Source: Minisyncoccota bacterium (GTDB taxonomy: Bacteria; Patescibacteriota; Minisyncoccia; Phycocordibacterales; Phycocordibacteraceae). Taken from it: a stretch of DNA of 64,000 nucleotides. The notes beneath the pieces are model-generated. The model had not been told where the DNA came from. It did no database searches and was given only the letters and a program-made list of their open reading frames with translations. The DNA is taken from assembly GCA_028695415.1 (NCBI GenBank), contig JAQVIY010000002.1:4883-68882 (forward strand). The letters run 5' to 3'. The number at the start of each line of letters is the position of its first letter. Positions within the stretch are counted from its first letter, which is position 1. Shown here piece after piece: positions 1 through 64,000 of this stretch. The position numbers were made by a program, and so were the translations under genes.

Positions 1-7633: not shown

Positions 7634-8437
7634 ATGAATAATCCTTTTTCTGAGATATTTGAGAACGGCAGTATACGTCTCGCGATTATCGGTACGCTTT
7701 CTATTCTCTCGCTCTTCTTGCTCGCACAGACGATAACGACCGCGGCAGACTTCGGCAGATCGGGTGTGCCTGCAACCGACACAGTTACGGTACAAGGGTC
7801 CGGTCAAGCGACTATGGCACCGGATGTCGCGCGCATCTCCTTCTCGGTGCAGAATACCGCAGCAACCGTCGCCCTCGCGCAAGAGGCAACAACGAAGCAG
7901 GCAAATGCCGCGCTTGATTTCGTAAAGGCGCAGGGCATTGCAGAGAAGGACGTGAAGACGCTCTCGTACAACATAAGCCCGCAGTATTCGTATCCGAACC
8001 CGTGTCCGCGCGGCGCACTGTGTCCTGACTATAGCGGCACCCCCAAGATTACCGGCTATCAGGTCTCTGAAACGGTACAGATAACAATGCGCGATCTCTC
8101 TGCGGTAGGCGAAATGCTCAGCGGTATCGGAAAGCTCGGCGTGCAGAATGTGAACGGCCCCGACTTTGCGCTTGATGACGCTACTGCCGGCTACAATGCT
8201 GCGCGTGCGGATGCTATCAGCAAGGCGCAGGTGCAGGCGCGACTTCTTGCAAAGCAACTCGGCGTGCGACTCGGTAAGATTGTGAACTTCTCTGAGTCAT
8301 CAGGCGGCTATCCGGTCCCGATGTACGCCTATGGCATGGGCGGCGGCGTTTCTGAAAAAGCGGCGGCCGTACCGAGCGTACCGGCGGGTGAGAATACCTA
8401 TAACGCTTCAGTCTCTATCACCTACGAGATCCGGTAG
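7634..8437 (+). CDS. SIMPL-domain (DUF541) periplasmic protein
   Basis: Signal anchor, then TVTVQGSGQATMAPDVARISFSVQ...ALAQEA pattern of SIMPL/BP26-like proteins. Confidence 0.65.
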   Translation: MNNPFSEIFENGSIRLAIIGTLSILSLFLLAQTITTAADFGRSGVPATDTVTVQGSGQATMAPDVARISFSVQNTAATVALAQEATTKQANAALDFVKAQGIAEKDVKTLSYNISPQYSYPNPCPRGALCPDYSGTPKITGYQVSETVQITMRDLSAVGEMLSGIGKLGVQNVNGPDFALDDATAGYNAARADAISKAQVQARLLAKQLGVRLGKIVNFSESSGGYPVPMYAYGMGGGVSEKAAAVPSVPAGENTYNASVSITYEIR

Positions 8438-8570
8438 AACTTTCCACAAGTCGCATCTGCTTCGTTGCAGACTCCGCTCCTCCCTTACCGTACCGACCAA
8501 GTACGGCTCGGTGCGGTGCTCGCTTGCACCTTGCATCTGCAAGCTTGCGGCGCGTTCTACGATCCGAGGT

Positions 8571-8599
8571 TGACCAGTTTTTGGCCACGTAGTATACTG
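8571..8599 (+). promoter_or_regulatory. sigma70-like promoter upstream of secE-nusG
   Basis: TTGACC - 17 nt - TATACT. Followed at 8612-8636 by hairpin AAAGCCCGCAGGGCTTTTTT inside the leader. Confidence 0.4.
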
Positions 8600-8648
8600 T
8601 CACTGTTGAAAGCCCGCAGGGCTTTTTTATTTACCGAACGCACTACCT

Positions 8649-8834
8649 ATGACCTCACCATTCACCTACCTGAAGCACGTCCGTGAAGAGTTCGCTCATA
8701 TCGTCTGGCCGAGTAATCAGACGGCGCTCGCGCATACGCTCGTCGTCATAGGTATCGCGGTCGCTATCGCGCTCCTTGTCGGCCTCCTCGATTATGTGTT
8801 CGGTCTCGGTGTGAATCGTATTATCGTCGGCTAA
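8649..8834 (+). CDS. secE: preprotein translocase subunit SecE
   Basis: 61 aa with a single C-terminal TM helix. Sits immediately upstream of nusG as in the conserved secE-nusG arrangement. Confidence 0.7.
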   Translation: MTSPFTYLKHVREEFAHIVWPSNQTALAHTLVVIGIAVAIALLVGLLDYVFGLGVNRIIVG

Positions 8835-8845
8835 CTTCTTCATCT

Positions 8846-9481
8846 ATGGACGAACACCTGCACAGCGGAGAGATGGATTTGCCTGAGGAGATTGGTATGG
8901 CAGATATCGCTCCTTCGATGCCGAAGGAGATTCACGATGAAGTGGCTCCGAACAAAGAGGATGCGCGCTGGTACACCATTCATACGTACGCGGGTTATGA
9001 GAACGCTGTCGAGCGCAACTTGAAACAGCGCATCGAATCGCTCGGTATGGAGGGGAAAATATTCGACGTTATCGTGCCGACTGAGAAGAAGATCCGCGTG
9101 AAAGGCGGCAAGCGTATCGTCGAAGAAGAGAAGATTTACCCGGGCTACATCCTCGTGCGTATGATTGTGGACGACGATTCGTGGTTTGTGGTGCGTAATA
9201 CCCCGAGAGTGACCGGCTTCGTTGGCTCTGGTAATACGCCGGTCCCGATGGAGGAAACCGAAGTCGCGACGCTTATGAAGCGTATGACTGCGGAGGCGCC
9301 GAAGCACCGCATCGACCTCGTGAAGGACGACCCTATCGTCATCGCCGACGGCCCGTTCAAGGACTTGGAGGGCAAGGTGGGCGAGATAGACGAAGATCGC
9401 GGAAAGGTGAAGGTGATGGTCTCGATGTTCGGTCGCGAGACGCCGGTCGAGCTCGATTTCCTCCAGATACGGAAACTGTAA
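8846..9481 (+). CDS. nusG: transcription termination/antitermination factor NusG with acidic N-terminal extension
   Basis: NGN domain (WYTIHTYAGYENAV..) and KOW domain (GDGPFKDLEGKVGEIDEDRGKVKVMVSMFGRETPVELDFLQI). About 35 extra N-terminal residues. Confidence 0.9.
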   Translation: MDEHLHSGEMDLPEEIGMADIAPSMPKEIHDEVAPNKEDARWYTIHTYAGYENAVERNLKQRIESLGMEGKIFDVIVPTEKKIRVKGGKRIVEEEKIYPGYILVRMIVDDDSWFVVRNTPRVTGFVGSGNTPVPMEETEVATLMKRMTAEAPKHRIDLVKDDPIVIADGPFKDLEGKVGEIDEDRGKVKVMVSMFGRETPVELDFLQIRKL

Positions 9482-9632
9482 AAAGTCAAAAGCACCAAAC
9501 ATCAAATCGCAAGAACCAAATAAGTACCAAATCAAAATGTTTAAAATTTGGAAATTGGAATTTGAACATTGTTTGGTTCTTGGAGGTTGAGATTTGGAAT
9601 TTTTAAGAACCTAAGGTAAGCTCACACAACAT

Positions 9633-10055
9633 ATGGCAACCGTCGTAAAAAAGATAAAACTCCAGATCCCGGGCGGGAAGGCGACTGCGGCGCCTCCGGT
9701 CGGTACTGCGCTCGGCCCTGCGGGCGTGAATATCGGTCAGTTCGTGACCCAGTTCAACGACGCGACTAAGGACAAGATGGGAACGATTATCCCGGTCGAA
9801 CTCTCGGTCTTCGACGACCGCACGTTCACGTTTATTATGAAGAACCCGCCTGCCTCAAGGCTTATCTTGAAGGCGCTCGGTATCGAGAAGGGTTCGAGCA
9901 AGGCGCGCGAGAAGAAGGCGGGCGTCATCACACAAGCGCAGATTGCTGAAATCGTGAAGGAGAAGAGTCCCGATATGAACGCCATCTCTCCTGAGGCCGC
10001 CGCGCGCACTATCGCCGGCACGGCGCGATCAATGGGCATCGATGTGAAAGGCTAA
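9633..10055 (+). CDS. rplK: 50S ribosomal protein L11
   Basis: [35 protein letters not shown] is a typical L11 N-terminal domain. Confidence 0.9.
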
Positions 10056-10074
10056 TCTCGGACGACAAGACAAG

Positions 10075-10110
10075 AAAAAACGGCACCTTCCTGAGGCGCC
10101 GTTTTTCGTC
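10075..10110. terminator. bidirectional intrinsic terminator between rplK (+) and folA (-)
   Basis: Hairpin AAAAAACGGCACC-TTCCTGA-GGCGCCGTTTTT with T/A runs on both sides. Confidence 0.55.
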
Positions 10111-10121
10111 GATGGTGCGAC

Positions 10122-10664
10122 TTAAGGTACTTGGCGTTTGAATACCGCGAACGTGGATAGGTATTCGTCGCCCACCTCCCACCGTCTTGTGGCTGAACGG
10201 CGGTCACATATCCAGAAGCGGTTATTGAAGGCGGGGAAGTGAGTATCCCCCTCGATCTTGGTCGCGTTCACGAATGTGACATAGAGCGTGTCGGCGCGGG
10301 AGATCAAGGCGCGGTAGAGCATCTCGCCACCGATGCCGCATATCCGCTCGTTTCCCGGGCTGAGCGAAGCGATCTTGAGCGCCTGATCGATGGAGTCGGC
10401 CACGTTTGCTCCAGGAGCATCGTAACCGCGCTGGCTCGTGATGACGATGTTCGTCCTTCCGGGGAGCGGGCGATACCGGTCGGGGAGCGATTCCCATGTC
10501 CTGCGCCCCATGATGCAGGGGTGTTCCATCGTGAGCTCAAGGAAGTGTTTGCGATCGCTCGGGAGGTTCCACGGGATGCGACCTTCTTTGCCGATGACTC
10601 TGTCTGCGGTCGTCATCGCGACGATGATACAAAGACCTGGAATGACCTGAGATTGGTATGACAT
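10122..10664 (-). CDS. folA: dihydrofolate reductase
   Basis: IVAMTTADRVIGKEGRIPW, FLELTMEHPCIMGRRTWES and GRTNIVIT are DHFR motifs. Confidence 0.85.
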   Translation of the reverse strand: MSYQSQVIPGLCIIVAMTTADRVIGKEGRIPWNLPSDRKHFLELTMEHPCIMGRRTWESLPDRYRPLPGRTNIVITSQRGYDAPGANVADSIDQALKIASLSPGNERICGIGGEMLYRALISRADTLYVTFVNATKIEGDTHFPAFNNRFWICDRRSATRRWEVGDEYLSTFAVFKRQVP

Positions 10665-10795
10665 AACTGCCTCCTTTCTGGTGGTTGTCTGCCCGCCATC
10701 TTCCCGCGCTCGAGCCCGGACGTCAATCTTGCGCCCGACCCGCTTGGGGCGTACAGTCGTACTGGGTAATTTTGCTCATTGTATGGAGAAAGGTC

Positions 10796-11440
10796 ATGGA
10801 AACAGGAAATGGCAACGGTGGTAAGAACTCCCTCATGCTCCGGGTCCAGAGGATTCTCCGGGGGTCAGCGACGTTTGAGGATCGGTTCGTTTCCGATCAC
10901 GATGAACTCCTCGAGATGGCACGCATCCTTCGTTCAATGGGGTGCGCAATCGGTTACACCGAGGGGGTATTCGATCTCTTCCACATCGGTCATGCCGACT
11001 ATCTCAAGGTCGGCAAGGACGCGGCAGTAAAGGTGTGCTCATCTGCCGAACAGGTAGTCCTTGTCGTCGGGGCAGATTCCGATGCGCTCACTAAGTCGCG
11101 CAAGGGGCCTGGTCGGCCGATTGCGCCCGAGGGCGAGCGGTGTCAAATCTTGGGGCATCTCCGCTCAGTCGACATCATCACGGTGCTTCATGAGCCGGAA
11201 GTGTTCAATCGGAATTTGCATCCCGAAGTGCGCATCATCTCCGAATCAACCGGGGATAACCCTGACAAGGAGGACATGAAGCGTTATTGCGACGAACTGG
11301 TGTGCCTGCCGCCACAGCGGCCGACTGGCACGACGGCGACTATTCGAACCCTTGCCCTGGAGGGAGGTGTTGCGGCTATCGAGAAGGTGCGTCACAAGTT
11401 GGTGACGGTTCTGGAGGAGACTCTTCATGAACTCGGATAA
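10796..11440 (+). CDS. cytidylyltransferase-like nucleotidyltransferase (RfaE domain II / TagD-like)
   Basis: GGAGAAAGG RBS before the ATG at 10796. HxGH motif GVFDLFHIGHADYLK. VVGADSDALTKSRKGPGRPIAPEGERCQILGHLRSVD parallels ADP-heptose synthase domain II. Confidence 0.65.
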   Translation: METGNGNGGKNSLMLRVQRILRGSATFEDRFVSDHDELLEMARILRSMGCAIGYTEGVFDLFHIGHADYLKVGKDAAVKVCSSAEQVVLVVGADSDALTKSRKGPGRPIAPEGERCQILGHLRSVDIITVLHEPEVFNRNLHPEVRIISESTGDNPDKEDMKRYCDELVCLPPQRPTGTTATIRTLALEGGVAAIEKVRHKLVTVLEETLHELG

Positions 11441-12281
11441 CTCGGCGGTCGTTGCGTACGTGGCCTCGCCGCACGAGGGGTATATGCGCTTCTTCCGCGA
11501 GTATGCCGGCAGTGTCTTGTGGATTCTCGGCGAGGATTTCATCTCCGAAGTCCCCTCGCTCACGAGCCACATGCCGGGCAACCGACCCAGTGATGCGCAG
11601 AAGATGATCGATGCGCTCGGGATATTTCGTGAAGTTCACATCCTCACGAAAGACAATGCCGAGGCAGTCCGGCAATATTCACGCATCATCATGCCGGACG
11701 AAGATGTGTCGCGGGCTATCGCGGGACGCTACTATGCCGATCTCGCAGTGTTCTTCGACGACCGATGGAAACTTCGTTGGTATACGGGAACAGTCGCAAT
11801 TGGGCGGAAGCCCGAAGGAGAGGAGGTCATTTCGGTAGACGAGTTTGACCGGCGATTGCTACTGCAAGCGCAGGAACTCGCAAGGCGAAGTCCCGACTGG
11901 TGGAGGCAGGTGAGCGCGTTCTTGGTTCGCGAGGGTGTAGTGCTTCTCGCGGCCTTCAATGGCCACCATCCCCACGAGCAGAGCTGCTATGTCCTGGGAG
12001 ATCCGCGAAGCTGTTTCGGACCTGGAGAACGTATTGATTTGTCAGCGGCTGGTCACGCAGAGGCGGCATTGGCCTCAGCAGCGCTTAAGCGTGGCATATG
12101 TACTGTCGGCTGCGATCTCTACGTGACTACGTTTCCTTGTCCCGCGTGTGCGTACCTGTGGTCAGAGAGCGGCATTAAGCGTCTTTTCTACGCTGACGGC
12201 TACTCACTTATCGCGGGGGCGGAGGATCTTCAGAGAAACAAGGTCCAGATCATCCGCGTGCTCTTTGACACTCCCCCGTGA
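11427..12281 (+). CDS. CMP/dCMP deaminase-family protein with a roughly 130-aa N-terminal domain of unknown function
   Basis: C-terminal zinc-binding motifs HAE (AAGHAEAALASAA) and PCxxC (VTTFPCPACAYLW). Start overlaps the end of the upstream nucleotidyltransferase gene. A terminator hairpin follows at 12267-12297. Confidence 0.65.
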   Translation: MNSDNSAVVAYVASPHEGYMRFFREYAGSVLWILGEDFISEVPSLTSHMPGNRPSDAQKMIDALGIFREVHILTKDNAEAVRQYSRIIMPDEDVSRAIAGRYYADLAVFFDDRWKLRWYTGTVAIGRKPEGEEVISVDEFDRRLLLQAQELARRSPDWWRQVSAFLVREGVVLLAAFNGHHPHEQSCYVLGDPRSCFGPGERIDLSAAGHAEAALASAALKRGICTVGCDLYVTTFPCPACAYLWSESGIKRLFYADGYSLIAGAEDLQRNKVQIIRVLFDTPP

Positions 12282-12303
12282 TGGGGGAGTTTTATTTTGC
12301 CCG

Positions 12304-12756
12304 CTAGCCGACGGGGAAGGAAACAGTCTTAGATTTTCCACTCTTCTGCAGGGATGGGTAAATCAGGTGCGCGTGGAGATGTGAGACAGTCGCTCCCGTG
12401 AAATTCGTTTCTCCAAAACGCAGGGCAAGGGCGCCTCCTTGTATCTTGTATGTGCGGACGGCCCATCGGCTTAGTCGAAGTATCGCGTCGAAATCTTCGG
12501 CGCTGAGATCGCTGAGTGTCTCTTTGTGCTTTATGGCGATAAGCAAGAAATGTTTTTCCGCATTCTTATACGGCCAGCTATTCTCGGTAAGTATCCACCC
12601 CTTCATTTTCTTCAGGATAGGTTTCTTGTGGTATTTGAAATTTTCTGGGCAAAAAGGACAGTGGCCGATTTTATCTATAGAATCTATGACCTGGCGATAT
12701 TCTTTGCTCTTCGCGAAACGCGGATTTACGACACGAGCTTTCTTTTCCTTCGTCAT
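12304..12756 (-). CDS. HIT-family (histidine triad) nucleotide hydrolase/transferase
   Basis: CxFC (GHCPFCPENF) and the histidine triad VSHLHAHLI. Start assigned to MTKEKK. Noticeably AT-rich compared with its neighbours. Confidence 0.55.
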   Translation of the reverse strand: MTKEKKARVVNPRFAKSKEYRQVIDSIDKIGHCPFCPENFKYHKKPILKKMKGWILTENSWPYKNAEKHFLLIAIKHKETLSDLSAEDFDAILRLSRWAVRTYKIQGGALALRFGETNFTGATVSHLHAHLIYPSLQKSGKSKTVSFPVG

Positions 12757-12835
12757 AGGAATTAACCATATACCAGTGTAGATAATAAAAAAAGCGCCGC
12801 CTCGCAAGGAGGCGGCTTGAGTCCCGAAGGACAAC

Positions 12836-13747
12836 TCAAGGGCTATACGGAATCTTCATGGCCGGACACGGATCGTATTCTTCGATGTTGAAGTGTTCGG
12901 TACGGAAATCGAACAAGTTCGTCACCGAAGGATCGAGCCGCAGAATCGGGAACGGCCGCGGCTTGCGCTCGGCGAGCTCCTTCATTTTCTCGATTTGGTT
13001 CTCGTAGATGTGGACGTCGGCAATGTAGTGAATGTAGTTGCCCGGTTTGAATCCTGTCATCTGACAGATCGCTAGATGAAGCGCGGCATATTGCAACATG
13101 TTGTTGGGGACGCCGAGCGGGAAGTCGCCCGATCGTTGGCTCATCAGCAGGTGCAGTCTGCCGTTGATGACACGCACATGGACCCAGCCGTGGCACGGAG
13201 CAATCTGAACCTTCCGGTTCGGGCCGCAAGCCGTGTAGAACGGAATCCATGGCGTCACCAGGTGAGTGCGGAGCGATGGGTACTGCCGGATCTGATCCAG
13301 TAGCTGTTCAAACTGATTCAGCGTCTTGGGTGCCCAGAACTTCCACCAAGGGCGGGGAACAGGGAAGTCGTGGAATGCCGCTCCATACGAGCCGGGACCG
13401 AGATCATCGGGCGCGAGTCCGAGTACGGTTCCTTTCCCGCGGTACGGACTCCAGAAACCCTTACATCCGTAGGATTCGAGCCCGTCGATTGTGGTCTCCC
13501 CATTGATCATGCCGAAGATCTCGCCGATTGGCTTCCGCCAGAAGGTTTCCATCGAACGTTCGGTGAGCATGGGTATGCCGTTCCGCGGATCGAACACCAT
13601 TGGGGCGAGGGTACCGAAGCATGTGAGTGCGCCGACCCCTTGGGGCGTTTCCTTGATCATCTCCCCGTGTGCGAGGATGTGCTTCACTCGGTCTTGATAC
13701 TGGGTGTCAGGCACCCGATCAGAGAGCGGTTTGTAGAAGGTATTCAT
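12836..13747 (-). CDS. thyA: thymidylate synthase (ThyA family, divergent with insertions)
   Basis: Active-site APCH (IAPCHGWVHVRV). LLMSQRSGDFPLGVPNNMLQYAALHL parallels [26 protein letters not shown]. C-terminus EHFNIEEYDPCPAMKIPY parallels EDFEIEGYDPHPGIKAPV. Start taken at MNTFYKP. Confidence 0.8.
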   Translation of the reverse strand: MNTFYKPLSDRVPDTQYQDRVKHILAHGEMIKETPQGVGALTCFGTLAPMVFDPRNGIPMLTERSMETFWRKPIGEIFGMINGETTIDGLESYGCKGFWSPYRGKGTVLGLAPDDLGPGSYGAAFHDFPVPRPWWKFWAPKTLNQFEQLLDQIRQYPSLRTHLVTPWIPFYTACGPNRKVQIAPCHGWVHVRVINGRLHLLMSQRSGDFPLGVPNNMLQYAALHLAICQMTGFKPGNYIHYIADVHIYENQIEKMKELAERKPRPFPILRLDPSVTNLFDFRTEHFNIEEYDPCPAMKIPYSP

Positions 13748-13842
13748 GCGCGTACTCCTTTTCGGTAGGGTTTTTGGGGAACTGCTATCTTGTCGCATCA
13801 TACGGAACTCTGAAGAATAGTCAAACGTGCTACACTCGCCGT

Positions 13843-15102
13843 ATGTATGAGCACATCGAGAGAGAGGATGCAGAAGTATACGCCGCGCTTATAGGCGAAG
13901 AGAAGCGGCAGGCCGAGGGACTCGAACTTATCCCGAGCGAGAATTATGTCTCGCGTGCGGTGAAGGAAGCGATGGCGTCGTCCTTGACCAATAAATATGC
14001 CGAAGGATATCCGGGGAAGCGTTACTACGGCGGTCAAGAATTCACTGACGCGGTCGAGACGCTCGCGATTGAGCGTGCAAAGAAATTGTTCAAGGCGAAA
14101 TATGTGAACGTCCAACCGCTCGGCGGAGCGAACGCGAACATCGCGATGTATTTCGCGCTCCTTGAGCCGGGCGATACGGTGCTCGGCATGGACCTCTCGC
14201 ACGGCGGACACCTGACTCACGGTCACCCCGTGACCTACCTCACGAAGATTTTCAACTTCGAGCGGTACAAGATGAAGAATGTAGAGACCGGCGAGATAGA
14301 TTATGCCGAGATGCGTAAGGTCGCAAAGAAGATAAAGCCGAAAATTATTCTCGCCGGCTTCTCGGCGTATCCGCGCGAGCTCGACTATAAGAAATTCGTT
14401 TCTATCGCGCGCGAGGTAGGTGCTATTTCGGTCATGGATATCGCGCACATCGCGGGTCTCATCGCGGGGAAAGCGGCGAAAAATCCGTTCGATTACGGCT
14501 TCGACATCATGACGACCACGACGCACAAGACGCTGCGCGGTCCGCGCGGCGGCATGATCCTCATCCGCGAAAGCGAAGAACTCGCGAAGAAGATCAATAA
14601 AGCCGTGTTCCCCGGCTTCCAGGGCGGTCCGCATATGCATCAAATAGCGGCCAAGGCGATTGCGTTTGCTGAGGCGCTTCGCCCGTCGTTCAAGAAGTAT
14701 GCGAAGCAAATCATTTTGAATACGAAGGCGATGGAGAAAGTCTTCAAGAAACACAAAGCGCGCATGCTCACGGGCGGTTCCGATAATCACCTCATCTTGC
14801 TCGACGTATGGACCAGTTTCGGCATCTCAGGCGCCGATGCGGAGGCCTTGCTCGACCGCGCAGGCATCACACTCAATAAGAATGCAATTGCGGACGATAC
14901 GCGAAAGCCGATGGATCCGTCAGGCATACGCTTCGGCACGCCGGCCTTGACCACGCGCGGGTTCAAACAGAGGGAGACGACCCGAGTCGCGGAAATAATG
15001 GTGGAAGTGCTCACCAAACGCGATGATAAAACGGTGAAGCGCGCACGGCAGGAAGTGAAGAGACTTGCGCTCAGTCACCCCATTCCCGAGTCGTTTCTCT
15101 AG
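13843..15102 (+). CDS. glyA: serine hydroxymethyltransferase
   Basis: LELIPSENYVS, SHGGHLTHG and the PLP-lysine region TTTTHKTLRGPRGG. Start at MYEHIERED. Confidence 0.9.
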   Translation: MYEHIEREDAEVYAALIGEEKRQAEGLELIPSENYVSRAVKEAMASSLTNKYAEGYPGKRYYGGQEFTDAVETLAIERAKKLFKAKYVNVQPLGGANANIAMYFALLEPGDTVLGMDLSHGGHLTHGHPVTYLTKIFNFERYKMKNVETGEIDYAEMRKVAKKIKPKIILAGFSAYPRELDYKKFVSIAREVGAISVMDIAHIAGLIAGKAAKNPFDYGFDIMTTTTHKTLRGPRGGMILIRESEELAKKINKAVFPGFQGGPHMHQIAAKAIAFAEALRPSFKKYAKQIILNTKAMEKVFKKHKARMLTGGSDNHLILLDVWTSFGISGADAEALLDRAGITLNKNAIADDTRKPMDPSGIRFGTPALTTRGFKQRETTRVAEIMVEVLTKRDDKTVKRARQEVKRLALSHPIPESFL

Positions 15103-15125
15103 AGAAATCTGATACACTCGCTCGT

Positions 15126-16775
15126 ATGGAAGAGCGAATTAGAAAGGCGGTCGGCGAAGCGCTCAGTGCGGCGGGTGCGGCTGGCACCGTGTTTACCGTC
15201 GAGCGCCCGACTGAGGCCGCGCATGGCGACTATACGACCAACGCCGCGCTCGTGGCGGCGAAGACGCTCGGTAAGAAGCCGCATGAAGTTGCGGATGAGC
15301 TCGCACGCTCGCTTGTCGACTCGCTCGGCGCGAGCGTGAGTCATATCGCGGTGGCGGGTCCAGGATTTGTAAACATTATGCTCGCGCGCGAGGCGATTAC
15401 GTTTGCGGTCGCCGAGGCGGATGCACAGGGCAGCGAATGGGGGAAGGGAACACTCTCGTCTGGACAACGCGTCATGGTCGAATACACTGACCCGAATCCG
15501 TTCAAAGAGATGCATATAGGGCATCTTATGAGCAACACGATCGGCGAAGCACTTTCGCGCCTTATCGAAAGCGAAGGGGCAACAATCATTCGATCGTGTT
15601 ACTCAGGTGATATCGGCCCCCATGTCGCAAAAGCGTTGTGGAGTTTGCGAAAGCAAGGGGTAACAGATCCTGTTTCCGCAACTGAACTCAGTGCCGCATA
15701 TGTGGCAGGCAATCGTGCATATGAAGACTCCCCAGAAGCAAAAGCAGAGATAGATGCACTCAATACCGAAGTCTATAAAGGAGAGGACAAGGCGCTCATG
15801 GAACTTTGGCAAAAAGGTCGCGAGATCGCTCTCGAAGCATTCCGAGGTATTTTCAAAACACTTGGCACGCATTTTGATTACTACTTCTTCGAAAGCGAAA
15901 CCTCGGAGCCGGGCATGCGTATCGTCCGCGACGGCGTGAACAAGGGCGTGTTCGAGGAAAGCGATGGGGCGATTATTTATCGCGGCGAGAAGAAAGGCCT
16001 CCATACGCTCGTGTTCATTACGAGCCGCGGCACGCCGACCTACGAAGCAAAAGACATCGGGCTCGCATTCCTGAAAGAAGAGCGTGTTCAAACCGATCGC
16101 TCGATTATTATGACCGGCACCGAGCAAGTGGGGCATTTCAAAATCGTGCTCGCCGCCCTTTCTGAAATAGCTCCATTACTTGCCAAGAAGACAAGTCATG
16201 TACCGCATGGGCTTTTACGTCTCACCACTGGCAAGATGTCGTCGCGCGAGGGTAATGTCATCACCGCGCTCGAGCTGATCAAAGAAATGATTGCGAAGGC
16301 TTCAGAAAAGAATTCCGACCCACTCATCAGAGAACAAGTCGCTATCGGCGCGATCAAATACATGGTGCTGCGACAAGCGCCGGGTTCGGATATCATCTTC
16401 GACCCCGAGAAGTCGCTCTCGCTCGAGGGCGATTCGGGGCCGTATCTTCAATACGCGCTCGTGCGCGCGAAGTCGGTGCTCGAGAAAGCAACACATGATG
16501 CGCAAGAAAGAAATAGTCCGAACCACCCCTATCTTCTGGAGAGAGTTATTCTGCATTTCCCCGAAGTCGCCGCGCGCGCCGCACACGAGCTCGCGCCAAA
16601 CTTGCTCGTGAATTATCTCACCGAGCTCGCGGGGGAGTGGAACTCTTTCTATGCTGCTGAACGCATTGTCGGCGGCGACTATGAGGCGCATAAGCTCATG
16701 CTCGCGCGCGCGTTTGTGAACACGATGACAAATGGCCTCACGCTTCTTAGTATTCCCACCCCGGAGAAGATGTAA
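15126..16775 (+). CDS. argS: arginine--tRNA ligase
   Basis: Class I HIGH variant (EMHIGHLMSNTIGE) and MSSREG (KMSK-like). 549 aa, with an anticodon-binding C-terminus. Confidence 0.9.
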   Translation: MEERIRKAVGEALSAAGAAGTVFTVERPTEAAHGDYTTNAALVAAKTLGKKPHEVADELARSLVDSLGASVSHIAVAGPGFVNIMLAREAITFAVAEADAQGSEWGKGTLSSGQRVMVEYTDPNPFKEMHIGHLMSNTIGEALSRLIESEGATIIRSCYSGDIGPHVAKALWSLRKQGVTDPVSATELSAAYVAGNRAYEDSPEAKAEIDALNTEVYKGEDKALMELWQKGREIALEAFRGIFKTLGTHFDYYFFESETSEPGMRIVRDGVNKGVFEESDGAIIYRGEKKGLHTLVFITSRGTPTYEAKDIGLAFLKEERVQTDRSIIMTGTEQVGHFKIVLAALSEIAPLLAKKTSHVPHGLLRLTTGKMSSREGNVITALELIKEMIAKASEKNSDPLIREQVAIGAIKYMVLRQAPGSDIIFDPEKSLSLEGDSGPYLQYALVRAKSVLEKATHDAQERNSPNHPYLLERVILHFPEVAARAAHELAPNLLVNYLTELAGEWNSFYAAERIVGGDYEAHKLMLARAFVNTMTNGLTLLSIPTPEKM

Positions 16776-16873
16776 ACTCATATCGGTTGCGCGACTTCGC
16801 TTACTGCGTTAGATTCATCGCAGGATTGCACGTTCGTGCGTCATTTATGTTGTTCAACAAGAGGAGCTTGGAT

Positions 16874-17158
16874 ATGCCGAAAAAGGGAAATGGCTACACC
16901 GCAGCTGCGGCGGTCGCTACCGCTCTGGAAAAAAGCGGGCTGCAACCGAAAACGTTTTTCCAATGTGCAAGCAGGTTCGGGAAGTCGAAACCGCTTGACC
17001 CTTCTGCCGAAGCGGACAGGTTTGTCGCCTGGCAATCAGGCGGGGCCCCCAAAGGCTACACGCCACACCCGATCGCCAGAGCTATGGCCGACTGGATACT
17101 CACTGCCGACCCAAGGAATGTGAGCAGAAGGATTCAGTCTCTCAGCATAGCCCAGTAG
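16874..17158 (+). CDS. hypothetical small protein (weak call)
   Basis: AAGAGGAG RBS before ATG at 16874. No recognisable motifs. Lies in a 470-bp gap between argS and ileS. Confidence 0.25.
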   Translation: MPKKGNGYTAAAAVATALEKSGLQPKTFFQCASRFGKSKPLDPSAEADRFVAWQSGGAPKGYTPHPIARAMADWILTADPRNVSRRIQSLSIAQ

Positions 17159-17251
17159 GGCGTCTATCCTCAGTGTCAGGACCAACAACGGCCGTAGGGA
17201 TTTCCTGCGGCTGTTTCCATTTTCGACCTGCAAACGCTAGACTAAGCGGAT

Positions 17252-20200
17252 ATGGCGGATATGCCCCAGAAGTCAGAAGCGGCGAAACGCGAAGAGGCGA
17301 TACTCACGTTCTGGGAGCGCGAGCGCATATTCGAGAAATCGCTCGAGAAACCGTCTCCGAAAGGCGACTTCGTGTTTTACGAAGGTCCGCCGACAGCAAA
17401 CGGTAAGCCCGGTATCCACCATCTCGAATCGCGCGCATTCAAAGATGCTATCCCGCGGTACAAGACGATGCGTGGGTATCGCGTCAACCGCCGTGCCGGC
17501 TGGGACACGCACGGTCTGCCGGTCGAGCTCCAAGTAGAGAAAGAGCTTGGATTCACCGGGAAGCCCGACATTGAGAAGTACGGCATTGCTGCTTTCAATA
17601 AAAAGTGCCGTGAGAGCGTGTTCGCCTATATCGACGAATGGGCGCGCTTCACGAAGCGCATCGGCTATTGGGTAGACGAGGCTCGGGCTTATTTCACATT
17701 CGACAGTGCGTATATGGAGGTGCTCTGGCACATACTCGCGAAGACTGCAAAAGATGGTCGCCTCTACAAGGATTACCGTATCGTCCCGTGGTGTCCTCGC
17801 TGCGGCACCGCCCTCTCTTCACACGAGCTCGCGCAGGGCTACGCTGAGGTGAAGGATCTCACTATAACCGCGAAGTTCGAATTACTTGATGAACCAGGGA
17901 CGTACATTCTCGCATGGACGACGACACCGTGGACTCTCCCTGGGAATGTCGCACTCGCTATCGGCGGGAATATTTCTTATGGGAAATATGAGAAGGACGG
18001 CACGCGCGTGATTCTCGCTGATGCACGAGCCGGAACTGTGCTCGACAACGCGTGGCGACGCGTGGCCGATGTCCCCGTCATTGCCCTCACAGGGAAGCGA
18101 TATAAGCCGCTCTATGAGTATGCGAAAGCACTTGCGCCGGAGAGCGAGAAGGCGAAGTTCGGAAAAGCATTTCAGGTATACACCGCAGACTTCGTTACCA
18201 CTGAAGATGGCACCGGCGTCGTGCATACGGCAGTGATGTACGGTGCTGACGACTTCGAGCTTGGGAATACGATTGGTCTGCCGAAGGTGCATCTCGTAAA
18301 TCCGGAAGGGAGGTTCATCCCCGGGACAGGATTCCTCGAGGGTCGCGCAGTCGTTGATGAAGAGGTCGCTGTGGATATTGTGAAAGATCTCGCGGGTCGC
18401 GGTCTGCTTTTTGATAAATCGAAGTATGAGCACACGTACCCCTTCTGCTGGCGGTGCAAGACGCGACTCATCTACTATGCGCGTGACTCCTGGTATATCC
18501 GTATGCTCGATTTGCGCGAGAAGCTCGTCGCCGAGAACCAGAAGATTCACTGGGAGCCCGCGTACATACGCGATGGGCGTATGGGTGAGTGGCTCGCTGG
18601 CGCGAAGGAGTGGGCGATAAGCCGTGAACGGTATTGGGGTACGCCGCTCCCCGTCTGGCAGAGTGCTGACAGCTCCGAACAGCTCATTATCGGTTCAGTC
18701 GATGAGCTGAAGAAGTACACGAAGAAATCAGGCAACACCTACTTCGTCATGCGTCACGGCGAAGCGGAGAATAATGTGCAGGAAATATTCGATCCCTCTG
18801 ACGAGAAGAAGTATCCGCTCACCGAGAAGGGTCGATCGTCGGTGCGCGCTACCGCGAAGAAATTAAAAGAGAAGAACGTGACGCGCATCTTTTCTTCGCC
18901 GTTTGCAAGAACGAAGGAGACCGCCGACATCGTTGCGGAGGAGATTGGTCTCAATGCGGAGTCGGTCGTGGTAGACGGGCGGTTGCGCGAGCTTGGTTTC
19001 GGTACGTTCGCGGGGCAGGGGAAGAAACAGGCGTATCTCGCGTACCGCGACACACACGCTTACGACGAACGTCTTCCGGAAGGTGAATCGTATGAGGACA
19101 CGAAACAGCGCCTCGGCGATTTCTTGTACGAGATTGAACGAACATATTCGGGAGAGAATATCCTCATCGTTACGCATGGGCTCGGTTCGGAAGTCTTGCC
19201 GGCAGTTGTTGCAGGCGCAGATAAGGCAGCCTCAAAAGAGATTGCGAAGCAATGTCTGTCATATGGTGACTTCTGTGAACTGCCATTTGTGCCGCTCCCG
19301 CACAACGACAAGTACGAACTTGATCTGCATCGGCCGTACATAGACGATGTTGTGTTGGTCTCAGATAAGGGGACGGAGCTCCGGCGGGTGAAAGAGGTAA
19401 TGGACGTGTGGTTTGACTCCGGTGCGATGCCATTTGCGCAAGCGGCAAATGAGCGCGGGGATGAACCCCTTGAAACATTCATCAAGAACGTGGATTATCC
19501 GGCGGATTTCATTTCTGAGGCCATCGATCAGACGCGCGGCTGGTTCTATACGCTGCTCGCGGTTGGCATACTTATGGGTCGCGGCGCAGCATTCAAGAAT
19601 TGCATCTCACTCGGGCACCTGCTCGACGCGCAGGGACTGAAGATGAGCAAGTCGAAAGGGAACATCGTCGAGCCGTGGGCTGAGATAGAGAAATGGGGCG
19701 TCGACGCGATACGTTTCTGGATGTATAGCGTGACCCAGCCCGGTGACTCTAAGAATTATGACGAGAAGACGGTGAAGGAGGCGGCGAAGGTGCTCTCCTG
19801 GTTCGACAACAGCACCAAGTTCTATAAGCTCTTCAAGGATGCGCCTCAGAAGAAAACAGAACTGACGGTTATGGATCGCTGGATGCAGGCGCGCGTTGCG
19901 GAGACGGTTTCAGCCGTTACGGAATATATGGATGCGTACCGACCATTTGAAGCGACACGCGCCATTACCGGCCTCGCCGAGGATCTCTCGCAGTGGTATG
20001 TGCGCCGTATCCGCGACCGCGTACGCGAAGGGGACTCTGCTGCACTTTCTACGCTCCGCGATACGCTCCGCACTGGAGCGCTGCTCATCGCGCCGTTTGC
20101 GCCGTTCATCGCAGAGGATATGTATGGGAAGGTGAAGAGCGATCGGGATCCGCTTTCTGTACATCTTGCTGAGTGGCCCAAAGATACCAACGTCCTCTGG

Positions 20201-20644
20201 TATCGAATTTTTGGGAGTGGGCGCCGCGAAAGACTCGTTCAAGATATGGCGCGCGTGCGCTCGCTCGCGTCAGAAGCCTTCATGCTTCGGCAGAAAGCGG
20301 GCAGCAGGGTGCGTCAGCCGCTTGCCAGTCTCACGGTCTCCGAACCGCTTTCTGAAGAACTCGCCGCCCTTCTTGCTGACGAGGTGAATGTGAAAAAGAT
20401 ACTCACGGGTAGCGAGCTCGTACTCGATACGGTGCTCACACCCGAGCTCATCAAAGAGGGTGATGAACGCGAAATGGCGAGTGCAGTCGCGCAAGCACGC
20501 AAGGCAGAAGGACTTTCGCCGTCTGATAGCGTAGAGACACGAGTGAATGGAGAAGGGAAGTATGTTGCGGCGCTTTCGACTGGCGAGGTGCGATTCGATC
20601 TGGTTCGCAACCTGTCCCGAGAGGACTCGAGAGATGCGGCATAA
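17252..20644 (+). CDS. ileS: isoleucine--tRNA ligase carrying an inserted histidine-phosphatase (PGM-family) domain
   Basis: HIGH-type motif ([12 protein letters not shown]), editing domain, KMSKS (LKMSKSKGN), DVWFDSG. Inserted block (aa ~495-665) has phosphoglycerate-mutase-family motifs: [28 protein letters not shown]. Confidence 0.9.
18730..19250 (+). other. histidine phosphatase (phosphoglycerate mutase family) domain inserted in-frame within ileS
   Basis: RHG catalytic motif ([11 protein letters not shown]), TKETA, and the second His in VTHGLGSEV. Flanked on both sides by canonical IleS sequence (WGTPLPVWQ ... DLHRPYIDD). Confidence 0.7.
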
Positions 20645-21200
20645 ATACGAAACACGCGGTATTGTCCTCGCACGGACGCCGGTAGGTGAAGCGAGCTCGT
20701 TCATTACCCTTGTCTCATCGGAACTCGGGCTTGTCCGCGTGCTCGCCCAGAGTGTGCGTAAGCCGGGGGCGAAGCTTGCCGCTGCGCTCGCTACATTTGC
20801 AGAGAGCTCGGTCGTACTGGTACATGGCAGAGACGGGTGGCGTCTCGCGGGGGCGGTATTCGAAGAGAGTTGGTTCGCGAGATTGCGAGATGCGGATGCG
20901 CGCAAGAGAGCAGGGCGTGTTTCGGGCCTTCTTCTTCGCCTTGTTGCTGGTGAGGAGCGCGACACGGCACTCTTTCCGGTTATGAAAGGATTTCTTGAGG
21001 CGCTCTCCAATCTTCCGTCGGAGAATCATGAGGACGTCGAGATACTCGCGGTTCTTCGTATTCTCGCGACACTCGGGCTCGACACGAGCGAATCCGACGG
21101 TATCTCGGCATTTACTCCAGACATGCTTGCCGCCATCGCAAAAGACCGCACGAGCTATATCTCCCGCATCAACCGTGGCATTGAAGCCTCCGGTCTTTGA
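20634..21200 (+). CDS. recO: DNA repair protein RecO
   Basis: N-terminal OB-fold pattern ([35 protein letters not shown]) typical of RecO. Start overlaps the ileS stop. Confidence 0.65.
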
Positions 21201-21210
21201 TATACTTTGA

Positions 21211-23109
21211 GTGATGTACCCGCCATTTCCCGAAGATGACACCGGAGCGCTTGAACGCGCTCGCGAGCGGCTCTATGAACCAGACGCGTCTCTACGCGCG
21301 CGCCCGCCGCTTGCTAGAGCGGGCGCGCCAGAGCTGCCGCACGAATGGGAAGAGAAAGAGAGTCCGCTCAAGGTCTACCTCCCCTCGCGAGGCGCTCGGC
21401 ACGTGCGTCTCGCGGGGATATTTTTCATAGCGGCATTTGCTTTCTTCCTCGTCTCGATAAGCGTTGTCGGCTACCTATTTTACTTCGGCGGTAATACCGT
21501 ATCGGTAGACAAGGTGACTATTGCCGTGCAAGGCCCAACGACGGTGTCGGGTGGCGACATAGTCCCTCTTTCGCTCACTATTACGAACAAGAATCCGGTT
21601 GCTCTTGAAAATGCGACGATTGAGATTGATTTCCCGAGCGGCACGCGCAGCGCGAGTGACGTGCTCGTCGCGTATCCGCGCTATGTTGAGAACTTGGGCG
21701 AACTTGCGAGCGGCGCTTCAGTGACGAGGTCTATAAAGGCGGTGATGTTCGGCGGAGCGGGTCAGTCTCTCGCTTTGCCGGTATCGCTTTCGTACGGAAC
21801 TGCTGGCAGCAACGCGGTCTTTGTGAAGAAGTCTTCCTATACGCTTGCCGTTTCCTCAACACCGCTTTCGATAACGGTTGATGCGGTAACCGAGACCGTG
21901 TCCGGTCAGCCGCTCTCGTTCAACCTGAGCGTTCGCAGCAACGCGACCGTGGCGCTGAGCAATGTCGTGCTGACGAGCGTATTGCCGTTCGGCTTCTCGG
22001 TCATATCATCATCAGTGCCGATAAATAACTCAAGCTTCCTGCTCGGGACTATCGCTCCCGGAGCGACCAAGCACGTCACGCTCACCGGAAGGCTCACCGG
22101 ACAAGATAAAGAGCAGCGCGTCTTCCACTTCACGGTCGGTACTGCGAACACAGCTACCGACCAGACTCCTGCCGTCGCGTACATGACCCAAGATGCGTCA
22201 GTTACCATCACGTCTCCGTTCATCAACGCCTCGCTCGCGCTCAATGGCGACACGTCATCAAACAGCGTCATTACCTCTGGGCGTCGGCAGAACGTTACCG
22301 TGTCATATACCAACACGCTCCCAACAAGCATCACGAACGCGACTGTGGCAATCGGGCTTTCCGGATCGGCGATCGATTACAACAGCATCCAAACCTCGAG
22401 CGGGTTCTATCGCTCCTCCGACCACACCATCGTTTTCAGTCGGGATACTGACCCGGCGCTCGCTGCGCTCGCGCCGGGCGCGTCCGGCATAGGCACGTTT
22501 ACCTTCTCAACGCTTCCGCCTGACGCTCTGTCTGCCGCGCCGACGGTAGTCCTCACCACCTCAGTATCCGGCACGCGCGTCGGGCAGACCAACGTACCGG
22601 AAGAAGTGAACTCTTCGTCGACAAAAACGATAAAAGTCGCAACATCGGTCGCGTTCACCGCAGTCGCGCTCCATTCGGCGGGGCTCCTGACCAATAGCGG
22701 CCCTATTCCGCCGAAGGCTGATCAAGCGACGACCTATTCGGTAGTACTGAGCGCTCGGAATAGCGGAAGCGCGGTTGCTGGCGGGACGGCTACGACGATA
22801 CTCCCGAGCTACGTTTCGTATACCGGCATCACGAGCAGTGCGAGCGCGTTCTCCTATAACGAAGCGTCGCGGACGGTCACGTGGAGTTCTGGCGACCTCG
22901 CACAGGGCGGGAGCGCGCAGGGTACGTTCCAGGTATCCCTCACTCCCTCGAGTTCGCAGAAAGGAGATATTCCGAATCTGACCGGCCCGATCTCGTTCTC
23001 GGGATACGACCGCTTCGCGGGGGTGCAGATAACCGCAAACGTCGATCCGGTAACGACCGACACGAAGGACGACCCCGGGTACACGCCTTCAAAAGCACTC
23101 GTGCAATAA
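21211..23109 (+). CDS. large membrane-anchored surface protein with repeated beta-rich (CARDB/DUF11-like) domains
   Basis: N-terminal cytoplasmic segment and one TM helix (IFFIAAFAFFLVSISVVGYLFYF). Then about 530 aa of Ser/Thr/Val-rich repeats (GPTTVSGGDIVPLSLTITNKNPVALENATIEIDF...). Confidence 0.5.
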   Translation: MMYPPFPEDDTGALERARERLYEPDASLRARPPLARAGAPELPHEWEEKESPLKVYLPSRGARHVRLAGIFFIAAFAFFLVSISVVGYLFYFGGNTVSVDKVTIAVQGPTTVSGGDIVPLSLTITNKNPVALENATIEIDFPSGTRSASDVLVAYPRYVENLGELASGASVTRSIKAVMFGGAGQSLALPVSLSYGTAGSNAVFVKKSSYTLAVSSTPLSITVDAVTETVSGQPLSFNLSVRSNATVALSNVVLTSVLPFGFSVISSSVPINNSSFLLGTIAPGATKHVTLTGRLTGQDKEQRVFHFTVGTANTATDQTPAVAYMTQDASVTITSPFINASLALNGDTSSNSVITSGRRQNVTVSYTNTLPTSITNATVAIGLSGSAIDYNSIQTSSGFYRSSDHTIVFSRDTDPALAALAPGASGIGTFTFSTLPPDALSAAPTVVLTTSVSGTRVGQTNVPEEVNSSSTKTIKVATSVAFTAVALHSAGLLTNSGPIPPKADQATTYSVVLSARNSGSAVAGGTATTILPSYVSYTGITSSASAFSYNEASRTVTWSSGDLAQGGSAQGTFQVSLTPSSSQKGDIPNLTGPISFSGYDRFAGVQITANVDPVTTDTKDDPGYTPSKALVQ

Positions 23110-23127
23110 GCTCGCGCGTAGCTTATA

Positions 23128-24462
23128 GTGACCGGTATGCAGGAAGAAAAGGTAATGGAAAAGATTGTCTCGCTCGCGAAACGTCGCGGCTTTGTCTTTC
23201 CCGGCTCTGAGATCTACGGCGGGTTGGCCGGTACGTTCGACTACGGTCCGATGGGCGTTCTTCTCAAGGAGAACGTAGAACGCCTCTGGTTCTCGATGTT
23301 TCGCGATAGTCGTGACGACATGTACGGTGTTGATGCTGCAATATTGATGAATCCGAAGGTGTGGGAGGCGAGCGGTCATGTCGCCGGATTCTCTGACCCG
23401 CTCGTCGAATGTGAGAAATGCAAGAAGCGCTTCCGCGCTGACCAGCTCGATGACCCGAAGAAATGTCCCGAATGCGCTGGCGTTCTCGGCGGGATGCGTC
23501 AGTTCAATATGATGTTCAAAACACATGCGGGCGCGGCGGAGGACGATTCGGCCGCGGTGTACCTGCGCCCGGAGACTGCCGGGGGTATTTTCATGAACTA
23601 CAAGAATGTCGTTGATTCTATCCACCCAAAACTGCCGTTCGGCATCGCTCAGATAGGGAAGGCATTTCGAAACGAGATAGCGCCGCGCGACTTTATATTC
23701 CGCCTGCGGGAGCTCTCGCAGATGGAGGTTGAGTATTTCGTACCGCCCTCCGAATGGGAGCGGGCGTTCGAAGAATGGCGCTCTCTGATGCACCTTTTCG
23801 CGACGGCCATCGGGCTGCCGGAGGCGAGCGTGCACGAACTCGAGGTCGGGGACGGCGACCGCGCACACTACTCTAAGCGCACCATCGATTTCGAATTCGA
23901 TTATCCGTTCGGCCGCAAAGAGCTCTGGGGTCTCGCATATCGTACTGACTTTGACCTCTCGGCACACGAGAAGGGCTCTGGCGTATCGCTCGCGTATCTC
24001 GATGAAGAAACAAAAGAGAAATTCATTCCGCATGTCATCGAACCATCTCTTGGTGTTGATCGCACGATTCTTGCGATACTCGCGAGCGCCTATCGCGAAG
24101 ACGAACTCGGCGGGGAAGTGCGCACGTATCTCGCACTCGCACCAAAGATTGCACCAGTGAAGGCGATGGTATCGCCTCTCTTGAAGAACAAACCGGAGCT
24201 CGTTGCGAAAGCACGCGAGGTGCGCGAGGAACTCAAGAAGGTGCACCCCGCCATCGCCTGGGATGATAACGGCAACATCGGCAAGCGCTATCGTCGCCAG
24301 GACGAGATCGGCACGCCCTTCTGCATCACCATCGACTTCGACACTCTCGGCGAGAATCCGGATTTGAAAGACACCGTCACGCTTCGTCACCGCGACTCGG
24401 GCGAGCAGGAACGCCTCTCTATCTCTGAAGTCGCCTCTCGCATCCGCGAAGCCATCTCATAG
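23128..24462 (+). CDS. glyQS: glycine--tRNA ligase (dimeric alpha2 type)
   Basis: RRGFVFPGSEIYGGLAGTFDYGPMG, class II motifs, anticodon-binding C-terminus. 444 aa. Confidence 0.9.
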   Translation: MTGMQEEKVMEKIVSLAKRRGFVFPGSEIYGGLAGTFDYGPMGVLLKENVERLWFSMFRDSRDDMYGVDAAILMNPKVWEASGHVAGFSDPLVECEKCKKRFRADQLDDPKKCPECAGVLGGMRQFNMMFKTHAGAAEDDSAAVYLRPETAGGIFMNYKNVVDSIHPKLPFGIAQIGKAFRNEIAPRDFIFRLRELSQMEVEYFVPPSEWERAFEEWRSLMHLFATAIGLPEASVHELEVGDGDRAHYSKRTIDFEFDYPFGRKELWGLAYRTDFDLSAHEKGSGVSLAYLDEETKEKFIPHVIEPSLGVDRTILAILASAYREDELGGEVRTYLALAPKIAPVKAMVSPLLKNKPELVAKAREVREELKKVHPAIAWDDNGNIGKRYRRQDEIGTPFCITIDFDTLGENPDLKDTVTLRHRDSGEQERLSISEVASRIREAIS

Positions 24463-24504
24463 CGTCCGCAAACCGCTGGCCGTTTTTGTGCTAGGATTCC
24501 CATA

Positions 24505-25560
24505 ATGAACAAGGAAATCAAGATTTCCATTACCCCGGGGTCTATTTTCACCACCCTCCTTATCCTCGCAGGAGTATATATATTCTGGCTTTTGCGCGAC
24601 CTTGCCCTCCTCGTGGTCACGGCTATCGTTATCGCTTCGGCTATTGAGCCGGGGATAGCGTTCTTTATTCGCCACCGCATCCCGCGCTTCTTCGCGGCCC
24701 TGCTCGTCTATGTGCTCGTGTTCGGCTCCATATTCATTCTGCTTTTCCTCTTCTTCCCGCCGATTATCGCCGATGCGGCCGGCTTTTTGGCGGCGATGCC
24801 GCAGTATCTCGACACTATCAACGCCTCGGCGCCGTTTACGAGTATCACGGCTGCAGGAGGGCAGGGCGGCGTGCAGTCGTTCCTCCAGACACTGCTCTCA
24901 TTCCAATCAGTCTTTACCGCGAGCGGCAGCGGCATCATTCAGCTCTTCATCACTTTCTTCGGCGGGCTTTTCTCGCTCATGCTCGTCATCGTTCTCTCCT
25001 TCTACTTCGCGCTTCAGGATACGGGTGTTGACGACTTTCTTCGTCTCGTGATGCCGATCGAGTATGAGGAATATTCGGTAGATCTGTGGAAGCGTACCCA
25101 GAAGAAGATAGGACTCTGGATGCAGGGTCAGATACTGCTCTCGGTCATCGTCGGCGTCCTCGTGTATCTCGGTCTCCTCATCATTGGCATTCCCTATGCG
25201 CTCCTGCTCTCGGTCTTCACCGCTCTCGCCGAGATTATTCCGATATTCGGTTCGCTTATCGCCGGAGCAGCGGTGGTCGTCGTGGGTTACTCTGACGGCG
25301 GGATGGCGCTCGCGGCTATCGTCGCCGGCCTCTTCATCGTGGTAAATCAGTTTGAGTCCAACCTTATCTATCCGCTCATCGTGAAGAAGATAGTCGGTGT
25401 GCCGCCACTCCTCGTTATCGTGGCCTTGATCGCGGGCGGCACGCTCGCAGGATTCCTCGGCGTCCTGCTCTCGGTGCCGGCCGCTGCCGTACTGCTCGAA
25501 TTCATTTCAGACTTTGATAAGCGCAAGCGCAAAATGCACGCGCATCAGGCGCACACCTAA
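24505..25560 (+). CDS. AI-2E family (PerM/UPF0118) transporter
   Basis: Eight predicted TM segments. Characteristic length and organisation of the AI-2E family. Confidence 0.7.
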   Translation: MNKEIKISITPGSIFTTLLILAGVYIFWLLRDLALLVVTAIVIASAIEPGIAFFIRHRIPRFFAALLVYVLVFGSIFILLFLFFPPIIADAAGFLAAMPQYLDTINASAPFTSITAAGGQGGVQSFLQTLLSFQSVFTASGSGIIQLFITFFGGLFSLMLVIVLSFYFALQDTGVDDFLRLVMPIEYEEYSVDLWKRTQKKIGLWMQGQILLSVIVGVLVYLGLLIIGIPYALLLSVFTALAEIIPIFGSLIAGAAVVVVGYSDGGMALAAIVAGLFIVVNQFESNLIYPLIVKKIVGVPPLLVIVALIAGGTLAGFLGVLLSVPAAAVLLEFISDFDKRKRKMHAHQAHT

Positions 25561-25568
25561 TTGTCTCT

Positions 25569-27002
25569 ATGAGTGCGCGCTACATCACCACCACGCTCCC
25601 GTATGTGAATGCGGACCCGCATTTGGGTCACGCGCTTGAGTTTGTTGAGGCGGATTTCCTCGCGCGCGCGCTTCGGGCGAAGGGCGAAGAGGTGTTCTTC
25701 AATATCGGCACTGACGAACATGGCGCAAAAATAGCGGAAAAGGCTGAAGCGGCGGGGCAGACGCCGCAGGCCTATGCCGACGAGTATGCGGCGCGTTTCA
25801 AGGCATTCGCTGACCGCTTCTTTATTTCGTACGATTCGTTTATCCGCACGACTGATGAAGGGCATACCAAAACCGCACGGGCATTCTGGAAACGTTGCGA
25901 GGCAGCCGGCGATATTTACAAGGCGGTATACAAGATAAAATATTGTATCGGTTGCGAGCTCGAGAAGACCGACTCTGAACTTGTAGACGGTCGGTGCCCG
26001 CTTCATCCGAATACTCCCATAGAACTGCGCGAGGAAGAAAATTATTATTTTAGATTCTCAAAATATCAGGGCGCGCTCTTGAAGCACTTTGCTGAGCAGC
26101 CAGATTTTGTTGTGCCCGAGGAGCGTGTGCGCGAAATCACCTCATTTATCGCCGGCGGGTTGAAGGACTTCAGCATCTCGCGGCGCAGAGAGAAGCTCTC
26201 GTGGGGCATACCGGTGCCTGGCGATGATGAGCACGTGATGTACGTATGGTTCGATGCGCTCGTGAACTATGTGTCTGCGGTCGGTTGGCCCGACGATGAA
26301 GAGAAGTTCAAAAAATGGTGGCCGGTGACGCAATTCGCCGGTAAAGACAATCTTCGCCAACAGGCAGCGATGTGGCAGGCGATGCTTCTCTCAGCCGGGA
26401 TTCCGCTCTCTCAACAAATATTCATACACGGCTTTGTTACTTCGGGCGGCCAGAAGATGAGCAAATCGCTCGGTAATGTCATCAACCCGGTCGAAGTCGC
26501 CGATCGGTATGGCGTCGAAGCGCTCCGGTACGTCCTCCTGCGGCATATGAGCCCGTTCGAAGATTCTGATCTCACCGATGAGTCGATACGTGAACACTAT
26601 ACGGCTCACCTCACGAACGGTCTCGGTAATCTCGTCGCGCGCGTGATGACGCTCGCTCGGGAGCACCTCCCGAGCCCCGTCGCCCTTTCTCCCGACGACC
26701 TGAAGATTGAGGATGCGTTTTTCAAAAAAGCAGAAACGTACCGCTTCAACGAAGCGATGGATATCATTTTCGCAAAGATTACCGCCGCCGATACCTTTAT
26801 GACTGAGCGCGCGCCGTTCAAGAGGATAAAGAGCGAAGTCGCCGGAGAACAGGAAGAGGCACGAAAGGACATCGAATATCTGGTACGAGAGTTGGCGACT
26901 ATTGCTTCCCATCTCGTATCGGCGATGCCAAAAACCAGCGAGAAGATACTCGCCGCTATTCGCGAGAACAAAAAGCCCGACAATCTCTTCCCGCGGATAT
27001 GA
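25569..27002 (+). CDS. metG: methionine--tRNA ligase
   Basis: HLGHALEFVEAD (HIGH-type) and KMSKSLGNVI. Confidence 0.9.
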   Translation: MSARYITTTLPYVNADPHLGHALEFVEADFLARALRAKGEEVFFNIGTDEHGAKIAEKAEAAGQTPQAYADEYAARFKAFADRFFISYDSFIRTTDEGHTKTARAFWKRCEAAGDIYKAVYKIKYCIGCELEKTDSELVDGRCPLHPNTPIELREEENYYFRFSKYQGALLKHFAEQPDFVVPEERVREITSFIAGGLKDFSISRRREKLSWGIPVPGDDEHVMYVWFDALVNYVSAVGWPDDEEKFKKWWPVTQFAGKDNLRQQAAMWQAMLLSAGIPLSQQIFIHGFVTSGGQKMSKSLGNVINPVEVADRYGVEALRYVLLRHMSPFEDSDLTDESIREHYTAHLTNGLGNLVARVMTLAREHLPSPVALSPDDLKIEDAFFKKAETYRFNEAMDIIFAKITAADTFMTERAPFKRIKSEVAGEQEEARKDIEYLVRELATIASHLVSAMPKTSEKILAAIRENKKPDNLFPRI

Positions 27003-27802
27003 CCGTCCGCTATATCGACGCGCATAGCCACCTGCAATTCGAGCAATTCGCTGAGGACAGAGGAGCGCTCATCGAACAGATGCGAGTGCAGGGTATCGCG
27101 GGCGTCGTCGTTGGTGTGGATCTTATTACCTCACGCGGCGCTTTCGCGCTTACCGAAGACGCTGAACATCTCTATGCATCGGTTGGGCTGCACCCGAACC
27201 ATGCAGGGCTTGAATATTTTGACGAGGCGGCGTATCGCGCACTCGCTGCACACCCGAAGGTTGTCGCGATAGGGGAGTGCGGGCTGGACTTCTTCCGCCT
27301 CGATGGAGACAAGCTTGAACAAAAGCAGGTGCAGAAAGAATTGTTGCAAAAGCATATCGAGCTTGCCGTCGGAGCGAATAAGCCGCTTATTATTCACTGT
27401 CGCCCAACCAAGGGTACGACGGATGCGTATCAAGACCTGATAGAGATTCTGAAAGAAGCCAAAGCGACACACCCTACCCTACGGGGGGACATACACTTCT
27501 TTGTCGGCGGTGTTGAGGAGTCAAAAGCGCTCATTGCTCTCAACTTCACCGTGTCGTTCACCGCGGTCATTACCTTCGCTCGCGACTATGATGACGTCAT
27601 ACGATCAGTTCCGCTGAAGTACATTCTCTCAGAAACCGATGCGCCATACCTCGCACCGCTTACGCGGCGCGGAGAGCGTAATGACCCTATTGCCGTCATT
27701 GATGTTGTGGAAAAAATTGCAGAGATTCGAGGCGAAAATACTGAAACCGTCCGCACCGCTCTCCTCGAGAACGCTCGCCGCGTATTCGCGCTCCCAGGCT
27801 GA
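26999..27802 (+). CDS. tatD: TatD-family metal-dependent hydrolase (DNase)
   Basis: IDAHSHLQF start, GECGLDF, IIHCR motifs. Start overlaps the metG stop. Confidence 0.85.
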   Translation: MTVRYIDAHSHLQFEQFAEDRGALIEQMRVQGIAGVVVGVDLITSRGAFALTEDAEHLYASVGLHPNHAGLEYFDEAAYRALAAHPKVVAIGECGLDFFRLDGDKLEQKQVQKELLQKHIELAVGANKPLIIHCRPTKGTTDAYQDLIEILKEAKATHPTLRGDIHFFVGGVEESKALIALNFTVSFTAVITFARDYDDVIRSVPLKYILSETDAPYLAPLTRRGERNDPIAVIDVVEKIAEIRGENTETVRTALLENARRVFALPG

Positions 27803-27848
27803 AGGCCGTCTTGCGGGCAGTAAAATCCCGTGCTAGGATGCGGGAATT

Positions 27849-28334
27849 ATGGCTAAGAACAAAGGCGAGGAGGTAATCGACGAGCTCGAAGATTCGGGCG
27901 CTGAGCCGCGCGTCTACGAGCTCGGCTTCCACCTCGACCCGGAGCTCCCCACCGAGGAGGCGAAGAAGGCGTATCAGGAAATACGGAAATTCATCGGGGA
28001 GATAGGGTCGATTGTCGCTGAGGGCGAACCGCAGAAGATTCAGCTCGCTTACACTATCTCTCGTCAGGAGACGTCCGGTCGCCGCGACTTCGATTCGGCA
28101 TATTTCGCGTGGGTCGCGTATGAGGCCACGCCGCTCAAGCATGCGGAGATTCTGACTTCGGCTGACACCGATAAGCGCATCATTCGCTTCATCGATTTGC
28201 TCACCACTAAGGAGGCCGCTCGCCACGCCGCTGAGATGCTCGAACTCTCGCTCAAGACCCCGGAGCGTACCGAAGGCGAGGAACCGGTGCTTACCGCCGA
28301 ACTTGATGCTGCCCTCGAGAACGTTGCCGTATAA
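27849..28334 (+). CDS. rpsF: 30S ribosomal protein S6 with N-terminal extension
   Basis: YELGFHLDPELPTEE parallels RHYEIVFMVHPDQSEQ. Sits in the conserved rpsF-ssb-rpsR order. Confidence 0.75.
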   Translation: MAKNKGEEVIDELEDSGAEPRVYELGFHLDPELPTEEAKKAYQEIRKFIGEIGSIVAEGEPQKIQLAYTISRQETSGRRDFDSAYFAWVAYEATPLKHAEILTSADTDKRIIRFIDLLTTKEAARHAAEMLELSLKTPERTEGEEPVLTAELDAALENVAV

Positions 28335-28341
28335 TATCGAC

Positions 28342-28791
28342 ATGTACCTCAACAAAGTATTCCTCTACGGTAATCTTACCCGCGATCCGGAGCTGAAGGC
28401 GCTCCCGAGCGGCGGTCAGGTCGCCAACTTCGGCCTTGCCACCAACCGCTCCTATAAGGACAAGAGCGGTGCGAAGCAGGAGTCGACCGAGTTCCACAAC
28501 ATCGTCGCCTTCGGTCGCACGGCTGAAGTAATCGCGCAATACTGTAAGAAGGGTCGCCCGATATTCGTCGAAGGGCGTATCACCACGCGCTCGTGGGACG
28601 ACAAGGAGACCGGCAAGAAGAATTACCGCACCGAAATCATCGTTGAGAACTTCCAGTTTGGTGCTGATGGCGCTCGCACCGGAGGCGAGACAGGCGGCAG
28701 CTCTGCTTCACGCGAAGAGCAGCCGGCTCCGCAAGGGGGTGAGATACAGTATCCGGATGAGGAGATTAACCCGGAGGACATTCCTTTTTAA
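28342..28791 (+). CDS. ssb: single-stranded DNA-binding protein
   Basis: MYLNKVFLYGNLTRDPELKALPSGGQVANFGLATNRSYKD OB-fold. Acidic tail ending DIPF. Confidence 0.85.
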   Translation: MYLNKVFLYGNLTRDPELKALPSGGQVANFGLATNRSYKDKSGAKQESTEFHNIVAFGRTAEVIAQYCKKGRPIFVEGRITTRSWDDKETGKKNYRTEIIVENFQFGADGARTGGETGGSSASREEQPAPQGGEIQYPDEEINPEDIPF

Positions 28792-28802
28792 TTACAACTA
28801 GT

Positions 28803-29009
28803 ATGGCATACCAAGCAGAACGAGAAGAGATAGAGATAAAGAAGTTCATCGATTATAAAGATGTCGCGTATCTGAAACAGTTCACGAATACGCACGCTAA
28901 GATGCTTGCGAAGAAGCGCACTGGCATCCCGTCAAACAAGCAGCGCGATATTATGCAGGCGGTAAAGCGCGCCCGCTACATGGCGCTCATGCCCTACGTC
29001 GCGGCATAG
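28803..29009 (+). CDS. rpsR: 30S ribosomal protein S18
   Basis: IDYKDVAYLKQFTNTHAKMLAKKRTGIPSNKQRDIMQAVKRARYMALMPYV is a canonical S18. Confidence 0.85.
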   Translation: MAYQAEREEIEIKKFIDYKDVAYLKQFTNTHAKMLAKKRTGIPSNKQRDIMQAVKRARYMALMPYVAA

Positions 29010-29012
29010 ACA

Positions 29013-29057
29013 CCCAAAACAGAAAACCGCCCCGAAGGGCGGTTTTCTGTTTTGGGG
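29013..29057. terminator. long perfect palindrome acting as a bidirectional terminator
   Basis: CCCAAAACAGAAAACCGCCCC-GAA-GGGCGGTTTTCTGTTTTGGG. The core AAAACCGCCCC..GGGGCGGTTTT recurs at 46768-46800 and 46909-46935. Confidence 0.6.
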
Positions 29058-29062
29058 TCGCT

Positions 29063-29238
29063 TTAATTAGGGAGGTTAGGGTGGTCGCGTTCTTCGTCGA
29101 GTTCCGCTTCTTTATCGAGGAAGTCGTCGATATCCGCATCAACAAGCTCTGGCGGCATCGTGTCATCGCGATCGACTTCCGGCGTCACCGGCGCCTCTTC
29201 GGGCATCTCGTGTGGAGTATCGGGGAATCGTTCCGGCA
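29063..29238 (-). CDS. small acidic hypothetical protein (58 aa) downstream of efp
   Basis: ATG 4 nt after the efp stop. Product is Pro/Glu/Asp-rich (MPERFPDTPHEMPEEAPVTPEVDRDD...). Weak call. Confidence 0.3.
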
Positions 29239-29240
29239 TA

Positions 29241-29816
29241 CTAGGCTTTCTCCATCCGCTCCGTGTATTCACCGGTGTCGGTATTGATGCGAACGATATC
29301 ACCTGGGTTGATAAAGAGCGGCACATTCGCTTTGGCACCGGTCGAGAGGGTGGCGAGTTTGGTGCCGCCCGAGACCGTATTGCCTTTGACCGCGGGCGGG
29401 GCTTCCGTCACCTCAAGATCCACCTTCACCGGTATTTTTATTGTCATCGGCTTCTCCTCATAGGTCAGCACCTCAACGACGGTGTTCGGGGAGAGCCACT
29501 GCACTTGATCATGCACCGTATCAGCGGGGAAGGAGAAGCGATTCTTCGGATTGCCCTCTTCGGCGAACCAACTCTCTTTGGCGTTGGTATAGAGGAATAC
29601 CGCGTTCATCCGCTCGGTCTCTGCTTCCTGAACCGTCTCGTTGGAGTGAAAGGAGATTTCAAGCACCTGACCGGTCACGAGATTCCGGAGCTTAGTCTGG
29701 TTGACCGGCTTTCTCTTCTGCATACGGAAGATGTGCGCCGACAATACCTCATACGGGGCATCGTTGTAGTCGATAATGCACTTTGGGAGGATTTCGTTAT
29801 ATGAGAGTACCGCCAT
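29241..29816 (-). CDS. efp: elongation factor P
   Basis: Three-domain EF-P (KPGKGQAF-like KRKPVNQTKLRNLVTG, C-terminal OB domains). Confidence 0.9.
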   Translation of the reverse strand: MAVLSYNEILPKCIIDYNDAPYEVLSAHIFRMQKRKPVNQTKLRNLVTGQVLEISFHSNETVQEAETERMNAVFLYTNAKESWFAEEGNPKNRFSFPADTVHDQVQWLSPNTVVEVLTYEEKPMTIKIPVKVDLEVTEAPPAVKGNTVSGGTKLATLSTGAKANVPLFINPGDIVRINTDTGEYTERMEKA

Positions 29817-29983
29817 AGGTCTGAAACTAACAGTGGATAAAAATCGTTATAAAAAGTACCGCCAAGGGCGGATTAGTGTATGCCCCGTATGACTATACTC
29901 TATTTAGTATGCCGCCATATGAGGACTGTACACAGTAATAACTTAACTACCATGCGCCTTAGCGCAAAATAGTCATACGGGGT

Positions 29984-30577
29984 ATGCTAGCAGACATCAT
30001 GAGTTTATCAACTACCGACCCGAGCCAGCTCACGGATGCTGAGGTATTGGCGCGCTCATGGAAGGAGCCAGAACTTTTTGCCGTCCTCGTCCACCGCTAC
30101 GAAGCGCCTCTTCTGCGCCGTGCAAAGACGATACTCCGAAGCCCCGAGGACGCCGAGGAGGCAGTGCAAGACGCCTTCACTAAGATGTATCTCTACGCGG
30201 ACAAATATAAGCCGCAAGAAGGCGCGAGCTTCTCTTCGTGGATGTACACCATTCTCAATCGCGTCGCCTATACTAAGTACACTGCACGGCGCAAAGAGTG
30301 GGAGAAAACAGCCGAGCTCGAGCCCGAACATTACGAAGCGTTGCCGGACGTGCATGCCGAATTCCTCGAAGATCTCTCGATACGTGATGAAGTCATCAGT
30401 GCGCTCTCGAAGCTGCCCGAGACGGCGTCGAAGATATTGCGGATGCAATTTATAGAAGGGAAGACGCAGGAGGAGATAGCCACCGAAGAGCATCTCTCCA
30501 TACCGGCGGTGAAGACGCGGGTACATCGAGCTAAGAAGCTTTTCAAACAATCGTATGATGAACAACACTATGACTAA
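29984..30577 (+). CDS. RNA polymerase ECF-type sigma-70 factor
   Basis: Region 2 (AEEAVQDAFTKMYLYADKY) and region 4 (ASKILRMQFIEGKTQEEIATEEHLSIPAVKTRVHRAKKLFK). Confidence 0.8.
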   Translation: MLADIMSLSTTDPSQLTDAEVLARSWKEPELFAVLVHRYEAPLLRRAKTILRSPEDAEEAVQDAFTKMYLYADKYKPQEGASFSSWMYTILNRVAYTKYTARRKEWEKTAELEPEHYEALPDVHAEFLEDLSIRDEVISALSKLPETASKILRMQFIEGKTQEEIATEEHLSIPAVKTRVHRAKKLFKQSYDEQHYD

Positions 30578-30899
30578 TTCTCACACCGACATAGAACGCA
30601 TTGTGATGCGTCGCGTGCGTCTCATACGCGTACTAAAACTCATCATCTCGACCGTAGTGTTCGCCATCATGACCGCGGTCGCGGCGCTGTGGGGCATTGG
30701 CAAAAAGGTGTGGGTCGCGCGCGTCTTCGAGAACGCCCCGCCCAATCTCGATGACCTGCCGAGATTCTATCTCGCCGCTTTCACGCACACCAACCTTATT
30801 GTGCAGGCGCTCACGCTCCTCACGCTCCTCTCGCTTGTTTATCTGGCGATTGAGATCGCACGACTTATCACGGATGTCGCGAGGTCGCCTCGCCCTTAG
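30555..30899 (+). CDS. putative membrane anti-sigma factor
   Basis: Overlaps the sigma gene stop. Two TM segments. No conserved domain recognised. Confidence 0.4.
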
Positions 30900-31945
30900 C
30901 TCTCTGCGAGCTTCGCTTTTATCTGTTTCAAAAGCTCTTTGGCAATATCTTTATTGGTGTGGAGGAAGGTGCGCGAAGCGTCGTAGCCGACCGCGAGCTT
31001 CTCGCCATTGAACCGGTACGTAGCTCCGGACTTTTCTACGAGCCCGTACTTCTCGCCGAGCGCGAGGAGCTCGCCCTCGCGGCTGATGCCTTCGTTATAG
31101 AGGAGGTCGAACTCAGTCGTCTTGAAAGGCGCGGCGACTTTGTTCTTCACTACCTTCACTCGTACTCTGCCTCCCACGACTTCTTCGCCCTTCTTTATCG
31201 AGGCAATACGGCGGATGTCGAGACGCACTGAGGTATAGAACTTGAGCGCCTTGCCGCCCGGCGTCGTCTCGGGGTTGCCGAACATCACGCCAATCTGCAT
31301 GCGTATCTGATTGATGAAAATAACGATGGTTTTCGAACGTGCGGCGATAGCCGTGAGCTTTCTCAGCGCTTGGCTCATGAGTCGTGCCTGCTTACCGACA
31401 TGCTGCTGGCCCATCTCTCCCTCTATTTCGTCTTTCGGAGTGAGCGCGGCAACCGAATCAACGACGATAATATCTATATTGCCGCTCCGCACGAGCGATT
31501 CGACGATATCAAGCGCCTGTTCGCCCGTATCCGGTTGGGAGATGAGGAGCTCCTGAAGCTTCACGCCGATGCGCCGTGCGTACTCCGGATCAAGCGCATG
31601 TTCGGCATCAACGAATGCGGCAACGCCGCCGGCTTTCTGCGCCTCGGCGATAACGTGAAGCGCAAGGGTCGTCTTACCTGAGGATTCGGGACCGAATATC
31701 TCGATGATACGTCCGCGAGGAACACCGCCAACACCGAGCGCGGCGTCGAGCCCTATGGAGCCGGTCGGTATCACCGGAACCTTTTGCGGTGAACCGGCAC
31801 CGTAGGTCGTGATGGATTCATCGCCGAACTTCGTGCGAATCTCTTTGAGCGCATGTTCGATAGATTTTTGCCGTTCGCTCTTATCTGTACTCGCTACGGA
31901 GACTGTCTTGAGCGTCTTTTCTTTTTTTGGTTTACCGAAAGCCAT
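30896..31945 (-). CDS. recA: recombinase RecA
   Basis: Walker [11 protein letters not shown]1/L2 loops, [14 protein letters not shown]. 349 aa. Confidence 0.95.
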
Positions 31946-31954
31946 AATAAATGA

Positions 31955-32040
31955 GTTCGTTAGGCGCTAGGCTCTAGGCGTTAGCTGATTTGAATAATAG
32001 CATTTTTACTAGATGCTAGTGCCTAAAGCCTATGAGCTAG
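31955..32040. repeat. CTAG-rich intergenic repeat block (copy 1)
   Basis: TTAGGCGCTAGGCTCTAGGCGTTAGC and GCCTAAAGCCTAT. Related blocks at 35505-35600 and 51105-51140. Confidence 0.5.
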
Positions 32041-32041
32041 T

Positions 32042-32365
32042 TCAGGGGACGAAGATGGAACGAGTCGCGGTTACCGTTCTGCCGAAGCGGTCAGCGGCTA
32101 CAAAGGTAAGTATAGAGCCTCCGCGCGGAAAGGTAAGAGTTGACGAGAAGTTACCCTCGGGGTCATGGAGAAGGGGGGCGCCGTTCAATGAGAGCTGTGC
32201 GGCGCGTGCGGCTTGCCCGCGGACACTCACAATGCCATTCGGATACGGGGCGTCCTGTCGCGGAGAAGCGATGAAGAGGGAAGGGCCGGACAATAGAGGC
32301 CACGCCTCAATGAGACCGTATATGAAAATGAGGGAGAGTACGAAGACGATGAAATGCCGGGTCAT
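32042..32365 (-). CDS. hypothetical secreted protein
   Basis: 107 aa. N-terminal signal/TM helix (MTRHFIVFVLSLIFIYGLIEA). Confidence 0.4.
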   Translation of the reverse strand: MTRHFIVFVLSLIFIYGLIEAWPLLSGPSLFIASPRQDAPYPNGIVSVRGQAARAAQLSLNGAPLLHDPEGNFSSTLTFPRGGSILTFVAADRFGRTVTATRSIFVP

Positions 32366-32370
32366 GCGGA

Positions 32371-34623
32371 TCAGAACGAATCATCCCCGCTCTCTTCAGT
32401 AGGGGCGTTTGAGGTGCTGCGCGAGAGTATCTCGCGCGGCTTACTGCCGTCTGCCGCACCGATAACACCATGCTCCTCAAGGACGTCCATCAGCCGTGCG
32501 GCGCGCGAGTAGCCTATCTTGAGCTTGCGCTGCAGGTAGCTGGTGGAGGCGCGTCCGGCCTCCTCGACCGCTTGCTTAGCGTCTTCATAGAGATCATCGT
32601 CAATGTCATCATCAAAACCTCCATTCACGAGTCCGATAACGTCATTCGGCTCCATGTTTTGAACGCCCGTCGTCCCGTTACCGCCGAGGTCGATAGAGGA
32701 AAGATCTCCCGCATTATGACTCTTGATGTAGCTGACGACTTTCTTCACTTCAGCTTCGCTTATGAACGCCGTCTGGATACGCACGGGCTTCTGCATATCG
32801 CTTGAGAGATAGAGCATGTCGCCAGCGCCAAGCAGGGTCTCCGCACCTGAACCGTCGAGGATAGTACGCGAGTCTATCTGCGAGGCGACCTGGAGCGCCA
32901 TACGGGTTGGCACGTTCGCCTTGATGAGGCCGGTGATGACGTTGACTGATGGGCGCTGGGTAGAGAGAACGAGGTGGATACCGACAGCGCGGGACATCTG
33001 CGCGAGGCGGACGATGGAGCTCTCGAGCTCGCGCGGGTACGTGTGCATAATATCAGCGAGCTCATCGATCATAATGACAATGTAGGGAAGGGCCTCGGGC
33101 ATATTCTCCTTACCGGCTTTCTTGGCCGGTTCGTACACATTTGAATGATACGAAGCTATATCGCGCACGTGCTCGGTCTCGAGGATATTGTAACGGCGAT
33201 CCATCTCCTTTGCCGCCCACTTGAGAGACATGATGGTCTTCTTCGGATCGGTGATGACTGGTGTGAGGAGGTGCGGTATGCCGTTGTACGCGGTGAGCTC
33301 GACGCGCTTCGGGTCGATCATGATGAAGCGCAGCTGGTTCGGGCCATTACGATAGAGAAGGGAGGTGATGAGCGCATGAATAGCAACCGACTTACCTGAG
33401 CCGGTGGCGCCCGCGACGAGCGCGTGCGGCATCTTCGCGATATTCACGTAATGCGGGGTACCGGTGATGTCGCGGCCGAGCGCAGCGAGAAGCGGCTTCG
33501 TGCTTTCGGTCCACTCAGGCGCGCTCATAAGGCCGCCAAGCCCGACCATCGCTTTGGTAGTATTCGGCACCTCGATACCGACAAGCGATTTGCCCGGTAT
33601 CGGCGCCTCGATGCGTACCGGGTGTGCAGCAAGCGCGAGCTCAAGATTGTTCGCCAGCGAGACTATCTTAGAGAGGCGGACACCTTCGGCAGGCTTCACT
33701 GCGTAGCGCGTGACGGTCGGCCCGACCGACACCTCGTCCATCTCTAGATTGATGCCAAAGTTTTGGAATGTGCGTTTGATAATATTCGCATTCGCCTTGA
33801 TATCACCGACCCCCGGCTTACCCTTATCGGCGCCGAGTATCGAGAGCGGGGGAGCCTCATATTCGGCGTCGAAGTTCGATATGCCCGAGCCCGAATGCGC
33901 TTCTCCGCGATTGAACACGGTCACGACCGGTTCGTGCTCGGGAGGAGTTTCTTCCTCCTCCTCGGGCTCTTCTTCGTATTCAGGTACGCCAACAACGTCA
34001 TCAAACTCTTCAGAAAGCCCTTCCTCATCCTCTTCTTCCTCCCGTGGGTGGCGCATGCGCCCCCATATAGAAAGAACGTTCTCGGTCATGAGAGCCACGA
34101 GCATCTCAATATCGGTTGCAACAGCGACACCGATCGAGAGCGCCGCGATGAGGAGTACGAAGGCACCCCAGAAACCAAAGAATCCTGATACCGCCCCGCC
34201 GATCCACGAGCCCGCGGCTCCGCCGAACGTCGCGCCAGGGAAGAGTCCTGCGAAGGCTAGTACCGACGCGGCAATAAGAATAAGGCCTGAGGCAGTGAGC
34301 GGAGCAATAGAGGGGCGGCCGAAGCCAGCATAGAGACCTACCGAGATAAGAGCGATAGGCAAGAGGAACGCACCGATGCCGACTATCGCATAGGAGAAAG
34401 AAAAGACAGCGCCTCCAGCCGGACCCGCAGCGCCGAAGACCGCGAGACCAAGGAGTACGCCCGCAGCGAGGAGGACGATAGCAGAGGCGTAGCGGATAAG
34501 CGCATCGTATTCTTTTACCTCCTCCTCGCGCGCGCGCCGGCGTCCCTTACCGTTGCCGTTCTTGCCGTCTTTGCGAGCCATGATGCGTCTATTGTACCAT
34601 TGAGGACGCCTGCCCCGTATCAA
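32371..34623 (-). CDS. ftsK: DNA translocase FtsK/SpoIIIE
   Basis: N-terminal TM helices, acidic linker, motor domain with Walker A (VAGATGSGKS), C-terminal gamma wHTH domain. Confidence 0.9.
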   Translation of the reverse strand: MIRGRRPQWYNRRIMARKDGKNGNGKGRRRAREEEVKEYDALIRYASAIVLLAAGVLLGLAVFGAAGPAGGAVFSFSYAIVGIGAFLLPIALISVGLYAGFGRPSIAPLTASGLILIAASVLAFAGLFPGATFGGAAGSWIGGAVSGFFGFWGAFVLLIAALSIGVAVATDIEMLVALMTENVLSIWGRMRHPREEEEDEEGLSEEFDDVVGVPEYEEEPEEEEETPPEHEPVVTVFNRGEAHSGSGISNFDAEYEAPPLSILGADKGKPGVGDIKANANIIKRTFQNFGINLEMDEVSVGPTVTRYAVKPAEGVRLSKIVSLANNLELALAAHPVRIEAPIPGKSLVGIEVPNTTKAMVGLGGLMSAPEWTESTKPLLAALGRDITGTPHYVNIAKMPHALVAGATGSGKSVAIHALITSLLYRNGPNQLRFIMIDPKRVELTAYNGIPHLLTPVITDPKKTIMSLKWAAKEMDRRYNILETEHVRDIASYHSNVYEPAKKAGKENMPEALPYIVIMIDELADIMHTYPRELESSIVRLAQMSRAVGIHLVLSTQRPSVNVITGLIKANVPTRMALQVASQIDSRTILDGSGAETLLGAGDMLYLSSDMQKPVRIQTAFISEAEVKKVVSYIKSHNAGDLSSIDLGGNGTTGVQNMEPNDVIGLVNGGFDDDIDDDLYEDAKQAVEEAGRASTSYLQRKLKIGYSRAARLMDVLEEHGVIGAADGSKPREILSRSTSNAPTEESGDDSF

Positions 34624-34682
34624 CTCAACTCACATTATGTTTTGTGCATCTCATATCGTGATCGACATTAGTTGCAAGGGAG

Positions 34683-35510
34683 TTGATGCGGGGTATACTG
34701 TCCGATATAACTATGAGACACGGACAATCATATATAGGACAGAGCACTGAAATCCGTAAAATAAAGCCAGACGGGAAACATGCTCGACCGGAAGATTTTG
34801 TCCTAGAAAAAAGCATATTTGCTAACATATTTGAAAAGGACATTCGAAGAGTTTACATATACAAGAAGGCTGAACGCCTTGCCAAAGCTATCCACCTCAT
34901 CGCGCCGGCCTTCGTTGAATCGGTGTCATTGAAGAACCGGATAGACGCTATTGCCGTCGGTCTTATAGACGCGGCGATATTGCCGCCGGGCACCTCTCGT
35001 ACGGCGCTTTCACGCGAGCTCCTGGCGCTCTCAAGTGCGCTTTCTATTGCGCGCACAAGCGGCGTTCTCTCCGCGATGAACGCCGAGCTCATCGTTCGCG
35101 AAGCTCATATGTTGCTTCACGAAGTCGCCGCGTACGAAGAGCCGCGCTTGTCTTTCGACGAGACGCCGACCCTCTCTTCGCTCGCTAAAGATACGTTCTC
35201 GCGAGAAACCCCGAACGAGTATCGCGAGGCGCCGATAAAGCGCGCCGCTGTGCACCCTGCGGGCAAAGAAAGTCATAAAGGACATGTAAAGGACATACCG
35301 CACGCACCGAACAGCTCTGTAAAGGACAGACGCGACGCTATTTTGTCCGTTATAAAAAATAAAGGCACGGCAAGCATAAAAGACATATCGACCCTCGTGC
35401 GAGGCGTCTCGGAGAAGACCATTCAGCGCGAGCTCGCAGCGCTTATAGGCTCGGGAGAGGTTTTGAAGCAGGGAGAGCGCCGCTGGAGCACCTACTCATT
35501 AGCTGGTTAG
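34683..35510 (+). CDS. hypothetical protein with C-terminal DeoR-like winged HTH
   Basis: C-terminus ILSVIKNKGTASIKDISTLVRGVSEKTIQRELAALIGSGEVLK is wHTH-like. N-terminal 200 aa unknown. Confidence 0.4.
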   Translation: MMRGILSDITMRHGQSYIGQSTEIRKIKPDGKHARPEDFVLEKSIFANIFEKDIRRVYIYKKAERLAKAIHLIAPAFVESVSLKNRIDAIAVGLIDAAILPPGTSRTALSRELLALSSALSIARTSGVLSAMNAELIVREAHMLLHEVAAYEEPRLSFDETPTLSSLAKDTFSRETPNEYREAPIKRAAVHPAGKESHKGHVKDIPHAPNSSVKDRRDAILSVIKNKGTASIKDISTLVRGVSEKTIQRELAALIGSGEVLKQGERRWSTYSLAG

Positions 35511-35600
35511 GCTCTAGGCGCTAGGCTCTAGCTAACCATTAAACCCTAACGCCAAGCGCCTAAAGCCTAGCGTCTAGCGCCTAGGTATGCTAGTATCGAC
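35505..35600. repeat. CTAG-rich intergenic repeat block (copy 2)
   Basis: TTAGGCTCTAGGCGCTAGGCTCTAGC and GCCTAAAGCCTAGCGTCTAGCGCCTAGG. Confidence 0.5.
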
Positions 35601-35781
35601 TCGTGGTAGCGACTAGGGCAGAGAAGTAAAAAAAGACCGGGAATCGGTCTCTTTTGCGTTTCTGTCATACGCCAGTTATCCACATACCACACTGTAGGGG
35701 CTGTATATATAGATATATACTAATCCCTAGTCCTTCCGGGGATTTTTGTTCCCGAAGGGGCGTACTTTGATAACTGAATAG

Positions 35782-35884
35782 TCCAGCCCCAGTTTTGTAA
35801 CGGGACTCCATGTGTATATATGGAACTCGCTTAATGAAGCTGGGGAATTGCTTGTGGCGATCGCGCTACAAAACTGGGGCTGGA
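35782..35884. repeat. 18-bp perfect inverted repeats flanking about 67 nt (MITE-like or structured element) upstream of the large surface protein gene
   Basis: TCCAGCCCCAGTTTTGTA (35782-35799) and TACAAAACTGGGGCTGGA (35867-35884). A related hairpin occurs inside 23S intron 2 at 50711-50749. Confidence 0.5.
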
Positions 35885-36028
35885 CATCAACCCTTGCCAA
35901 CTAACCCATGGCGCACTGGTCGATACCGTGCGCTGTGGGGTAGTGTGAAATTGAAAGTGCTCAAGCGTGCTCTCAATGTGCAACTCTTACTTGATTATCA
36001 CGTGCGACTAAAATCATTAATAATCGTT

Positions 36029-39000
36029 ATGAAAACGGTAACTACAAAGGCGATCGCGAAGGTCGCAGCAGTGGCGACCGGACTCGCGATGGCAACATCG
36101 ATGCTCTCTCTCGCGCCTATGGCGCATGCAGCGAGCCTCACTGCCTCGCAGGTCTCGTCGATTCTCTCGCTCCTCTCTTCGTTCGGTGCAGGTGCTGATA
36201 CGATCGCAAACGTCAACGCAGCGCTCACGGGTGCTCCGGTGACGACCACTACCACCACGACGACCGGCTCGTCTTACACCTTTACGCGCGACCTCACGGT
36301 CGGCTCGAAGGGTGCAGACGTGACGGCGCTCCAGAATGCTCTTATTGCTAAGGGCTTCAGCATTGCAGCAGGCGCAACGGGCTACTTCGGTGCCCAGACG
36401 GTCGCTGCAGTGAAGGCGTGGCAGGTGTCAGCAGGCGTCACGCCGGCTGCCGGCTACTTCGGTCCTAAGTCTCGCGCAGCCTTCGGTGGCGGCGTCTCGA
36501 CTGGCGGTACGACTACTACCACGACTGGCGGTACGGTGACTGCCGGCACGGGCAATGGCCTCAAGGTCATGCTCGCAGCTGACTCTCCGAACAACGTCGC
36601 GCTCGTCGCAGGTCAAGCTATCGGCGCAATTGCGAAGTTCACCTTCGCGAACCCGACTTCAGCTGAAATCAAGGTCACAAACCTTGGTCTCAAGCGTACG
36701 GGTATCAGCAATGATGCGACGATCTCAAATGTCTACCTCTACAATGGGGCAACTCGCCTCACTGATGCAGGCGGCGTTTCAAGCGGCGCATTCAGCTTCA
36801 ACGATCCGACCGGTCTCTTCACAGTGCCGGCAGGTCAGACCGTCTCGATCTCTGTTCTTGCAGATATCGCTACGGGCACCTCGGGTCAGCAGGTTGGCGC
36901 GCAGCTCGTCTCGGTCACTTCGACCGGCACGCTCGATTCCTCTGTAGCGTTCCCGATCAACGGGTACACACAGACAGTCTCGTCGGCTACGCTCGCAACG
37001 GTTGACTACGGTGCTACTACGCTTCCGGCAGAGAACACTGCTTTGACCCCGGCAAATGATGTCACGGTCTGGCAGAACACAGTAACTATCGGAACGCGCG
37101 CAGTGACGCTCAAGTCATTCCAGCTTCAGAACATCGGTTCTGTAGCGGCGACAGATGTCAACAATCTTCGCCTCTATGTGGACGGTGTCCAGACTGGCAG
37201 TGCAGCATCAATCAACGCAAACAACATCGTTACCTGGGATCTCTCCGCAGCCCCGCTTCGTCTTGAGACGGGCGGCCGCGTGATCAAGGTCGTCGGTGAT
37301 GTTGTCGGCGGTTCAAGCCTCACATTCAAGCTTGACCTCCGTCGCGCGTCTGATGCACAGATGGTCGACACTGACCTTAATCAGCCGGTGCTCGCGACAG
37401 CGGCCGGTTCCGCGTTCTCTGCTCGCCACGGTGGCGTACAGACGGTCGCTTCAGGAACCGTATCGGTTGTAAAGGCAGCGAACTCGCCTTCAGCGAACGT
37501 CTCCCTTGGTGCGTCGAACGTCAAATGGGCTAGCTACGAGATGCGTGCAGCCGGTGAAGATGTGAAGATTGATAACCTCGATGTTATGGCCATGACCTCA
37601 AATGATCATGGTCTCGACAATGGTAAGATCTTCCTCAACGGCGTACAGGTTGGTTCTACCAAGGACCTTACTGACAGCAACGGCTCAACTGGTGCGGTGA
37701 ACTTCACCTTCGGCTCGTCCTTCATCTTGAAGGCGGGTGCGACGGCTATCGTCGATGTCTACGCTGACGCGAAGACCTCGACCGGTGCCGCGTACACGAG
37801 CGGTGAGACTGCCCAGATCCGCCTCTTCTACACCGCAAGCTCTGCGAACGGTACAGGTCAGGTGTCACTCTCGAGCATCGATGTCCCGGGTTCGAATGTC
37901 GATGGCAACGCCATCACACTCTCGTCCTCGACAGTTACGATGACGAAGTACTCGGGCTATGGCAATCAGACCATGATTGCCGGCACGAGCGGTGCACGCC
38001 TCGGTTCCTTCGTTCTCTCCACCGGTTCTACCGAGGGAGTGAATGTGAACACGATCGCGGTGACGCTCTCGGCTAATGAGGCCGCAACTGTTACGGACCT
38101 CAAGCTCGTCGATAACGCAACGGGTGCACAGATTGGTACGGTGAAGCCGACCCCGGCTTCTGGTGCATCTGGCAACTCGTTCTCGGTGAACCTCAACATT
38201 TCGGCTTCCGGGACGAAGGTCATCGATGTTATCGGCAGCATCAAGTCCAGCAGCAATGTCGGTCCGTGGATTGCCGCGGTTGATGGCTCGGGCACCGGTA
38301 TTTCGACCGGTTCCTCAGTCACCTTCGGCGATTCGACCTCCGGCACGCTCCAGACGATTACTGTCAGCACTGCCGATCTTACCGCAGCAGTCGGCGTATC
38401 GCCGAACAATGCGAATGTGATTGCAGGCGCATCGATGGTGAAGGTCGGCTCGTTCGACTTCACTTCGCGATACTCGTACTGGAACGTGGATAAGATCCGC
38501 GTGACGGTTCCGAGCAATGCCGCAACCTCGGTTGCTTCAGTTGTTCTCGCGTACCCTGATGTCTCTGGCAACACGGTACAGTCGACGGCAGTCCTCGCAT
38601 CCCCTGCTTCTACGGAGGTAAATGCGACGGCTACCTTCACCGGACTCACCTTCTACATCCCGGCAAACACGACGAAGAAGCTTGACGTATACGTCAACCT
38701 CGCTTCGATCCAGAATGACGGTGATACAGGAAAGTCGATCACGGTAACGCTCGACAGCACTGGCGGCTTCAACAAGACCGACTCTGCTGGCACAGTGAAC
38801 ACGACCTTGAATGCAAGCGACCTTGCGTCGAATGCAACGAGCGGAAAGGGTACGATGTACGTAAGGAAGTCGCTCCCGACCATCTCGGCAGTCGCGCTCG
38901 ATTCCACGACGCTTAGCGCAGGAACGAACAAGACCATCGCTCGCTTCAAGGTTACTGCAGATGCAGCTGGCGATATCGCCTGGGCAAAGGTTGCCTTCAA

Positions 39001-39481
39001 GATCCAAAAGACCTTTGGCATCACCCTTGGCGCAACCAGCACGATGCAGCTCTGGCAGGGTTCAAACACCGTTGCCGGTACCTTCGCAACGACGACTGGA
39101 TCTCTGCTCGCGCAGACTCAGGCATTCCCTGTCGCCGATGGCGCAGCTGCTACGACTGACTTGAACCTCGCGTTCATCCCGACTGCGGAACAGACTGTTC
39201 CGGCTGGTACATCGCTCACCTATGAGCTCCGCACCACGGTCGGTGGTCTCGCAACAAATGGGAACTCGCTCGATGTCTCGATCGCAAACAGGCAGACTTC
39301 TGCAAGCACCACTGCGGCTGCTTCAGTAGTCGGCACCGATGCGAACACGACGAACTCGTTCATCTGGTCTGATAAGTCGAGGGTCTCTGAGACGCATGCG
39401 CTCACGACCGCTGACTGGACTGATGACTATCTCGTGAACACCTTGCCGCTTACCGTTGGTAACCTCTCGGTGACGATCTAG
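36029..39481 (+). CDS. very large secreted surface protein: signal peptide, conserved linker motif, peptidoglycan-binding (PG_binding_1-like) domain, then about 1000 aa of Thr/Ser/Ala-rich Ig-like repeats
   Basis: Start taken at MKTVTTKAIAKVAAVATGLAMA (signal peptide). LTASQVSSILSLLSSFGAGADTIANVNAALTG then TRDLTVGSKGADVTALQNALIAKGF...GYFGAQTVAAVKAWQ (PG-binding). Terminator at 39525-39560. Confidence 0.6.
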   Translation: MKTVTTKAIAKVAAVATGLAMATSMLSLAPMAHAASLTASQVSSILSLLSSFGAGADTIANVNAALTGAPVTTTTTTTTGSSYTFTRDLTVGSKGADVTALQNALIAKGFSIAAGATGYFGAQTVAAVKAWQVSAGVTPAAGYFGPKSRAAFGGGVSTGGTTTTTTGGTVTAGTGNGLKVMLAADSPNNVALVAGQAIGAIAKFTFANPTSAEIKVTNLGLKRTGISNDATISNVYLYNGATRLTDAGGVSSGAFSFNDPTGLFTVPAGQTVSISVLADIATGTSGQQVGAQLVSVTSTGTLDSSVAFPINGYTQTVSSATLATVDYGATTLPAENTALTPANDVTVWQNTVTIGTRAVTLKSFQLQNIGSVAATDVNNLRLYVDGVQTGSAASINANNIVTWDLSAAPLRLETGGRVIKVVGDVVGGSSLTFKLDLRRASDAQMVDTDLNQPVLATAAGSAFSARHGGVQTVASGTVSVVKAANSPSANVSLGASNVKWASYEMRAAGEDVKIDNLDVMAMTSNDHGLDNGKIFLNGVQVGSTKDLTDSNGSTGAVNFTFGSSFILKAGATAIVDVYADAKTSTGAAYTSGETAQIRLFYTASSANGTGQVSLSSIDVPGSNVDGNAITLSSSTVTMTKYSGYGNQTMIAGTSGARLGSFVLSTGSTEGVNVNTIAVTLSANEAATVTDLKLVDNATGAQIGTVKPTPASGASGNSFSVNLNISASGTKVIDVIGSIKSSSNVGPWIAAVDGSGTGISTGSSVTFGDSTSGTLQTITVSTADLTAAVGVSPNNANVIAGASMVKVGSFDFTSRYSYWNVDKIRVTVPSNAATSVASVVLAYPDVSGNTVQSTAVLASPASTEVNATATFTGLTFYIPANTTKKLDVYVNLASIQNDGDTGKSITVTLDSTGGFNKTDSAGTVNTTLNASDLASNATSGKGTMYVRKSLPTISAVALDSTTLSAGTNKTIARFKVTADAAGDIAWAKVAFKIQKTFGITLGATSTMQLWQGSNTVAGTFATTTGSLLAQTQAFPVADGAAATTDLNLAFIPTAEQTVPAGTSLTYELRTTVGGLATNGNSLDVSIANRQTSASTTAAASVVGTDANTTNSFIWSDKSRVSETHALTTADWTDDYLVNTLPLTVGNLSVTI

Positions 39482-39702
39482 TCTCATCGGTCAAAGATTC
39501 CAGCTAGAAAATTGGTCTAGCGAAACAAAAAACCACCCTTCGGGGTGGTTTTTTGTTATGTATACTGAAACCTTTTTATTTCTTGGCGGGTTATCCCCAG
39601 GTTTCTCTCTCTAGACATTTATTCTGAGCTTATAGGAGTACACTGAGCTTGAAAGGCTTTCGCGCCTTTTATTATCCGTTTCGTAATAAAGCTAATTCAT
39701 TT

Positions 39703-40176
39703 ATGAATCGCATCACAACGTTTCTGAATTCCCTCGGGAGGAGCGCCCGCGTTTTTGTGCTCTCTCTCGCGGTAGTCTTTGTCGGGGCTGGCATCGCTCA
39801 GGCCGCTACGACTATCAGCACGAATATCGCAACTGCCGGGACGCTCTCGGTGACCGGCCTCTCAACGCTTCTTGGCGGGGCGACGACCACGCAGATTACG
39901 CTCCTTAGCGGCGATCAGATTACAAATGCGGCGGCCAGCACCACCGTTGTTTCTGGCAATCTGACCGTTGGCGATGCAACAGCAGTCACTCCTCGCCTCG
40001 TTGTCACGAATGCGGCAAATGCGACCTCAACCGTTCAGGCGGGGTGCGTACAGACAACCGCGACAAGCTCGGCGACAACGATCAAGCTCATCTTCAACAA
40101 CATCGCGACAAGCACCACCATCAACGGTGCGTCAGTCGCCGGATATGTGTTGTGGGCTTACGGGACCTGCCCATAG
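39703..40176 (+). CDS. secreted Thr/Ala-rich protein with C-terminal Cys pair
   Basis: Start at MNRITTFLNSLGRSARVFVLSLAVVFVGAGIAQA (signal peptide). TT/AT-rich low-complexity sequence. Ends ...GCVQTT...YGTCP. Confidence 0.45.
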   Translation: MNRITTFLNSLGRSARVFVLSLAVVFVGAGIAQAATTISTNIATAGTLSVTGLSTLLGGATTTQITLLSGDQITNAAASTTVVSGNLTVGDATAVTPRLVVTNAANATSTVQAGCVQTTATSSATTIKLIFNNIATSTTINGASVAGYVLWAYGTCP

Positions 40177-40213
40177 CCATAGCGAGTCGTTTACTCACTA
40201 ATTCACACTCACT

Positions 40214-41131
40214 ATGCCACGAATACTTACTGGCGCAGGGATCCTCGTGGCGCTTATCGCACCTGTATCAGCGCTTGCTTCAGATGTGACCCTCACGACC
40301 GATACGGTCCTCAGTGTGAACGGCGTTACGCTGAATGTCTCCGGCTCGAGCGCTTCTGTCGACTCGATAGTCGTGAATGCGACGAACTTCGTTGTCGCAA
40401 TGTCATCAGGATCATCTTTCAAGGTGACGGCTCCCGGTCTCGAGAAGATTACCTCTGACACGAGTTCCGGTCTCACTGGTTTCGTCTGCGACAGTAGCGG
40501 CTCGTCCATTACCTACACGCCGACTTCAGCAGTGACGGCAACCATTGTGCCGCTCTCGACCCTCTGTTCCTCAACGAGCGACACGAGCACGGGAGGGAGC
40601 ACGAGCAGCACGGTTGTGACATCGGGCTCGAGCAGTTCGAGCAGCTCCGGCAGTAGCGCAGCATCTGCTACTCCAGCAGCGTCTGTAACACAGACAACAA
40701 CCACGGCAGCGACCACTGCAGCAGCCACACCCGCGACGCCGGCAATCCCTGCTTCCGGTCTCTCTGTCTCGCAGGTGCAGTCGATTCTCGATGTGCTCGC
40801 CTCGTTTGAAGTCGATGCAGCAACGATGGCAAGCGTGAAGGCAGCACTTGAAGGGACGACGACCGGCTCGATAACGAGCGCGGCGGTGCACACATTCCAA
40901 GCGAATCTCACCGTCGGTTCGCTTGGTAGCGAAGTGAAAGCGCTCCAGCAGTTCCTCAATGCTCACGGCTACCCGGTAGCCTCGAGCGGTGCGGGTTCTC
41001 CGGGAAATGAGACGACCCGATTCGGCGCGGCAACGAAAGCTGCACTCATCAAGTATCAGAAAGCGAAGGGCATTACGCCCGCCGCAGGATACTTTGGCGC
41101 GAAAACTCGTGCAGCCGTCAACGCTGAATAA
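40214..41131 (+). CDS. secreted protein with Ser/Thr-rich linker and C-terminal peptidoglycan-binding domain
   Basis: Signal peptide. LSVSQVQSILDVLASFEVDAATMASVKAAL motif shared with the 36029 protein. C-terminal LTVGSLGSEVKALQQFLNAHGY...TKAALIKYQ (PG_binding_1-like). Terminator 41150-41185. Confidence 0.6.
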   Translation: MPRILTGAGILVALIAPVSALASDVTLTTDTVLSVNGVTLNVSGSSASVDSIVVNATNFVVAMSSGSSFKVTAPGLEKITSDTSSGLTGFVCDSSGSSITYTPTSAVTATIVPLSTLCSSTSDTSTGGSTSSTVVTSGSSSSSSSGSSAASATPAASVTQTTTTAATTAAATPATPAIPASGLSVSQVQSILDVLASFEVDAATMASVKAALEGTTTGSITSAAVHTFQANLTVGSLGSEVKALQQFLNAHGYPVASSGAGSPGNETTRFGAATKAALIKYQKAKGITPAAGYFGAKTRAAVNAE

Positions 41132-41204
41132 CAGAAGACTCCTCGCATGAAAGAAAAACCACCCGCAGTGCGGGTGGTTTTTCTTATGGTATTCTCTTTG
41201 GTGT

Positions 41205-41927
41205 ATGAACATCTCAAAGAAACACTGGGTAGCGGTCGGTCTTGGTCTCGGTCTCATAACGCTTGCGGCTATGGGTGTCGTACAGTTCGCATTTCCGTAT
41301 CGCGCTGTCGCACCGCAAAAGGAGACCGCGGAATCTCCGGTCGCTGACGCTTCCATTGCGACCACAGGCTCGGAGGGCGTACCGGCGGTGACGACGGTGT
41401 CTATAGAGCCGACCCGCCCTGTCGTCACTCCTCCTTCGATCGCGAGAGGCGATACGATAGTCTCTTGGAACTTCACCGGCGCATACGCGCAGGACTCAAC
41501 ACTTCAAGCAAGAGCGAATGCAGAAATAACCCGCCTCTCGGGACTTCTTGAGATGGCGACATCGTCAAAAGTGACTCTTTTAGTCGGTATCGCAAATCAG
41601 TACGAGCTCCTGGGAGACGGCAAACAAGAGTACGAGTATCTTAGCCGCGCCATCGAAGAGGGAGGCGAGACGACCGGTCTCCCTTGGCACAATCTCGGCG
41701 TCCTTATGGAGCGGCTCGGCGCTCTCGAGACCGCGCGTACGGCATACGAGAATGCGACAATCGTACAATCTCAGTACAAGCAGTGGCACTACGCGTTTCT
41801 CGAGTTCCTTACGACGCGAATGAGAGACGAGACAGCTGATATTGAGAAAGCCTTTTCAGCGGCACTGAAAAACCTCGGACAAGATTCCGACATACTTGAT
41901 CTCGAGAGCGCGTGGAAACAGCTATGA
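41205..41927 (+). CDS. membrane-anchored hypothetical protein
   Basis: N-terminal TM helix (HWVAVGLGLGLITLAAMGVV) then a 200-aa periplasmic part. Overlaps the start of the next gene. Confidence 0.4.
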   Translation: MNISKKHWVAVGLGLGLITLAAMGVVQFAFPYRAVAPQKETAESPVADASIATTGSEGVPAVTTVSIEPTRPVVTPPSIARGDTIVSWNFTGAYAQDSTLQARANAEITRLSGLLEMATSSKVTLLVGIANQYELLGDGKQEYEYLSRAIEEGGETTGLPWHNLGVLMERLGALETARTAYENATIVQSQYKQWHYAFLEFLTTRMRDETADIEKAFSAALKNLGQDSDILDLESAWKQL

Positions 41928-44158
41928 AGCGCCTGCGCCAGACATTGTCTATCCTGCTTCTTGTTCCGGCAGTCCTTCCACTCGTGTACATAGGAGGCAT
42001 TCTCTACCCGTACATTGCGCCGAAGACATTTCTCCTTCTTTTTTGTGGTATTGCAGCGCTTGCGCTCTTTGCCTATCTCGCACTGCGCGGCGAGGCGTTC
42101 TTCTATGAACGGTTGCACGAGAAGAAGACTTGGATACCGATACTCCTGCTTATCATCGCGTATCTCGCCTCATATACCGGCATCGATTTTTATCACAGTT
42201 TCTGGGGACTCTTTGAGCGCGGCGATGGGCTCCTGACGCTTACGATTATCACCGGGTACTTCTATCTCTTCGTCCTTTCTGCTACGCATGCCTTTTTGGA
42301 TCGGTTCACCAAAGTCGTTACAGTCGTTGCCGGTATCGTAGCGTCTATCGCGGTGCTCCAATGGGCAACGACGATATTCGGAGAGGGCGCGGCCTTCCTG
42401 CCGCCGGTTACCGGCCGCATCGGGAGCACACTTGGGAACGCTGCTTTTCTTGCGGGGTATCTCGGTATGGCGCTGTTCGTGTCGCTTTTCCTCGCGCGCA
42501 ACACCGATACGATATGGCGGCGAATCGGGAAGATAACCGCAATCCTCTCCGTGTTTGCAATAGTGTTTGCCGCGACGCGCGGTACGATACTCGCGCTTAT
42601 CGCGGCTCTCCTCATTGTGCTTATCTTCACGGCGTGGAAGGGGGAGGGTCAGGCGAAGAAGTTTGCACGGTATGGATGCTTGGCCGTCATTGTTCTCGCC
42701 GGTCTCTTCTTCGCATTCCGCTCTGACCTCGCGCAGAGCTCCTTTGAACCCGTAAAGCGCATCGCATCCATCTCGCTTTCTGACAGCACCACCAGCAATC
42801 GCCTATTCGCATGGTCACAGATAGCTGCCGAAACGCTCCAGCGCCCCTGGAGCGGCTATGGCGCTGAACATATCGCACAACTCTTCGACACGATCTATGA
42901 CCCGAGCAAGATCTCTGAACAGTGGTTCGACCGATCGCACAACGCCTTCCTTGATTATTTCGCGCAGTACGGAGTGTTCGGGCTCGCGCTCTATCTCTCG
43001 CTCATCGGCGCCTTTATGCTCTCCGCTCTCGCATGGTATCGGCGAGAAGCGGGCGGTCTTACGAACCCCGGGCTGCTTTCTCTCCTCCTTATCATCACTT
43101 ATGCCGTACAGAACTTCTTCGTGTTCGACACCTCTTCGTCGCTCTGGCTCTTGTACGCCCTCTTTGCGTTTCTCATTGTCCAGCTCTCGGGAGTATCGGC
43201 GACATCTCGATTCGGACACCTGCCGTCGTTTGTGCCGTGGATTACGTCCGGCATCATCCTCCTTACCAGTATCCCGACCGTGACAGTGCCGCTGTATGCG
43301 AACATCCTCTTGACCAATGGCTACCGCTACCACCTTGTAGACATCAACAAGGCGAATGCATATTTCAAGCAAGGGTTTGCACTTCACACCTATGCTGATA
43401 TGGAGTACGGGTATCAAGCGTATGAGATGTACACCGGACACCAGGCAACAGCGCTTTCAGGAAAGGATCGTGTTGCCGCATATGAGTATGCGCTTTCGGT
43501 GCTCTCGGCGAACTATGTGAAGTATCCGTATGACGCGCGTACCGCGACATACCTCGGACATGTGCTTGATACGACACCACCGGAAGTCGCCGTTGACGAT
43601 GTTTTCGACGAGCGGGTGCTTACGCGAGCTATCGAGCTCTCACCGCTTCGGGCACAGGGATGGTATATGTTGGCGAACGTTTATCTGCGGAAAGCCGATG
43701 CGCTCCCTCGGAATGACCCGAATAGGGAAACCTATTTCCGAGAAGCGATCAAGATACTCGAAGCGTATATAGAAAAAGAGCCGACGCTCCCTGTGCCGCG
43801 ATATACGCTCGTGAATCTCTATTACAACCTTGGCGATACACAAGCGTCGAAGAAATGGGCGGACAGCGCGCTGCCGCTCTATACGACCGCTGATGTCGCG
43901 GCAGCTGCTCCTGCGGTGAAATATTATCTGGCGATAGGGGATTGGCAGCATGCCGTCCCATTCCTCGAAGACCTCGTTCGTGAGAATCCCGCTGACTACA
44001 ACACGCTCTACGACCTCGCAAAGGTGAGCTATCTCGCGGGCGACCCCGCGACTGCCGAGCGTATCGTGCAGAAGCTTCGCATAGAGAATCCGAATATCAT
44101 CCCGACCGATCCCAATTTCCTTTCCGCTATTACCGCCTATGAACAATCCACAAAATAA
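41912..44158 (+). CDS. O-antigen ligase-like (Wzy_C family) polytopic membrane protein with C-terminal TPR repeats
   Basis: About 12 TM helices with a large periplasmic loop, then TPR-like repeats (AYFKQGFAL...YLRKADAL...). Confidence 0.65.
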   Translation: METAMKRLRQTLSILLLVPAVLPLVYIGGILYPYIAPKTFLLLFCGIAALALFAYLALRGEAFFYERLHEKKTWIPILLLIIAYLASYTGIDFYHSFWGLFERGDGLLTLTIITGYFYLFVLSATHAFLDRFTKVVTVVAGIVASIAVLQWATTIFGEGAAFLPPVTGRIGSTLGNAAFLAGYLGMALFVSLFLARNTDTIWRRIGKITAILSVFAIVFAATRGTILALIAALLIVLIFTAWKGEGQAKKFARYGCLAVIVLAGLFFAFRSDLAQSSFEPVKRIASISLSDSTTSNRLFAWSQIAAETLQRPWSGYGAEHIAQLFDTIYDPSKISEQWFDRSHNAFLDYFAQYGVFGLALYLSLIGAFMLSALAWYRREAGGLTNPGLLSLLLIITYAVQNFFVFDTSSSLWLLYALFAFLIVQLSGVSATSRFGHLPSFVPWITSGIILLTSIPTVTVPLYANILLTNGYRYHLVDINKANAYFKQGFALHTYADMEYGYQAYEMYTGHQATALSGKDRVAAYEYALSVLSANYVKYPYDARTATYLGHVLDTTPPEVAVDDVFDERVLTRAIELSPLRAQGWYMLANVYLRKADALPRNDPNRETYFREAIKILEAYIEKEPTLPVPRYTLVNLYYNLGDTQASKKWADSALPLYTTADVAAAAPAVKYYLAIGDWQHAVPFLEDLVRENPADYNTLYDLAKVSYLAGDPATAERIVQKLRIENPNIIPTDPNFLSAITAYEQSTK

Positions 44159-44441
44159 AAAGAGCCTCCGAGAACAAGAGCGGCGAATGTTGCCGTTCTT
44201 CGTCGAGTTCGTGAAGTTCGCCTCCGGCTTTGCAGTCATCATTGCCGCGGCGCTCTTCACTCTCCACGCCGCCTCCGCAGCGATGCGCTGATTGCACTTT
44301 TGTGTCGATCTGGTACAGTACGGCAGTACGAACCGAAGACCACTGGCAACCATAAGTCCGGTGTAGGGAGACCACCCCTCGAATTACTCGGGGCAGGTAA
44401 CTGGTCGAACTCTCCTTTATTTCGTTCGTGCGAAACATCGT

Positions 44442-44933
44442 ATGGCAATATCAAAAGACAAGAAGCGCGAGATAGTCGCGAAGCTCACCGAAGCTTTCAA
44501 GGAAGCGTCGTCGGTAGCGTTTATTGGCTTCACTAAGCTTACCGTCAAGGATTCATCGCGCTTGCGTGACGAGCTCCGGAATGCGGACGTGAAGTACTAC
44601 GTCGCGAAGAAGACCCTTATCAAGAAGGCGCTCGAGGGTCGCGGCTACACCGGCGAGCTCTCCGAGCTTCCGGGTGAAATCGCTGTCGCGTGGACGAGTA
44701 CGGACGTCACCGCGCCGACGCGTGTCGTGCATGAATTCGGCAAGAAGCTGAAGGGTGCGCTCACGCTCCTCGGAGGCGTGTTCGAGAACGCGTTTATTGA
44801 CGCGGCCGCCGCAAAAGCTATCGCAACTATTCCGCCAATGCCGGTTCTGCGCGGTATGTTCGCTAACATTATCAATTCGCCTATACAACGGTTCGCGATT
44901 GCTCTCAGTGAGGTCGCGAAGACGAAAGTATAG
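44442..44933 (+). CDS. rplJ: 50S ribosomal protein L10
   Basis: KKREIVAKLTEAFKEASSVAFIGFTKLTVKDSSRLRDELRNADVKYYVAKKTL is typical of L10. Confidence 0.85.
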   Translation: MAISKDKKREIVAKLTEAFKEASSVAFIGFTKLTVKDSSRLRDELRNADVKYYVAKKTLIKKALEGRGYTGELSELPGEIAVAWTSTDVTAPTRVVHEFGKKLKGALTLLGGVFENAFIDAAAAKAIATIPPMPVLRGMFANIINSPIQRFAIALSEVAKTKV

Positions 44934-44995
44934 GAGGCCTGCCCCGTAGCCAACGCGCAGCGTTGTGGTACTGGGGTAGCTAAGACTAAAACAGC

Positions 44996-45361
44996 ATGAA
45001 TCAGGAACAGATAATCGAGGCGGTCGAGAAGATGACCGTGCTTGAACTCAATACACTCGTGAAGGCAATCGAAGAGAAGTGGGGCGTTTCTGCGACCGCG
45101 GTCGCAGCAGCAGGTCCGGCAGCGGCAGGCGCCGCTGAGGAGGAGGGTAAGTCCACGAATGATGTGGAACTCACCGAAGCCGGCGCGACCAAGATCGCCG
45201 TTATCAAGGTGGTCAAGGAGGCGCTCGCTCTCGGCCTCAAGGAGGCAAAGGATCTCGTTGATGCAGCTCCCTCAATGCTGAAGACGGGCATGAAGAAGGA
45301 GGACGCCGCTGAGCTCGCCAAGAAGCTCACGGATGCCGGAGCAAAGGTTACTCTTAAGTAA
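44996..45361 (+). CDS. rplL: 50S ribosomal protein L7/L12
   Basis: N-terminal dimerisation helix, Ala/Glu hinge, C-terminal domain [31 protein letters not shown]...KVTLK. Terminator 45372-45412. Confidence 0.9.
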
Positions 45362-45443
45362 CCGAAGCCCGCAATAAAACGCGTTTCTGCCAAGAGCGGA
45401 AACGCGTTTTGCGTTTTATCCTCGAAGCCTCTACACTTGCCCT

Positions 45444-46013
45444 ATGGAAAAGCTCGCGAAACTCTTCGGTTCCCCGGCACGGCTCAAGATGCTTCGTCTT
45501 TTTGTGTTCAATCGCGACTCCGCCTTTACACTTGATGATGTGGCACAGAGGACAAAACTCTCAAAAGAGGTTGCGCGTCGAGAGATAGCCGAGCTTCTCG
45601 CTTCCGACCTTCTTAAGAAGAAGGGCGAGCGCGCTGCCGCACGTTTTCAGGTCGATTCTCGCTATGAGCACCTTTCGGCGCTCAATGATTTCATTCTCGA
45701 GACGACCTCGCTGCGTCCGCAGAAAATACTCGCGACACTGAAGCGCGCCGGCGCGCTCAAGCTCGTCGCACTCTCAGGACATTTCACTAGCATTCTCGAA
45801 CCGCAGATAGACCTGCTTGTTGTGGGTGAGAGTCTCGATGAACGCGCGCTCGCGCACGCGGTGCATACCCTCGAGGCGGAGCTCGGACGCGAAATCCGCT
45901 ACGCCTCCTTCTCAACAAAGGATTTCCGTTACCGCCTCGGAGTCTACGATCGCCTCTTACGCGACGTTTTCGACTATCCACACCGCCTCCTAATCGACAA
46001 AATCGGGCTGTAG
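45444..46013 (+). CDS. hypothetical protein with N-terminal winged HTH, possible minimal nucleotidyltransferase fold
   Basis: N-terminus LKMLRLFVFNRDSAFTLDDVAQRTKLSKEVARREIAELL (wHTH-like). SGHFTSILEPQIDLLVVGE loosely resembles the NTase G[GS]x9-13DxD motif. Confidence 0.35.
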   Translation: MEKLAKLFGSPARLKMLRLFVFNRDSAFTLDDVAQRTKLSKEVARREIAELLASDLLKKKGERAAARFQVDSRYEHLSALNDFILETTSLRPQKILATLKRAGALKLVALSGHFTSILEPQIDLLVVGESLDERALAHAVHTLEAELGREIRYASFSTKDFRYRLGVYDRLLRDVFDYPHRLLIDKIGL

Positions 46014-46075
46014 AAATGGTACAATTTCAGAAGGTGCTCGAATATTAGCCGAATAAACAAAGTATTATTTCAACT

Positions 46076-46759
46076 ATGGTTTTCACTACCTGGGCGGATG
46101 TCCTTAGCCAATCTTTCAACAATCTGTTCTACGGATTGGTGGCGTTCATCCCCAACTTAGTCGTTGCGATTGTTATTTTCATCGTCGGCTGGCTCGTCGG
46201 CGTCGGTCTCGGCCGCGTGGTCAAGCAGATTGTCGACGCTCTTCGTGTTGATCAGGCGCTCAAGCCGACCGGCATCGAGCGTGTGCTCGCACGCGCAGGC
46301 TTCGAGCTTTCTTCCGGCAAGTTCCTCGGGATGCTCGTGCAGTGGTTCTTCATTATCGTCTTCCTTGTGGCGGCACTTGATGTGCTTCACCTCTCGACGG
46401 TGAACCTCTTCATCAGCGAAGTCGTCCTCGGGTATCTCCCGCAGGTCATCGTCGCGGTTCTCATCCTCCTCGTTGCGGCAGTAGTCGCAGAGGCGGCAGA
46501 GAGTCTCGTCGCAGGATCGGCGAAGGCGGCCTCAGTACCTTCAGCCGGCTTCCTCGGCAAGGTGGCGAAGTATGCTATCTGGATATTCGCTCTTCTCGCG
46601 GCTACGGCACAGCTTAATGTCGCGACGGCATTTGTTCAGACGCTCTTCACCGGTATCGTTATCGCAGTATCGCTCGCTCTCGGTCTCGCCTTCGGTCTCG
46701 GCGGTCAGGCTTCGGCAGCGCGCTATCTCGAGCATCTGCACACCGAGATAAAGGACTAG
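46076..46759 (+). CDS. membrane protein with repeated conserved-TM-helix modules (MscS-like small channel family)
   Basis: Four hydrophobic helices with an internal repeat. Terminator hairpin AAAACCGCCCCC-TTTCTAGA-GGGGGCGGTTTT at 46768-46800. Confidence 0.45.
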   Translation: MVFTTWADVLSQSFNNLFYGLVAFIPNLVVAIVIFIVGWLVGVGLGRVVKQIVDALRVDQALKPTGIERVLARAGFELSSGKFLGMLVQWFFIIVFLVAALDVLHLSTVNLFISEVVLGYLPQVIVAVLILLVAAVVAEAAESLVAGSAKAASVPSAGFLGKVAKYAIWIFALLAATAQLNVATAFVQTLFTGIVIAVSLALGLAFGLGGQASAARYLEHLHTEIKD

Positions 46760-47727
46760 GTTCCTCCTCCAAAACCGCCCCCTTTCTAGAGGGGGCGGTT
46801 TTGTGTTGACAGGGATTTCTGCGTACCCTATACTCCTTCTACGTGTCTACGAACCGAAAACTTTCTTACTTAGGAGCGGATAGGCCGTAAGGCCGCGCGC
46901 GTTGCAAAACGCACGAAAACCGCCCCGAGGGGCGGTTTTCGTTTCAAAAAGGGACACGGGAATCTTTGACATACGAATACGCATAGGTAATTGAAAGCTC
47001 CGTGGCTCACCGCTACGGAGCATCAAAGTGCAGATAGTAATGGTTGTGGTAACCAGAATTCCGTGCGAGAGACAGTAAGAGTACACGGTGGATGCCTTGG
47101 CCTAGGACGGCGAAGAAGGACGCGACTAACCTGCGATAAGCTTCGGGGAGGCGGTTTGTAGCCTTTGATCCGGAGATGTCCGAATGGGGAAACCCTACAG
47201 TTTTGAACTGTAATCCGCGGGGTAACGCCCGCGCGAAGCGAACCCTGGGAAGTGAAACATCTCAGTACCAGGAGGAAAAGAGAACAATATGAATTGCGTT
47301 CTCTTCAAGCATTATGTTTGTTTGAAGGGAACGCGATTCTCGTGATACCCCGAGTAGCGGCGAGCGAAAAGGGAAAAGCCCAAACCCGCACACTCACTTT
47401 GCCATTGTGCCTAACGTTGTTCAGAAGAATCAACTTCTGGACGCGCGTGGCCCAATGGAACGTTTGAGTATCAACTACGTCAGTTGGCACAAGAACAACG
47501 ATGGCAAAGTGAGTGTGCGGGGGTTGTAAGATGCGAACATTCCGATTTATCGGTAAAGAGTTATCAATCGTCTATATAGCGGAAGCTGCTGGGAAGCAGC
47601 GCCCCAGAGGGTAATGGCCCCGTACGCGAAATGTATGACGACTCTTGTTTGTATTCTTGAGTAGTTCGAGACACGAGTAGCTCGAATGAATCTGCCGGAA
47701 CTAACCGGTAAGGCTAAACACGTCCTA

Positions 47728-47774
<47 letters not shown>

Positions 47775-49389
47775 GAGAGGGGAGTGAAATAGAACTGAAA
47801 CCGTGTACTTACAAGGGGTCGGAGCGGTGCACCATACAGCACTTGTGCTGTCTCGTGCTTGATTAAGCAGGGCGAAACTTGATAAGGACTTAGATTTGGG
47901 CGTGCGTACGGACAACAAACTCCATACGCAGTAAGCCAGGCGTTGAGCCGTCTAAGATAACTGTCAGGTGCCCTCCTTAATCATGTACGAGTGTTGTATG
48001 GTGCACCGTGACGGCATGCCTATTGAAGAATGAGCCGGCGAGTGTATATATCTTGCGTAGCTAAGTCCTTACGGGGCGGAGCTTAAGGGAAACCGAGCGT
48101 GAATAGCGCGATTGTAGGATATATACGACCCGAAGCCAGATGAGCTTGCCATGAGCAGGGTGAAGTTTGTCGAAAGACAGATGGAGGCCCGAACCCGTTG
48201 GTCGTACAACGCCTTGGGATGACTTGTGGCAAGGAGTGAAAAGCTAATCGAATCTGGGAATAGCTGGTTCTCTCCGAAACAGCTTTTGGGCTGGCGTCGC
48301 CATATGTGTGCATGGGGGTAGAGCACTGGAAGGGATCAACAGGGAGAAATCTCGTGATTCCTATCAAACTCCGAATACCATGTACCCGGGCGGCAGTTAG
48401 AAGGTGGGGGCGAAGCTCCATCGATCGAGAGGGGAAGAGCCCTGATCGCAAATTAAGGCCCCTAAATCAACGCTCAGTACATCCACAAGGAAGTGAGGAC
48501 TCATAGACAGTGAGGATGTTGGCTTAGAAGCAGCCACCATTCAAAGAAAGCGTAACAGCTCACTCATCGAGAGTCCTTGCGCCGAAGATGATCGGGGTTA
48601 AGCGTTGTGCCGAAATTGCGGGTTTGTGTTTATTCCGATAAATACAAGCGGTAGGAGAGTGTTCTGTTCGCGATGAAGCTTAAGGGGTAACCCGTGGTGG
48701 AGCGTACAGAAGTAAGAATGCCGGTACAAGTAACCACAACGCGGGTGAGAACCCCGCGCGTCGAAAGATCAAGGTTTCCTCAGCTATGGTGATCAACTGA
48801 GGGTTAGTCGGGCCTAAGGGGATGGCGAGAGCCGCACCCGATGGACACAGGGTTAATATTCCCTGACCGTTTTTAGAGGCTATGGAGTGACGGACTGCTG
48901 TATGTGCTGCCCATTATTGGATTTGGGTCGGCTTGGTGAGGAAGCGCGTTAGGCAAATCCGGCGCGCATTATTCCGAGCTGAGTCGCAATTTCCTCCTAC
49001 GGGGGGAGAGAGGGTGCAAAGCGCGGTTCCAAGAAAATCTTCTACGCATCAACTCTAAAGATGACCGTACCGTAAACCGACACAGGTGATCAGGTCGAGC
49101 AGACCAAGACGAACGAGTAAGAGGTCCTCAAGGAACTCGGCAAACAAGCGGCCGTAAGTTAGCGATAAGGCCTGCCTCCTGCCTGCAAGGGCGGGAGGCC
49201 GCAGCGAAAGTTTTCCTATCAACTGTTTACCAAAAACACAGCTCCCTGCAAACTCGTAAGAGGAAGTATAGGGGGTGACACCTGACCAATGCCGGAAGGT
49301 TAACCACGGTGGGTGGTATGTCGCAAGATGTACTGCTGGACTGTGTAAGCCCCGGTGAATGTCGGCGATAACTATAATCGTCCTAAGGT

Positions 49390-49902
49390 TCCGGGCGCGA
49401 CGAGAGTCGTGCTCGGAAGGACTAGGACGATTGTAGCGGTAAACATACACAAGCTGCCTTGCTGCGCAGTAATGCGCGGATTAGTCCACATGGCTATATG
49501 CTGGGAAGCGCGGAAGCGCGATCAGCAGGGAAGATTCGTGAACTTCACAGAGGAGAATAATCCTCAAAGATATAAGTTGGGTTGGTGTAATAATCAATCA
49601 AAGAGACAGGCATAGACAGCGAGGAGGTGGGCTTAAGAGCAGCCACCCTTTGAAGAGAGCGTTATAGCTCACTCGTCGAGTCGGTCAGACGTGGTTGATA
49701 GCATAAGAAGACATTTGGCCTTGCCTGCGTGCAAGGGACAACCAGTGCCTTCAAGACGTCGGACCAGTTTCGACACCCATCTTATACCCTAGGGAATGAC
49801 TACATTCCCTCTTCTGTGAAGTTCACGAAAACCCTCAGAGACCAAACGCCATACTCCTATTCGTAGGAGCAAGATAGAGTCCAAAGGTTGAAAGGAACCT
49901 AG
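49390..49902 (+). mobile_element. 23S insertion 1: ORF-less group I-like intron after the position equivalent to E. coli U1931 (helix 69/71 region)
   Basis: 5' exon ends CCTAAGGT (U). Insertion ends ...CCTAG (G). Exon resumes AGCGTAATTCCTTGTCGGG. Contains a roughly 20-bp long-range inverted repeat (49536-49557 with 49810-49830) and a roughly 75-nt segment near-identical to 23S 48510-48585. Confidence 0.6.
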
Positions 49903-50810
49903 AGCGTAATTCCTTGTCGGGTAAGTTCCGACGTGCACGAATGGTGTAATGAGTGGGAAACTGTCTCGAGGACTCGCTCGGTGAAAATGCACTTCCGGTG
50001 AAGATGCCGGATACCTGTAGTTAGACGAAAAGACCCCAGGAGCTTTACTATAGCTTCGTATTGGCACTGCGGGATTCATGCGTAGCATAGGTGGGAGGAT
50101 TTGAAGCATTGGTTTCGGCTGGTGTGGATCCGTCAGTGAAATACCACTCTTGAATTTTGCAGTGTCTAACCCCGTGAGCGTAACTCACGGGGGACCGTGC
50201 GTGGCAGGTAGTTTTGGTGGGGCGCTATCCTCCTAAAAAGTAACGGAGGAGTCTATTAAGGTTCTCTAGGCGCGAATGGAAACCGTGCCGATAGTGTAAT
50301 GGCATAAGAGAGCTTAACTGTAAGGGGTACATCCCGAGCAGATGCGAAAGCAGAGCATAGTGAACCGATGGTACGCCTTAGATGCGGCCAGAGATTAACG
50401 GATATAAGTTACCCTGGGGATAACAGGCTAGTTCCGCCCAAGCGTCCATAGCGACGGCGGAGTTCGGCACCTCGATGTCGGCTCACCTTAGCGCGGGGCT
50501 GGAGAAGGTCCCAAGCGTATGGCTGTTCGCCATTTAAAAAGGTACGCGAGCTGGGTTCAAACCGTTCAGCAACTGACTTCGGTCGGTGATTGAACGGTTT
50601 GAACCCCGAGGCAAATGTTAGCTACGTGGAGACGTAGTGTGAATAAACGACAACTCACGGCGGTCTCGACTAGGAATAGTCGAGAAGCAAATCAACTGAT
50701 ATCGGTGGAACCCAGCCCCAGTTTTAAAATGCATAAAACTGGAGCTGGGCAATACCGAGGGAATTTGTCTTATGTGCTTCATTGAGGAATGTTCTTTGAG
50801 AATGTATTGC

Positions 50811-50887
50811 GGAGAAGTCGCCAAGCGGTTAAGGCACCAGACTTTCAAATCTGGCATGCGAAGGTTCGAACCCTTCCTTCTCCTCCA
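50811..50887 (+). ncRNA. tRNA-Gln-like element with 8-nt anticodon loop (CTTTCAAA) and encoded CCA, nested in 23S intron 2 inside a 19-bp inverted repeat
   Basis: Acceptor GGAGAAG/CTTCTCC, D arm GCCAAGCGGTTAAGGC (as in bacterial tRNA-Gln), anticodon stem CCAGA/TCTGG, variable CATGC, T arm GAAGG-TTCGAAC-CCTTC, discriminator T plus CCA. Flanked by CTTATGTGCTTCATTGAGGA (50769-50788) and its complement (50914-50932). Confidence 0.5.
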
Positions 50888-51104
50888 TACATTTTCTGGC
50901 AACTTAGGTTGCCTCCTCAATGAAGCACATAAACGAAGCCCGTAGAGACTGAATGTTGATCATCCCGCCCCACTTTTGTCATTAGGACAGAGGCGGGGAG
51001 GGCTCACATAATTAGATGTACCTCGTTATTCCAATGACGGCGGTGTATCAAAAGTGGAGCTGGATGGTGTTACAGTCCGATCCCGCCAGTAATGGCGGCG
51101 TTAT

Positions 51105-51140
51105 TGGGCAGCTAGAGCCTAAAGCCTAGTGCCCAATAGC
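51105..51140. repeat. CTAG-rich repeat (copy 3) near the 3' end of 23S intron 2
   Basis: GCTAGAGCCTAAAGCCTAGTGCCCAATAGC shares GCCTAAAGCCTAG with the blocks at about 32022 and 35556. Confidence 0.45.
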
Positions 51141-51212
51141 TACGTAATGCGTGAGACAGGTTGGTCTCCTATCTACTACAGGCGTTGATTCTTGAGGGGG
51201 GTTGTCCCTAGT

Positions 51213-52068
51213 AAAATATTGCTACTTCAGAGAGAGATCTCTGATGACAACGCTGCTTATAACGGTGGAGTCTAAGGCGCTTCTGGTTTTAGAGGTCGAT
51301 ATCCGACGGTCCAGTGGATATTGACCTCGCTTGAGGACCAGAATGACGCTATGATAATACCGTGGGAAGTCGATTAAGTATTACCAATGCAGATCTCGCG
51401 TATATCGCGGGCTTCTTGGATGGAGATGGAAGTCTCATGTTCCAATTAAAGAAGCGCGCAGATTCGACCAAAGGAGTGCGTTTTATGGCGACGATATGTC
51501 TTTATCAAGATACTCGCCATGATGCGCCGCTCTCGTGGATTCGAACGCGACTCAAATGCGGCTATGTTTCTAAACGGAACGATGGCATGACAGAATTACG
51601 CATCAATGGCTTCTCTCAAGTGAGGGAGACCGTAGAAGCGCTTCTGCCGTATCTTCGTTTCAAGAAGAAACAAGCAAGACTACTCATTCGGGCATGTAAA
51701 TTGCTCGAACAAGAGACGCTCCGCACCATGAAGTCGAGAGATATACGAAAGATTGTTGATTTGCTGTTGCTCATACAGAATGAAAACTATATGAGCAAAA
51801 AGCGAAAGACGAAAGAAGAACTGCATCACATGCTTGGTTTGACCCCGTAACGACTTACGTTGAAAGATACGTGGACTCATAGGTAGAGGAATCGTTCCGC
51901 AGGCAGCTCGCTAACGCGACTGCACTTGGATTTTCTAAAGCGGAGTACCGCTAAGAAAATCTCGGCGAGAACGACAGCTCCTATGGGTAAGATGCAGCCA
52001 TCCTAACTTCGCACAGGCGGAAAAGGATGAAGATATAGTCTGAGCTCCTGGAAACAGGGGAAGTATCG
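51213..52068 (+). mobile_element. 23S insertion 3: group I intron carrying a LAGLIDADG homing endonuclease ORF, inserted on the 5' side of the sarcin-ricin loop (E. coli about 2656/2657)
   Basis: Joining exons gives CCCTAGT|ACGAGAGGACCGG, matching CCTAGTACGAGAGGACCGG. Intron ends in G. Conserved group I S-element AAGATATAGTC at 52030-52040. Confidence 0.7.
51362..51850 (+). CDS. single-motif LAGLIDADG homing endonuclease (I-CreI-like size, 162 aa) encoded within 23S intron 3
   Basis: LAYIAGFLDGDGSLMF motif. About 160 aa, typical of homodimeric LAGLIDADG enzymes. AT-rich compared with the rRNA exons. Confidence 0.75.
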   Translation: MGSRLSITNADLAYIAGFLDGDGSLMFQLKKRADSTKGVRFMATICLYQDTRHDAPLSWIRTRLKCGYVSKRNDGMTELRINGFSQVRETVEALLPYLRFKKKQARLLIRACKLLEQETLRTMKSRDIRKIVDLLLLIQNENYMSKKRKTKEELHHMLGLTP

Positions 52069-52420
52069 ACGAGAGGACCGGGATGAACTGACCTCTGGTC
52101 TATCGGCTGTCGCGCCAGCGGCACCGCCGAGTAGCTATGTCGGGTGCCGATAACCGCTGAAAGCATATAAGCGGGAAACGGGCCCCAAGATTAGGAATCG
52201 TTATGAGACTCGTAGGAGATGACTACGTTGATAGGCTCTAGATGGAAGCGCAGTAATGCGTTGAGTCGAGGAGTACTAATATGTCCAGTCTCTCGTGCGG
52301 AACTCTGTCTAACACAATCGTTCTGTTTGCGTTTTGATAATTACCTATGCGTTTCGTAGTCACCGACCCTACGTCGCTCGCTTCGCGAGCTATGAAGGGT
52401 AAAAACACTTTCGAGTGTTC

Positions 52421-52539
52421 GGTTCTGGTGGTTCGGCGGCGGGGTCATACCCGTTCTCATTCCGAACACGGCAGTCAAGCCCGCTAGCGGCGATGGTACT
52501 CATCGTTTCAGATGGGGAGAGTAGCTAACCGCCAGAACC
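52421..52539 (+). rRNA. rrf: 5S ribosomal RNA
   Basis: Terminal helix GGTTCTGGTGG / CCGCCAGAACC. Internal CCGAACACGGCAGTCAAGCCC and AGATGGGGAGAGTAGC. Confidence 0.8.
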
Positions 52540-52722
52540 GAGTACTCGATATTTGTTTTTGAGATGTTTGTAATAATTGGATGGGGAGAGTAAGAAAGAA
52601 ACGCCTCGGAAGGCGTTTTTTCTTTCTGCTGCACTTGCTTCAAGAAAGCGAAAGAAGACTCTCGCTTTCTTTCGCTTCGTTTGCAGTAGCTAACCGCCAG
52701 AACCGAGTACTCGATTTTTGTT
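52521..52722. repeat. duplicated 5S 3'-end fragments bracketing an insertion of about 120 nt that contains a terminator hairpin
   Basis: GTAGCTAACCGCCAGAACCGAGTACTCGAT(A)TTTTGTT occurs at 52521-52560 and 52683-52722. GGATGGGGAGAGTA at 52581-52594 repeats 5S AGATGGGGAGAGTA. Hairpin AAACGCCTCGGAAGGCGTTTTTT at 52600-52622. Confidence 0.55.
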
Positions 52723-52735
52723 CCTTCAGATTAAG

Positions 52736-52840
52736 CGGGGTGTAGCTTAGGTAAGTTAAGTGCGGCAAGCACTCTGTCCTGGGTGACAACGTCCGGGAGC
52801 TGTACAGAGGACGCAGGTTCGAATCCTGTCACCCCGACCA
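52736..52840 (+). ncRNA. atypical tRNA-like gene (about 102 nt plus encoded CCA) followed by an intrinsic terminator
   Basis: 7-bp acceptor CGGGGTG/CACCCCG, discriminator A, CCA, canonical T arm GCAGG-TTCGAAT-CCTGT. About 27 extra nt relative to class I tRNAs. A possible CTG (Gln) anticodon-loop parse needs an enlarged D loop and a 21-nt insert. Terminator GCACGCCGCGC-TTGC-GCGCGGCGTTTT at 52842-52868. Confidence 0.45.
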
Positions 52841-52880
52841 TGCACGCCGCGCTTGCGCGGCGTTTTGCTATACTGTTCGC

Positions 52881-53645
52881 ATGGATTGGGCAACGCGACG
52901 GCGGTTCATAATTCTTCTTATTATCGGCGCGATCATGGTCGCGTTCTTCGCGACGGTGCTTATCGCCACATTCTCGAAGACGCCGACCTGCTCCGATGGC
53001 ATACAGAATCAGGATGAGACGGGTGTTGACTGCGGTGGTTCATGCCGGTACCTCTGCATAGCAGAACAGCAGCCGCCGACCGTTCTGTTCACCAAGGCTA
53101 TCGGCAACGGCCTCGGTCGTACGGATGTCGTCGCATCAATCGAGAATAAGAACGCCGCCGCTGCGGCAAAGAATGTCCCGTATCGCATCACGCTCTACGG
53201 TACCGGCCAGTTCCTTATCCAAGAGGTTACCGGCTCGTTCGACCTTCCACCCGGCGCGACGGTGCCGCTCTACATCCCCAACATATCTTCAGGGAAACAA
53301 ACCGACATAAAAGCCTTCCTCACCATTGCGACCTCTTCGCTCCAATGGTTTTCTCTGTCGCCCTCCGCTCTCCGTGCACCGCTCGTATCGAACACGACTC
53401 AGGGAGGTATCTCGAACACACCGCGTATTGAAGCCATTCTCACCAATCCGACCATCATTCCATTCACTGATGTACGAGTCGTGGTCGTCGTTCGCGATAC
53501 GCACGGGGACGTTATAGCCGCGTCAGAGACGATCGTTCCCTCCATTCCAGCACAAGGGCAGGCGAATGCGACCTTTACGTGGAATAGCGCGTTTCCGAGC
53601 GCGCCTGCCGCAATAGAGGTTACCCCGATTGTTTCGCTTCCGTGA
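52881..53645 (+). CDS. hypothetical membrane-anchored protein with Cys-rich segment
   Basis: N-terminal TM helix (FIILLIIGAIMVAFFATVLIATF). TCSDGIQNQDETGVDCGGSCRYLC, then Thr/Pro-rich beta-like sequence. Confidence 0.4.
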   Translation: MDWATRRRFIILLIIGAIMVAFFATVLIATFSKTPTCSDGIQNQDETGVDCGGSCRYLCIAEQQPPTVLFTKAIGNGLGRTDVVASIENKNAAAAAKNVPYRITLYGTGQFLIQEVTGSFDLPPGATVPLYIPNISSGKQTDIKAFLTIATSSLQWFSLSPSALRAPLVSNTTQGGISNTPRIEAILTNPTIIPFTDVRVVVVVRDTHGDVIAASETIVPSIPAQGQANATFTWNSAFPSAPAAIEVTPIVSLP

Positions 53646-54781
53646 ATGCGTTAGGAAAAGCATCCAGGAATTTCTTCAACTCCGGCGGAGATTGGACGCT
53701 GTTTCTGCCAGCGGTCGCCCTCTCGCTTCTTGGTCTGCTTACTATGAGCACCTTCGGGCAAGGGGAATCGCTTGCTCCGCGACAGTTCCTTTGGCTCGCG
53801 GTCGCGACGGTCGCGTATCTCGTCATCTCGACGATTGATATGCGCTTCATTCGTCGGACATCGGTCGTCATGACGCTCTACAGCGCCGCGCTTATCCTTC
53901 TCGCACTCGTGCTTCTCGCGCGCCCGGTGATGGGCGCGCACGCGTGGTTCTCGTTCGGTCCCGTATCGTTTCAGCCGGCAGACTTCGCGAAGTTGGCGCT
54001 CATCGCACTTCTCGCGAAGTATCTTTCGCGTCGGCATGTCGAGATAGGGGACTTCCGCCACATTCTCGTTTCTGGCACATATGCACTCACGGTCACTCTT
54101 CTCATTCTTATCGAGCCGGACATGGGGAACGCCATCATATTCACGACACTCTGGCTCGGCATGATGCTGGTATCCGGCATATCGAAAAAGCACCTTGCTA
54201 TTCTCGGATGCATCGGGCTCGTGCTCGCATCGATTATTTGGTTCGAGGGGTTGAAGCCCTATCAGCGCGCACGCATCGTCTCTTTCGTGAATCCCGCCGC
54301 CGACATACACGGTTCCGGTTACAACGCGTATCAGGCTAAGATTGCGGTCGGCTCGGGAGAGATTTTCGGCAAGGGCATTGGGTACGGGACACAGTCGAAA
54401 TTGCGATTTCTCCCCGAGTATCAGACCGACTTCATCTTTGCCGCATATGCCGAGGAATGGGGTTTCGCAGGGACAGCGCTTTTATTCGCGGTCTACGCGC
54501 TTTTATTTGCGCGACTCGCGCAAATAGCCCGCGCCGCCGCGACTAATTTTGACGCATTCTTCACGCTCGGCGTGCTTCTGCTCCTCGCCGCGCATCTCGC
54601 GATACATGTCGGTATCAGTCTGGGGCTCCTGCCGGTGACCGGCACGACAATACCTTTTATGAGTTCGGGCGGCTCCCATCTCGTACTCGAATTTGCCCTG
54701 CTTGGCATTGTGACATCGCTTGCGCACCATGGTCGCGGCGCGACGAGAGACATAAGCGCACACGAATATCTGGGGGGCTAA
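53642..54781 (+). CDS. SEDS-family peptidoglycan glycosyltransferase (FtsW/RodA)
   Basis: Ten TM helices. Conserved C-terminal PVTGTTIPFMSSGGSHLV. Confidence 0.8.
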   Translation: MNALGKASRNFFNSGGDWTLFLPAVALSLLGLLTMSTFGQGESLAPRQFLWLAVATVAYLVISTIDMRFIRRTSVVMTLYSAALILLALVLLARPVMGAHAWFSFGPVSFQPADFAKLALIALLAKYLSRRHVEIGDFRHILVSGTYALTVTLLILIEPDMGNAIIFTTLWLGMMLVSGISKKHLAILGCIGLVLASIIWFEGLKPYQRARIVSFVNPAADIHGSGYNAYQAKIAVGSGEIFGKGIGYGTQSKLRFLPEYQTDFIFAAYAEEWGFAGTALLFAVYALLFARLAQIARAAATNFDAFFTLGVLLLLAAHLAIHVGISLGLLPVTGTTIPFMSSGGSHLVLEFALLGIVTSLAHHGRGATRDISAHEYLGG

Positions 54782-55764
54782 GCGAGATAGACAGCAATCG
54801 TTCTCTGCACCATCTGTTCAAGCGAGAAATCGCGCATGTCTTTGGCATCTACTATCTCGCCGACGCCGCCTACGCGGTTTGCCTCGATAGGGAGACCCGC
54901 TGCCCTCGCTTCGAGGAGGACATACGGCAGCCCTTCCTTGAGAGAGGGGAGCGCAAACACATCAAACCCTTTCAGTACCTCGCTTGCCGGTAGAAAGCCG
55001 AAAAGTTTTACCCGATCAGAAAGTCCGTATTCTTGTATTTTTGCTTCAAGTTGCTGGCGTTCTTCTCCTTTGCCGACGATAGCAACAAACAGATTCGGGT
55101 TTCTCCGCGCTTGTTCCACGAGTGCAGTCTGGTTTTTATTCCGCGTGAGTTCTCCAATCGTTCCGGTGATATGCGTATGAGGAGGGAAAGCAGAACGAAT
55201 GACCTCTCCTGATCCGAGTGCGATGGCAGGACTTATCCCGTTGTATATGCGCACTGTTTTCTTACCAACAAAAGGCATGTGCCGTGCCACGCGCAAATCA
55301 TAATCAGAAACGACAATGACAGCGTGTGATAGAAGTGCAGTAAGCCACGAAAAGAGATACATAAGCGCGCGGTGCAAAGGACTGCGTTGTTCCCAGAACG
55401 GCCAGCCGTGAGCGGTGAAGATGATGCGGGGCACTCCGGTAAGACGGGCCGCGAGAGCGCCGATACCGGCCGCTTTCGACGAGTTGAGGTGAATGACATC
55501 AGGCTTTTCTTTACGAAATATTCTCCATAGTTCAAAAAAGCTTTTTACATCTGCAGCTATCGAAACATCCCGCTGCAGTGCCCGTATCGGGTGAGTGCGT
55601 ATGCCGACATTCCGCAGTTCATCGGCAAGTCGTCCCGGCTGTCCGAATGCGACGTGTACATCAAAAGCGTCCTTAGGGAGATGGGTCGCCAGGTCATAGA
55701 CATAGCGCTGGGCGCCGCCCCAGTTTGCCTTGGTGATAACAAAGAGTATTTTGCGGGGCTTCAT
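54778..55764 (-). CDS. glycosyltransferase family 1 (GT4-like)
   Basis: ILFVITKANWGGAQRYVYDLA N-terminal motif and the C-terminal EGLPYVLLEARAAGLP sugar-donor binding motif. Confidence 0.8.
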   Translation of the reverse strand: MKPRKILFVITKANWGGAQRYVYDLATHLPKDAFDVHVAFGQPGRLADELRNVGIRTHPIRALQRDVSIAADVKSFFELWRIFRKEKPDVIHLNSSKAAGIGALAARLTGVPRIIFTAHGWPFWEQRSPLHRALMYLFSWLTALLSHAVIVVSDYDLRVARHMPFVGKKTVRIYNGISPAIALGSGEVIRSAFPPHTHITGTIGELTRNKNQTALVEQARRNPNLFVAIVGKGEERQQLEAKIQEYGLSDRVKLFGFLPASEVLKGFDVFALPSLKEGLPYVLLEARAAGLPIEANRVGGVGEIVDAKDMRDFSLEQMVQRTIAVYLA

Positions 55765-55809
55765 AGGTGCAACTGTACAATATATTTCTGCGTTATAGTA
55801 TCCATATCT

Positions 55810-57030
55810 ATGGTATTTAATCGAAGCGAGACAGCGATTCTCCTTGTGGGGGATTTTCTTATATTGGGGGCATCCCTCTGGATTACTCTTGCATTACGGA
55901 ACCTCGCGTTGCCCCCCTTTAGTTACTTTGAGGAGAATATCGTCCCGTTTCTGCCGATGTTCCTTTTGTCGCTTGTCGTGTTCTATATCGCCGGCCTCTA
56001 CGAGAAGCAGACGCGCCCGATTCGGAGTGTGATGGGTATCCGCATATTCGGCGCGCAGGCGGCGACCGTCGCGATTGCGGCGATACTCTTCTTCATACTC
56101 CCGCTTTCGATAGCGCCGAAGACGATCCTCGTGATGTATCTCGCCATATCGGTCGTCGCTGAAAGTGCATGGCGTTTTTATAGAATGAATAAAGAGATCG
56201 GGGAGGGCAGGCGCGTGCCGGTCATCCTCGCGGGTTCCGGTCAGGCGGCTGACGAACTGTATGAGGAAGTGAACAACAATAGCGCCTACATGATCCGATT
56301 CGTTGACCGGATTCAATCGGTTGATTCGTGCACGGACGGCTCGGCTGTGATGGATACCGAAGAACTCTATGAAGAAATCTTCGATCGCGTTCCTCTTGAA
56401 TATCTTGATACGGATGAACTCCTGAAGTCGTTTTCACAGGATAAAGTGTTCTATGATCGGAGTAAGCGTCTCTTCGATGTTCTCCTCGCTCTTCTTCTCT
56501 CGCTCGTTGCTATCCCTATCGTAGCGTTCGCGTCGCTTGCGCTTTTCCTCGAGAGCGGAATGCCTTTTTTCCGCCATGATCGCATCGGCAAGGGAGGGCG
56601 CGTATTTTCTTTATTGAAACTGCGTACGATGCTTCTCAATGATCATGGTGATCCGCAATTACAGAAGAAGAATCGCGTAACGGCGGTCGGACGCTTCCTC
56701 CGGAAGACGCGCATTGATGAACTTCCGCAACTCTGGAACGTGCTCACGGGCGACCTCTCGTTTATTGGGCCGCGCCCCGAACTCCCGAAGATAGCCGAGG
56801 TGTATGAGCGAGAGCTTCCGCATTATCGTATGCGACACCTTATCGCTCCCGGTCTCTCGGGGTGGGCACAGATACACGATTATGATGCTCCGCGCGGCGG
56901 AGCAGACGTGGTGCGTACGAAGCGGAAACTTTCGTACGACCTCTACTATTTGAAGCATCGCTCACTCGGGCTTGATCTCGCCATCGCGATCAAGACACTG
57001 CGGGCGCTCGCTTCTATTTCTGGAACCTAA
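55810..57030 (+). CDS. polyprenyl-phosphate sugar phosphotransferase (bacterial sugar transferase, WbaP-like)
   Basis: N-terminal TM segments, then [18 protein letters not shown]...GPRPELP...GLSGWAQIH motifs of the PF02397 family. Start taken at ATG 55810 (MVFNRSE). Confidence 0.8.
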
Positions 57031-57031
57031 T

Positions 57032-57919
57032 ATGAAAGTCCTTGTTACTGGCGGTGCTGGGTTCATAGGCAGTCACGTGGTGGACCTCCTTCTCAAGGAG
57101 GGTGCCGAGGTTCATGTATTCGATTCGTTCATAACAGGCAAGCGCGAGCGCGTGCCGAAAGGGGTACGGGTTATTGAAGGAGATATTCGTGATCGGTCGG
57201 CACTCGAGGAGGCTATGCAGGGTATGACACACGTGGTGCATCTCGCGGCGCTCGTATCGGTTCCTGAAAGTGTTGAAAACCCAACGCTTACTCACGAGGT
57301 GAACGTTATCGGTACGAGGAACGTATTTGATGCTGCTCGCCGCGCAGGCGTAAGCAAGGTTGTGTATGCATCGTCCGCCGCCGTATATGGAGATCATCCC
57401 GAACTCCCAAAAACGGAAGAAAGCCCGCTGCAGCCGAAGTCTCCCTATGCAACATCAAAGGTTGCGAATGAGGCGGATGCTCTCGCATCGGGTCTCTCTA
57501 CCGTCGGACTCCGCTTCTTCAATGTGTATGGGCCGAGACAGGATGCGAACCACCCCTATGCCTCAGTTATCCCGCGATGGGTCGCAGCAGCGAAAGATAA
57601 TCGGATGATCGAGCTTCACGGTGGTGGTGTACAGACGCGTGATTTCATACACGTGCACGACGTCGCGCGCGCGATACTCCTTGCGCTCAAGTCGGCGTAT
57701 GTCGGCATATGTAATGTTGCTTCAGGCGTTGAGACAGTTCTGCAAGACGTGCTTCAACATATGAGTGAGATGCTCAATAAGGATGTTTTGCATGAACGGA
57801 CGCCCGCCCGCGCAGGAGATATTAGCAGAAGTGTCGCGCGGGTGGATCGAGCTCGAGAGACGCTCGGTTTCGAAGCAGAGATTCCACTCAAAAAAGGTTT
57901 GAAGGATTTGCTCGCATGA
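57032..57919 (+). CDS. NAD-dependent sugar epimerase/dehydratase (GalE-like)
   Basis: VLVTGGAGFIGSH Rossmann motif. SKVANE (YxxxK region). Confidence 0.85.
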   Translation: MKVLVTGGAGFIGSHVVDLLLKEGAEVHVFDSFITGKRERVPKGVRVIEGDIRDRSALEEAMQGMTHVVHLAALVSVPESVENPTLTHEVNVIGTRNVFDAARRAGVSKVVYASSAAVYGDHPELPKTEESPLQPKSPYATSKVANEADALASGLSTVGLRFFNVYGPRQDANHPYASVIPRWVAAAKDNRMIELHGGGVQTRDFIHVHDVARAILLALKSAYVGICNVASGVETVLQDVLQHMSEMLNKDVLHERTPARAGDISRSVARVDRARETLGFEAEIPLKKGLKDLLA

Positions 57920-58719
57920 TTATTGACGGACGAGTGTTAGCGAAAGAGGTGCTCGCGCGCGCGAGGGCGCGCGCTGAAGCATTGCCGCGGCGGCCACGGG
58001 TCGTCGCGTTTGTGGCGCCTAACGAGACTGCCGCGACCCGTTCGTATCTGGCGATAAAAGCGAAAAGCGCGACGCTCGCCGGCTGCGACTTCGAAACTCG
58101 CGATATCCAAATAACAGACCGGCCGTCACAGTATTTTGATATCGATGCTGATGCGATTATTGTGCAACTGCCGTTGCCTGCTGATATCGCTACGAAAGAA
58201 ATTCTCGATGCGATTCCTCTTGAGAAAGACGCCGACGTACTCTCTTCTACTGCCCGTACGCAAAGTATGCTGCTGCCGCCAGTCGTCGGCGCGGTCAAAG
58301 AGATTTTCGACACGTATCATATTGAAACGAAAGGGAAGCACGCGGTTGTCGTCGGAAATGGATACCTTGTTGGCGCACCGGCGGCGACATGGCTTCGTGC
58401 CGAGGGTGCTGAAGTCGAGGTCGTCGAGCGTCCGACGGATAACCTCGCAGAGACGTTACTCACTGCTGACATCATCGTGTCAGGTACCGGCTCACCGCAC
58501 CTCATCAAGCCGGAAATGCTGAAAGAGGGTGTGGTGCTGATTGACGCAGGCACCTCCGAATCCTCGGGGAAAATAGTCGGAGATGCCGACCCGGCTTGTG
58601 CGGCGAAGTGCACGCTCTTTACCCCCGTCCCGGGCGGCGTCGGCCCCCTCGCGGTCGCGAAGCTTTTTGAGAACGTCGTCACCCTCGCTGAACGCGCGAC
58701 CTTGACTAAATTGGATTGA
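57916..58719 (+). CDS. folD: bifunctional methylenetetrahydrofolate dehydrogenase/cyclohydrolase
   Basis: IDGRVLAKEV start, VVVGNGYLVGAP, PVPGGVGPLAVAKLFENV. Confidence 0.85.
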   Translation: MIIDGRVLAKEVLARARARAEALPRRPRVVAFVAPNETAATRSYLAIKAKSATLAGCDFETRDIQITDRPSQYFDIDADAIIVQLPLPADIATKEILDAIPLEKDADVLSSTARTQSMLLPPVVGAVKEIFDTYHIETKGKHAVVVGNGYLVGAPAATWLRAEGAEVEVVERPTDNLAETLLTADIIVSGTGSPHLIKPEMLKEGVVLIDAGTSESSGKIVGDADPACAAKCTLFTPVPGGVGPLAVAKLFENVVTLAERATLTKLD

Positions 58720-58884
58720 CGTTCTACCATTCTCTACTAGAAGCGCGCACTTTGAACCAGGGTTTGCCACAGCAGAAAGCGGCGTAGTATCTGGGCTCTT
58801 TTCTGCTATGGCAAACTCGCGCAGAAGCGATAAGGCCCGCTGGCGATGCTATCCGCAAGGAATGGCGCTTAATAGGAGACTCCT

Positions 58885-59484
58885 ATGAGCAACGATACTG
58901 GCACCCTGCTTCCGTACATTGCCGCTCTCGCTCGGGCTGCAAGGAAGGGTATTCCTCTGCCGACTCTCGCCGACTTTTGCGCATACCTTAACCTGAGCGT
59001 GAAGCCCCTCGCTGCTGCCGTTTTGGCCGCGCTCGACACCATCCATATCGACCGCTCGACTCGTCCAGCCTATCCGTACTTTGTGGACAAGGACTGCATC
59101 AACGACCCGGACTTCATCGCACTTGAACAGACCGGCCCCGCCGACTACGCGCTCGGCAGCCTGGAGCAATATCTCCACGGCGCCCAGAAGACCGGCGGCT
59201 GGGAACGTGGCGAGGCAATCTACGAATATCTCAAGGGCAGCAACACGCTCTCGAGCTGTCTCGGCCTCGCCGATCTCCTCGCCATCCAGAAGCTCGGTAT
59301 CGAAGCCTTCCGCAAGCACTTCGCCAGCAAAGTAGTGTCCGGATGGAAATCGGTCGTCCGGGACCGCGACGGCAACCCGTTCGTTCCGTGCCTTGTCGAG
59401 GGCGATGGCGGGGTTGTACTGTTCTGGACGTGGTTCGAACGCGGCTGGAACAGTCGCAGCCCGGCGCTCCGCTTCGCAAGTTAG
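58885..59484 (+). CDS. hypothetical protein
   Basis: 199 aa, no recognisable motifs. Bracketed by 130-200 nt non-coding gaps. Confidence 0.35.
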   Translation: MSNDTGTLLPYIAALARAARKGIPLPTLADFCAYLNLSVKPLAAAVLAALDTIHIDRSTRPAYPYFVDKDCINDPDFIALEQTGPADYALGSLEQYLHGAQKTGGWERGEAIYEYLKGSNTLSSCLGLADLLAIQKLGIEAFRKHFASKVVSGWKSVVRDRDGNPFVPCLVEGDGGVVLFWTWFERGWNSRSPALRFAS

Positions 59485-59699
59485 ATCTTCGGAATCGGGC
59501 ACTCTGCTCGCACTCTGAACCTCTGACCTTCCCGCCCCGCATGGCAACATGCGGGGTGTCTTCATGTACCATGTGAGATGGCAGCAGGCGTATCGGGGGA
59601 TGCTCAGGTGGGGGAACGCACAAATGGTAATTCAGCAGATAACAGATAAATAAATATAGCAAGACTTCGCTTTTTATATAGATAGTTTATAATCCCCAC

Positions 59700-61013
59700 A
59701 TGACTCGTTTCCGGGTGTCTGCCGTTGTTGCCCTCCTCGTGGGCTTTTTGCTTGCGTATTTCGTCTGGTCTACTGAAGCGAATCCACTCTCCTCATATCG
59801 CTTCAAGCTCGGCCTCGACCTCGCCGGGGGTACTGAGCTCGTCTACAAGGCTGATATGAGCCAGACGGCGACGAGCGAGCGCTCTGACGCTCTCGGAGCT
59901 CTCCAGGGGGTCATTGAGCGCCGTGTGAACATGTTTGGCGTCGCCGAGCCCCTCGTTCAGACCGAAGAGGTGAGCGCGCTCTCGGGCACCACCGAAGATC
60001 GGCTTATCGTCGATCTTCCTGGCGTGACCGATATCAAAGCGGCGGTTACCGCGCTTGGCGCGACACCGACCCTCGATTTTCGCATAGCAACGACCGCTGC
60101 TACCGGCACCTCGACCGAGGCGACGTTCATCCCGACCGGTCTCACCGGCCGCTATCTCGCGAGCGCCTCGCTCCAGTTCGGCTCGGGCGCGACCGCCGGT
60201 CTCGCGGCGCCGCAGGTGCTTCTCAATTTCAACAGCGAAGGTGCGAAACTTTTTGAAAAGATAACGAGTGAAAATATCGGACAGGTGCTCGCCATCTTCC
60301 TCGATGGTCAGCCTATCTCTACACCGGTTATTCAAGAAGCGATTCCGGGCGGACAAGCGACCATTAGCGGTAAGTTCACCGCGCCTGAGGCGCGCGATCT
60401 GGTACGCAATTTGAATTTCGGCGCGCTCCCGGTGCCCATCGAGCTTGAAAGCTCTTCCGCCGTCGGCCCGACTCTTGGCGCCGCGGCTATCAATGCGGGC
60501 GTCGTGGCTGGCATCATCGGCTTCGCTATCATCGCGCTCTTTATGATCGCGTGGTACCGCCTCCCGGGTGTTGTCGCGACGATTGCGCTCGCAGAGTACC
60601 TCGCCTTCATGCTCGCGATTATCAAAGTCATCCCCGTCACCCTTACCGCTTCGGGCATCGCCGGGCTCATCATTTCGGTCGGTATGGCGGTGGATGCAAA
60701 CGTGCTTATATTCGAGCGCACCAAGGAGGAACTCCGGGGCGGGAAGTCGCCGCGCGAAGCGGTGCATATCGGCTTCTCGCGCGCGTGGCCGGCTATCCGC
60801 GACGGCCACCTCACGATGATCATCTCGGGCGTCATCCTCTTCTGGCTCGGGACGAGTATCGTACAGGGCTTCGCGCTCGTATTCGTACTCGGCGTGCTCG
60901 CCTCGTTCGTATCGGCAGTGTCGCTCTCTCGCGTGTATCTCCTCGCTATCGTTCCCGAAGAGGGAGAGGGTGCGTGGAAGTTCCTCTTGAGCTCCGGTTT
61001 TCGTAAACACTAA
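59700..61013 (+). CDS. secD: protein-export membrane protein SecD
   Basis: N-terminal TM, large periplasmic domain, six C-terminal TM helices with SecD/F motifs (LAGIIGFAIIALFMIAWYR). Confidence 0.85.
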   Translation: MTRFRVSAVVALLVGFLLAYFVWSTEANPLSSYRFKLGLDLAGGTELVYKADMSQTATSERSDALGALQGVIERRVNMFGVAEPLVQTEEVSALSGTTEDRLIVDLPGVTDIKAAVTALGATPTLDFRIATTAATGTSTEATFIPTGLTGRYLASASLQFGSGATAGLAAPQVLLNFNSEGAKLFEKITSENIGQVLAIFLDGQPISTPVIQEAIPGGQATISGKFTAPEARDLVRNLNFGALPVPIELESSSAVGPTLGAAAINAGVVAGIIGFAIIALFMIAWYRLPGVVATIALAEYLAFMLAIIKVIPVTLTASGIAGLIISVGMAVDANVLIFERTKEELRGGKSPREAVHIGFSRAWPAIRDGHLTMIISGVILFWLGTSIVQGFALVFVLGVLASFVSAVSLSRVYLLAIVPEEGEGAWKFLLSSGFRKH

Positions 61014-61016
61014 TTT

Positions 61017-61913
61017 ATGTTCATCATCAACCATCGCGGTTTCTTCTTCTGGCTTACGGGGCTTATCCTCGCTGGCGTTATCGGCGCGATAGTCGTCTGG
61101 GGTCTCCCGCTCGGCATTGACTTCACCGGCGGCTCTTTGATGCAGGTGTCGTACGAGAACGGTCGGCCGGCGCTTACGGATATTGAAAAGCAGATTACTC
61201 CTGTGGGACTCGGCACGATCTCGGTGCGCGCATCAGGTGACCGTGCAGTCGCTATACGCACCCGCTCACAGACGCCCGGAGAGCATGAGGCTATCCTCGG
61301 AGCGCTCTCAGCAAACGCATCAACGACTGAAGTTGCGTACACTTCGGTCGGTCCTGCGCTCGGGAGCCAGTTCACTCACAAGGCGGTATGGGCGATTCTC
61401 GCCGTCGTGCTCGTCATCATGCTCTACATCGCGTTCGCCTTCCGTCGTGTATCCGGCCCGGTTCCAGGCTGGGGCTACGGCTTCACGGTCGTCGCGATGC
61501 TCGCTATCGATATCATCGTGCCGACCGGCTTCTATGCCGCATATGCGCATTTCACCGGTGCAGAGGTCGATTCGCTCTTCATTGTCGCCCTCCTCTCGCT
61601 TTTGGGCTACTGTGTGAATGATGTCATTGTCATCTTCGATCGTGTTCGCGAGCACCTTGCGAAGAACGAGCGCGAGAATAATAAAGAACCGTTTGAGGAG
61701 ACGATAGGGAAGTCTATTAGTGAGACGATGACGCGCTCTATAAACACTGCGCTCACCGTCGTGCTCGCGCTCATCGCCCTCATCTATTTCGGCGCAGAGA
61801 CCACACGCAACTTCGCACTCGTGATGCTTGTGGGTATCGTCGCAGGCACCTTCTCCTCGATCGCGCGCTCCGCGCCGCTCCTCATCCCGATTGCAAAGTG
61901 GTTTAAGAAATGA
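61017..61913 (+). CDS. secF: protein-export membrane protein SecF
   Basis: Six TM helices, conserved SecF region (LGYCVNDVIVIFDRVRE). The last 21 codons lie within a 65-bp sequence that is repeated at 62461. Confidence 0.85.
   Translation: MFIINHRGFFFWLTGLILAGVIGAIVVWGLPLGIDFTGGSLMQVSYENGRPALTDIEKQITPVGLGTISVRASGDRAVAIRTRSQTPGEHEAILGALSANASTTEVAYTSVGPALGSQFTHKAVWAILAVVLVIMLYIAFAFRRVSGPVPGWGYGFTVVAMLAIDIIVPTGFYAAYAHFTGAEVDSLFIVALLSLLGYCVNDVIVIFDRVREHLAKNERENNKEPFEETIGKSISETMTRSINTALTVVLALIALIYFGAETTRNFALVMLVGIVAGTFSSIARSAPLLIPIAKWFKK
61847..61911. repeat. 65-bp direct repeat, copy 1 (3' end of secF)
   Basis: CACCTTCTCCTCGATCGCGCGCTCCGCGCCGCTCCTCATCCCGATTGCAAAGTGGTTTAAGAAAT, identical to 62461-62525. 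Confidence 0.85.
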
Positions 61914-62458
61914 ACATGTTTGAGAAATTTCGGAAGGGTACAAAAGAAAGTAGCGAAAATAACGATCCGGAAGCGGTACGCAAAGCAGAAATAGAAAAAA
62001 TATACGGCACGGTCTTTGTCGTGGAGTCCAGTCAAGATATGTCGTTCGAAAATCTTATTTCCTCTGCGGGTGTGACGAATGTCGATTCAAGAATTACAGA
62101 AGAGAAGTTCCCCCGTCTCGAGCGATTGGGCAGTTCCAATATGCAGGTTGTCGCAAGTGCTCGCGACTCTTTTATTGAAGACACGCTTGGGTATTTAGAA
62201 AAAGAGGGGCAACACCCCGCGACAATTCATGATCTTCTCGAGTTCATGCCACAGTGCCCTGAGTTAGTATGGCGACTGTGTGCACTCGGCTCACTTGTAG
62301 ACGAAGATAATAAAAAGTTTTGTGTTGTGGTTGTAAAGAAAGAAGGTAACGTATCATTATCTCTTCAAGAACTCGGTCAAGAAACTTTTCGGGATGGGGT
62401 TACGCATTACTATACTCCATGGCCAGCTTCACTTCTCACGGTGCAGAATGTTCAATGA
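61910..62458 (+). CDS. hypothetical protein (182 aa) on a low-GC insert between the two 65-bp repeats
   Basis: ATG overlaps the secF TGA (AATGAACATG). AT-rich compared with secDF. No recognisable domain. Terminator at 62538-62578. Confidence 0.5.
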   Translation: MNMFEKFRKGTKESSENNDPEAVRKAEIEKIYGTVFVVESSQDMSFENLISSAGVTNVDSRITEEKFPRLERLGSSNMQVVASARDSFIEDTLGYLEKEGQHPATIHDLLEFMPQCPELVWRLCALGSLVDEDNKKFCVVVVKKEGNVSLSLQELGQETFRDGVTHYYTPWPASLLTVQNVQ

Positions 62459-62460
62459 AG

Positions 62461-62525
62461 CACCTTCTCCTCGATCGCGCGCTCCGCGCCGCTCCTCATC
62501 CCGATTGCAAAGTGGTTTAAGAAAT
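62461..62525. repeat. 65-bp direct repeat, copy 2
   Basis: Exact copy of 61847-61911. Would encode the native SecF C-terminus ending KWFKK with a TAA stop. Confidence 0.85.
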
Positions 62526-62795
62526 AAGAAAGTTTTGAAAACAAAAAGCGGACTTCGTAAGTCCGCTTTTTGTTTTCAATAGGAGAGTGTCACTCGACAA
62601 ACACCAAACCGCTCATGCTTCGAGCGCATAAGGAGGCAAGGGGTGACGGCTTCATATATCATACGCTCCTCTATCTCGCGTGCAATCTTGGCAACGCATT
62701 TTTGTGTGTCAGGAATGGATAACCTTGATTTGTTTGCGGGTTGTGGTAATGTCTGTGTTGGATATCCTGTAGTTCAACCGAGAAGGAGATTGGAA

Positions 62796-63047
62796 ATGTC
62801 ACTGAAAACCATCCGCCACAGTCACGCCGGGCAAGCAAGGAGCGCCGAACGCAAGCGCAAGCGGCGATACGTGAACCGTCGGAACCTCAAGCTCAGCGCA
62901 GCGCTCCTCGGCGTGACTCCGTCGCAACTGCAGCAGCAGTATCAACTCGAGATCGACGCCATCGTCTCAACCCATGATTCCAGAGCGGCACATCGGGCGC
63001 AGAGGGCAAAGACTGCTCGAAAGGTTAACTGTGCCCCCTGGGGATGA
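62796..63047 (+). CDS. small basic hypothetical protein (83 aa), possible DNA-binding (weak call)
   Basis: GAGAAGGAG RBS 6 nt before the ATG. Arg/Lys-rich N-terminus. Terminator GTGACCCGTC-AGAATT-GACGGGTCAC + TTTTGTTTT at 63060-63098. Confidence 0.3.
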   Translation: MSLKTIRHSHAGQARSAERKRKRRYVNRRNLKLSAALLGVTPSQLQQQYQLEIDAIVSTHDSRAAHRAQRAKTARKVNCAPWG

Positions 63048-63284
63048 TGTTCCATCTTGTGGGTGACCCGTCAGAATTGACGGGTCACATTTTGTTTTAG
63101 GGTCTATTGACGCCCTTTCGACCTTCCTATACTATGGCCTTACTGTCCCCCTATGGGGGACGGGGTGTTTCTTTGACATCAAAATACGTGAATGCCCGCC
63201 ACGGAGGTGGCGGGCGAAAAGCCCCGACGTTACAGTCGGGGTAAAAGATGTGTGAATTCTTTTGTTCCGCCTATTCTTATTGAG

Positions 63285-64000
63285 AGTTTGATCCTAGCTC
63301 AGGGTGAATGCTGGCGGCGTGGATAAGTCATGCAAGTCAAGGGGGCCCGCAAGGGCAACCGGCAGACGAGGTAGTAACACGTAGGTAGATCCCCCGAAGT
63401 CGGGCATAGCCAGTCGAAAGACTGGGTAATTCCCGATAGTCTCCTTCTTCGCTGTGTATTTCATCACAGCTACGAAGGACGCAGCCGCAAGGCCGTGTCC
63501 TCCGAAGCTCGGAATGGAATGTAGAGCGAAGGAGGAGTAAAGGTTTTTCGCTTCGGGAGTCGCCTGCGCAGTATCAGCTAGTTGGTAGGGTAACGGCCTA
63601 CCAAGGCTACGACGCTTAGGGGAGCTGAGAGGCTGACCCCCACCGATGGAACTGCGACACGGTCCATACTCCTACGGGAGGCTGCAGACGAGAATATTCC
63701 GCAATGGACGAAAGTCTGACGGAGCGACGCCGCGTGATGGATGAAGTGCCTTGGTACGTAAACATCTTTTATCGGGGACGAAGTTTATTGACGGTACCCG
63801 ATGAATAAGGAGCTCCTAACTCTGTGCCAGCAGGAGCGGTAATACAGAGGCTCCAAGCATTACCCGGAATCACTGGGCGTAAAGGGTGTCTAGGCGGCCA
63901 TATTAGTCTTTCGTTAAATCTGCGGGCTCAACCTGCAGGCTGCGAGGGAAACGGTATGGCTCGAGGGCGTGAGAGGTGCACGGAACTCATGGTGGAGGGG
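63285..64000 (+). rRNA. rrs: 16S ribosomal RNA, 5' part (continues beyond the window)
   Basis: AGAGTTTGATCCTAGCTCAG at 63285, ACTCCTACGGGAGGCTGCAG, GTGCCAGCAGGAGCGGTAATAC (mismatch to universal 515F GTGCCAGCMGCCGCGGTAA), GGGCGTAAAGGG. Confidence 0.9.

Follow-up and report, generated by a model that had tools for sequence, protein, structure and literature searches.

The window analysed here, a whole stretch of 64,000 nucleotides, carries a set of co-oriented genes around one that encodes a large protein of 1150 amino acids (Table 1). In relatives the order is FtsK, an HTH protein, a leader, the large protein, an optional pair of small proteins, a TM/TPR protein, a Wzy_C-TPR protein and rplJ, and the core shared by the loci consists of the HTH protein, the leader, the large protein and the TM/TPR and Wzy_C-TPR proteins. 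There is one conserved locus per contig, and the large gene holds a fixed position in a housekeeping neighbourhood of core-genome type, to which the divergently oriented FtsK gene also belongs. The HTH gene lies upstream of the large gene in all 59 loci with enough flank (59/59; median identity 65%), and its product, which had no match among PDB sequences, is a candidate regulator. Downstream, the TM/TPR gene was found in 40 of 41 loci and the Wzy_C-TPR gene in 38 of 41, the stop of the former overlapping the start of the latter. The 748-residue protein matches Wzy_C with an E-value of 7.6e-21 (74.9 bits; cut-off 31.7), and TPR_19, TPR_17 and TPR_14 all exceed their cut-offs; it is the O-antigen-ligase/TPR protein that was noted after the secreted proteins, and the 240-residue TM/TPR protein comes before it. 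The immediate neighbourhood contains no glycosyltransferase genes. The organism is of the CPR/Patescibacteria type, in line with the ultra-small cell first supposed: its rRNA genes are not linked, its 23S is oversized, and the homologues carry the names Kaiserbacteria or Paceibacterota.

Table 1. Coordinates of the genes, domains and RNA elements of the locus (positions are those of the window).
Feature	Position	Strand	Residues	Remarks
HTH protein, 275 aa, C-terminal winged-helix (DeoR-like HTH)	34683-35510	+		Pfam HTH_DeoR E 5.9e-4, just under curated cut-off
CTAG-rich inverted and direct repeats, HTH gene stop to promoter	35508-35584	.		Repeat search
Extended -10 promoter element TGcTAGTAT	35588-35596	+		-35 degenerate in this genome
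Structured 5' leader RNA of large gene	35603-36028	+		426 nt; most relatives about 320-345 nt
Helix 1, terminator-like hairpin and U-run	35634-35650	+		Terminator scan; about 30 nt past leader start
Perfect DnaA-box 9-mer TTATCCACA inside invariant GTTATCCACA box	35676-35684	+
Helix 6, variable hairpin expanded to 25-nt arms	35781-35885	+		Repeat search
Helix 7, near-invariant long hairpin, loop UGGUCGAUACC	35894-35948	+		22 pairs, 99.2% paired
Large surface protein, 1150 aa	36029-39481	+
Large protein: signal peptide			1-34
Large protein: helical hairpin	36137-36232	+	37-68	Thr linker next
Large protein: PG_binding_1	36311-36466	+	95-146	E 2.3e-9
Large protein: about 9-10 beta-sandwich domains		+	172-1150
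Secreted Thr/Ala-rich protein, 157 aa, two Cys	39703-40176	+		Start is ATG at 39703
305-aa protein	40214-41131	+		Signal peptide, residues 1-22
305-aa protein: beta-sandwich	40286-40567	+	25-118
305-aa protein: Ser/Thr/Ala/Pro linker, disordered			122-177
305-aa protein: helical hairpin	40760-40855	+	183-214
305-aa protein: PG_binding_1	40925-41116	+	238-301	E 4.9e-13
TM/TPR protein, 240 aa, N-terminal TM helix and TPR-like domain	41205-41927	+		Weak TPR matches
Wzy_C (O-antigen-ligase family) protein, 748 aa, polytopic, C-terminal TPR repeats	41912-44158	+

The signal peptide at the start of the large protein is of the Sec type, canonical and conserved to an unusual degree, and the positions of the protein's N-terminus, MKTVTTKAIAKVAAVATGLAMATSMLSLAPMAHA/A, are nearly invariant among orthologues. 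Its composition (14.5% Thr, 13.9% Ala, 11% Ser, 10% Gly and 9.7% Val) agrees with the Thr/Ser/Ala richness reported earlier, and the protein is net acidic, without cysteine and without internal sequence repeats. Besides PG_binding_1, complete in this protein and recovered by domain searches both here and in the 305-residue protein, no SLH domain, LPXTG-type sorting signal or other anchor was found, and the C-terminus extends 8 residues beyond 'LPLTVG' with no TM segment. Comparison with related genomes gave homologues that align over the full length at 45-78% identity in the fixed neighbourhood described above, and those listed as full-length are of nearly constant size, about 1093-1214 residues. 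The body has a median amino-acid identity of 55% across the clade and thus diverges faster than FtsK (78%) or L10 (68%). AF2 models the protein as an elongated chain (pTM 0.40); the best Foldseek scores were to Ig-like stalks of adhesins, e.g. PrgB, AgI/II and Bap, and fold searches otherwise yielded Ig/cohesin-like matches of a generic sort, none of them a known S-layer protein.

The large and 305-residue proteins share a cassette (residues 37-151 and 183-301, respectively; 50% identity over 122 columns, BLASTP E-value 1e-25) made of a motif of two helices, a disordered linker rich in Thr and PG_binding_1, which is N-terminal in the former and C-terminal in the latter, as the original prediction stated. 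The motif had been described as a linker directly before the PG-binding domain; it does precede the domain, but a Thr-rich stretch of 23-26 residues, predicted to be disordered, lies between them. Moreover, the motif is an independent helical-hairpin module of ~35 residues rather than a border of the PG-binding domain, since it is also found far from any such domain and in tandem. A regular expression for the motif matched only these two proteins when the window was translated in all six frames, and a profile search recovered 1605 cluster representatives with up to 5 copies per protein; 59 of 77 sampled representatives also carried PG_binding_1, which in the sampled cassette proteins stands beside Ig-like, PKD, TIG, fn3 or CARDB domains. 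The cassette is thus reused in many other secreted multi-Ig proteins of the lineage. The hairpin is exchangeable, being replaced by a single 'DLQAQI..LLAQI..LQ' helix in some orthologues of the large protein and absent from one, and is therefore not essential to the core role of that protein. The module is absent from Pfam, has no PDB sequence match and looks new, with no previous description.

The third secreted Thr/Ala-rich protein was confirmed between the other two. It has a signal-peptide-like N-terminus ending in AQA/A and exactly two cysteines, one of them within a C-terminal GTCP, and had no match in Pfam or NCBIfam. Within its family the signal peptide and the mature N-terminus ATTISTNI are conserved, whereas the C-terminal part of complete copies is variable (157-364 residues; two cysteines, four in two copies), and its gene is directly upstream of the 305-residue gene wherever both were detected. 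The two genes sit between the large and TM/TPR genes in 17 of 41 loci; they are an optional, movable pair, and the membership first given for the cluster holds for them in part only, the core lying in other genes. None of the three secreted proteins gave a catalytic domain in domain and fold searches. The earlier view of surface proteins that are of secreted type and anchored to peptidoglycan is supported, and their genes share one orientation within a single conserved cluster.

The intergenic region between the HTH and large genes spans 518 nt (35511-36028). CTAG-rich palindromes similar to those at its start are visible in three other loci (L008, L009 and L016). In relatives the promoter, as read from sequence, is a consensus sigma-70-type with an extended -10; of 46 unique related loci, 38 have TTGAC(T/G)-17 nt-TAnnnT, which stops 6-7 nt (in one locus 12) short of the conserved GUGG at the 5' end of the leader, and the window retains the -10 part. 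The leader was found by nhmmer in 70 of 102 loci, each time directly upstream of the large gene. A non-coding leader with an 18-bp inverted repeat had been noted here, and both are present, but the leader is not a mere spacer; it is a conserved, structured 5' UTR, a multi-helix RNA with covariation in seven helices. Of 44 consensus pairs, 16 show compensatory changes; 96.3% of the cells are paired, against 34-52% with the partners slid, and none of 500 shuffles matched the observed value on all five measures. The leader of the window has a minimum free energy of -166.4 kcal/mol (z -8.97) and matches no Rfam family. The inverted repeat has 25-nt arms (35781-35805 and 35861-35885, 92% complementary) and corresponds to helix 6, which is also expanded in locus L004 and whose base has compensatory changes in 6/6 consensus pairs across relatives. 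Helix 1 is conserved with GC/GU/AU covariation and is cleanly deleted in locus L017, where GUGG-UUAU-CCAC remains. The GTTATCCACA box with TTATCCACA is invariant in 43/43 unique leaders, and TTATCCACA has no second perfect copy in the window. For helix 7, covariance model R1 detected a single copy per source in 68 of 100 sources, with no further copy in 1.19 Mb. An alternative pairing of GUUAUC with GAUAAC looked inconsistent when the leader sequences were read by eye. This ~330-nt RNA looks new and not previously described. Recurrence in dozens to hundreds of related genomes indicates that the two anchored proteins, the motif and the leader are not products of chance.

Parts of this arrangement are known from other systems. 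In Geobacillus stearothermophilus, sgsE stands before the slg glycosylation cluster, which includes WsaB, an O-oligosaccharyltransferase of the Wzy_C type. Like such Gram-positive S-layer loci, ours encodes a large structural protein that is secreted, free of Cys and bears its wall anchor at the N-terminus, as well as a Wzy_C-family membrane protein directly downstream, and Ser/Thr-rich stretches are available for putative O-glycosylation; unlike them, it has PG_binding_1 and a helical hairpin instead of SLH, CWB2 or SCWP-binding domains, no adjacent glycosyltransferase or flippase genes, and a Wzy_C protein that includes a TPR domain and has a TM/TPR protein as its partner. The same three-helix PG_binding_1 (PF01471), in sequence and fold, occurs in SleB (6tci), Streptomyces DD-peptidase (1lbu), phiKZ gp144 (3bkh) and L,D-transpeptidases, whereas here it is carried by non-enzymatic multi-Ig proteins, usually after the 35-residue hairpin, which none of those structures contains. 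Long structured 5' UTRs stabilise the mRNA of Lactobacillus S-layer genes (L. acidophilus and L. crispatus slpA; reviewed in PMC3666127). Our leader resembles these in its length, its stable secondary structure, its efficient promoter and its gene for a (here predicted) very abundant surface protein, but it exceeds them by far in length and complexity, having at least seven helices, invariant loops and conservation across dozens of species-level lineages, and comes closer to a riboswitch-class element than to a single stabilising hairpin.

Closer counterparts appear in two sources. The supplement of bioRxiv 10.1101/2024.05.28.596244 includes AF2-multimer-predicted S-layer proteins in Patescibacteria, among them Kaiserbacteria A0A0G1WWP5 (1173 residues, symmetry 6+2,3) along with two that stem from the work of Kuroda et al. 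(2024, mBio, PMC10936435), who report that, in three cultured Paceibacteria, PG-binding-domain proteins rank within the top five signal-peptide genes by expression (PMX_810_sub_00350, 16.7 against about 9-12.5 for the listed neighbours). These proteins belong to the same phylum, in one case the same candidate class, measure about 1130-1270 residues against 1150 here, and have likewise been proposed as the dominant surface protein; a signal peptide, a peptidoglycan-binding domain and an Ig-like body are common to them and ours, a likeness at the level of description. The accessible parts of both sources make no mention of the hairpin module, the TM/TPR and Wzy_C-TPR neighbours, the 305-residue/Cys-pair genes or a structured leader.

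We propose that the large protein would be exported by Sec and then held non-covalently on the cell's own peptidoglycan by its N-terminal PG_binding_1, with the beta-sandwich body as an outer layer. Very high, possibly feedback-controlled expression would come from the strong promoter together with the stable leader, and the hairpin may pair anchor cassettes with each other or help wall binding. The Wzy_C-TPR and TM/TPR proteins may modify the layer or the linkers, e.g. by O-glycosylating the poly-Thr/Ser stretches, or alternatively act in wall glycopolymer synthesis, whereas the 305-residue protein and its variable Cys-pair partner would form an optional second wall-anchored display unit. Thr/Ala/Ser-rich, Cys-free, acidic and repeat-free, of near-constant length and in a fixed neighbourhood, the large protein has traits of S-layer proteins. 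These are usually poorly conserved, and the median identity of its body counts against such an assignment, its faster divergence than FtsK and L10 being noted beside it; so do the fold searches and the replaced or absent hairpin of some orthologues, while the lack of adjacent glycosyltransferase genes counts against the glycosylation step. We know of no experimental demonstration of a PG_binding_1 anchor for any S-layer.

The Foldseek matches and the elongated model could also indicate a fibrillar adhesin or host-attachment factor with the Ig-like chain as its stalk, anchored at one end to its own wall or gripping the wall of a bacterial host through the PG-binding domain, and with the 305-residue and Cys-pair proteins as further adhesins. 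Like PrgB, antigen I/II and Bap of monoderms, the large protein is a secreted, wall-attached chain of Ig-like beta-sandwiches; the variable C-terminal body of the Cys-pair family is as expected of a partner-facing surface, and Kuroda et al. (PMC10936435) read PG-binding proteins of a homologous type as possible host-attachment factors. Unlike those adhesins, however, it has no tandem repeats, stalk-typical length variation, LPXTG signal or adhesive tip domain recognisable in domain searches, and each contig has a single conserved locus, in a housekeeping neighbourhood, whose divergence is moderate and not rapid. If the sole anchor domain were on the host, the protein would lack attachment to its own cell, and the hosts proposed by Kuroda et al. 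are archaea, which have no peptidoglycan. We regard an adhesin as unlikely. Far less probable still is a wall maintenance or remodelling unit in which the large protein serves as a scaffold within the wall, the PG-binding proteins recruit wall enzymes and the Wzy_C-TPR protein polymerises or ligates a wall glycopolymer. PG_binding_1 of characterised proteins mostly accompanies L,D-transpeptidases and wall hydrolases, Wzy_C proteins ligate or polymerise glycans, and FtsK is adjacent; yet no catalytic domain was found in the secreted proteins, ~980 residues of Ig-like domains are hard to fit in a thin wall, and FtsK, divergently oriented, is simply part of the housekeeping block.

A further question, compatible with the surface-layer reading, concerns the mechanism of the leader only. 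Beyond an mRNA-stabilising 5' UTR, it could be a true cis-regulatory sensor, either a riboswitch or a protein-binding operator with feedback from envelope assembly, that might sense a wall precursor, DnaA, the product of the adjacent HTH gene or subunits left unassembled, or else an independent small RNA. Its invariant unpaired nucleotides (loop UGGUCGAUACC, internal loops, GTTATCCACA and GGGCGUACUUUGAUAAC) and covarying helices point this way, as do its mean nucleotide identity of 71% beside the 55% of the protein body, the terminator-like helix 1, a long-range helix that joins the GGGCGUAC box to the stretch 25-35 nt 5' of the AUG, the nearly invariant synonymous positions of codons 1-8 and the one copy per locus. 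On the other hand, no ligand or protein partner was identified, no alternative-pairing switch is backed by covariation, and a divergent subclade retains the protein and lacks the leader. An independent small RNA is unlikely, since a terminator scan found no terminator between leader and gene; a sensor function as a whole is possible, though we would not favour it.

The original prediction named a surface layer or an attachment apparatus; the surface layer is the best fit and agrees with the independent predictions for related bacteria, while host attachment gained no direct support. The type of locus looks to be of a known kind, with the RNA and the module as parts without earlier description. 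Taken together, the genes form a conserved cluster through which an ultra-small bacterium of Kaiserbacteria type encodes its large peptidoglycan-anchored surface protein and helper proteins, and the sequence evidence leads us to think, with moderate confidence, that it encodes the main wall-anchored surface protein of this Kaiserbacteria-lineage (Patescibacteria) cell, most likely an S-layer subunit, together with accessory envelope proteins.

The large protein encoded behind the structured leader begins with a predicted signal peptide, a canonical n-h-c region read from the sequence that ends AHA/A and is kept across orthologues. In its AF2 monomer model (mean pLDDT 77.6), the signal-peptide helix is followed by two helices at residues 39-51 and 56-67, a disordered Thr linker (69-81), a three-helix peptidoglycan-binding domain (96-151), a second disordered linker and then about 9-10 beta-sandwich domains that continue up to the C-terminus. 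The PG_binding_1 domain (PF01471) was matched by Pfam at residues 95-146 with 37.7 bits against a cut-off of 23, and its three-helix fold superimposes on solved peptidoglycan-binding domains. The protein contains no Cys, 1.2% Met, 68 Asp and Glu against 61 Lys and Arg, and 59% Thr, Ala, Ser, Gly and Val; it is slightly acidic and its composition is typical of S-layer proteins. We detected 916 homologues, and the best 120 of these are full-length, mostly of 1113-1214 aa and 51-100% identical; the named ones among those listed are called 'peptidoglycan-binding protein' or 'hypothetical protein'. An alignment of 38 family members showed a strikingly conserved signal peptide, with the motif formed by the two helices, the peptidoglycan-binding domain and the whole body also conserved.

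The cell-envelope anchoring domain of the protein is the N-terminal PG_binding_1. Neither Pfam nor NCBIfam gave an SLH match with E up to 0.1, and sortase anchoring through a C-terminal LPLTVG was rejected, since the C-terminus, ...TLPLTVGNLSVTI followed by the stop, is not LPXTG and carries no transmembrane segment or tail. NCBI places the start further upstream (1178 aa, MDD3531240.1), with an in-frame extension inside the conserved leader; we rejected this start because orthologues begin MKTVTTKA, relatives differ in the extension by indels of variable length, and changes in this region keep base pairs intact. The orthologue alignment and the RNA evidence indicate a start at 36029 and a product of 1150 aa. 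Among 47 unique orthologues the synonymous positions of codons 1-8 are nearly invariant, which suggests that an RNA-level constraint may reach into the coding start; in a synonymous-site test across the signal-peptide coding region these codons alone stand out and the remainder is ambiguous.

The two helices belong to a motif that the original prediction had noticed in the large protein and in the 305-aa protein, each time before a peptidoglycan-binding domain. Residues 37-151 of the former and 183-301 of the latter align with 50% identity (BLASTP, E 1e-25), a PG_binding_1 domain follows the motif in both (residues 238-301 in the 305-aa protein, 49.5 bits against a cut-off of 23), and a regular expression for the motif matches these two places alone in the window. 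The motif does precede the domain, although not directly as had been proposed, for it ends 23-26 aa short of it with a disordered linker between. Its consensus, LTxxQ(V/I)xSILxLLxSFGADxxTIAxVxAxLxG, is conserved in the families of both proteins, and the hairpin is modelled confidently in the 305-aa protein (pLDDT 83-93). When 1.84 billion cluster representatives were searched with a 35-position profile, 1605 proteins passed an E-value threshold of 0.001 and 251 of them the stricter 1e-10. The 1605 proteins are 68-1859 aa long and carry up to five copies, the best-scoring copy usually lying right behind the signal peptide; in multi-copy proteins one copy lies ahead of the peptidoglycan-binding domain and the others occur as doublets among Ig-like domains. 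PG_binding_1 was found in 59 of 77 diverse motif proteins and had no match in the other 18, and the remaining domains of this sample vary (Kre9/KNH Ig-like, TIG, PKD, fn3, dockerin, CARDB, ice-binding, trypsin). No Pfam family covers the motif itself in the 77 proteins, solved peptidoglycan-binding proteins are without it, and no PDB sequence matches it; the named examples are Kaiserbacteria. Given the linker gap, the tandem and remote copies and the lack of a Pfam or PDB match, the motif is an independent helical-hairpin module that often partners PG_binding_1 and lies outside that domain's boundary; the concern that it might be the standard edge of the domain is dispelled by the tandem copies and by those away from PG_binding_1.

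The hairpin is exchangeable among orthologues of the large protein. In one subclade (L047, L049, L053, L056, L065, L068-L070, L076, L081, L086, L095 and L099 among the related loci compared), the signal peptide is of another kind, most often MSKALATKNVAA..., and the hairpin gives way to a single 'DLQAQIxxLLAQIxxLQ' helix. The L015 orthologue has the usual signal peptide and then passes straight to the peptidoglycan-binding domain, with no helix before it. Where upstream sequence exists, loci with the swapped N-terminus also lack helix 7 of the leader, and the 5' block of helix 7, signal peptide and hairpin seems to be inherited as one unit.

The intergenic region upstream of the large gene aligns among four loci with long invariant blocks, although the proteins are just 57-68% identical. 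A 23-mer from this leader occurs in 19 GTDB species genomes, 90-176 nt before the gene start wherever that start lies within the sequence compared, and nhmmer located the leader in 70 of 102 loci, one copy each and always immediately upstream of the large gene. In 43 unique full-length leaders (mean identity 71%), RNAalifold predicted seven helices with 44 pairs, 16 of which show compensatory double changes; 96.3% of cells pair, compared with 34-52% when the partners are slid by 1-3 columns, and none of 500 shuffles reached the observed value on any of five measures. Read on the opposite strand, many of the conserved G-U pairs would become A-C mismatches, which assigns the leader to the strand of the large gene. 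Thus, with conserved pairing and compensatory changes on the sense strand, the leader is a structured cis-acting RNA; the window copy has a minimum free energy of −166.4 kcal/mol (z −8.97).

The inverted repeat that had been predicted upstream of the large gene is present as helix 6, with arms of 25 nt that are 92% complementary. In most genomes helix 6 is a short hairpin, and all six of its basal pairs covary; in the window and in L004 it is enlarged by about 85-100 nt into a 19-25-bp stem, with related arm sequences; this may represent an expansion common to the two genomes or a small mobile hairpin. Helix 7 is nearly invariant, and its covariance model gave exactly one match per source in 68 of 100 and none elsewhere in 1.19 Mb. 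It is absent in 16 loci of a more divergent subclade, 14 of which have the other signal peptide and helix; these 16 keep gaps of 420-880 nt, 15 of them with at least one leader box. Of 46 unique loci, 38 have a promoter of the form TTGAC(T/G)-17 nt-TAnnnT that ends 6-7 nt (in one locus 12 nt) before the GUGG of the leader; its -10 element is most often TAGTAT, usually after TGn, and the window keeps TGcTAGTAT. Locus L017 has lost the whole first leader domain and retains the promoter and GUGG-UUAU-CCAC, a deletion pattern that supports both the leader start point and its closing helix. A terminator-like hairpin lies about 30 nt after the leader start, and a long-range helix pairs GGGCGUAC with the region 25-35 nt before the AUG. 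All 43 unique leaders carry the box GTTATCCACA unchanged, although the partner proposed to pair with it shows uncompensated variation; the box contains a perfect DnaA-box 9-mer, TTATCCACA. Between the stop of the gene for the HTH protein and the promoter there are direct and inverted repeats rich in CTAG (TAGGCTCTAG, CTAGCG...), and similar CTAG-rich palindromes occupy the same place in L008, L009 and L016.

Several known identities were considered for the leader. No Rfam family matched it at gathering thresholds, and at E up to 10 there were just far-sub-threshold microRNA-precursor models on the long hairpin. A T-box, suggested by a GGU..ACCG resemblance, found no support, as Rfam gave no T-box match; a coding sequence was rejected on the indels of varying length among relatives and on changes that preserve base pairs. 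The DnaA box is the sole perfect copy in the 64 kb, with no cluster, and therefore does not mark an origin. Occlusion of a Shine-Dalgarno sequence was set aside as well: such motifs precede 10 of 64 crude ORF starts in the whole window, so their lack before the large gene is uninformative, and the source genome seems to lean little on Shine-Dalgarno-based initiation. An alternative GUUAUC/GAUAAC pairing acting as a switch was dismissed because the flanking changes are inconsistently compensated, as judged by reading the sequences and not by a formal count.

Loci were compared by tblastn across three long contigs, 19 species genomes and 80 metagenome loci; many of the loci come from assemblies of Hainich aquifer samples. 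Where there was enough flank, the HTH protein lies upstream of the large gene in 59 of 59 loci, and in 57 it is accompanied by a divergent FtsK. Among 41 loci whose downstream flank reaches 5.5 kb or more, the TM/TPR protein is present in 40 and the Wzy_C-TPR protein in 38, followed by rplJ. In 17 of the 41 the Cys-pair and 305-aa genes separate the large gene from the TM/TPR gene; the 305-aa gene is behind the Wzy_C gene in six loci, once with the Cys-pair gene, and neither was found in 18 loci within the flank examined. From these counts, the core of the locus is therefore the HTH protein, the leader, the large protein, the TM/TPR protein and the Wzy_C-TPR protein, and the 305-aa and Cys-pair proteins are an optional pair.

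The third secreted-type protein expected between the large and 305-aa proteins was recovered, with its ATG at 39703, a signal-peptide-like N-terminus and two Cys. Its family (about 30 loci) has a near-invariant signal peptide and mature N-terminus, ATTISTNI.T.G.L, and complete copies differ in their C-terminal part and span 157-364 aa, with two Cys except in two copies that have four; the C-terminal bodies are polymorphic with a few recurring endings (AVYAFNFWAFQ; GFVLWAYG.xC). Wherever both were detected, the Cys-pair gene directly precedes the 305-aa gene. An O-antigen-ligase/TPR membrane protein does follow the cluster, as predicted, but the 240-aa TM/TPR-like gene intervenes and overlaps it. 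This polytopic protein carries Wzy_C (PF04932) at residues 209-362 (74.9 bits against 31.7) beside several TPR families (Pfam). It may act as a protein O-oligosaccharyltransferase of the PglL/PilO/WsaB type, passing glycan from a lipid carrier to Ser or Thr residues of surface proteins, in keeping with its family-level Wzy_C match and its conserved adjacency to Thr/Ser-rich surface proteins. In related contigs, a 107-aa protein with a Glucodextran_B-type (Ig-like) Pfam match is encoded between RecA and FtsK.

Features of the surface-protein locus and its surroundings, with median identity to the window protein across loci
Feature	Source	Position	Size	Median identity
FtsK	window			78%
HTH protein	window	34683-35510 (+)	275 aa	65%
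CTAG-rich repeats	window	35508-35584
Leader	window	35603-36028 (+)
DnaA-box 9-mer	window	35676-35684
Leader helix 6 (inverted repeat)	window	35781-35885
Leader helix 7	window	35894-35948
Rejected upstream extension of the large protein	window	35945-36028
Codons 1-8 of the large gene	window	36029-36052
Large protein	window	36029-39481 (+)	1150 aa	55% (body)
Cys-pair protein	window	39703-40176 (+)	157 aa
305-aa protein	window	40214-41131 (+)	305 aa	60% (N-terminal domain)
TM/TPR protein	window	41205-41927 (+)	240 aa	44%
Wzy_C-TPR protein	window	41912-44158 (+)	748 aa	47%
L10	window			68%
23S rRNA gene	window	47063-50606	3544 nt
5S rRNA gene	window	52424-52537
16S rRNA gene	window	63276-64000
Helix 6 expansion	L004 (JAKFXG010000007.1)	about 905-1045
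Glucodextran_B-type protein	L001	6145-6468	107 aa
Glucodextran_B-type protein	L002	4024-4347	107 aa
Glucodextran_B-type protein	L003	4228-4554	107 aa

The window is from a Patescibacteria (CPR) genome. Its GC content is about 55%, and the nearest relatives of the locus proteins are MAGs named Candidatus Kaiserbacteria, Paceibacterota or Pacebacteria. The rRNA genes are unlinked, the 23S, 5S and 16S genes being separated by tRNA and protein-coding genes, and the 23S gene exceeds its 2925-nt model by a length that implies one or more insertions of about 600 nt. To our knowledge, how CPR bacteria build their envelope and make contact with hosts is largely unknown, and nearly none have been cultured.

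The locus thus holds a conserved unit of promoter, structured leader and gene for a secreted-type, non-repetitive multi-Ig protein bearing PG_binding_1, a reusable cassette of hairpin and peptidoglycan-binding domain that the large protein shares with the 305-aa protein and with many others, as well as two conserved membrane partners, the TM/TPR and Wzy_C-TPR proteins. Of the surface-layer or attachment apparatus in the original prediction, a peptidoglycan-anchored surface-protein locus is very probably right and we lean towards an S-layer subunit-type protein that forms an outer surface layer, whereas attachment fared less well. The main rival, that the large protein is a fibrillar adhesin, is unlikely in our judgement. 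The generic fold matches would fit an adhesin, as would the view of Kuroda et al. (mBio 2024, PMC10936435), who place proteins with a peptidoglycan-binding domain within the top five expressed signal-peptide genes of three cultured Paceibacteria and read them, on similar AF2 structures, as possible host-attachment factors. However, self-BLASTP found no internal sequence repeats in the large protein, and the stalk of tandem similar repeats of a fibrillar adhesin was not found; homologue length is nearly constant, the locus keeps a housekeeping synteny, no adhesive domain was detected in Pfam or NCBIfam, and the large protein has no other self-anchor.

An S-layer in this phylum is not a new idea, as it is already predicted in a preprint (bioRxiv 10.1101/2024.05.28.596244), the supplement of which describes S-layer proteins predicted by AF2-multimer with planar symmetry. 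The Patescibacteria entries there are a Kaiserbacteria protein, A0A0G1WWP5 (1173 aa, symmetry 6+2,3), proteins from Nealsonbacteria (1131 aa), Doudnabacteria (1264 aa) and Kazan (1274 aa), and two from Kuroda et al. (1185 and 692 aa); for the shorter of these two, PMC10936435 gives an expression value of 16.7, where its listed neighbours have about 9-12.5. The Kaiserbacteria protein, with its predicted lattice, is similar in size to the large protein, and the two likely belong to the same family; A0A0G1WWP5 was not found among the named cluster members of the family, and no locus has an orthologue of 1173 aa, with start calls being rough. We found no described Kaiserbacteria surface protein or leader in the literature beyond these two sources.

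The large protein would be exported by Sec, attached to the wall of its own cell through the N-terminal cassette and assembled into an outer surface layer, with the promoter and leader giving high, perhaps regulated, expression. High abundance would be consistent with the consensus promoter, the stable structured leader and the high expression of peptidoglycan-binding proteins in related cultured species; in lactobacilli, S-layer mRNAs are stabilised by long structured 5' UTRs (PMC3666127). The Wzy_C-TPR and TM/TPR pair may modify the Thr/Ser linkers or build an associated glycopolymer, and the 305-aa protein with its variable Cys-pair partner may serve as an optional second display unit.

The hairpin module and the leader are the most useful new results, and both appear to be undescribed, with no entry in Pfam, NCBIfam or Rfam and no mention in the literature found. 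With about 1600 cluster representatives, the hairpin is a candidate for a new protein domain family, and the leader, with its strong covariation, for a new RNA family; entries for both in domain and RNA databases would make for better annotation of thousands of proteins that these genomes now label 'hypothetical' or 'peptidoglycan-binding'. The promoter and leader can also be sought in existing metatranscriptomes. For one large lineage, the locus is a concrete and widely conserved outer-surface gene set, comprising a structural protein, an anchor cassette, two conserved membrane partners and an optional display pair. It is conceivable, though doubtful, that the leader is a new class of cis-regulatory RNA tying synthesis of the dominant envelope protein to a cell signal and that the hairpin is at the same time a new wall-targeting or pairing domain, both acting with the surface protein. 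Candidates for the signal would include a wall precursor, subunits left unassembled, the neighbouring HTH protein and, through the invariant TTATCCACA box, DnaA, and many Patescibacteria surface proteins, the 305-aa protein included, would dock side by side on the peptidoglycan. If true, the construction and control of the outer surface in an ultra-small, host-dependent bacterium would be defined by the leader and the hairpin together.

Follow-up and report, generated by a model that had tools for sequence, protein, structure and literature searches.

A probable endonuclease-less L1931 group I intron in a patescibacterial 23S rRNA gene with a foreign H42-H44 fragment in its P6 loop

Insertions in the rRNA genes of CPR bacteria are well documented, include LAGLIDADG_1 group I introns at position 1931 of the 23S rRNA, and are reportedly removed from the transcripts (PMC11270868). 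L1931 introns that encode LAGLIDADG proteins are also described from Simkania, Thermotoga, Synechococcus and organelles, and the gain-and-loss cycle of homing-endonuclease genes (HEGs) predicts loss of the gene following fixation (PMC1995217). The Simkania L1931 intron was reported to be unspliced, to go by the title of Everett et al. 1999 as cited in PMC11270868. Since CPR rRNA introns and LAGLIDADG introns at L1931 are already on record, a further intron at this site is in itself ordinary. By contrast, neither the literature searched nor the 45 related introns examined offer a parallel to an intron that bears a sizeable and structurally intact copy of a ribosomal protein (r-protein)-binding domain. 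We describe here a 513-nt insertion (49390-49902, + strand) in the 23S rRNA gene of the 64,000-nt stretch of DNA that was analysed (the window), which is very probably a HEG-less L1931 group I intron of a member of the Patescibacteria (Kaiserbacteria/Paceibacteria-like), with a foreign bacterial H42-H44 fragment in its P6 loop.

Rfam places the start of the bacterial LSU rRNA gene at 47063 on the + strand, and the insertion lies directly 3' of the equivalent of E. coli U1931. The 5' exon end (49372-49389, +) comprises the 3' strand of H69 up to U1931, which is the T at 49389, and its terminus reads ...CCTAAGGT; the 3' exon starts with AGCGTAATTCC at 49903. The conserved H69-H71 linker ...GUCCUAAGGU is thereby broken at 49389/49390 and continues as AGCGUAAUUCCUUGUCGGGUAAGUUCCGAC from 49903, and the same junction, with one exon ending in ...GUCCUAAGGU and the other beginning with AGCGUAAUUCC, is found in 42 metagenomic introns. 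The boundary of the insert cannot be slid in either direction. A preliminary description of this DNA had proposed an ORF-less insertion near H69/H71, at about position 1931, and this proposal stands with exact limits: the ORFs contained in 49390-49902 do not exceed 45 aa, an 86-aa ORF entering from the exon is without a Pfam match, and three spurious ORFs that overlap the intron have no exact counterpart on record. Site 1931 is located between H69 and H71, at the subunit interface.

The insert begins with a 12-bp hairpin capped by a GAGA loop (49390-49417, +), in which 12 of 12 pairs covary among relatives, followed by a conserved exon-complementary element, UAGGACGAUUGUAG (49423-49436, +), whose pairing covaries with the host H69 variant. 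Next comes an internal guide sequence (IGS; 49453-49461, +) made up of GCU for P10 and then GCCUUG for P1, which forms P1 with UAAGGU at 49384-49389 and places G49456 opposite U1931, and then a P2 hairpin with a GUAA loop (49462-49479, +; 7 of 7 pairs covary). The 5' part of the core consists of the P3 5' strand (49490-94), P4 (49499-503 with 49523-27), P5 with a GGAA loop (49508-19) and the P6 5' strand (49528-30), an assignment over 49490-49530 that draws in part on a partial Rfam Intron_gpI alignment. Beyond the P6 extension, also on the + strand, follow the P6 3' strand (49832-34), the R element with the P7 5' strand (49836-47), the P3 3' strand (49848-52), P8 (49854-69), the S element with the P7 3' strand (49871-82), P9 (49885-900) and the terminal G49902. 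The core helices thus occur in the order P3-P4-P5-P6-P7-P3'-P8-P7'-P9.

We counted this structure (5' hairpin, exon-binding element, P1, P10 and P2 to P9) on an alignment of the window with 11 relatives from which the distal P6 contents had been removed. Across the 12 sequences the 76 pairs are paired in 89.5% of cells, as compared to 34-43% in slid controls; both sides change in 34 pairs, and none of 500 shuffles equalled the structure score. Covariation is seen in P2, P3, P6 and P8, and P4 and the 4-bp P7 core do not vary; the splice-site pair U49389.G49456 is U.G in all 12 homologues, and P10, formed by GCU with AGC of the 3' exon, is 97% paired. The group I-like exon boundaries noted earlier, with U at the end of the 5' exon and G as the last base of the insert, are hence borne out and are joined by P10 and by covarying core helices. 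The fit to the Infernal group I model, which had been suggested as a check, is divided: the window yields only a partial match to RF00028 (49499-49570, 14.5 bits, E=0.46; gathering threshold 50 bits), whereas short same-site relatives (L122, L138, L141 and L159) exceed the threshold with 54-66 bits, and the low score of the window is attributable to the 295-nt P6 extension that splits its core. An intervening sequence of the kind cut by RNase III from 23S rRNA, which sits in H25 or H45 as a simple extended hairpin devoid of a ribozyme core, was rejected on the basis of site 1931 and of the group I core.

The exon-complementary element adds a second potential fold to the 5' region. Positions 49372-49385 of the 5' exon pair with 49423-49436 of the intron (an inverted repeat of 14 nt, 93%), and the pairing covaries across the family with a CG/UA ratio of 6:6, the host H69 variants being AACGG, AAUCG or AACCG. 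Given that the pairing between the exon and GGGACGAUU crosses P1, it may represent a pseudoknot or an alternative pre-splicing fold, with the 5' region switching between two folds.

Read from these sequence features, the insert would be excised from the pre-rRNA by the standard two-step group I reaction. The 5' exon UAAGGU would pair with the guide GCCUUG so that U1931 faces G49456, a guanosine would attack after U1931, and G49902 would then fill the P7 site while the exons are joined, with P10 (GCU/AGC) aligning them. The opposing reading, that the insert remains unspliced, either as an expansion segment of the mature 23S rRNA or excised without ligation to leave a fragmented 23S, has the Simkania report in its favour, at the level of the title cited in PMC11270868, as well as same-site inserts of relatives that lack P4-P6 and still keep their helices. 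We consider it improbable, in view of a complete and conserved catalytic core with the U.G pair, terminal G and P10, of a location between H69 and H71 at the subunit interface, and of the reported removal of rRNA insertions from CPR transcripts (PMC11270868).

Placing the intron within its family, we scanned metagenomes with a pattern that joins the R and S elements of the window to the 3' exon and obtained 42 loci, all 42 of which carry inserts of 247-806 nt at, or a few bases from, the same position. A nhmmer profile of ten short L1931 introns matches both flanks of the P6 filling in the window (49413-49569, E=8e-19; 49825-49893, E=4e-10), and the closest relatives (L125, L142, L145, L135 and L149) are about 685 nt long, the first three being approximately 84-90% identical to the window intron over the aligned 5' and 3' core parts. 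In the relatives the P6a loop harbors an ORF of 160-170 aa with a GFTDGEGCF motif that matches LAGLIDADG_1 at E=4.5e-23, encodes a single-motif protein and extends at its end into R, P3' and P8. The window intron is homologous to these HEG-bearing introns and shares with the L1931 LAGLIDADG group the site, the IGS GCUGCC, the R element CAGAGACYAAAC, the S element AAGAUAKAGUCC and the P6/P6a architecture. In contrast to them, it carries no endonuclease gene or remnant, its P6 loop being 253 nt of non-coding sequence with the H42-H44 copy, its P5 is cut to a 4-bp GGAA hairpin, and its P6a is extended from 6-10 bp to 21 bp.

Loci syntenic with the window show further variation at the site. Three of them (L167, L170 and L171) are without an L1931 insert, while L168, L174 and L178-L181 carry L1931 inserts of 180-192 nt with a window-like 5' end, P1-P3, P7-P9 and covarying hairpins, and no P4-P6. 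In three CPR genomes (L168 13164-13343, L174 10280-10470 and L178 4498-4688) these reduced inserts retain the 5' hairpin, the exon-binding element, an IGS-like segment, P2, P3, P7-like strands, P8 and P9, with apparent compensatory changes between lineages as judged by eye, and the guide base opposite U1931 is A, not G. Without P4-P6 they are not conventional ribozymes, and the clade may therefore process L1931 inserts in another way.

The P6 extension is built around a long helix. The two P6a arms (5' arm 49535-49555, 3' arm 49809-49829, both +) are 21 nt long, 95% complementary and separated by the 253 nt of filling (49556-49808, +), which sits at the position of the LAGLIDADG gene in the relatives; the single pair that is not Watson-Crick is G.U, and inverted matches of this kind are expected by chance 0.01 times in shuffles of the window. 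The long-range helix described earlier is thus real and 21 bp long, its perfection holding at the RNA level only, with one G.U, and the 19-mers that had been placed at 49538-49556 and 49811-49829 actually lie at 49537-49555 and 49809-49827. Every relative shows the same succession of P6 (GGR with YCC), a small internal loop and P6a, the sequences of which differ and are always self-complementary (for instance GCCAAC/GUUGG in the short forms and CAAGAAUUG/CAAUUCUUG in L125). The 21-bp helix of the window is the family's own P6a in lengthened form and does not mark the ends of a nested element.

Near-perfect 21-nt inverted arms around 253 nt are what a separate, MITE-like mobile element inside the intron would display, and a nested insertion had been put forward in the preliminary description as one of two alternatives. 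That origin is very unlikely, and the nested insertion is not upheld: the arms coincide with the P6a of every relative, their sole mismatch is a G.U and so a match at the RNA level, no flanking direct repeat or target-site duplication is present, and searches of the window, of 180 fetched loci and of the plasmid and phage collections returned no further copy of the arms or the filling. When the filling is compared by blastn with the window and with every fetched locus, the rRNA-like stretch treated below is the only part to find a match; the whole intron has no relative in the plasmid and phage collections, where blastn aligns only intron positions 216-297 (window 49605-49686), to real 23S genes.

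The filling no longer encodes the single-motif LAGLIDADG endonuclease found within relatives' introns. With the relatives' HEGs as queries, tblastn detected no HEG remnant in it, the only match being to C-terminal residues that overlap the ribozyme core. MAFFT aligns the P6a 5' arm with LAGLIDADG-motif codons, and a derivation of the arm from them is unconvincing. As a whole the filling folds better than its shuffles (z = -2.7), and the segment 49687-49808 taken alone does not stand out (z = -0.03). These observations fit a history in which an ancestral intron with a single-motif LAGLIDADG gene in its P6 loop would have lost that gene in the window lineage, leaving 253 non-coding bases and a lengthened P6a, with about 82 of the bases stemming from a bacterial 23S gene other than that of the present host.

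This stretch (49605-49686, +; 82 nt) is a copy of 23S H42-H43-H44, the GTPase-associated centre (GAC) to which uL11 and uL10 bind. A repeat search reports it as a direct repeat of the host's own, intact GAC outside the intron (48502-48571, + strand, against 49611-49680; 70 nt, 83% identity), and the Rfam LSU model (archaeal) aligns its positions 1164-1245, corresponding to H42-H44, to 49605-49686 with 61.4 bits, E=6e-17 and a posterior probability of 1.00, which rests on both sequence and structure; the blastn match to real 23S genes has E=2e-19. The similarity to rRNA accordingly persists under proper alignment. The copy spans H42 (7 bp), the junction strands and the entire 58-nt uL11-binding domain H43-H44, and it retains the conserved junction sequences AUAGACAG and CGAG; its only non-canonical pair is an A.G, and real H42 is non-canonical there too. 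It therefore has every helix and junction strand in common with the real GAC (E. coli about 1036-1118, the thiostrepton target), and differs from it in being borne by an intron and in lacking the flanking H41 and H45. The second alternative of the preliminary description, capture of rRNA sequence by an intron, is supported by these data: an 82-nt H42-H44 fragment with intact helices lies inside the family's P6 loop.

The source of the fragment is not the present 23S gene. Over 77 nt the copy shares 82% identity with the native GACs of the host and of its syntenic relatives and 90% with 23S of the Legionella/Acinetobacter type, and its H42 3' strand, GUCGAGUCGGUC, is of the latter type where the host has CAUCGAGAGUCC. 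The earlier reading of a diverged copy of 48510-48585 is hence right about homology to 23S and wrong about the source, the copy being nearer to other bacteria than to its host, and its coordinates (about 49590-49680 and 48510-48585) deviate by a few bases from those found here (49605-49686 and 48502-48571). At five positions that are invariant in 19 real GACs the copy has changes of its own, U1061G, G1068A, A1069G, A1084G and A1095U, all of them unpaired; such a placement has a chance probability of about 0.02-0.035. Among the universally conserved loop bases that take part in contacts with factors and thiostrepton, A1067 is retained, while G1068 and A1095 are substituted, and one tandem G.A pair of H42 has become C-G, which may remove the kink-turn used by uL10. 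A real Armatimonadota 23S GAC (L023, about 7220-7340) naturally reads UUAAGAG, with G1068A/A1069G together with G1089, and shares this combination with the copy, so that the changes could predate the capture and have arrived with the donor.

An assembly chimera with reads from a foreign 23S gene would also yield a stretch of this type, the source being a metagenome-assembled genome and the stretch being nearest to gammaproteobacterial-type 23S. We regard such an error as extremely unlikely: the rRNA-like portion measures just 82 nt, the five substitutions are absent from the 19 real GACs (except that L023 has two of them, G1068A and A1069G), and the non-rRNA flanks pair across the stretch inside an intact intron helix. 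In the preferred reading of a captured fragment, the bases presumably entered the intron in an earlier host at the time of HEG loss, possible routes being illegitimate recombination and template switching during repair, and the acquisition probably took place before the intron reached the present lineage or long after it had settled there.

Among the introns compared, the form with the GAC copy is so far unique and known from one intron (n=1). The stretch is absent from all 45 introns compared, 42 metagenomic and 3 syntenic, and a metagenome scan for the GAC block followed by 190-220 nt, AGTCC and the 3' exon returned no match. A scan of genome contigs with the 15-mer GGCTTAAGAGCAGCC gave 120 loci, practically all due to chance and including one real Armatimonadota 23S with an AAGAG loop. 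The literature searched contains no group I intron with an L11/GAC mimic or with captured rRNA.

What the fragment does in the intron, if anything, is best approached through two readings. According to the one to which we lean, it is neutral filler: a repair scar of endonuclease-gene removal, tolerated in the loop and decaying. In this family variable insertions, ORFs and long hairpins among them, customarily sit in P6, the HEG cycle predicts the loss (PMC1995217), the remaining filling (49687-49808) is not unusually structured, and the invariant functional bases A1095 and G1068 are already mutated. Less easily accommodated by decay are the absence of any disrupted helix in the copy despite five loop changes, the finding that the copy is no recent derivative of the window's host, and the z-score of the filling as a whole. 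As filler, the fragment would document an intron patching the hole of endonuclease loss with foreign rRNA sequence, and the tolerance of P6 for large structured cargo would be of some use for ribozyme engineering.

The other reading, which we consider unlikely, holds that the copy is a working protein-binding module, a stalk-base mimic that would recruit uL11 and perhaps also uL10-L12, either stabilising P4-P6 as a splicing cofactor or tying splicing to ribosome assembly and r-protein supply. It draws on the preservation of the H42-H44 helices and of the junction strands AUAGACAG and CGAG, on five copy-specific changes that spare paired positions, and on the location of at least three of them (1061, 1069 and 1095) at sites without tertiary hydrogen bonds, A1095 contacting translation factors only (PMC6239185). 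In real GACs position 1061 is variable, with G in most eukaryotic GACs, positions 1061, 1067 and 1069 make no tertiary hydrogen bonds, and A1095 contacts cofactors and does not contribute to the fold (PMC6239185); the copy thus plausibly retains its fold, though bases that serve in translation are gone. As the copy differs from the host GAC, it would moreover appear to have persisted through divergence or transfer. Against a working module stand its single occurrence, with none of the 42 metagenomic and none of the 3 syntenic introns carrying a copy, a weak statistical signal (p about 0.03) and the partly Watson-Crick H42 tandem G.A, by which the kink-turn for uL10 may be gone. Two further roles were rejected: the host GAC at 48502-48571 is consensus-like and intact, hence the intron copy is no substitute for a defective native one, and A1095 is mutated in the copy, which speaks against a thiostrepton decoy. 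In the main account of the intron, the fragment would persist as a stable, self-folding peripheral module that may still bind uL11/uL10.

RNAs outside the ribosome that resemble the stalk-base binding site have a precedent in r-protein mRNA leaders that mimic rRNA, among them the L10 leader with its imitation of the uL10 site on H42. These leader mimics are short, reside in mRNA 5' leaders and have demonstrated protein binding, whereas the intron copy is a near-full sequence homologue and does not adjoin the start of an r-protein gene, although the 23S gene is preceded by rplJ-rplL at a distance of about 2 kb. Were the copy to bind uL11, the intron would resemble protein-assisted group I introns (CYT-18, Cbp2; r-protein RNA chaperones, PMC1920258) in that a host translation protein aids folding, with the difference that assistance in the known introns comes from recognition of the intron's own core or from a non-specific activity of the protein. 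The literature searches turned up no group I intron that uses a copied rRNA domain as a protein docking site. It is conceivable, if unlikely, that the intron co-opted the stalk-base copy so that one or more r-proteins fold P4-P6 or couple its removal to large-subunit assembly, replacing the maturase-like help of the lost LAGLIDADG protein. A functional copy would represent a new route by which a selfish RNA borrows host factors and a natural case in which an rRNA tertiary domain is reused as a module.

The surroundings of the intron add several observations. A gene 300 nt upstream of the 23S gene encodes a 227-aa MscS-like protein that is 100% identical to an NCBI protein labelled 'MAG: Candidatus Pacebacteria bacterium' and has homologues of 84-92% identity named Kaiserbacteria, Paceibacterota or Minisyncoccia, which assigns the window to a genome of the Patescibacteria (CPR). 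Shortly before the 23S gene, at 44442-45361, are rplJ and rplL, the genes for binding proteins of the real H42-H44; they are preceded by a Wzy_C/TPR gene and not by rplK-rplA, no rplK motif was found anywhere in the window, and the order rplJ-rplL-orf-mscS-23S is conserved in all relatives examined. The global Rfam match ends the 23S gene at 50606, homology to the 23S-5S region of L168 runs on to about 52300, and the 5S gene follows at 52424; the apparent 1.8-kb gap between 23S and 5S is therefore a model-alignment artefact, and the 23S gene measures about 5.2 kb, of which about 2.3 kb are insertions.

Other insertions were noted within the same gene. An 855-nt insertion near its 3' end (51214-52068) contains a LAGLIDADG_1 ORF (51362-51850, Pfam E=5.7e-9), homologues of which are 90% identical in relatives (P0121), along with a partial Rfam group I match (51922-52061, 29 bits, E=6e-5), and is probably an endonuclease-bearing group I intron. 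Two segments of about 120 nt (47391-47515) and about 170 nt (47828-48001) are present in the window 23S and absent from that of L168. A tRNA-like element (50811-50887, within 50770-50926; Rfam tRNA, 58 bits) with an 8-nt anticodon loop, CUUUCAAA, for which ARAGORN gives the 4-base anticodon ttca, caps a long stem formed by the inverted repeats TTATGTGCTTCATTGAGGA and TCCTCAATGAAGCACATAA, and constitutes the second insertion resembling a translation RNA in this 23S gene. ARAGORN detects no tRNA anywhere in L167, L168, L170 or L174, and the sole one it reports for L178 lies well downstream of a homing-endonuclease ORF. Introns in patescibacterial tRNA genes have been described (PMC13011429). Finally, Rfam identifies a 102-nt tRNA at 52736-52837 with 39.9 bits that is not among the tRNAs reported by ARAGORN.

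Follow-up and report, generated by a model that had tools for sequence, protein, structure and literature searches.

A tRNA-Gln-type tRNA gene at the tip of P6 in an ORF-less group I intron of a patescibacterial 23S rRNA gene

The 23S rRNA gene of an ultra-small, Kaiserbacteria-like Patescibacterium (CPR) is interrupted at the I-CreI-type site by an ORF-less group I intron. At the tip of its P6 domain, where a peripheral helix has its far end, the intron holds a whole tRNA gene in sense orientation, which the relatives' copies of the intron lack. Our best explanation, which we hold with somewhat better than even confidence, is that a tRNA gene was captured recently, and in this lineage only, by the permissive P6 loop of an intron inherited vertically; the tRNA would be a passenger that is tolerated rather than required.

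The analysis covered a stretch of 64,000 nucleotides, referred to below as the window, whose + strand carries a 23S-5S rRNA operon with the following features:
47063 to about 52290, + strand: 23S rRNA gene
50566-51149, + strand: ORF-less group I intron of 584 nt, with U (50565) as the last base of the 5′ exon and G (51149) as the last base of the intron
about 51213-52068, + strand: second 23S intron, after U2656/A2657, with a weak Rfam group I match
51362-51850, + strand: ORF of the second intron, coding for a protein with a Pfam LAGLIDADG_1 domain
52424-52537, + strand: 5S rRNA gene

The G+C content of the window is about 55%, and the standard code suits it well. The endonuclease and the adjoining mechanosensitive-channel protein have homologues labelled Candidatus Kaiserbacteria, Minisyncoccota or Patescibacteria, and the channel protein is 100% identical to one from an NCBI metagenome-assembled genome (MAG) that bears the label Candidatus Pacebacteria bacterium, where its locus tag is PHV99_01500.

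The first-pass annotation of this DNA had proposed a group I-like intron without an ORF at the I-CreI-type 23S site, and both parts of the proposal are borne out, the former by the alignment of the site and by covariation. The exons meet at 50565/51150 and join as GGGTTCAAACCGT/CGTGAGACAG, which gives GGGUUCAAACCGU-CGUGAGACAG as the predicted junction of the spliced 23S rRNA; the junction had been placed correctly, while the exon string quoted in support of it lacked one C. The joined exons are the universally conserved sequence of the peptidyl-transferase region, with a helix AACC/GGUU that is a compensated version of GAAC/GUUC of E. coli. In the alignment, the last exon base falls on position 2594 of a 2906-nt E. 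coli rrl copy, in which numbering is offset by +1 (A2602 would be 2603), and is therefore U2593 in the canonical 2904-nt numbering. The insertion thus lies between U2593 and C2594. Positions 2593 and 2657 are among the frequent insertion positions in CPR 23S genes, and the site of the second intron (about 2656/2657) is also on the list of CPR insertion sites in the same paper (PMC11270868). The longest sense ORF of the 2593 intron has 57 aa and one antisense ORF has 100 aa, none with a Pfam match; the LAGLIDADG homing endonuclease is encoded in the neighbouring second intron and not in this one. The 584-nt insert is strongly structured (folding z-score -16.9).

Introns at exactly the same 23S site were retrieved from ten relative loci (L003-L007, L009-L011, L018 and L029), which contain eight distinct introns (those of L003-L006 are identical) of 358-439 nt. 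The structure was tested on an alignment of the window intron with six of the relatives' introns, i.e., seven sequences. In this alignment, the 54 pairs of the group I core are 98.3% paired, compared to 31-41% when the partners are slid; compensatory changes occur at 15 pairs, and none of 500 shuffles reached the observed score. Judged by these comparisons, 50566-51149 is a genuine group I intron with a U.G pair in P1, P10, P2-P9, a P3/P7 pseudoknot and a terminal G. Its elements, of which P3, P4, P5, P7 and P8 were assigned from the alignment, the covariation test and the Rfam helices, are as follows:
50654-50664, + strand: internal guide sequence CUCACG-GCGGU, which holds the partners of P1 and P10
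50660-50664 (GCGGU) with 50561-50565 (5′ exon ACCGU), + strand: P1, with U.G at the splice site
50654-50659 (CUCACG) with 51150-51155 (3′ exon CGUGAG), + strand: P10, 90.5% paired
50665-50684, + strand: P2 hairpin with a conserved GGAA loop and compensatory changes in 6 of 8 pairs
50691-50696 and 50955-50960, + strand: P3
50702-50706 and 50754-50758, + strand: P4
50711-50716 and 50744-50749, + strand: P5
50947-50951 and 51073-51077, + strand: P7, invariant
50961-50965 and 51062-51066, + strand: P8, with a 96-nt extension specific to the window
51083-51087 and 51094-51098, + strand: P9, with compensatory changes in 4 of 5 pairs
51103-51137, + strand: P9.1, followed by the 3′ tail and the terminal G (51149)
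50553-50606, + strand: exon/intron hairpin of 17 bp, in which the exon end pairs with 50590-50606 and U2593 pairs with an A

P1 is 100% paired, with U.G in all seven sequences, and since it is invariant it has no covariation support. The terminal G is shared as well: all eight introns end in G (...TG before CGTGAGACAG in the relatives). With P1, P10 and the P3-P9 core intact, the intron is putatively self-splicing. The exon/intron hairpin, given as 14-17 bp, was considered as P1 and rejected: a U-A pair at the splice site would be odd, and the alignment placed the guide sequence downstream. Being 96.6% paired in the seven sequences, with one compensatory change, this hairpin is regarded as an alternative to P1 that competes with it and sequesters the exon.

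The Rfam group I model RF00028 returned no match to the window intron at E <= 1, so that its gathering score of 50 bits was not reached, probably because of the large inserts in P6 and P8. The same model gave 30.6 bits (E = 4e-6) with the compact intron of L007 and 18.7 bits with that of L009. In L007, it aligns the same helices and puts P6 at GGGAAG...GCACCC, the place where the tRNA of the window sits.

The P6 domain of the window intron is built up from its base as follows:
50759-50941, + strand: P6 domain, 185 nt, with its conserved GGG/CCC base at 50759-50761 and 50939-50941
50764-50768 and 50933-50937, + strand: 5-bp step between the GGG/CCC base and the 19-bp stem
50770-50788 and 50914-50932, + strand: perfect stem of 19 bp
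50798-50896, + strand: tRNA with its paired leader and trailer (GAGAAUGUAU and AUACAUUUUC), which extend the acceptor stem
50898-50913, + strand: small hairpin GGCAAC-UUAG-GUUGCC, which separates the tRNA trailer from the 3′ arm of the 19-bp stem

The tip is thus a three-way junction (z = -8.4) made of the tRNA on its 10-bp leader/trailer stem and the 6-bp hairpin. Ends of peripheral helices are the kind of place where group I introns accept large inserts.

The two arms of the 19-bp stem had been noticed earlier as perfect inverted repeats bracketing the tRNA-like element. Their 19 nt are indeed 100% complementary; the extra leading C that had been counted into the left arm is unpaired. With 0.01 matches to this sequence expected by chance in the window, no second copy was found there, nor a further copy of the arm in the fetched relative loci, and viral contigs gave 0 matches. 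As to MITE-like or other transposable traits, a terminal repeat is present, but it is single-copy and its flanks (TTTGTC and ACGAAG) contain no direct repeat, i.e., no target-site duplication. A transposon reading of the 19-nt repeat was rejected on these grounds. The "inverted repeat" is an RNA helix that extends P6 and not a demonstrated transposon terminus.

The tRNA itself is defined by two features:
50811-50887, + strand: tRNA gene of the tRNA-Gln type, with G1-C72, U73 and an encoded CCA (ARAGORN and Rfam)
50844-50847, + strand: four-base anticodon UUCA (ARAGORN)

A full cloverleaf with an encoded CCA, a Gln-type body and an 8-nt anticodon loop had been folded by eye at this position, and both programs recover it. 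ARAGORN calls "tRNA-???, anticodon ttca", and the covariance model RF00005 accepts the fold with 58.4 bits (E = 4.7e-10; gathering score 29), a value inside the range of the five ordinary tRNAs of the window (56-71 bits). The acceptor stem is GGAGAAG/CTTCTCC, the D and T arms are as first described, and the nucleotides of the tertiary interactions are present (U8, A14, G18G19, G15:C48, G53-C61 and T54-A58). The anticodon stem CCAGA/UCUGG closes the loop CUUUCAAA (CTTTCAAA, 50842-50849), which, having 8 nt, is not the standard 7-nt loop with U33 and a purine at 37. Apart from the loop the tRNA is flawless, as expected of a functional gene, an observation that runs counter to reading it as a passenger.

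By its sequence, the body of the tRNA is of tRNA-Gln type. The nearest annotated tRNAs of the phage collection are tRNA-Gln, with 75-85% identity; one phage tRNA-Gln has an identical anticodon stem and the loop CUUUGAA, from which the intron tRNA differs by G36 -> CA (CU-UUCA-AA vs CU-UUG-AA). In E. coli, the identity of tRNA-Gln is given by the anticodon YUG and by U1-A72 and G73 in the acceptor. The intron tRNA has UUCA, G1-C72 and U73 at these places. Its loop can be read in three ways: as UUCA for UGAA, as UCA with an extra 5′ U or as UUC with an extra 3′ A. A loop of the form CU-NNNN-AA is the format that works in quadruplet-decoding tRNAs, and the match of the intron tRNA to this format is a second counter-point to the passenger view.

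The CCA end is absent from four of the five host tRNA genes of the window and is encoded in the intron tRNA, which suggests that the donor was probably foreign. A scan for promoters and terminators inside the intron found nothing ahead of the tRNA, so that a transcript of it would have to start at the rRNA promoter.

The relatives are distant ones, with flanking genes about 70% identical in DNA to those of the window and 23S exons about 90-92% identical. The first-pass annotation had named lack of conservation across relatives as a finding that would speak against its reading of the element. As for the tRNA, this is what was found: none of the eight distinct relatives has it; as for the intron, it is not, since all eight relatives have it. 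P6 domains of very different lengths stand on the conserved GGG/CCC base: 20 nt in L007, where the tip is down to a 5-nt loop, 38 in L011, 83 in L029, 92 in L018, 94 in L003, 110 in L009 and L010, and 185 in the window. Their contents are non-homologous between lineages and mostly hairpin-rich, and long perfect hairpins occur also in P6 extensions that have no tRNA. In addition, a 52-nt hairpin module in the second intron of the window (51916-51967) recurs with 100% identity within the P6 extension that the first intron has in L003-L006, whose rRNA exons are only about 91% identical to those of the window, and the module is present in L029 too. Structured modules thus evidently move between intron loops and between lineages, as these sequence identities imply.

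These comparisons bear on the idea that the tRNA is a module acting in cis for the intron or the host, either by recruiting a tRNA-binding protein or as a handle by which RNase P and RNase Z cut P6, so that the excised ribozyme would be inactivated or its two halves would be kept together by a 27-bp clamp as in split introns. The position of the tRNA is exactly the P6 tip, and the perfect helix that carries it is unusually long and would be able to hold halves together. Both variants recall established cases: tRNA synthetases help some group I introns of mitochondria to fold, and group I introns that are naturally split or splice in trans are known, one in rRNA reportedly among the latter. However, the relatives keep the core with unrelated P6 tips, the shortest being the loop of L007, which argues that the tRNA is unneeded; long perfect hairpins exist in tRNA-less relatives as well, and no conservation indicates selection. 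Since the introns of the eight relatives have an unrelated P6 tip or almost none, and no tRNA, a structural-mimic role, as had been suggested at first, is weakened and a requirement in cis is unlikely; overall, we give the cis-acting module little credence.

Searches for other copies of the tRNA bear on another suggestion of the first-pass annotation, that of a mobile tRNA, and none of the collections searched yielded a second copy. A pattern of the D arm plus the 8-nt loop had one match in GTDB species genomes, a chance match in an ATP-grasp coding sequence of an Anaerolineae MAG. Patterns of the loop plus the T-loop, and of the D arm plus the T arm with any anticodon arm, had 0 matches in JGI metagenomes and 0 in IMG/VR, and a pattern of the acceptor stem plus the D arm, scanned in IMG/VR only, had 0 matches there. 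E. coli genomes gave no BLAST match to the intron tRNA. The fetched loci contained no Kaiserbacteria tRNA-Gln or tRNA-Glu for comparison.

Alternatively, the tRNA may be expressed from the rRNA intron and work in decoding, the intron then being its high-expression delivery vehicle. Depending on how the loop is read, the tRNA would act as a UGAA quadruplet decoder or +1-frameshifting tRNA, as an opal suppressor (anticodon UCA plus the extra U) or as a GAA/GAG elongator charged by GluRS (UUC plus the extra 3′ A). The tRNA scores like host tRNAs and has all the tertiary-pair nucleotides; it is sense-oriented, with an encoded CCA and a leader and trailer paired as in a precursor; and its only deviation from tRNA-Gln(UUG) falls within the anticodon (G36 -> CA). 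In tRNA-Glu, the 5′ half of the anticodon loop is CUUUCA, which is also the 5′ half of the loop in the intron tRNA. Against this stands, besides its absence from the eight relatives and from every collection scanned, the misfit of G1-C72 and U73 with the identity rules of E. coli GlnRS or GatCAB.

The usage of stop codons in the host weighs in the same direction, and with it against the suppressor-type tRNA that the first-pass annotation had suggested. In a census of 62 greedily chosen ORFs of the window, 22 (35%) ended in TGA, and in nine of these 22 the context was TGAA, the commonest TGA context in the host genes; UGA and UGAA are thus not avoided, and an efficient suppressor would strike many genes. 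Where TGAA occurs, it marks an ordinary gene end or a 4-nt start/stop overlap, and no split, frameshifted or recoded genes were seen at TGAA junctions in the 64 kb of the window. A tRNA present at rRNA level and reading UGA or UGAA efficiently would damage many proteins, and since host genes use both so freely, an abundant suppressor is unlikely. The same free usage, together with the 8-nt loop, makes a regular decoding role doubtful, and we regard a working decoding tRNA as rather unlikely. A more elaborate version, in which a non-standard tRNA of Gln/Glu type that reads UGAA or UGA would have the intron as its expression cassette and be made in step with ribosomes, with the P6 clamp letting RNase P and RNase Z excise the tRNA while the intron halves remain joined and still splice, is in our opinion a long shot.

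One can also ask whether the element was created by assembly, as a chimeric join or, in the loop, by a homopolymer indel, in which case the true loop would be CUUCAAA (UCA) or CUUUCAA (UUC). In independent Logan contigs of the same sample (SRR22315504), the rRNA stretch 47190-52685 is missing and the contigs break at both ends of the operon; since they stop at the rRNA, the tRNA element rests on a single assembly. The loop, moreover, contains a TTT and an AAA run. However, the conserved core of the intron continues in line on both sides of the 185-nt P6, the perfect stem delimits the insert, whose fold is the predicted three-way junction, and a chimeric join would have to break precisely at two points within a single loop. 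As to indels, the Logan contigs agree with the flanks of the window by 100% over 20.3 kb, without gaps, which argues against an indel-prone assembly. We consider an artefact very improbable.

The capture of a passenger tRNA accommodates these observations in the following way. P6, which is hypervariable in the 2593 intron family and holds unrelated hairpin modules in different lineages, would be a permissive site, and in the lineage of the window alone its tip would have gained a complete, sense-oriented Gln-type tRNA gene, probably from a foreign donor. The tRNA would be transcribed within pre-23S rRNA. The P6 clamp of 19 + 5 + 3 bp would hold the ends of the tRNA, so that the cloverleaf could fold independently, away from the catalytic core, and the intron would still splice by means of its intact P1 (U.G), P10, P3-P9 core and terminal G. 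RNase P and 3′-end trimming would then find a standard substrate in the precursor or in the excised intron and could free an RNA of 74-77 nt from it.

Were the tRNA expressed, its release from a spliced rRNA intron would be a new route to a tRNA, and a minimal-genome organism would have a natural tRNA whose anticodon loop has 8 nt, which is rare. Should the cassette interpretation hold, it would be a natural intron tRNA cargo linking ribosome biogenesis to recoding in a CPR bacterium. Even as a passenger, the tRNA shows that P6 of the 2593 intron family tolerates an independently folding RNA of 160+ nt, and, together with the shared 52-nt module, it indicates that structured modules are passed between the peripheral loops of rRNA introns in CPR bacteria. 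Inventories of CPR tRNAs would miss or mis-assign any tRNA genes that lie hidden in rRNA introns.

Homing-endonuclease genes are known cargo of group I introns, as are transposase genes in IStrons. The literature searched contained no report of a bacterial rRNA intron with a complete tRNA gene in one of its ribozyme loops. The Chlamydomonas chloroplast 23S intron Cr.LSU, which encodes I-CreI, is a group I intron at the same position, 2593. The likeness is one of position and class: Cr.LSU carries a homing endonuclease gene, whereas the intron of the window is ORF-less and has a tRNA as its cargo. The tRNA-Glu located between 16S and 23S rRNA in E. coli likewise comes from the rRNA primary transcript and is released by tRNA-processing nucleases, but such spacer tRNAs are conserved and essential and lie in the spacer, while the tRNA described here lies inside an intron within the mature 23S sequence.

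The closest match in host clade, site and intron class is provided by the CPR insertions at 2593 (Tsurumaki et al. 2024, J Bacteriol, PMC11270868), which predominantly encode LAGLIDADG_1 proteins, unlike the ORF-less, tRNA-carrying intron of the window; the main text of that paper does not mention a tRNA. Putative intron-encoded tRNA genes are found in fungal mitochondria, in atp6-i1 and cox1-1281 of Ophiostomatales (PMC7902536), where a tRNA gene is likewise nested in an intron and co-transcribed with the host gene. Those are mitochondrial introns of protein genes, known by annotation only and with no description of the position in the ribozyme fold; the present case is bacterial, in an rRNA intron and at the tip of P6, and it has an 8-nt loop. 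An extra anticodon-loop nucleotide in the CU-NNNN-AA format is shared with SufB2 (10.1101/2020.12.31.424971) and with engineered quadruplet tRNAs (PMC9094753), which are mutants of housekeeping tRNAs or engineered molecules with demonstrated decoding, whereas the tRNA of the window is known from sequence and its host does not avoid UGAA. Finally, tRNA genes with group I introns occur in the same phylum, Patescibacteria (PMC13011429), and bring together the same two partners in the inverse topology: there, the intron interrupts the anticodon loop of a tRNA; here, the tRNA interrupts a loop of the intron.

The rRNA genes of the window are unlinked and their order is unusual: the 23S-5S pair precedes a 16S gene that starts ca. 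10.7 kb further downstream, with protein genes occupying the gap. These genes and the elements associated with them are as follows:

47063-52537, 23S-5S rRNA genes
63276-64000, start of the 16S rRNA gene, same strand as the 23S-5S pair
51213-52068, second group I intron of the same 23S gene, with an ORF at 51362-51850
51916-51967, two-hairpin module of 52 nt within the second intron
52736-52840, tRNA-like element immediately 3′ of the 5S rRNA (Rfam tRNA, 39.9 bits)

Three stretches of the 23S gene (47387-47519, 47827-48006 and 49461-49837) are either missing from related loci or much shorter there, and may represent further insertions or expansion segments. [quoted passage not shown] A second copy of the core of the internal guide sequence, ACGGCGGT, is present at 51037-51044, within a 96-nt P8 extension specific to the window.

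The final ~30 nt of the 5S gene and its trailer (GTAGCTAACCGCCAGAACCGAGTACTCGAT) are duplicated (~52521-52550 and ~52686-52715), and the two copies are separated by a ~135-nt insert that contains terminator-like hairpins and a weak RNAI-like Rfam match on the minus strand. The tRNA-like element that follows combines a good acceptor stem, a good T arm and an encoded CCA with enlarged, aberrant D and anticodon regions, and ARAGORN made no call for it; the equivalent place in four related loci (L003-L006) holds a normal tRNA-Met(CAT). CCA is likewise encoded by tRNA-His and by the tRNA-Gln-type gene of the first intron, and is missing from the host genes for tRNA-Arg(TCT), Leu(CAG), Val(TAC) and Leu(GAG) (1911-6913). 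Elsewhere in the window, an IleRS-like class I aminoacyl-tRNA synthetase of 1130 aa (17252-20644) carries a His_Phos_1 (histidine-phosphatase) domain inserted in the middle of its catalytic domain.

The second intron is inserted after U2656/A2657, in the sarcin-ricin loop of 23S rRNA, and is absent from the relative L018. Its ORF codes for a LAGLIDADG_1 homing endonuclease with 80-90% identity to Kaiserbacteria homologues. The 52-nt module of this intron recurs with 100% identity in other Kaiserbacteria, where it lies within the P6 extension of their first intron (L003, 5644-5695; also L004-L006; L029, 15156-15238). Since the rRNA exons of the window and of the loci sharing the module are only ~91% identical, the sequence comparison suggests that small structured modules travel between intron loops and across lineages.

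Follow-up and report, generated by a model that had tools for sequence, protein, structure and literature searches.

A group I intron of the 23IS14 class, probably mobile, in the 23S rRNA sarcin-ricin loop of a Kaiserbacteria-like bacterium

What is the sequence that interrupts the sarcin-ricin loop (SRL) of a 23S rRNA gene from a Minisyncoccota bacterium, and how might the loop be made whole again in the RNA? The window analyzed here (64,000 nt of contig JAQVIY010000002.1, assembly GCA_028695415.1) contains a single recognizable 23S rRNA gene of bacterial type, which Rfam and a blastn comparison with E. coli rrlH show to start at 47063 (+ strand) and which scores 2008 bits against the bacterial LSU model. 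The 5S rRNA gene lies at 52424-52537, and a 16S rRNA gene, unlinked, starts at 63276 (Rfam and blastn). Comparison with E. coli rrlH by blastn aligns E. coli positions 1932-2593 with window positions 49903-50565, and 2657-2869 with 52069-52265. The 3′-half of the gene is broken at three places:

49390-49902, + strand: first break, between E. coli positions 1931 and 1932 (blastn and alignment with L102, see below).
50566-51149, + strand: second break, between E. coli positions 2593 and 2594, an ORF-less intervening sequence.
51213-52068, + strand: third break, between E. coli positions 2656 and 2657, 856 nt.
52069-52082, + strand: 3′-exon ACGAGAGGACCGGG, E. coli 2657 onward, the GAGA tetraloop with the ricin and sarcin sites.

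The limits of the inserts were defined against L102, a metagenome contig from a close relative whose 23S gene lacks all three 3′-half inserts. The two genes are colinear, with exons 92–98% identical per block and breaks at 49389|49903, 50565|51150 and 51212/3|52069. The 856-nt insert is flanked by ...CCCTAGT on the 5′ side and ACGAGAGGACC on the 3′ side. Because the insert and the 3′-exon both start with A, the DNA comparison leaves the junction ambiguous by 1 nt; group I rules (U at position −1, a terminal G) set it at U2656|A2657, that is, in helix 95 (H95, the SRL), 4 nt 5′ of the ricin adenine A2660. An initial annotation, made from the sequence alone, had placed an 856-nt intron between U2656 and A2657 and a different, ORF-less intron at 2593. 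Blastn, colinearity with L102 and 76 homologous loci all agree with the first placement, and the second intron is the sequence found at 50566-51149 (2593/2594).

Relative to the intron-free gene of L102 the window 23S gene carries at least five insertions, and odd private inserts are found in three of its introns, as might be expected of a decaying pseudogene in which the intron and the private inserts are junk. [quoted passage not shown]

The insert contains an ORF for a putative LAGLIDADG endonuclease, and a protein search with its product recovered more than 2,100 relatives. A scan of a collection with one genome per species gave at least 513 stretches that encode a relative. We compared the loci of the best 80 of these at least 513 stretches together with four syntenic metagenome loci. 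In every one of the best 80 and the four syntenic loci ACGAGAGGACCG lies 130–250 nt past the ORF. The junction ...TAGT|A...G|ACGAGAGGACC recurs in all 76 loci from other genomes that could be parsed automatically (72 distinct): all 76 homologous introns listed have the terminal G and the preceding ...TAGT. The same junction was read by eye in a further locus (L064) on a contig mislabelled ‘Gammaproteobacteria’. The nearest relatives are metagenome-assembled genomes labelled Kaiserbacteria, Paceibacterota or Minisyncoccota.

The insert can be folded as a group I intron. The components, all on the + strand, are as follows (the ORF and an additional module are listed further below):

51213-52068, + strand: whole group I intron, 856 nt, ending in G52068, the terminal (omega) G.
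51209-51224, + strand: P1, exon UAGU 51209-51212 (E. coli 2653-2656) with guide GCUA 51221-51224.
51228-51243, + strand: P2 hairpin, CAGAGA/UCUCUG with a GNRA-type cap loop.
51252-51363, + strand: P3 5′-strand (51252-51256) and P4–P5 domain.
51262-51267 / 51358-51363, + strand: P4, conserved.
51270-51272 / 51353-51355, + strand: P5, covaries in part.
51283-51288 / 51335-51341, + strand: P5b, covaries in part.
51298-51322, + strand: P5c hairpin, covaries in part; loop GGUCC mostly conserved.
51367-51372 / 51851-51856, + strand: P6, AAGUCG/CGACUU; the 3′-strand directly follows the stop codon.
51857-51872, + strand: P6a hairpin, covaries (12–21 double changes per pair).
51874-51877, + strand: P7 5′-strand GACU; P7 is conserved.
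51878-51883 / 51980-51985, + strand: P7.1, between P7 and P3′ (9–20 double changes per pair).
51893-51897 / 51969-51973, + strand: P7.2, between P7 and P3′ (0–16 double changes per pair).
51994-51998, + strand: P3′ GCAGC, start of the 3′-core (51994-52068).
51999-52004 / 52024-52029, + strand: P8, covaries.
52030-52040, + strand: J8/7 and P7′ AAGAUAUAGUC, in the 3′-core.
52042-52043 / 52066-52067, + strand: P9.0, covaries; positions the 3′-end.
52045-52060, + strand: P9, CUCCUG-GAAA-CAGGGG, covaries.

RNAalifold applied to 71 ORF-deleted sequences produced a bloated alignment of 956 columns and a partial structure; the analysis was therefore restricted to 50 distinct sequences without large inserts, from which the ORF had been removed and on which the helices P1 to P9 were placed by hand. 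Across these 50 sequences the 76 proposed pairs are formed in 90.9% of cells, and 47 of the 76 show compensatory double changes. The highest values reached among 300 column shuffles were 79.2% of cells paired and 41 pairs with double changes, while sliding the partners by 1–3 columns reduced pairing to 34–47%. Compensatory double changes are numerous in P2, P3, P6a, P7.1, P7.2, P8, P9.0 and P9. P3, for example, reads GCUGC/GCAGC in the window and GCGGC/GCCGC or AUGGC/GCCAU elsewhere. All six pairs of P2 are formed in all 50 sequences, with 17–30 double changes at each of the middle four pairs and 8 and 1 at the outer two. P4, P6 (paired in 44–49 of the 50) and P7 stand out by conservation, not by covariation, and the P3/P7 pseudoknot is part of the core. 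At the 5′ splice site all four P1 pairs, including the wobble U51212·G51221, occur without exception in 50 of 50 distinct homologues. That the shared junction and the covarying helices should both have arisen by accident is far beyond chance.

The S element typical of group I introns, which the initial annotation had reported near the 3′-end, was located as AAGATATAGTC at 52030-52040. The Rfam model Intron_gpI (RF00028) matches the 3′-core only (51922-52061), with 29.2 bits against a gathering score of 50 (E = 6e-5 in a 2.2-kb search); the low score may reflect the 489-nt ORF and a 70-nt module, both of which break up the model. In the scheme of Michel and Westhof, helices P7.1 and P7.2 between the 5′-strand of P7 and P3′ are a hallmark of subgroup IA. 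By its predicted P7.1/P7.2 hairpin (51878-51985) the architecture of the intron is of the subgroup IA type.

One pairing common in group I introns, though not obligatory, is P10. By inspection of the window and of homologue 5′-ends, no complement of the 3′-exon start ACGAG is present upstream of GCUA in the P1 loop. As a speculation, the L5c loop GGUCC may take over from P10 by pairing with, and holding, GGACC in the 3′-exon. GAGGACC is found in 69 of 71 sequences and the P5c loop GGUCC in 51 of 71. Variants of the loop include AGUCC, GAUCC and GGUCU, and the 3′-exon is invariant, so that covariation provides no test of the pairing. A conserved intron motif, CUUGAGGACC, was also considered as a mimic of the 3′-strand of the SRL and is retained as speculation only.

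Sequences that occur in 23S genes and are missing from the mature ribosome need not be introns. Intervening sequences (IVSs) removed by RNase III-type processing leave the 23S rRNA in fragments; 23S genes of bacteria are known to carry them, and CPR genes probably do so too (PMC11270868). Were the 856-nt insert such an element, the 23S rRNA of this organism would be fragmented within the SRL, and no religation would follow its excision. We regard this as very unlikely. Known IVS sites (23IS2 and 23IS4) are confined to the 5′-half of 23S genes according to PMC11270868. RNase III-processed IVSs form short stem-loops at sites of the helix-25 or helix-45 type, unligated and with no catalytic core, whereas the insert in the window, 856 nt long, interrupts H95 and combines a covarying group I core with a U·G splice site and an ORF; it bears the sequence and structure hallmarks of group I and has no simple long bracketing stem. 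Ribosomes are inactivated when alpha-sarcin cuts the SRL backbone, a few nucleotides from this site. The proximity of that inactivating cut to U2656/A2657 also counts against a fragmented SRL.

The group I intron encodes a protein:

51362-51850, + strand: endonuclease ORF, GTG start, 162 aa, with one LAGLIDADG motif, LAYIAGFLDGDGS.

The ORF makes up essentially all of loop L6. Two bases of its start codon lie inside the 3′-strand of P4, and codons 2–4 (GGA AGU CGA) form the 5′-strand of P6. The GTG start and the N-terminus MGSR are kept in almost all homologues and the C-terminal LGLTP* in nearly all, a conservation attributable to the embedding of the ORF ends in P4/P6. The product matches Pfam LAGLIDADG_1 as a single domain (residues 15–105; E = 5.7e-9; 37.2 bits, cut-off 23.1), and a phmmer search of the PDB returned I-MsoI, I-CvuI and I-CreI. 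The AlphaFold model (pLDDT 89, pTM 0.83) leads Foldseek to I-CvuI, I-MsoI and I-CreI with TM scores of 0.82–0.83 at 22–29% identity; rmsd to I-CvuI and I-CreI is 2.2–2.4 Å. The predicted fold is thus the alpha-beta-beta-alpha-beta-beta-alpha fold of the single-motif I-CreI class, and Pfam, phmmer and Foldseek concur with the initial annotation, which had described a 162-aa single-motif LAGLIDADG enzyme of that class. Residues D22, Q49 and K101 are the counterparts of D20, Q47 and K98 of I-CreI and are invariant in 19 homologues. In comparisons with nine relatives dN/dS of the ORF is 0.07–0.14, which argues that the protein is under purifying selection and functional. No degenerate copy of the ORF was seen among the 76 homologous loci that could be parsed; all have it at full length.

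A search for a pseudo-palindromic 22-bp target centered near the insertion site gave no signal: the best center matched at 5 of 11 positions, a value reached by 12.6% of random centers in the window. For a homodimeric enzyme this is a weak target, though natural targets of such LAGLIDADG enzymes are often only loosely symmetric.

To find intron-less alleles, metagenome contigs were scanned for an uninterrupted junction following the clade-specific 5′-exon (TTCTTGMGGRGGGTYGTCCCTAGT-ACGAGAGGACCGGG). Such a junction was found in 48 contigs. Over the 3′ kilobase of the 23S gene their identity to the window is mostly 85–97%, a range shared with the intron-bearing relatives, and some of them (for example L131 and L122) have kept the 1931 and 2593 introns and lack the SRL intron. 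Alleles without the intron occur in equally close relatives, so gain or loss of the SRL intron must be recent in evolutionary terms. This presence/absence polymorphism fits a mobile (homing) element.

The strength of selection on the ORF can be read in another way: the group I RNA may no longer self-splice, and selection may preserve the LAGLIDADG protein chiefly for its role as a maturase, not as a DNA endonuclease. Maturases of the LAGLIDADG family are well established, and PMC11270868 mentions the possibility. A maturase would account for the strong purifying selection and for the full-length ORF in all 76 parsed loci, which is unexpected under a cycle of gain, decay and loss; P10 is not evident; and a start codon embedded in P4/P6 ties the protein to the folding of the RNA. 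Nevertheless, the equivalents of the catalytic Asp, Gln and Lys are invariant, and pure maturases often lose such residues. The intron-less alleles in equally close relatives indicate that the intron is still being gained and lost, for which an active endonuclease is required, and the RNA core appears complete and covaries. We therefore consider it unlikely that the protein serves mainly as a maturase.

The insert at 51213-52068 is very probably a mobile group I intron of the 23IS14 class, situated at U2656/A2657 of the SRL in a Kaiserbacteria-like CPR host. The junction, the covarying RNA architecture, the family, fold and catalytic residues of the protein, the selection on it and the polymorphism are observed; we infer that the RNA splices in vivo and by itself and that the protein cuts DNA, as well as where it cuts, and propose the following course. 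The 23S precursor would be transcribed with the intron inside. The guide GCUA would pair with the exon UAGU to form P1, with the U·G wobble at the splice site; the P3–P9 core would then bind guanosine, and two transesterifications would excise the intron and rejoin the SRL, G52068 marking the 3′ splice site. The predicted junction in the spliced RNA is ...CCCUAGU-ACGAGAGG.... At the DNA level the 162-aa I-CreI-type protein, as a homodimer, would cut intron-less 23S rDNA around ...CCCTAGT^ACGAGAGGACC... (putative intron-less target GGTTGTCCCTAGTACGAGAGGACCGGGATGAA), and break repair would copy the intron into the cut allele (homing). Insertion would destroy the target and so leave the interrupted host gene immune.

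Such introns have been catalogued. Tsurumaki, Sato, Saito and Kanai (2024, J Bacteriol; PMC11270868) surveyed 348 CPR 23S genes and report 14 frequent 23S insertion sites, group I introns at 23IS6 to 23IS14, and LAGLIDADG_1 proteins encoded predominantly at 1917, 1931, 1952, 2593, 2604 and 2657. Position 2657 is their 23IS14, a frequent site with group I introns and mainly LAGLIDADG_1 ORFs. That CPR insertions are removed from transcripts is stated there on the authority of Brown et al. The initial annotation did not count the position among the commonly listed LSU sites. This view does not hold: PMC11270868 names 2657 (23IS14), and at least 513 stretches encode a relative of the endonuclease. 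Set against the catalogued LSU sites, the position is a documented one that is occupied by the same endonuclease family, and we accordingly rate the SRL intron as already known, a member of the 23IS14 class. A search of the literature by the names L2656 and L2657, or for the SRL as a group I site, returned nothing relevant. The annotation had further argued that ribosome function hangs on accurate splicing of this intron, which is true, but equally so for any group I intron in a conserved center of rRNA.

Gene, coordinate, intron class, single-domain Pfam family and host radiation are all common to 23IS14, as it is described in the survey, and the window intron. There is no essential difference between them; the window copy adds a 70-nt module in the P7.2 loop. 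The value of the locus is thus mainly confirmatory, as one more example of a catalogued class, and the SRL, the longest universally conserved rRNA sequence, appears as a homing site throughout Paceibacteria-type CPR lineages. The text of the survey treats 23IS14 without secondary structure, splice-site pairing or enzyme assay. Several details given here were likewise not found in that text: the exact junction U2656|A2657, the P1 pairing with the 5′-strand of the SRL, the IA-like architecture, the ORF in L6 with its start codon in P4/P6, the strong purifying selection, and the presence/absence polymorphism among near-identical 23S genes. The putative enzyme would represent a new meganuclease specificity, with a predicted target sequence in essentially all cellular genomes.

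The nearest structural relatives of the protein belong to a different site. The Cr.LSU intron of the Chlamydomonas chloroplast, which encodes I-CreI, is, like the window intron, a group I intron in the conserved 3′-region of the 23S gene, where it occupies position 2593; its ORF is likewise located in a peripheral loop. I-CreI, I-MsoI and I-CvuI, the best structural matches of the window ORF, are single-motif homodimers of ∼160 aa. These systems are located at 2593 and recognize another DNA target, whereas the window intron is in the SRL at 2656/2657; the hosts of Cr.LSU-type introns are organelles, whereas the window host belongs to the Patescibacteria. Site 2593 in the window, where the I-CreI intron sits in Cr.LSU, holds an unrelated ORF-less intron. 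A second comparison is with I-ShaI from Ca. Shapirobacteria (23IS7), also encoded by a CPR 23S group I intron and also a single-domain LAGLIDADG_1 enzyme. I-ShaI is the one enzyme assayed in the survey: it cleaves its own insertion site and dimerizes, and according to PMC11270868 it is the sole such CPR enzyme shown to do so, which makes it the best experimental proxy for the window enzyme. It differs in site and target, and the enzyme it most resembles is described as I-CeuI, not I-CreI or I-MsoI (PMC11270868).

One component of the window intron stands apart from the group I architecture:

51898-51968, + strand: two-hairpin module of ∼70 nt, inserted in the P7.2 loop.

The folding energy of the module is −30.3 kcal/mol (z = −2.7). 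No SRL intron examined other than the window copy carries it at P7.2; at that position it is missing from the SRL introns of 11 aligned relatives. Further copies were sought by blastn and with a covariance model. In a sister species (L002) the module lies in the 2593 intron, and a 52-nt stretch is 100% identical to the window copy. L009 has it twice in the 2593 intron and once elsewhere in the SRL intron, L088 has it in the 2593 intron, and a diverged copy is found in the 23S–5S spacer of L099. Both hairpins are kept by compensatory changes between copies, which argues for a function of the module at the RNA level. Rfam returned nothing over the module at E≤0.01 except the edge of the Intron_gpI match. 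We tentatively raise the possibility that Kaiserbacteria-like genomes have in it a portable RNA element, so far undescribed, that colonizes only the discarded parts of rRNA transcripts (peripheral loops of introns and the 23S–5S spacer). As to its role, a processing or decay signal, or a handle for protein binding, would be a guess.

The other two 3′-half introns of the gene also carry sequences of their own. The 2593 intron of the window (50566-51149) has a private insert in which a 19-bp inverted repeat surrounds a near-perfect tRNA cloverleaf, and the 1931 intron is ∼320 nt longer than those of relatives. Two features can be recognized:

50813-50888, in the 2593 intron: tRNA(UCA)-like insert, 58.4 bits with the Rfam tRNA model.
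49608-49684, in the 1931 intron: diverged second copy of 23S helices 42–44, the uL11-binding domain (E = 1e-17 against E. coli).

The tRNA-like insert has an 8-nt anticodon loop, CUUUCAAA, and CCA comes next; it was compared with the tRNA(UCA) of L098, to which it proved unrelated. The private cargo in both introns hints that intron loops in these genomes may act as landing pads for structured RNAs.

Group I introns at two 23S positions (E. coli 2593 and 2656) carry, in their peripheral loops, a recurrent two-hairpin RNA module of ~70 nt; one further copy lies in a 23S–5S spacer. The copies come from the window, from the sister species (L002) and from three further related loci:

51898-51968, window
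5621-5697, L002
2350-2426, L009, first copy
2505-2581, L009, second copy
2898-2973, L009, third copy
6738-6812, minus strand, L088
612-685, L099

In every copy the orientation is that of the rRNA. A 52-nt stretch of the module is 100% identical between hosts, and other copies show compensatory changes in both hairpins. No Rfam family matched the module at an E-value of 0.01 or better.

Two further introns of the window's 23S rRNA gene carry inserts that resemble structured RNAs:

49390-49902, intron at Ec1931/1932 (E. coli numbering)
49608-49684, rRNA-like part of the 1931 intron
50566-51149, intron at Ec2593/2594, without an ORF
50770-50945, private insert of the 2593 intron
50813-50888, tRNA-like part of that insert

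The insert of the 2593 intron contains a canonical tRNA cloverleaf (58.4 bits with the Rfam tRNA model), flanked on both sides by a perfect 19-bp inverted repeat (TTATGTGCTTCATTGAGGA / TCCTCAATGAAGCACATAA). Its anticodon loop is of 8 nt, CUUUCAAA (UCA or UUCA), and an encoded CCA follows. A tRNA scan recovered this insert in none of 36 related loci. At the 5′ end of the same intron (50546-50605) the exon bases GGTTCAAACCGT and the first intron bases, TCA, pair with TGAACGGTTTGAACC in a perfect 15-bp hairpin. This P1-like helix is of unusual length and lacks a U.G pair at the presumed splice site; the hairpin is also kept in the sister species and in two other related loci, L015 and L131.

The 1931 intron is ~320 nt longer in the window than in its relatives, where it measures ~190 nt. 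Within it, 23S helices 42-44 (Ec1040-1116), the GTPase-associated centre and uL11 site, are present a second time in diverged form. This copy is 83% identical to E. coli (E=1e-17), and its identity to the canonical copy in the window (48502-48571) is likewise 83%. The second copy was found in no other locus.

The 5′ half of the 23S gene is also expanded:

47288-47340 (approximately), insert of ~54 nt
47387-47518, insert
47828-48005, insert

Relative to E. coli and to L102, an intron-free metagenome contig from a close relative, the second and third of these expansions amount to ~117 nt and ~168 nt, the latter near Ec540-553. Neither an ORF nor a group I signal was detected in these inserts, which may be IVS-type expansions.

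The sarcin-ricin loop intron, between U2656 and A2657, together with its endonuclease, is also present on a contig labelled 'uncultured Gammaproteobacteria' (L064, CAZQSS010000004.1). Because the 23S sequence of this contig is only ~72% identical to that of E. coli, the contig has probably been misassigned in binning, and its label is then no sign that the intron occurs beyond Patescibacteria.

Downstream of the 5S gene lies a further tRNA-like sequence:

52736-52837, tRNA-like sequence, 102 nt

It scores 39.9 bits with the Rfam tRNA model; ARAGORN makes no tRNA call there. The acceptor and T arms are normal, the D-loop region is enlarged by 16 nt, and 32 nt stand in place of the anticodon arm. 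The extra sequence is of insufficient length for a group I intron. In the sister species (L002) the tRNA downstream of 5S is an ordinary tRNA-Met(CAU) (7252-7328 of L002). The rRNA genes of the window are unlinked (23S–5S, 47063-52537; 16S, 63276-64000): protein-coding ORFs come after 23S–5S, and the 16S gene, which has the same orientation as 5S, begins ~10.7 kb further downstream of it.

Follow-up and report, generated by a model that had tools for sequence, protein, structure and literature searches.

An oversized tRNA-like gene behind the 5S rRNA gene of a Minisyncoccota bacterium, possibly a non-decoding pseudo-tRNA

Behind the 5S rRNA gene of a Minisyncoccota bacterium, we found a tRNA-like element of 105 nucleotides (positions 52736-52840, forward strand) that is a tRNA-derived gene, its homology to tRNA being more than chance. 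It comprises 102 nt through the discriminator, followed by an encoded CCA; all positions are those of the whole stretch of DNA that was analyzed, which is 64,000 nt long and is called the window hereafter. We propose, with a probability of about one half, that this element is a degenerating and non-decoding derivative (a pseudo-tRNA) of a tRNA gene from the distal end of the rRNA operon.

The Rfam covariance model of tRNA (RF00005) matched positions 52736-52837 with 39.9 bits, for a gathering score of 29 (E = 5.8e-5 over the whole 64-kb window and 4.8e-7 locally), and its alignment accommodates the surplus as insertions, 16 nt long in the D loop and 32 nt long in the anticodon arm. A preliminary description of this DNA had reported an oversized tRNA-like gene after the 5S with a textbook 3' half, and the sequence is indeed as described; the surplus, then put at about 27 nt, was measured as 28 nt by comparison with the normal-size homologues of 77 nt. 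ARAGORN was run in default, intron, relaxed-score, tmRNA and mitochondrial modes. The default mode did not report the element, and the intron mode (-i) gave a poor Pro(cgg) model with a 25-nt "intron" at 31/32 that works only with C33, a D stem of 3 bp and a variable loop of 9 nt; the other models were Arg(ccg), its intron being 23 nt long, and a 94-nt form without a name. These models are poor and mutually inconsistent. When Rfam was searched for tRNA, tRNA-Sec and tmRNA, as had been suggested, only tRNA scored above gathering and the extra nucleotides stayed unexplained: Rfam gave no tRNA-Sec match, ARAGORN -m found no tmRNA in the element and the sole Rfam match of that kind was to permuted tmRNA (10.5 bits, E = 7). 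The group I intron model (RF00028) did not match the element or its homologue at locus L025 at E <= 10. Judging from these family models, the extra nucleotides would belong to no known RNA family. Since we found no second copy of the insert elsewhere in the 64-kb window, it is not a repeated mini-element there.

The element reads, in order, CGGGGTG-TA-GCTT...GCAGG-TTCGAAT-CCTGT-CACCCCG-A-CCA. The 5' strand of the acceptor stem (52736-52742) pairs with CACCCCG at 52830-52836 in seven perfect base pairs, with C1 paired to G72; the T arm (GCAGG-TTCGAAT-CCTGT, 52813-52829) is canonical, and the discriminator A (52837) and the CCA (52838-52840) are encoded. The combination of C1-G72 and A73 corresponds to what we take, from established identity rules, to be the identity pattern of tRNA-Pro. 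U8, A14 and a G15-C48-type pair are further tRNA features, the acceptor/T arrangement is 7/5 and the variable region has 3-5 nt. The 3' end ACCA is common to all four homologous copies (4/4), and a 3' CCA is absent from four of the five canonical tRNA genes of the window. Those that do not encode it are the Arg, Leu, Val and Leu genes at 1911-6913; tRNA-His, an odd tRNA borne by a 23S intron and the post-5S element do.

The other half of the element is ambiguous, as had been noted before, with competing D stems and no canonical anticodon loop. In the D-arm region (52745-52770), GCTT (52745-52748) can pair with either of two partners. Pairing with AAGC (52767-52770) leaves an 18-nt loop and, together with the stem CTCTG/CAGAG, is the Rfam alignment, and pairing with AAGT (52758-52761) leaves a normal 9-nt loop and aligns with the L025 homologue. 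The preliminary description gave the former, as well as an extra hairpin GTGC-GGCAA-GCAC, both of which exist in the element, and overlooked the GCTT/AAGT parse. The D loop, be it AGGTAAGTT or the 18-nt one, is without the usual G18G19 placement and context, and the D region differs from those of the relatives at 10-11 of 19 positions, whereas the relatives differ among themselves at only 1-3 of 19. The optional hairpin GTGC-GGCAA-GCAC (52760-52772) forms in both the MFE and the centroid fold and cannot coexist with full D-stem pairing; its stability does not exceed that of shuffled sequence (z = -0.85). The expanded "anticodon" arm (52772-52809), whose stability does not reach significance (z = -1.2), has an outer stem CTCTGT/ACAGAG, an inner hairpin TCCTGGGT-GACAAC-GTCCGGGA (52777-52798) and, in the folds, a single 3' bulge of 5-6 nt. 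Its boundary motif TGTACAGAGGA (52801-52811) is identical at 11 of 11 positions to the 188-nt L025 homologue. The middle region of the element is no stabler than shuffled sequence (z = -0.6 to -1.2), and the centroid fold of the element is a five-stem junction.

When all hairpins with loops of 6-9 nt were enumerated, none in the element had a loop of 7 nt in which U33 is combined with a purine at position 37, so that the element as encoded cannot be an ordinary decoding tRNA. The strings TCCGGGA and CCTGGGT are present, not as stem-closed 7-nt loops, and would need C33. Neither CAT nor a GGG/CCC stem occurs within the element. A lack of TCA, claimed earlier with selenocysteine in mind, holds for the loops, none of which contains UCA, but TCA does occur in the 3' strand of the acceptor stem. 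Excision points were also placed by hand, with trials of a duplicated "GTA" target in L025 and of the Tyr-like loops CTGTACA and ATGTACA, and none restored a canonical anticodon arm in a cloverleaf consistent across the window, L023 and L025.

The element lies about 20 nt after a copy of the 3' end of the 5S gene. The 5S rRNA gene itself (52424-52537, forward strand; RF00001, 72.3 bits) is separated from the element by a 165-nt block with a terminator-like hairpin, whereas the corresponding gap at loci L023, L025 and L035 is ~20 nt. This block contains a split partial duplicate of the 5S 3' end (52580-52715, forward strand, made of 52580-52592 and 52685-52715), interrupted by a 92-nt insert that carries the terminator-like hairpin (52596-52621); blocks homologous to the split duplicate are present in L031 and L021. 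No sigma-70-like promoter was found upstream of the element.

Repeats of the 5S 3' end, AGTAGCTAACCGCCAGAACCGAGTACTCGA, also occur downstream of the gene in several related genomes, the sites being window 52511-52715, L021:1418-1559, L031 ~960-1100, L025 ~505-540 and L029:2830-2905. A homologous ~92-nt insert with a bidirectional terminator-like hairpin divides the repeat at three of these sites, those of the window, L021 and L031, and in other relatives such repeats bracket cargo comprising patatin, RelB/YafQ (toxin-antitoxin) and hypothetical genes. This pattern suggests that the 5S 3' end is a hot spot of integration or recombination in these genomes.

On its 3' side, the element is followed by a terminator-like hairpin (52844-52863) and a T run (to 52871, forward strand) that merges into TGCTATACT, a conserved promoter-like motif just 5' of the ATG of an ORF at 52881-53645. 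The preliminary description had seen an intrinsic terminator after the CCA; hairpin and T run are there, but they are not specific to the element. Because the same terminator-plus-promoter block stands directly 3' of the 5S in L022 and L032, both without a tRNA, the terminator is not evidence for expression of the element and belongs to the operon/ORF junction instead. It lends no support to a tRNA-derived regulatory RNA, which the preliminary description offered as an alternative and which the element may be.

Homologues of this ORF carry the names Parcubacteria, Paceibacterota, Kaiserbacteria and Minisyncoccia, which marks the host as a CPR bacterium. Its product of 254 aa has no Pfam match, and the gene is widely conserved adjoining FtsW in Parcubacteria. 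The motif TTTTGCTATACT (window 52864-52883), which is extended -10-like, occupies the same position in L022, L023, L029-L033 and L035, its 3' end lying 7-8 nt ahead of the ATG of this ORF in every relative. The mRNA may therefore be leaderless, with its first nucleotide at or close to the start codon.

The corresponding loci of relatives were fetched via homologues of the protein encoded by this neighboring ORF. Six relatives that have the whole interval on a contig carry no tRNA between the 5S and the ORF: L022 and L021, whose neighboring proteins are 91% and 90% identical to that of the window, L031 and L032 (67% each), L026 (65%) and L029 (63%). Several of them have cargo genes in this slot, between 5S-3'-end repeats. 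Three other loci have an occupied slot. In L035, it holds a canonical initiator tRNA-fMet (CAU) with C1xA72 and G29-31:C39-41 (Rfam, 63.7 bits). In L023, it holds a 77-nt tRNA (L023:58-134; Rfam, 52.3 bits) called Pro(AGG), with G33, A37 and the loop UGAGGAA; G33 and A37 are very unusual for a bacterial tRNA-Pro, and this tRNA may itself be non-canonical or decaying. In L025 (L025:117-304; GCA_024654305.1, JANLIU010000068.1), it holds a 188-nt tRNA-like gene with canonical acceptor, D and T arms and a 111-nt insert in place of the anticodon loop, which ARAGORN and Rfam did not detect and which gave no group I match. The L025 insert folds with significant stability (z = -3.4, and z = -4.0 for the whole element) and prolongs the anticodon stem as a three-way structure; it also holds a T-arm-like GGGTTCGGTCCC and a stretch like the 5S-tRNA spacer of L035. 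Since leaders (including a TTCTTT motif), trailers, variable loops and T arms are alike, the genes of the window, L023, L025 and L035 are homologous occupants of one slot. Conservation in related genomes, which the preliminary description had brought up, was found in part, with homologous copies in L023, L025 and L035 and absence from six relatives.

When GTDB genomes and JGI metagenomes were scanned directly at the DNA level, no homologue of the whole element came up. A scan of genome contigs with a degenerate pattern of tRNA-Pro ends and a wide gap gave only tRNA-Pro genes of the ordinary kind, containing N runs, duplications or inserts in the T region, and archaeal intron-bearing tRNAs, none with homology in the middle, and scans of viral contigs and phage BLAST gave nothing relevant to the element. 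A scan of metagenome contigs anchored on the D arm and the T loop hit a single class II tRNA, archaeal in origin and interrupted by a long intron (L017:6250-6441 on Ga0209211_10002751, the same as L018), which adjoins a ribosomal protein L37e gene and has the anticodon loop TTCTAGA (CUA, amber-reading) and an intron of ~80 nt. We rejected it as a relative: what it has in common with the element is the T arm and an 18-nt AT-rich string, TAGCTTAGGTAAGTTAAG, located in the intron. Given the number of tRNA genes scanned, about one match of this kind is expected by chance, and the likeness is probably coincidental.

Comparison of the four copies (window, L023, L025 and L035) showed that pairing is kept in 98.4% of the cells of their acceptor, D and T stems and that six stem pairs are changed on both sides, which no shuffle or register slide equaled. 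Compensatory changes affect acceptor pairs 4-69 and 5-68, acceptor pairing being kept in all homologues, and T-arm pairs 50-64 and 51-63 covary. The search for covarying pairs proposed earlier was thus fruitful for the acceptor, D and T stems, but the anticodon regions of the four copies gave no common structure. Because the stems are 98.4% paired with six compensatory pairs, we conclude that structure was under selection through most of the divergence, and since the gene is absent from six relatives, including those with neighboring proteins of 90-91% identity, it is dispensable. The edges of the expanded region agree between the window and L025 at 7 of 11 positions on the 5' side (p ~0.01) and 11 of 11 on the 3' side, L023 and L035 being far lower. 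The copies do not diverge evenly along their length, the differences being clustered in the D/anticodon half (Fisher p ~0.01).

A degenerating gene of this kind could have arisen as follows. An ancestor of this Parcubacteria lineage would have had a tRNA gene at the distal end of its 23S-5S operon, and indels would have disrupted the lower half of this dispensable copy, the D region accounting for ~9 nt of them and the anticodon arm for ~19-21 nt; an equivalent view is that the element may be an internally deleted remnant of a longer, L025-like insert. Insertion of the 5S-3'-repeat block with its terminator would have uncoupled the gene from transcription of the rRNA. Its RNA, if one is made at all, could still be cut by RNase P and have a CCA end, while codon reading would be impossible. 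The pseudo-tRNA reading is supported by the 16-nt and 32-nt insertions that Rfam needs, by an unstructured middle without any U33/R37 loop, by the empty slot of six relatives and the anticodon regions of the other three copies, which all differ, and also by the aberrant D region, the 165-nt terminator-bearing block and the lack of a sigma-70-like promoter. Against it stand the 98.4% pairing with six double changes, the ACCA of all four copies and the focus of divergence on the D/anticodon half, which simple neutral decay does not predict; the likeness of the edges in the window and L025 also hints that an expanded form persisted while the stems covaried.

The rRNA operon contains another odd tRNA. 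In the 23S rRNA gene (window 50563-52330), the Rfam gathering match stops at 50606, and since exon sequence then resumes twice, at 51149-51213 and from 52070 to ~52330, at least two introns are present. The second one (51214-52069) interrupts the sarcin-ricin loop region and carries a LAGLIDADG endonuclease gene (51362-51850; PF00961, E = 5.7e-9) and a sub-threshold group I core (51922-52061, 29.2 bits). A tRNA-Gln-like gene with an encoded CCA lies in a 23S intron at 50811-50887 (Rfam tRNA, 58.4 bits). Its anticodon loop CUUUCAAA has 8 nt, ARAGORN gives its anticodon as "ttca" and a perfect 19-nt inverted repeat brackets it (50770-50788 and 50914-50932); the homologous 23S intron of L031 is without this insert. 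These features would suit a tRNA that reads UGA or a quadruplet, or else a mobile cassette carrying a tRNA.

Among the other things that the post-5S element may be, the main candidate is a maintained, non-decoding tRNA-like RNA in which the acceptor/T minihelix, the CCA and the elbow are selected and the anticodon arm is free to expand; such an RNA might be a handle for RNase P or 3'-end processing, a substrate of a non-ribosomal aminoacyl-tRNA enzyme, or a regulator. The six compensatory pairs and the 98.4% pairing argue for it, as do the two expanded alleles (28 nt in the window, 111 nt in L025) with their common insert boundaries, the strong structure of the L025 insert and an ACCA kept although most tRNA genes of the window encode no CCA. 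Pseudo-tRNAs with cellular roles also exist, tRNA-Other of Bacillus cereus being one (PMC3399842). We nevertheless find this explanation somewhat unlikely: the element is missing from most relatives, the closest included, the expansions of the window and L025 are without common structure and that of the window is not significantly structured, the conserved D-loop sequence is lost in the window copy, a terminator-like hairpin stands upstream with no promoter found, and the integrity of the top half could instead result from gene conversion with a genuine tRNA-Pro elsewhere. Rather unlikely, too, is the broader proposal that Parcubacteria rRNA operons end in a hitherto undescribed class of bacterial tRNA-like RNAs. 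Selection would preserve their acceptor/T minihelix, elbow and CCA, and in place of the anticodon loop they would carry an expansion other than a group I intron that varies from lineage to lineage. Such RNAs would either represent tRNA intervening sequences of a new type or be derived from tRNA without decoding.

Oversized tRNA-Pro genes met in the genome scan were clearly assembly duplications or N-filled (L010, L014-L016), which brings to mind that the element, too, may be a chimera of assembly or an artefact of internal duplication. However, the Logan assembly of run SRR22315504 (L001), made independently, contains the identical element sequence, which is therefore not an assembler-specific artefact; the element also has no internal tandem repeat, L025 offers an expanded homologue, and we give the artefact very little credence. 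A decoding tRNA whose surplus is removed after transcription, by way of a new short bacterial intron or intervening sequence or of a degenerate group I intron, would fit with the group I introns that often lie in anticodon loops in Patescibacteria and hide tRNA genes from annotation tools (PMC13011429). Group I introns are also found in the 23S gene of the same operon, and ARAGORN -i can force the Pro(CGG) model with its 25-nt intron. That model requires its C33, short D stem and 9-nt variable loop, however, and a group I core able to splice itself would be much larger than these inserts of 21-28 nt (111 nt in L025), in line with the lack of an RF00028 match. Moreover, neither the enumeration nor the manual trials gave a pair of excision points that leaves a loop with U33 and R37, and the folds contain no bulge-helix-bulge motif, whose endonuclease bacteria are not known to possess; we consider such splicing improbable. 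The preliminary description had put forward an unconventional tRNA-Gln, with CTG plus a 21-nt insert, tied to the tRNA-Gln-like gene of the 23S intron. The stem CTCTG/CAGAG exists and is followed by TCCTGGG, but the loop of the CTG parse has C33 or G33, C1-G72 with A73 is the pattern of tRNA-Pro and not that of tRNA-Gln, and the slot homologues are fMet and Pro-like. The element and the tRNA at 50811-50887 are not similar in sequence, and the rRNA operon in which both lie is the only link found between them, so that a glutamine tRNA is most improbable here.

If the element is a relic, as in the pseudo-tRNA reading, it would be a clear example of a redundant distal rRNA-operon tRNA gene that decays in a reduced CPR genome, would show why tRNA finders disagree and would bear on how the completeness of a genome's tRNA set is judged. 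If the expanded forms are maintained, they would represent a non-group-I kind of tRNA expansion in bacteria. The size series of 77, 105 and 188 nt with a covarying top half is a lead worth following.

Compared with known kinds of RNA, the element is within the tRNA homology family by score and without the features that define a decoding tRNA: its length is outside 72-95 nt, it has no canonical D loop with G18G19 after an alpha region of 3-5 nt, and it lacks the 5-bp anticodon stem with a 7-nt loop, U33 and a purine at 37. With bacterial tRNA-Pro and other class I tRNAs it shares the 7-bp acceptor stem, C1-G72, A73, CCA and the TTCGAAT T arm, the ends being identical in many bacterial tRNA-Pro genes; unlike them, it has 105 instead of ~77 nt and no 5-bp/7-nt anticodon arm, no G18G19 and no NGG anticodon (G35, G36) followed by G37 in a canonical loop. 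Genes for tRNAs distal to the 5S are known in rRNA operons, for example in E. coli rrnC/D/H. The 5S-distal tRNAs of L035 and L023 are homologous to the element in position, leader, trailer, terminator, D/T arm and variable loop. In contrast to the initiator tRNA of L035, the element has C1-G72 instead of C1xA72, no CAU, a disrupted lower half without the three G-C pairs at 29-31:39-41, and a terminator block before it.

In Patescibacteria, tRNAs with group I introns in the anticodon loop, including tRNA-Met at position 33/34, have been described (Nakagawa et al. 2026, PMC13011429), group I self-splicing being the known mechanism there (PMC13011429). The element resembles them in that it comes from the same phylum, has an insert in the anticodon region that hides the gene and neighbors a 23S gene with group I introns, but its insert has 21-28 nt (111 nt in L025), not the hundreds (usually >200 nt) of group I introns, and there is no group I core, no RF00028 match and no U/G splice-site logic. 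It also has none of the marks of tRNA-Sec or allo-tRNAs (8/5, 9/4, 8/4 or 9/3 arrangement, long variable arm, UCA for Sec) or of tmRNA (tRNA-like domain with tag reading frame and pseudoknots). Archaeal and eukaryal bulge-helix-bulge introns are similar in insert size and approximate position; however, the host here is bacterial, no such motif (two 3-nt bulges with a 4-bp helix between them) can be drawn and excision yields no canonical tRNA. Pseudo-tRNAs and allo-tRNA-like genes comprise tRNA-Other of B. cereus, a pseudo-tRNA adjoining mobile DNA (PMC3399842), and degenerate allo-tRNA-like genes with possible five-stem junctions (PMC7609411). They have no sequence relationship with the element, which has the 7/5 arrangement whereas allo-tRNAs have 8/4 or 9/3, but like them it is tRNA-shaped and probably non-decoding, sits at a hot spot of cargo insertion and has a five-stem junction as its centroid fold. 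By analogy, then, the element would functionally resemble most closely the pseudo-tRNAs and irregular tRNA-like genes found beside mobile DNA.
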